From NCBI RefSeq assembly GCF_006345805.1, contig NW_021826144.1, positions 1 to 13,489 on the forward strand: a stretch of DNA of 13,489 nucleotides, in the 5' to 3' direction. This DNA is from Octopus sinensis. Lineage: Eukaryota. The notes below the pieces were generated by a model, which was not told the origin of the DNA, did not search any database, and worked only from the letters and a program-made list of their open reading frames with translations. Shown here piece after piece: positions 1 to 13,489 of the stretch. The first letter of the stretch is position 1; each line of letters begins with the position of its first letter. The position numbers were made by a program, and so were the translations under genes.

Positions 1-215
1 TCAGTTTTTTCCATTTTAATGCATTTTTTCGCTATTAAATAAGGGAAGTAACTCTCTAAAAATGTCTACGATGAGTCAACGATTAGAAAAAATTTACCAT
101 CATTTTTTTTCCATTTTTAATGCATTTTTTGGCTATTTTTTGGCTATAACTCTCTAAAAATGCTTATATAGTTATTTCCCTTACAAACCCGAGCAACGCC
201 GGGCGATACTGCTAG
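1..215 (+). mobile_element. 3' end of a non-autonomous Helitron (5' part outside window)
   Basis: Hairpin CCCGAGCAACGCCGGG (188-203), then CTAG (212-215) and T, the canonical Helitron 3' terminus. Bases 183-216 match 12637-12670 at 33/34 nt. Imperfect internal ~98-bp subrepeat (ca. 5-64 vs 104-162). Confidence 0.8.
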
Positions 216-277
216 TCTCTAATAAGAACGTCTTCAGGTCATCTACAAAAAACGTTCCATACAGGTAAACAGATAGA

Positions 278-357
278 TATAGGTCTGAACAGGGGATAAG
301 GATCCAGCAATATCTCGTATAGACCTGAACAGGAGATAGGGGTCCAGCAATATGTGG
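278..357. repeat. imperfect 2x40-bp tandem duplication
   Basis: TATAGGTCTGAACAGGGGATAAGGATCCAGCAATAT (from 278) vs TATAGACCTGAACAGGAGATAGGGGTCCAGCAATAT (from 318). Confidence 0.75.
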
Positions 358-825
358 TGCTGCGAGAGTTCCTCAGGAAGCTTTACTACGGCGATGAAAT
401 TTTGCTTTGTGACAAGATATACAATTAGTAACTCACTGACGAAAACACTCGGGTCATATTTGGCCAAATGAGACGAGGTGAAATAAGTTTTGCCGATGCT
501 GCAACAACTGACTGAGATAAATTGTGAAGCGCAGAAAAACTGAGCGTCTGTGTCTAACAAGCAGAGAAAGAAGATCGTTTATTACCAGTAGAAATATCAC
601 ACCAAATGTGCATCGTAAGAGCAGGCAGAGGAACAAGACAAAAGTCTAAAGAAGATAACAACACAGATTTTTTTTTGTAGTTCGTTTTTTTGTTTTTTTT
701 AATTGCAATGGTTCATGATACGACTTTTCATTTATAGGCATTTTACCAACTGAATAGAGACATTAGAATGTAGAGAATTCTCTAGAACTTGGAGTACACC
801 ATCAGTACGCCCGTAATACAGCCCT

Positions 826-830
826 GTATG

Positions 831-865
<35 letters not shown>

Positions 866-868
866 TGA
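826..868. repeat. (TA)n-(GA)n microsatellite
   Basis: Seen directly. Confidence 0.95.
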
Positions 869-972
869 GATTTAGTTGAATATGGTACTTAAGTTAAAGG
901 GACCACAATTTAGTATGGTATTATCTATATAATTCAAAATGGGGTGATTACAATCAAAATAAGTTTATTTTG

Positions 973-974
<2 letters not shown>

Positions 975-1054
<80 letters not shown>

Positions 1055-1208
1055 AGATACACACACATATATAATATATATATATATGTATGTATATATA
1101 TATACATATATGTATATGTGTGCATGTATATATATATGTGTGTGTGCGTGCGGGCGTATGTATGTATGTGTGTATGTGTGTGCGTGCGTGCGTGCGTGTG
1201 TGTATATA
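975..1208. repeat. compound (TA)n/(GA)n/(TG)n/(CGTG)n microsatellite
   Basis: Seen directly. Explains the spurious IYIY/SLSL/HTHT ORFs. Confidence 0.95.
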
Positions 1209-2080
1209 CAGGATGCTGTGAATATATTGTCGTCTAAATTACGCATAAATGAAAATAACATTCACATCTCATTTTCACAGATGTATTTACCAAAATTACA
1301 TAAGAATATCTTGAAATACTTAAAGAGCAAATTTATTCAATAAAATCGCCATTGGCTTCAACCACAGCCCCCAGACGACTTCGGAATCTTATGAAACTCT
1401 TCTGAACGGTCTCCCGGTTTAAGTTGGTGAATGCTGTTATAATCCTTGGTTTCAGTTTATCTTTGGTGTTACAAGGAGTTTTCTTGGTCTCCTGCTCAAC
1501 TGCGCCCCACACATAATAATCAAGGGGGTTACAGTCTGGGGAGTTAGGTGGCCAGATGTTAGAGATGCGGTTGCAAAAATTGTCTGACAGCCATGACTGG
1601 GTTCTCCTGCTTGTGTGACATGGTTCAGAGTCCTGTTGCCAGACATAGGGCCTTCCAGCAGTCACCTTCTTGACCCAAGGCAGCACTACTTCCTCCAGGC
1701 CTTTGATGTAGGCTTCCGTGTTGAGTGTGAGTCCGTGTGGGAAGATGAATGTAGACATGACGTGGCCATCACTAGTGATCACTCTAAACACCATGATATT
1801 GACTGGATGTTTGATTTTTATCACTCTCCGTACATGTTCTCAAAATGCACTGTCCTCAGAGTGACACTCAAACACTCTGAAATGTTGGTATTGTAGCTTC
1901 CAGTGCAGCATGTCGCTTCCAAATTTCTGTCGGAGTGAACTGCGTCATTGTGCTATTTTTCTCACAGACGGTGCCCAACTGACCCTACGATACTTTGTAG
2001 TCGACAAAATTAAAACCAAACGATGCACATGCGTGAAATTATATATATAAAAAGGTTGAAAATTTACCCATCACGCCCTG
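1209..2080 (-). mobile_element. Tc1/mariner-superfamily DNA transposon, maT (DD37D)-like, internally deleted
   Basis: TA at 1207-1208 and 2081-2082 flank degenerate terminal inverted repeats (CAGGATGCTGTGAATATATT vs reverse-complement CAGGGCGTGATGGGTAAATT) around a transposase remnant. Confidence 0.8.
1333..1948 (-). pseudogene. DDD transposase pseudogene (short N-terminus fused to C-terminal catalytic half)
   Basis: ORF 1333-1824 has WQQDSEPCH and WPPNSPDCNPLDYYVWG motifs, with 36 residues between the 2nd and 3rd Asp. Probable start ATG at 1948 (MTQFTPTEIWKRHAAL, then frameshifted GSYNTNISECLSVTLRTV, HTH-like). The first catalytic Asp region is absent. Confidence 0.88.
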
Positions 2081-2233
2081 TATGTATGTATGTATGTATG
2101 TATGAATGAATGTATGAATGAATGAATGTATGTATGTATGCATGTATGTATGTATGTATGTATGTATGTATGTATGTATGTGTGTGTGTGTGTATGTAGG
2201 TGCGTGTGTGTGTGTGTTATATATATATAGCAC

Positions 2234-2290
<57 letters not shown>
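2081..2290. repeat. (TATG)n/(GAAT)n/(TG)n/(TA)n compound microsatellite
   Basis: Seen directly. Confidence 0.95.
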
Positions 2291-2297
<7 letters not shown>

Positions 2298-2427
2298 GAA
2301 AAATACAAACTGGGACAAGAACGTAAAACATTTAGAAGACGATACAAAAAACACGGACGGGATATTCGAAGCCTTCAATCTTCAGTCAAGAACCGGATCA
2401 TCCTAGCAATTTCGGCTGATTAATTTG

Positions 2428-2514
2428 ATATATATATACACACACATATACATATATATATATACATATGTGTGTGTGTGTATGTGTGTGTGTGTGTATG
2501 TGTGTGTGTGTTTG

Positions 2515-2551
<37 letters not shown>

Positions 2552-2692
2552 ATACATCAATAATAAATCTAGCAATGAATCGATTAATCAAATAGATAGA
2601 TAGATAGATAGATAGATAGCCCATATACATTTCTAAATTATATGTAGGCATAATTCATAAAACCCAATTAATGCTACAAGTTAAGTGAATTC

Positions 2693-2762
<70 letters not shown>
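2428..2762. repeat. microsatellite cluster: (TA)/(TG) 2428-2548, (GATA) ~2593-2618, pure (GT)n ~2697-2762
   Basis: Seen directly. Confidence 0.9.
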
Positions 2763-2764
<2 letters not shown>

Positions 2765-2979
2765 AAAGTACAAACTGAAATTTTTGTTATAATAGAACGT
2801 GTAAAACGTTGTAAATGCTTACTTTCTAAGTTTATCATCAAGACATTATATCTTGATAGACATTGCAAATCGCTAAAATTGACCCAGTTCTTGACTGCAG
2901 TCAAATATTTTATTTTTAAATATAGAACAATAAGAATCACCAAACCACCATTCCTCGATTTTTTTTAAGTAAAAGAATA

Positions 2980-3147
2980 TGGAAGCACTCCGTCGGTTAC
3001 GACGACGAGGGTTCCGGTTGATCCGATCAACGGAACAGCCTGCTCGTGAAATTAACGCGTAAGTGGCTGAGCACTCCACAGACACGTGTACCCTTAACGT
3101 AGTTAACGTAGTCCGCTGCCCTAACCACTGGGCCATTGCGCCTCCAC
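2980..3147 (-). mobile_element. tRNA-derived SINE (family C), internally deleted
   Basis: Minus strand begins GTGGAGGCGCAATGGCCCAGTGGTTAGGGCAGCGGACT (tRNA-like, A box). No B box. Exact 12-bp TSD AGTAAAAGAATA at 2968-2979 and 3148-3159. Confidence 0.8.
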
Positions 3148-3294
3148 AGTAAAAGAATAAACGAGTATGGCAAAGCATTTCATAAGGCCTTTGTAATAAT
3201 TCTGCTAATTCACAATCAATTGACATCATTCATTAGTGGCGGATGTTATAGTGAATGGTTTCGATAGCAAAGCTAATCATCAGACTAAATTACC

Positions 3295-3629
3295 TTTTAA
3301 CTTTTTACCGTTTTCTTGTTGAAGTCATTGGACTGCGGGAATGCTGGGGCACCATCTTGAAGGATTTTAGTCGAACAAATCGGCCCCTGCCCCAATACTT
3401 TCTTTCTCTCTTTACTCTTTTACTCTTTTACTTGTTTCAGTCATTTGACTGCGGCCATGCTGGAGCACCGCCTTTAGTCGAGCAAATCGATCCCGGGACT
3501 TATTCTTTGTAAGCCCAGTACTTATTCTATCGGTCTCTTTTGCCGAACCGCTAAGTGACGGGGACGTAAACACACCAGCATCGGTTGTCAAGCAATGCTA
3601 GAGGGACAAACACAGACACACAAACATAT

Positions 3630-3662
<33 letters not shown>

Positions 3663-3907
3663 AATACATATATACGACAGGCTTCTTTCAGTTTCCGTCT
3701 ACCAAATCCACTCACAAGGTTTTGGTCGGTCCGAGGCTATAGCAGAAGTCACTTGCCCAAGATGCCACGCAGTCTCTCTCTCTTTTTTTTTTTTGAAAAT
3801 CTGGTATTCCTTCTATCGGTCAATTTTGTTGAACCGCCAAATTAAAGGCATTTAAACAAACTAACACCGGTCGTCAAGAAGTAGGGGAGGTGCGTGCGGA
3901 CGCACAC
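3295..3907 (-). mobile_element. old diverged family-A-related SINE 3' half, split by a younger copy (pieces ~3295-3405 and ~3774-3907)
   Basis: AGTCATTGGACTGCGGGAATGCTGGGGCACC...TTTAGTCGAACAAATCG and TTCTATCGGTC...GAACCGCCAA...CGGTCGTCAAG are colinear, diverged matches to the family A body. Confidence 0.7.
3406..3773 (-). mobile_element. family A SINE, 5'-truncated (tRNA head missing)
   Basis: Near-identical to 9682-10033. Tail of (GAGTAAAA)n units on the minus strand. Homology ends at ...GATGCCACGCAGT (3773). Confidence 0.9.
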
Positions 3908-3908
3908 T

Positions 3909-4033
3909 TTATATATATATACATATACATATATATATATATATTATATATATATATATAATATATATACATATACATATAGATATACATATATATACAT
4001 ATTATAACATATACATATATATATATTATACAT

Positions 4034-4070
<37 letters not shown>
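3909..4070. repeat. degenerate (TA)n/(CATATA)n tract
   Basis: Seen directly. Confidence 0.9.
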
Positions 4071-4072
<2 letters not shown>

Positions 4073-4111
4073 AGCATTAAAGACCCGTCGTTGCCGGATC
4101 ATAGTGCTAGT
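4071..4111 (-). mobile_element. probable Helitron 3' terminus
   Basis: Minus strand reads GATCCGGCAACGACGGGTCTTTAATGCTAG|T: a GCAACG-loop hairpin plus CTAG, like the termini ending at 215 and 12669. Confidence 0.6.
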
Positions 4112-4545
4112 GCATGTATATATGTGTATATATATGTGCATCTATATATATACATCTACACGTAAAATGCAAAATACAAACATATATCTTGATATCGCTA
4201 GTGATAACAATACTCAAAATATATAACAGACTGGAATTGTTAGTCCATCTCTTGCAATTTCAATCAATTGTATCTTGTCCTCCCTCTTGTATAGAAGTGT
4301 GGCTACAATCCAGCCTACCTCTACTTCGGGGGGGGGGGGGCATTTTAAATTTTTTTCCGGGACGTCCTACGTCCCAGATATAAAGGTAAAAATAAAATAT
4401 TTCCACTTTGCAAGTCGGAGTCGAGTACTCCCTTGCACGCTCCGTTGACTCGAACCTTGCTTCTATTGTGGCGAATTTACCGCCTCTGATTAGATATCTT
4501 TCATAGTCCCACCAAGACACTTTTCGAAGGTGCTTTCCTCCATGT

Positions 4546-6337
4546 AATTTTATTACTACCCACAAGGGGCGAACATAGATGGGACAGTACAGTCGGGGAA
4601 CTTAAAATAAGAAAGCGAATGACAAGAAAAGGAAAAAATAAAAGTAAAAAATGACATATGAAAGAATATTTACAATGAGATGTAAATGCCCACTCGATCC
4701 CCGGAATCGAGAGGTTACATTTTCGTCACATATATTTCACAAAATTTTCTTTTTTTTTTTTTTTCTTCTTTCTTCTCTCTCTTCTCACAATTCTATACGT
4801 ATTCCATAATAGCTTTCAATTCTCTAAAGTCAATCACTGAGCCCTCAGGCAGCCGCTCTCTCACTCGAACACTCGTGTAAAATATTACACTCTCTCCGGC
4901 AGCTCTGAGGAACTCAGCGACTCTTTCTTCGGGGATTAGAGCAGTCTCCTGCCACTGATCGGTCATCCTGTTGACCCATATATGTCCCTCCGTATTACAT
5001 GTCAAGTCTTTCATTTCGGGCAGAAATGGAAGGTTATTAACTTGTAGTAGCAGTAATCTTGTTTCCGTCCTACGTTTTCCCTCGTTTTCTTTTCGGGCTT
5101 ATTTTCTTCTCTTCCTTGTTCTCCTCTCTTTGTTTCTCTCTTTCTCTCTTTTTTTGCCTTCTTTTCTTTCTTCTTCCTTCTCTTGTTTTTTGGTTCTTTG
5201 TCTGTTCTCTCTTTTCTTCTCGTTTTATGTTCCTTTTCTTTTTCTTTTTTGTGTGCCGTCTTTTCTTTTCGTTTGATTCTGATCTTTCTCTTGTTTTTTT
5301 CCTGTTGGTTCTTTTTTCCTTTTTTTTTTTTTTTTCCTGACTCTTTTTGGTTCTATTTCTTTCTTTTCTTTTATTTCTTTTTCCTTCATTGACTTATTAT
5401 TTCCTTTCTCTTGTTGTTTTGTTTCCTTTTCTATGTTTTTCTTTTTATTTACCGTATTCTTCTTTTCTTCAAGTTCCTGCTCGCACTCCGCTACGAATTC
5501 GTATAACGGGCACTCTTTTTTAATGTGCCCCCTTGTCCCGCACAAGTAGCAGTTTGGCTTTCTTCCCTCTACAATTACACTGAGGTTTTTCTCATCTTCA
5601 ATTTCTATTCTGTAGGGGAACCTTTCAATGTCCTCTTTTGTGGCCATCAAACACAGTTCTACCCCATATCCTCTCCAGTTTACCGCGTTGGACTCCTTAA
5701 AGGATTCCACCTCCACTTCCTCTTCTGCTGCTCCTAGAATAGCTGTTGCCAGCCATTCTGTTTTCACTTCTGGGGGTATATTCGGGATTTTAACCCGGAC
5801 CCCTCTTCTTCCTTTTATGAGGGCCACATTATAAATGTTTCCGCTCTTAGTACAGTGGTAGCCAGTGAGGCTGCAATTTCTTCCGTTGCACATCTCACCT
5901 CCACCGTACCAAATTTCTTTCCTCTACTCACGTAGGTCGATTTCCCCATTATGTCTCCCAGACATTTTTCGATTTCGGCTATCTCCACTCTTGCCAGTTT
6001 CTTCGTATTTTTGTCTTGGGTTCTATATGTCACTGTCTTGTTTTCTTTGTCCTCTTTTGCTTTCGCGGGGGGATTAGCTTCACGCTATCACCCTCCCTTT
6101 GAATAGCTTTTCATATTCTTTGAGTTTACTTTTCTCAAAGAAAACATCCTTCACGATTATCGACGAATCATTATTTTTCTTTCCCGTGACCCCCGCGTAA
6201 GTCGCCATGACTAGAGGGTCAATTCACCTTCTTCGGAAGGTTTCCACACGTGGAGGCAAACGCCTCGCTGCGATATTAATCACTTTACACAACAAAATTT
6301 CAACGTCTAATCACAGATAACAACACACTTGGGTAAA
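4546..6337 (-). mobile_element. ORF1-only non-LTR retroelement of L1/Tx1 type (non-autonomous, HAL1-like)
   Basis: Degraded ORF1 with a CCHC knuckle, followed within ~250 bp by the same 3' terminal motif as the LINE at 6429. Candidate TSD TTTCCTC(C/G)ATGT at 4534-4545 and 6338-6349 (11/12 match). Confidence 0.72.
4793..6208 (-). pseudogene. LINE ORF1 (gag-like nucleic-acid-binding protein), frameshifted
   Basis: Start MATYAGVTGKK at 6208. Consecutive minus-strand ORF pieces 5815-6033, 5225-5893 (CYLCGTRGHIKKEC = CX2CX4HX4C, then a K/E-rich tract) and 4793-5014. Several frameshifts and stops. Confidence 0.8.
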
Positions 6338-6428
6338 TTTCCTCGATGTGTTCGAATCTTTTTTCTCTACATTGTATACTTTATAGACAATAGTCTTTTC
6401 TTTAATTTAATTTTTTATTATCCATCTG

Positions 6429-7800
6429 TGTTTTATTATTACCCACAAGGGGCAGACAAAGAGGGGACAATACAACCTGATGTGGGGTCAGATTCTCGGA
6501 TGGGGTTACAAAAAGGATGAGATTAAAAATTCAAAATTTCACAAAAATGCAAAAATTATAAAATCGAATGAAAAAACAGACCGGAAGACATTACAGGTGG
6601 AGTGGGGGCGGGTTCAGCTCGGACCCCGACCCCACGAGCCCCGCCTCACCACTGATACTTTTGGTTTCGTTCTGATTTACATTTATGTGTGTCATTCTTC
6701 CAACTTCCGTGCTACTCCTTCCATCGTTCTTCATACACTCTTTTAGTCAGGCATTTTCTCTCCAGCCCTATCTTCCTTTTCAGGTGGTAGATGAAGTAAT
6801 TCATCAACCCAGGGCCGGATATGAACTTGCCTGACCGTATACCTTTCATTCTCGTCTTCCATATCACCTCTTTCGCAATTGCTACCACAACGAGAAAACA
6901 AATTCTTACCTTCTTTCGCGAGGAAATCTGGTGGGTCAATTTTTTTAATACACTCAGTCGACAGCTGTACTCTTCGTGTGCTTGACAACAGCTGTTCGGC
7001 ATAAACCCACCCTCAGACACGACCGACAATGAACAATAGCGTGCGGGACGGTTTCCCTATCCCGCCCGCATCTTGGACACATCGGACTGTCTTGGCCACC
7101 GTGCCTTGCGAGTTTATCCCGAACAGGTAGAGCTCCTCTGTAGCATTGCCATGCCAGAGACTTCTGGAAGTTGTCCAGTGTCTTCGGCTCGAACGTACGT
7201 CGGAACAGACTGGCCAGCTGATTATCGTCGAGACCCAGGGTTTCCCCCAAGGTGTCCTTCACATTTCGCCTCTACCAACCCTCTATAGAAGAATGTGGTG
7301 GAACCCCCCACCGCAGCGTTGCCCGAGCGACGGAATAGCAGGAGAGCCTTGCGACACTCCGTATACCATGTGCCCAGTTTCGATTTACGATTCAACCAGG
7401 TTTCCCATCCACCGAAACAAGTGAACTTGGGACATCCGTTCTACTAGCGAAGACCACACCCGTTCACCATCCAGGTAGAGCCACAGATGTCTTAACCTCA
7501 GCGCATGTTTGCGCATCATCAGCCGCATCATCCATAGCCCAGCCCACATCATAGCCCACCCTTTAACGGTTGTTGACAGCAAGTAGAGCGTTTCACAAGT
7601 GTTTTCCCGCCCTTCCACAAGAAGTAGAAGAGCTGTCTTTCCAACTTGGTCAACCACGAATCAGGGCATGGAACGACGGAAAGGCGGTAGGTGATAACCG
7701 ATGCGATAAACACATTGGCCACCTCCGCCCTCCCTTTCAGGGATAGCCACCGCCAAGACCAGGTCTTGGCTACTGCAGCCACCCTGCTCGTTACCTCGCC
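6429..7800 (-). mobile_element. 5'-truncated L1/Tx1-clade LINE
   Basis: Perfect 20-bp TSD AATTTTTTATTATCCATCTG at 6409-6428 and 7801-7820. Contains the ORF2 C-terminus and a 3' UTR ending GCCCCTTGTGGGTAATAATAAAA. Confidence 0.92.
6712..7800 (-). pseudogene. LINE ORF2 C-terminal region (post-RT thumb region and zf-RVT-like Cys motif), frameshifted
   Basis: WSWRWLSLKGRAEVAN...FLWKG...QPLKGGL, then LAWQCYRGALPV...CPRCGRDRETVPHAIVHC, then AKEVIWKTR. These motifs are typical of L1/Tx1 ORF2. Confidence 0.9.
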
Positions 7801-8099
7801 AATTTTTTATTATCCATCTGGACTACTCCATATCTGCACGCTAATTTTATTTTTAATTTATTCCCATTCATGTGAAACCACTTATTCAAGTTCAAGTCAT
7901 TCATGCAATTTTATACCAATTGCTATTTTTACTTTTGTTATGTTACGATTATATTATACTTTAGTTTGATTTTAATTATTACTTACTACATATAATTCAA
8001 TTGTTATTATTTTTATTGTTAAAATAGAGACATAAAATAGAGAAATATTTTTGTTTCACTTTTAACACGTAATACTGAAATTGTGGAGAAGATATGATA

Positions 8100-8245
8100 T
8101 TGCTATGGGCTCGCTCTAGGCAAGAAGTTGAACATTTTATTTTGCCTATGAAACTGCATGGACCCTAAGTAAGGCATGTGTAAAATTTGAATGAAATTAG
8201 TTGTGTAGTTCTCAAGTTTTAGGGAAATACACAGACAGACAGACA

Positions 8246-8286
<41 letters not shown>

Positions 8287-8353
8287 ACAGACAGGCAGAC
8301 AGACAGACAGACAGACAGACGGACACACTTTCTCAGTTTTATATTTATAAAGA
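8100..8353 (-). mobile_element. 5' end of a non-autonomous Helitron with internal (CTGT/CTGC)n tract; left boundary uncertain
   Basis: Minus strand reads A|TCTTTATAAATATAAAACTGAGAAAGTGTGTCCGTCTGTCTG...AACTACACAACTAATTTCATTCAAATTTTACAC. TC start after A, with the same layout as the start at 12284. Confidence 0.65.
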
Positions 8354-8364
8354 TATATATACGG

Positions 8365-8472
8365 AGATGTAGTTGCATAGCGAGTGACTTGATCTGAGAT
8401 CGTGTGCTGGAACGAAAACAATTGCAGCATGGAAGGTGGAAGATTACATTCACCCCAGCGTGGAAGGTGGAA
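8365..8472 (-). repeat. alternative 3' segment joined to the SINE B array, with a 31-bp tandem duplication at the junction
   Basis: TGGAAGGTGGAAGATTACAT occurs at 8430 and 8461. Sequence to the left of 8473 departs from the 184-bp unit. Confidence 0.5.
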
Positions 8473-9003
8473 GATTACATCGACCCCAGTGCGTAACTGG
8501 TACTTAATTTATCGACCCCGAAAGGATGGAAGGCAAAGTCGACCTCGGCGGAATTTGAACTCAGAACGTAGCGGCAGACGAAGTACCTATTTCTTTACTA
8601 CCCACAAAGGGCTAAACACAGAGGGGACAAACAAGGACAGACAAATAGATTAAGTCGATTACATCGACCCCAGTGCGTAACTGGTACTTAATTTATCGAC
8701 CCCGAAAGGATGAAAGGCAAAGTCGACCTCGGCGGAATTTGAACTCAGAACGTAGCGGCAGACGAAGTACCTATTTCTTTACTACCCACAAGGGGCTAAA
8801 CACAGAAGGGGAAAACAAGGACAGACAAATAGATTAACTCGATTACATCGACCCCAGTGCGTAACTGGTACTTAATTTATCGACCCCGAAAAGATGAAAG
8901 GCGAAGTTGACCTCGGCGGAATTTGAAATCAGAACGTAAAGACAGACGAAATACCGCTTAGCATTTCGCCCGGCGTGCTAACCTTTCTGCCAGCTCGCCA
9001 CCT
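8473..9003 (-). mobile_element. tRNA-derived SINE (family B) as a head-to-tail array with 184-bp period
   Basis: GATTACATCGACCCC at 8473, 8657 and 8841. Single head GGCGAGCTGGCAGAAAGGTTAGCAC (A-box-like) at the right end. B-box-like GAGTTCAAATTCC in each unit (one substitution in the head unit). Central GCCTTTCATCCTTTCGGGGTCGATAAATTAAGTACCAG resembles a conserved metazoan SINE central domain; exact superfamily not verified. Confidence 0.85.
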
Positions 9004-9062
9004 TGCCTTTACAAAATATTAGCTGACAATTTTTCTCATTGGAATTAATCAATTAAATCAAC

Positions 9063-9170
9063 AACAGTAATTTAACTTAACGAACCCGCAATGATGAAAA
9101 GATGGTTTGGTCGCGAAAGAATTTGAACTTATTACGTATACAGTCGTAGGTCATAATTAAATATCCGACT
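9063..9170 (-). mobile_element. old diverged family-B-like SINE fragment
   Basis: CGAACCCGCAATGATGAAAAG...GAATTTGAACTTATTACGTA is colinear with CGACCCCGAAAGGATGAAAGG...GAATTTGAACTCAGAACGTA. Confidence 0.55.
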
Positions 9171-9189
9171 TTATCAATACATTGACATC

Positions 9190-9453
9190 AAAAAAAAAAA
9201 TAAGAAGAAGAAGAAGAAGAAGAAGAAGAATAATGATAATAATAATATTTTTACTATAATAATAATAATTATAATATAATAATAATAATATTCTAATAAT
9301 AATAATAATAATAATAATAATGATAATAATAATAATTATAATAATAATTATATAATAATAATAATAATTATAATAATATAATAATATAATAATAATAATA
9401 ATAATATAATAATGATAATAATAATAATAATATAATATAATAATAATAATATT
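9190..9453. repeat. A-run, (AAG)n and degenerate (AAT)n microsatellite
   Basis: Seen directly. Confidence 0.95.
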
Positions 9454-9521
9454 ATGGAGTTTATTTGGATATCATTACTTGTACGGTATTGAATGATCTA
9501 TATATGGGTGTAGTGTGTCAT

Positions 9522-9681
9522 TGTGTGTGTGTGTGCGTGTGTGTGTGTGAGTGTGTGTACGTGTGTGTGTGCGTGTCTATATATATATATGGATACATAC
9601 ATAGAGATATAGACACACATGCACATTATATATATATGTATATATATATATTATTATAATATATATATATATATATATATA
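9522..9681. repeat. (TG)n/(TA)n compound microsatellite
   Basis: Seen directly. Confidence 0.85.
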
Positions 9682-10096
9682 CTCTTTACTCTTTTACTTG
9701 TTTCAGTCATTTGACTGCGGCCATGCTGGAGCACCGCCTTTAATCGAGCAAATCGACCCCGGGACTTATTCTTTGTAAGCCCAGTACTTATTCTATCGTT
9801 CTCTTTTGCCGAACCGCTAAGTGACGGGGACGTAAACACACCAGCATCGGTTGTCAAGCAATGCTAGAGGGACAAACACAGACACACAAACATATATACA
9901 CACACACACACATACATATATACACACATATATACGACAGGCTTCTTTCAGTTTCCGTCTACCAAATCCACTCACAAGGCTTTGGTCGGCCCGAGGCCAT
10001 AGCAGAAGACACTTGCCCAAGGTGCCACGCAGTGGGACTGAACCCGGAACCATGTGGTTGTTAGCAAGCTACTTACCACACAGCCACTCCTGCGCC
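9682..10096 (-). mobile_element. family A tRNA-derived SINE, full length
   Basis: Head GGCGCAGGAGTGGCTGTGTGG (A box 10076-10086), B box GGTTCAGTCCC (10034-10044), CORE-like CCTTGGGCAAGTG, internal TG/TA tract and repeated tail. Flanked by (TA)n on both sides. Confidence 0.92.
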
Positions 10097-10134
<38 letters not shown>

Positions 10135-10313
10135 AATAAATATTAGGGAATAAATCCAATTACAGGGAAAAAATCAGATTTAGATTATTAAATCCAATTT
10201 TATAGTAAAATATTATATAATAATTATTAGAATACAAAAAACCACTATTTTGCAAAACAAACAAGGAAGACTTAATCAATACATAAAATTTTAATAAATA
10301 TCAAAAAAAACCG

Positions 10314-10356
10314 CCACTACAATTGTTTCTTGTCTTGATCGACAATCTTCAGGTGG
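10314..10356 (-). ncRNA. minimal type I hammerhead ribozyme motif
   Basis: Minus strand: CCAC CTGAAGA TTGTC gatcaa GACAA GAAAC AATT GTA GTGG. This gives stem I CCAC/GTGG, core CUGAAGA, a 5-bp stem II, GAAA, palindromic stem III ACAATTGT and a GUA cleavage triplet. Confidence 0.8.
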
Positions 10357-10417
10357 ACTTCCAATAAGTCAGTTTTCAAATTATGAACTTCATAATTTGA
10401 AACTGACTTATTGGAAG

Positions 10418-10460
10418 TCCACTGAAGATTGTCGATCAAGACAAGAAACAATGTAGTGGA
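10418..10460 (+). ncRNA. second hammerhead motif copy with two 1-nt deletions
   Basis: TCCA CTGAAGA TTGTC gatcaa GACAA GAAAC AAT GTA GTGGA. One C (stem I/core junction) and one T (stem III loop) are missing relative to the other arm. Confidence 0.6.
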
Positions 10461-10544
10461 GGTTTTTTTGACTATTTATTAAAATTTTATGTATTGATTA
10501 AGTCTTTCCTTGTTTGTTTTGCAAAATAGTGGTTTTGTCTCTAA

Positions 10545-10588
<44 letters not shown>

Positions 10589-10715
10589 TTGATTATATCT
10601 GGATTCTACATTGGTTTATATAATTTAATATGTTTTCCGTATTGTATACATATATATTAATAATTACATATTATGAAAACATACACGTTCTCAAATATGA
10701 ACAATATTGAGTATA

Positions 10716-11265
<550 letters not shown>

Positions 11266-11620
11266 ATGCACGTCCAGTGTTGCACTGAATGTTATGTCTT
11301 TATTCCCATTTAATTTCTATTGTTCGGCTGAATAAAATAATACACAAAACGATTTTTCATAGGACAAGGGTAGAGGTGAGGATTAAAAACGGGAAGTCAA
11401 ATAATTGTCATGTTTAATAAAAATTGAAATGGGTTTAACCTTCATTTTAAACTTATCGGAAACCACATCACGCAAAGCAGAATCATATGAAAAGCAAACT
11501 GTATTCCGTTTTCTCATTCATAGAAGAGGCGGAGGGCAGAAACATTTTTTATTAATATTGCTCGAGAGGCCTTGTCGTATGGCTCTCTTTGAAACGCATC
11601 GATTTAGTGCGTTTGTTTAG

Positions 11621-11877
11621 ACTCTCTTTACTCTTTTACTCTTTTACTTGTTTCAGTCATTTGACTGCGGCCATGCTGGAGCACCGCCTTTAATCGAGCA
11701 ACTCGACCCCGGGATTTATTCTTTTGTAGCCCAGTAGTATTATTCTATCGGTCTCTCTTTTGCCGAACCGCTAAGTTACGGGGACGTAAACACACCAGCA
11801 TCGGTGTCAAGCAATGCTAGGAGGACAAACACAGACACACAAAACACACAACGCATATATAATATATTATATATGTA

Positions 11878-11948
<71 letters not shown>

Positions 11949-12127
11949 CATATATACATATATACGACAGGCTTCTTTCAGTTTCCGTCTACCAAATCCA
12001 CTCACAAGGCATTGGTCGGTCCAGGACTATAGCAGAAGACACTTGCCCAAGATGCCACGCAGTGGGACTAAACCCGGAACCATGTGGTTGGTTAGCAAGC
12101 TACTTAGCACACAGCCACTCCTGCGCC
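11621..12127 (-). mobile_element. family A tRNA-derived SINE, full length, with 22-bp TSD
   Basis: Matches 9682-10096. Exact TSD TCGATTTAGTGCGTTTGTTTAG at 11599-11620 and 12128-12149. Confidence 0.95.
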
Positions 12128-12283
12128 TCGATTTAGTGCGTTTGTTTAGGCTATTTAGGAAGAGGAAATATATACAATAGCTGTATAAATTTGACTTTAC
12201 GTAACATATCTCCATGTATACATGGTTAATATAGGCATGTAAGTGTATGCGTGTGTGTGTGTGTGTGCGTTGATAGATAGATA

Positions 12284-12669
12284 TCTATATATATAAAGCT
12301 GAAGTTGTCTGGGTGGCTGGTTTGGCAGCCTTCAACTAATACTATCTCCTCCGAGACCCTGCGGCGCAAGTTGACCAAAATTGACAGTATGATGGAAGAA
12401 GGCTTGCTCTTCATTCCGTAGAAGATAAAATTCAAATTGGACCATGTTAACACCAAAAATTATTTACATCAAAAAGGTGCTTTTTTTATGAAAATCCCTA
12501 TTTTTTACGATTTTTTGACTGCTGTGTCGCCACTTTTCGGTGTATTTCAACCAGAAAAATGTTCACTTAAAGAGGATAACAAGCTACATAATGCAAAATC
12601 TTTACTTTTCAAAAATTCCAATTCTAAAGGTTCGAAACAAACCCGAGCAACACCGGGCGATACTGCTAG
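12284..12669 (+). mobile_element. complete 386-bp non-autonomous Helitron
   Basis: A|TCTATATATATAAAGCTGAAGTTGTCTG ... hairpin CCCGAGCAACACCGGG (12642-12657) ... CTAG|T, with no TSD. The reconstructed empty site matches the paralogous junction near 12995. Confidence 0.88.
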
Positions 12670-12922
12670 TGTTTCTTTATTAGCCAAACAGGGCTGAACA
12701 CAGAGAGGACAAATTACAAAGTAGAGCTTTTCTTTTGGGGGAGAAAAAAAAAGTGGGGTGTAGGTTTTCGATCAAAAAGGATCGTAAAAACAAAAAAAAG
12801 ACGATCAATAAGGGATCGTGTATCACAGAAATGTCATGATGTAAAGTGTTATGGGGGAAGCAGATAAGGTTTATCCGTGGAAAGAAAAGCCTACGGAAAA
12901 GACCACGGTATCCTCGGTCAAT
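12670..12922 (-). mobile_element. LINE 3' UTR fragment (second L1/Tx1-like family), copy 1
   Basis: Homologous to 12995-13280. Carries a variant of the shared 3' terminal motif (TGTCCTCTCTGTGTTCAGCCCTGTTTGGCTAATAAAGAAACA). Confidence 0.75.

Positions 12923-12994
<72 letters not shown>
12923..12994. repeat. (GATA)n microsatellite
   Basis: Seen directly. Confidence 0.97.
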
Positions 12995-13465
12995 TGTTTC
13001 ATTATTAGCCACACAGTGCTGAACACAGAGGGGACAAATTACAAAGTAGAGCTTTTCTTTATAGGGAGAAAAAAGAAAAGAAAAAGAAAAAGAAAGAGAA
13101 AAAGAAAAGCGGGGTAGGTTTTCGATCAAAAGGGATCATAAGAAGAGAGGGGAAAAAAGCGATCAATAGGGGTCGTTTATCACAGAAATGTCAAGATGTA
13201 AAGTGTAAAGGGGGATAGAGATAAGGTTTATCCGTGGAAAGAAAAGCCTACGGAAAAAAAAACCACGGTAACCTCAGTCAATAATGTCACATGTTAACAC
13301 ATTCATTTGCAAGTAAGTAACTCTCTGTTTTAAATTTTTCCGGGTTAGTAGGATTATGCTCAAGGTGGCTTCGTCATTCATACGTGCCATCCTTGCTATA
13401 TTCACCCATTTTTTTTGAAACATTCGCTAGACAAGACTTGCCTCTCTACTCTCACTCTCCTTTTA
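12995..13465 (-). mobile_element. LINE 3' fragment, copy 2, with ORF2 C-terminal remnant
   Basis: Same 3' UTR as copy 1. Minus-strand translation from ~13464 gives KRRVRVERQVLSSECFKK(frameshift)WVNIARM, similar to KRKIGLERKCLTKRVYEERW at the end of the ORF2 in 6429-7800. (GATA)n resumes at 13466. Confidence 0.75.
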
Positions 13466-13489
13466 GATAGATAGATAGATAGATAGATA

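What the first reader, a model, noticed from the sequence alone, without database searches (positions are those of the whole stretch)
12272..13489. Apparent (GATA)n-targeting LINE family
Seen: two same-orientation LINE 3' ends with different 5' truncation points (~250 and ~470 bp) are each bounded by (GATA)n on both sides. After removing the Helitron, both 3' junctions have the same phase: GATAGATAGATA|TGTTTC(T/A)TTATTAGCC. The copies differ by many substitutions and indels. Established: some Tx1-clade families are microsatellite-specific (Kibi at TC repeats, Koshi at TTC repeats). Inference: independent insertions of a family targeting GATA/TATC repeats, a target I do not recall being described. 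The related LINE at 6429 is not in such a tract.
Basis: partly seen in the sequence, partly recalled or inferred. Interest (0 to 1): 0.72.

Follow-up and report, generated by a model that had tools for sequence, protein, structure and literature searches.

The report
Octopus-type LINE that targets GATA repeats
Two broken copies of a jumping gene (an L1/Tx1-type LINE of an octopus-like genome) sit head to tail inside a GATA repeat, and counts over the whole genome show that this family lies mostly inside that repeat, likely because it cuts and primes there: a new target for an already known habit.

Summary
On the minus strand, copy A (12670-12924, 255 bp) and copy B (12995-13464, 470 bp) are 3' ends of one LINE family. 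Each is bounded by (GATA)n on both sides, and both have the 3' junction GATAGATAGATA|TGTTTC once a 386-bp Helitron-like insert (12284-12669) is removed. They are independent insertions: they are 78% alike but up to 86-88% like copies elsewhere, and their truncation points differ.

Genome-wide:
- 5901 copies carry the exact 3' 19-mer; 5398 continue with TAT and 3469 with in-phase (TATC)3, against a chance rate of about 4e-4.
- About 87% of sampled full-length 5' ends have (TATC)3 just upstream; 0 of 185 have the opposite orientation.
- In a positional sample of 30 copies, 21 of the 29 resolved have (TATC)>=3 at the 5' junction.
- At non-repeat sites, target-site duplications start directly after ...GAAACA, so the repeat is target sequence, not the element's own tail.

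The element is 6.1 kb. Its ORF2 (1149 aa) has APE, RT and zf-RVT domains, matches human L1 ORF2p best, and is open in many copies.

Verdict: a microsatellite-targeting L1/Tx1-type LINE with a target I did not find in print. Clade placement by tree was not done. Earlier notes of this scan reported the same on other DNA.

The parts
12272..12283 (.). (GATA)3, the remnant of the target tract on the 3' side of copy A. It is now separated from copy A by the Helitron-like insert.
   Evidence: Sequence read. The junction phase is restored when 12284-12669 is removed.
12284..12669 (+). 386-bp non-autonomous Helitron-like element. It inserted later, exactly between the tract (…GATA) and the 3' end of copy A (TGTTTC…).
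   Evidence: 3973 candidates, with scored copies matching 1-386 at 92-95%; 5' TC, 3' CTAG, subterminal CCCG…CGGG hairpin, T after the 3' end in 9 of 9 copies and A before the 5' end in 4 of 9.
12670..12924 (-). LINE copy A: 255 bp, 3' UTR only, 5'-truncated at reference position 5766.
   Evidence: It is 82-86% identical to older natural copies and 68% to the young reference. It is 77.5-78% identical to copy B.
12923..12994 (.). (GATA)18, perfect. It is at once the 5' flank of copy A and the 3' flank of copy B.
   Evidence: TRF, (18.0 copies, 100% matches).
12995..13464 (-). LINE copy B: 470 bp, covering the last ~40 codons of ORF2 (frameshifted) and the 3' UTR. It is 5'-truncated at reference position 5570.
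   Evidence: It is 87-88.6% identical to older natural copies. tblastn matches ORF2 aa 1108-1149 in two frames. The best other genomic copy is 87% identical.
13464..13489 (.). (TAGA)6.5, the 5' flank tract of copy B. The contig, which equals the window, ends inside it.
   Evidence: TRF. One search places the window as C2615:1-13489.

Best explanation
The two pieces are independent, 5'-truncated insertions of an L1/Tx1-type LINE family whose copies in this genome lie mostly inside (TATC)n/(GATA)n microsatellites, always in one orientation and one 3' phase, likely because its endonuclease nicks the GATA strand and its RNA is primed there.

Shown here:
- The family has a 6079-bp full-length form. 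It carries an ORF1 with one CCHC knuckle and an ORF2 of 1149 aa with APE, RT and zf-RVT domains. ORF2 is open in many copies.
- Its last bases are …GGCTAATAAAGAAACA, with no poly(A).
- 91.5% of 3' ends are followed by TAT and 58.8% by at least 3 in-phase TATC units.
- 72-87% of sampled 5' junctions abut (TATC)n in the same orientation, and none abut the opposite orientation.
- At non-repeat sites, 7-16-bp target-site duplications start with TA(T/A) immediately after …ACA.

Inferred:
- The APE domain nicks the strand complementary to LINE sense as 5'-GATA^GATA-3'.
- The freed …GATA-3'OH pairs with UAU(C) at or near the RNA 3' end and primes reverse transcription.
- The RNA probably carries a few UAUC units read through from the donor site. 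AAUAAA sits 6 nt before the element's end, so cleavage would fall in the flanking repeat.
- The cDNA is often 5'-truncated and is joined within the same tract, leaving repeat on both sides.
- Because the tract persists and dictates orientation, later copies stack head to tail, as copies A and B do here.
- The Helitron-like element arrived later at the A|T of the junction.
For: Window:
- Anatomy and identical junction phase.
- Different truncation points, 5766 and 5570.
- A against B is 78% identical. B against other copies reaches 87-88.6% and A against other copies reaches 85.7%.

Genome-wide exact pattern counts:
- 3' 19-mer: 5901.
- 19-mer plus TAT: 5398.
- 19-mer plus (TATC)3: 3469.
- Only 467 lack C at both +4 and +8.
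- Background (TATC)3 starts: 1.05 million per strand in 2.72 Gb.
- Full-length 5' 21-mer: 185.
- (TATC)3 within 25 nt upstream at 84 of 97 reverse-strand sites and at 52 of the first 60 listed sites.
- (GATA)3 in the opposite orientation: 0 of 185.

Samples:
- Positional sample, the first 30 matches on contig C1. The 5' flank has perfect (TATC)>=3 within 30 nt in 21, two units in 2, none or degenerate in 6, and 1 is unresolved because of an N gap.
- BLAST-chosen sample of the older subfamily: 14 of 29 resolved.
- All four young copies fetched first have the repeat on both sides.

Target-site duplications that start at offset 0 after ACA:
- TATATACAC, TATAGAATGC, TATATATATTTGTTGT, TATATTAACAGTTT, TATTTTTGTAG.
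- TAAATCTTT, TATCTAC.

Other:
- Head-to-tail stacks elsewhere: C26:24905161-24906354 with 4 copies; L003, L010, L012, L023; L127.
- Protein: Pfam RVT_1 1.1e-30, Exo_endo_phos 2.6e-15, zf-RVT 2e-7. The best solved relative is human L1 ORF2p, E 6.5e-53, collinear over residues 6-877.
- 17 of 134 scored APE-region matches lie in open frames of at least 1140 aa.
Against: - The preference is not absolute.
  - In the older subfamily, to which the window copies belong, 15 of 29 resolved copies have no TATC tract at the 5' junction.
  - In the positional sample, 6 of 29 have none or only a degenerate one.
- Three copies (L062, L006, L069) have a long 3' tract but little or none on the 5' side. This could mean tail synthesis, or growth of the repeat after insertion.
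- The pattern counts see only copies with a perfect 19-mer or 21-mer, so they lean towards young copies.
- Nothing here separates endonuclease specificity from RNA-primer pairing.
- The read-through RNA end is unobserved. The one attempt to see it gave nothing.
- No empty orthologous site was examined.
Confidence: 0.8

Rival explanations
1. The (TATC)n is only the element's own microsatellite 3' tail, as in many RTE, CR1 and L2 LINEs. On this view, repeat on the 5' side appears only when a copy happens to lie behind another copy's tail.
For: - 3' tracts are more regular than 5' ones.
- A few copies have a long 3' tract and no 5' tract (L062, L006).
- Microsatellite-tailed LINEs, including an octopus RTE, are on record (PMC9115989, passages read).
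Against: - Target-site duplications at non-repeat sites begin directly after …ACA, so TAT(C) is present in the target.
- About 87% of sampled full-length 5' ends are preceded by (TATC)3, and 0 of 185 by the opposite orientation.
- In the positional sample, most 5' tracts are not preceded by another copy within the 1.5 kb held.
- Many copies have only 1-2 units or none at the 3' side, which does not fit an obligatory tail.
Confidence: 0.05
2. The family targets only a short motif (a nick site next to TAT or TATC). On this view, the long tracts on both sides grew later by slippage from TATC-containing target-site duplications, or the copies accumulate passively in repeat-rich DNA.
For: - 91.5% of 3' ends have TAT, yet only 58.8% have at least 3 units.
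- Target-site duplications at unique sites share only TA(T/A).
- The microsatellite between copies A and B is perfect although the copies are old, which shows ongoing repeat turnover.
Against: - Very young copies, 97-99% identical to the reference, already sit between long tracts on both sides (L121, L125, L126, L130).
- (TA)n is common in this genome, as the window itself shows. Yet TATATATA-type 3' flanks are a minority within the 467 of 5901 non-TATC class.
- Strict orientation, 0 of 185 opposite, argues against passive accumulation.
Confidence: 0.12
3. The two window copies arose by local tandem duplication of one LINE fragment together with its repeat.
For: Same orientation, adjacency and the same 3' junction phase.
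Against: - Different 5' truncation points, reference positions 5766 and 5570.
- They are 77.5-78% identical to each other, but 85.7% (A) and 88.6% (B) identical to copies on other contigs.
- Same orientation and phase are the family rule genome-wide.
Confidence: 0.03

Closest known systems
Kibi (TC)n and Koshi (TTC)n, Tx1-clade LINEs of teleosts (Kojima and Fujiwara 2004, as cited in passages of PMC3812793 and PMC4494074)
   Same: They are APE-type LINEs of the L1/Tx1 group and lack a poly(A) tail. They are found inside one microsatellite type in one orientation, with the repeat on both sides.
   Different: The target unit here is TATC/GATA, a mixed purine-pyrimidine tetranucleotide rather than a homopyrimidine run. 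The host is a mollusc. Relatedness of the reverse transcriptase to Kibi and Koshi was not tested because no reference sequences were at hand.
Crocodilian Tx1 families on (TTCC)n or (TTTC)n (Tx1-1_Crp, Tx1-2_AMi and others; PMC4494074, section 15 passage)
   Same: They prefer a tetranucleotide microsatellite. That paper calls a family target-specific if more than 20% of flanks carry the target, and this family exceeds that several-fold.
   Different: A different repeat unit and a different host phylum. The crocodilian families are old, whereas this family has many copies with open ORF2.
Waldo (ACAY)n and Mino (AC)n of the R1 clade, and Dong (TAA)n (PMC3812793 passage)
   Same: They show microsatellite-specific integration.
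   Different: These belong to other clades.
Microsatellite-tailed LINEs such as RTE, including octopus RTE-2_OV (PMC9115989 passages)
   Same: A LINE followed by a microsatellite at its 3' end.
   Different: In those elements the repeat is part of the element's 3' UTR or tail. Here, target-site duplications and 5' flanks show that the repeat is the target.
'L1-Tx1' families annotated as recently active in Octopus vulgaris (13 families, 421 insertions; PMC13282606, Table 1 passage)
   Same: Probably the same or sister families: young L1/Tx1-class LINEs in an octopus genome of about 2.7-2.8 Gb.
   Different: In a term search of that paper's main text, 'GATA' and 'insertion preference' do not occur and the one 'microsatellite' hit is a figure legend on repeat classes. 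Its supplements were not read.

Membership tests
L1 superfamily (L1/Tx1 group) of APE-type LINEs | ORF2 with an N-terminal APE endonuclease, a central reverse transcriptase and a C-terminal Cys-His motif, collinear with L1 ORF2p | tested here: met
   Pfam: Exo_endo_phos over residues 24-212, RVT_1 over 511-760, zf-RVT over 983-1035. Human L1 ORF2p matches at E 6.5e-53 over residues 6-877. R2 proteins match only in the RT domain, at about 1e-20.
Tx1 clade | The reverse-transcriptase domain groups with Tx1 references in a phylogeny (RTclass1-type test) | not testable with these tools
   No named Tx1 or L1 reference sequences could be obtained. The homologue search returned 22 proteins; the only source names were generic, on four distant hits at E 1.5e-32 or weaker. 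The cluster look-up returned no names.
Tx1 clade | ORF1 of the RRM/CCHC-knuckle type, which PMC5203782 (passage) says is consistent with Tx1 in non-mammalian animals | tested here: inconclusive
   One CX2CX4HX4C knuckle (CYLCGSETHLKKTC) was read in the 262-aa ORF1 frame. Pfam gave no significant hit for this ORF.
Tx1 clade | No poly(A) tail, and a 3' end that abuts the target sequence | tested here: met
   All 3' ends examined end in …GAAACA followed by target or repeat, never by an A run.
Microsatellite-specific LINEs (criterion of PMC4494074: target seen in more than 20% of flanks) | One repeat type at the flanks of more than 20% of copies | tested here: met
   - 3' side: 3469 of 5901.
- 5' side: 84 of 97 and 52 of 60 full-length ends; 21 of 29 in the positional sample; 14 of 29 in the older subfamily.
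Microsatellite-specific LINEs | The repeat is target, not tail: it is present on both sides, in a fixed orientation, with target-site duplications at other sites | tested here: met
   0 of 185 5' ends have the opposite orientation. Target-site duplications start right after the last element base.
Microsatellite-specific LINEs | Sequence-specific cleavage by the element's endonuclease | not testable with these tools
   This needs a nicking assay. Only the junction statistics (91.5% TAT) bear on it.

The most novel reading that the evidence does not exclude
The element carries no fixed address. Its AAUAAA lies 6 nt before its end, so each transcript finishes inside the flanking repeat. The few UAUC units copied from the donor site would then guide the next integration by pairing with nicked (GATA)n DNA. 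Target choice would be RNA-templated and heritable through the insertion site. That would explain sister copies on other tetranucleotide repeats, and it would make the target re-programmable by changing the 3' flank.
Probability: 0.25. Interest if true: 0.75.

Novelty: new member of a known kind. Interest (0 to 1): 0.5.

Why it matters
- Site-selective LINEs are few. Each new target helps to show how APE endonucleases and RNA 3' ends set integration sites.
- This family pairs a clean, countable preference with high copy number (thousands of copies) and with many copies whose ORF2 is open. That makes the mechanism directly testable: endonuclease specificity against RNA-primer pairing.
- About 0.35% of this 2.7-Gb genome is (TATC)n. 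A LINE that homes to it shapes where large insertions accumulate, and it breaks assemblies: this contig ends inside such a tract.
- It also bears on how far the many (GATA)n loci used as octopus markers are LINE-associated.
- It adds a mollusc example, and a repeat unit that is not homopyrimidine, to a habit known from fish, crocodilians and insects.

Tried and rejected
- **Clade naming.**
  - The homologue search gave 22 proteins, with only generic source names on four distant hits.
  - The cluster look-up gave no names.
  - The ESM Atlas gave only 'hypothetical protein' clusters with RVT_1, Exo_endo_phos and zf-RVT.
  - No RT tree with reference clades was made.
- **RNA 3' end.**
  - The look-up of sequencing runs listed no holder on record as RNA.
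  - Contigs of 4 runs were laid on L045:4700-5516, but positions 5293-5516 were skipped as repeat, so nothing was learned about transcript ends.
- **3'-terminal RNA structure.** RNAalifold on four 3' ends (plus one 10-nt piece included by mistake) gave only a 4-bp hairpin at -0.2 kcal/mol with no covariation. No claim is made.
- **ORF1 family.** Pfam gave nothing significant.
- **Fixed 5' junction phase.** The 5' flanks end variously in …TATCT, …CTATC or …TATCTA. No rule is claimed.
- **Format errors, corrected and re-sent.** broke search-term rules. One search was a script crash.
- **Earlier scan notes.** A look-up by sequence found nothing. A look-up by words found eight notes.

Full report
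**What is in the window**

The window is a whole contig (C2615:1-13489) of a 2.72-Gb genome in 13,516 contigs. Read on the minus strand, the region holds two 3' ends of one LINE family.

- Copy A is 12670-12924 (255 bp). It matches positions 5766-6079 of a 6079-bp full-length genomic copy.
- Copy B is 12995-13464 (470 bp). It matches positions 5570-6079 and includes the last ~40 codons of ORF2 in two frames.

The repeats and the insert around them are as follows.

- (GATA)18, 100% perfect, lies between the copies at 12923-12994.
- (TAGA)6.5 follows copy B up to the contig end (13464-13489).
- (GATA)3 lies at 12272-12283.
- A 386-bp insert (12284-12669) separates that (GATA)3 from the 3' end of copy A.

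The insert is a discrete repeat with Helitron hallmarks.

- It has 3973 first-look candidates, and scored copies match over 1-386 at 92-95%.
- It has a 5' TC, a 3' CTAG and a subterminal hairpin. A T follows it in 9 of 9 other copies, and no target duplication is visible.

With the insert removed, both 3' junctions read GATAGATAGATA|TGTTTC(T/A)TTATTAGCC. The only correction is that copy A ends at 12670.

**Independent insertions, not a local duplication**

- A and B are 77.5-78% identical.
- B is 87-88.6% identical, and A up to 85.7% identical, to copies on other contigs.
- Their 5' truncation points differ by about 200 bp.

**The family**

A search with copy B found 3171 candidates. Following one longer copy upstream gave APE and RT fragments. 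A search with the APE fragment gave 13,165 candidates. Of the 134 scored, 133 are 90-91% identical to the query (the other is the query's own locus), and 17 lie in open frames of at least 1140 aa.

Four young copies were fetched. The full-length form is 6079 bp.

- The 5' end reads (T)CACAATGGACGG….
- ORF1 carries one CX2CX4HX4C knuckle. Pfam finds nothing significant in it.
- ORF2 is 1149 aa, with Exo_endo_phos, RVT_1 and zf-RVT domains.
- A ~390-bp 3' UTR ends in …GGCTAATAAAGAAACA. There is no poly(A).

The best solved relative is human L1 ORF2p (E 6.5e-53, collinear over residues 6-877). R2 proteins match only in the RT domain. This places the element in the L1/Tx1 group.

Three traits are Tx1-like: an ORF1 with a CCHC knuckle, no poly(A) tail, and target preference. 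Passages in two papers fit this reading.

- Such ORF1 types in non-mammalian animals are said to be consistent with Tx1 (PMC5203782).
- Gastropod L1-superfamily elements are Tx1 (PMC11203168).

No RT tree was possible, because no named reference sequences could be obtained.

**Is the repeat a tail or a target?**

3' side, by exact pattern counts in the whole genome:

| 3' pattern | Count |
|---|---|
| 3' 19-mer | 5901 (reversed-pattern control 0) |
| 19-mer + TAT | 5398 (91.5%) |
| 19-mer + in-phase (TATC)3 | 3469 (58.8%) |
| No C at both +4 and +8 | 467 (7.9%) |

Many of those 467 are (TA)n or phase-shifted TATC.

The background is 1,050,591 forward and 1,055,011 reverse overlapping (TATC)3 starts. 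By my arithmetic that is about 0.35% of the genome. The chance that a random site is followed by (TATC)3 on a given strand is about 3.9e-4. The tool's own 'control' for this pattern is a rotation of the same repeat, so it is not a real control.

5' side:

- The full-length 5' 21-mer occurs 185 times.
- (TATC)3 lies within 25 nt upstream at 84 of the 97 reverse-strand sites.
- By comparing the two listings, it also lies there at 52 of the first 60 listed sites. The forward count of 290 is inflated by overlapping starts.
- The opposite orientation, (GATA)3, occurs at 0 of 185.

Positional sample. I took the first 30 matches on contig C1, which are not chosen by their flanks, and fetched more upstream DNA for the 11 long copies. 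The 5' junctions were mostly truncated, at many different positions.

| 5' flank | Copies (of 30) |
|---|---|
| Perfect (TATC)>=3 within 30 nt | 21 |
| Two units | 2 |
| None or degenerate | 6 |
| Unresolved (N gap) | 1 |

In the BLAST-chosen sample of the older subfamily, to which the window copies belong, 14 of 29 resolved copies have the tract at the 5' junction and 15 do not.

Target-site duplications. At sites outside the repeat, duplications of 7-16 bp begin immediately after …ACA:

- TATATACAC, TATAGAATGC, TATATATATTTGTTGT, TATATTAACAGTTT, TATTTTTGTAG.
- TAAATCTTT, TATCTAC.

So the TAT(C) after the element was present in the target, and the element has no obligatory tail of its own.

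Head-to-tail stacks like the one in the window recur elsewhere: C26:24905161-24906354 with four copies, and L003, L010, L012, L023 and L127.

**Mechanism**

Shown: one orientation, one 3' phase, a near-invariant TAT next to the 3' end, repeat on both sides, and target-site duplications.

Inferred:

- The endonuclease nicks the GATA strand as GATA^GATA.
- The resulting 3'-OH pairs with UAU(C) at the RNA's 3' end and primes reverse transcription.
- AAUAAA lies 6 nt before the element's end. Cleavage and polyadenylation would therefore fall in the flanking repeat, and the RNA would carry a few UAUC units from its donor site.
- The 5' end is joined within the tract.
- The surviving tract invites the next copy in the same orientation.

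I cannot separate endonuclease specificity from primer pairing. The attempt to see transcript ends failed, because the repeat-rich 3' part was skipped. RNAalifold found no convincing 3' structure.

**Against my reading**

- The preference is not absolute. About half of the old copies, and about a fifth of the positional sample, lack a clear 5' tract.
- A few copies have a long 3' tract only (L062, L006).
- The pattern counts favour young copies.
- No empty sites were examined.

A rival remains at about 0.12. In it, only a short TAT/TATC nick motif is recognised and the tracts grew later. Three results speak against it: very young copies (97-99% identical) sit between long tracts on both sides, (TA)n flanks are rare, and orientation is strict.

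**Comparison with what is known**

Reviews and papers read as passages list these microsatellite targets.

- ACAY (Waldo), AC (Mino), TC (Kibi), TTC (Koshi) and TAA (Dong), from PMC3812793.
- TTCC and TTTC for crocodilian Tx1 families, from PMC4494074. That paper treats a family as target-specific when more than 20% of its flanks carry the target.

On octopus LINEs:

- An octopus paper describes an RTE with a microsatellite in its 3' UTR, and a Dong element (PMC9115989).
- A 2026 O. vulgaris repeat annotation lists 13 recently active L1-Tx1 families. In a term search of its main text, 'GATA' and 'insertion preference' do not occur, and 'microsatellite' occurs once, in a figure legend on repeat classes (PMC13282606).
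- PMC8967140 names L1-Tx1 among the LINE families expanded in three coleoids.

Four full-text searches found no LINE reported to target (GATA)n/(TATC)n. Repbase, Repbase Reports and the supplements of these papers were not seen and could hold such a note.

Earlier notes of this scan describe the same habit on other windows and on another piece of this genome. They agree with what I tested here, but they are not independent evidence.

**Verdict**

It is a new member, with a new target unit and a new host phylum, of the known kind 'microsatellite-targeting L1/Tx1-type LINE'.

- Interest: 0.5. It is not surprising in kind. It is, however, a clean, abundant and probably still active system in which the basis of target choice can be tested.

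Noticed in passing
window 12284-12669: 386-bp non-autonomous Helitron-like element. It has thousands of genomic candidates. Head-to-tail tandem copies occur at C28:11383017-11383893 (locus L120).
   Followed up: partly
window 6429-7797 (minus strand): A sister LINE family, 43-60% identical at the amino-acid level to the C-terminal third of ORF2. Its 3' end has a similar sequence (…AATAATAAAACACA).
   Followed up: partly
window 8473-8955, especially 8590-8631: A 184-bp unit repeated 2.6 times that looks like a SINE. It carries a 42-nt stretch 88-90% identical to a stretch at the LINE's 3' end (to within about 2 nt of its last base). This LINE group may therefore mobilise a SINE through a shared tail.
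   Followed up: no
window 10713-11195 and 2592-2619: (ATAG)n tracts of about 120 and 7 units, in the same orientation as the LINE target, with no LINE copy beside them. These are unoccupied potential targets. A further tract, (ACAG/CAGG)n, lies at 8231-8325.
   Followed up: no
L011 and L003: Older copies of the same family are followed directly by other tetranucleotide repeats: (TGTC)n then (TGAC)n in L011, and (CCGT/CCAT)n in L003. This hints at looser or shifted targets.
   Followed up: no
G000:C26:24905161-24906354: Four 3' ends of the family lie in tandem at a spacing of about 300 bp, a larger stack than the one in the window.
   Followed up: no
full-length 5' junctions listed: Between the (TATC)n tract and CACAATGG there are often a few extra bases (TC, TCTC, CTCTATC). 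This points to 5'-end heterogeneity or untemplated additions.
   Followed up: no
window 13464-13489 (contig end): The contig ends inside the (TAGA)n tract. The assembly probably broke at this LINE and microsatellite stack.
   Followed up: no
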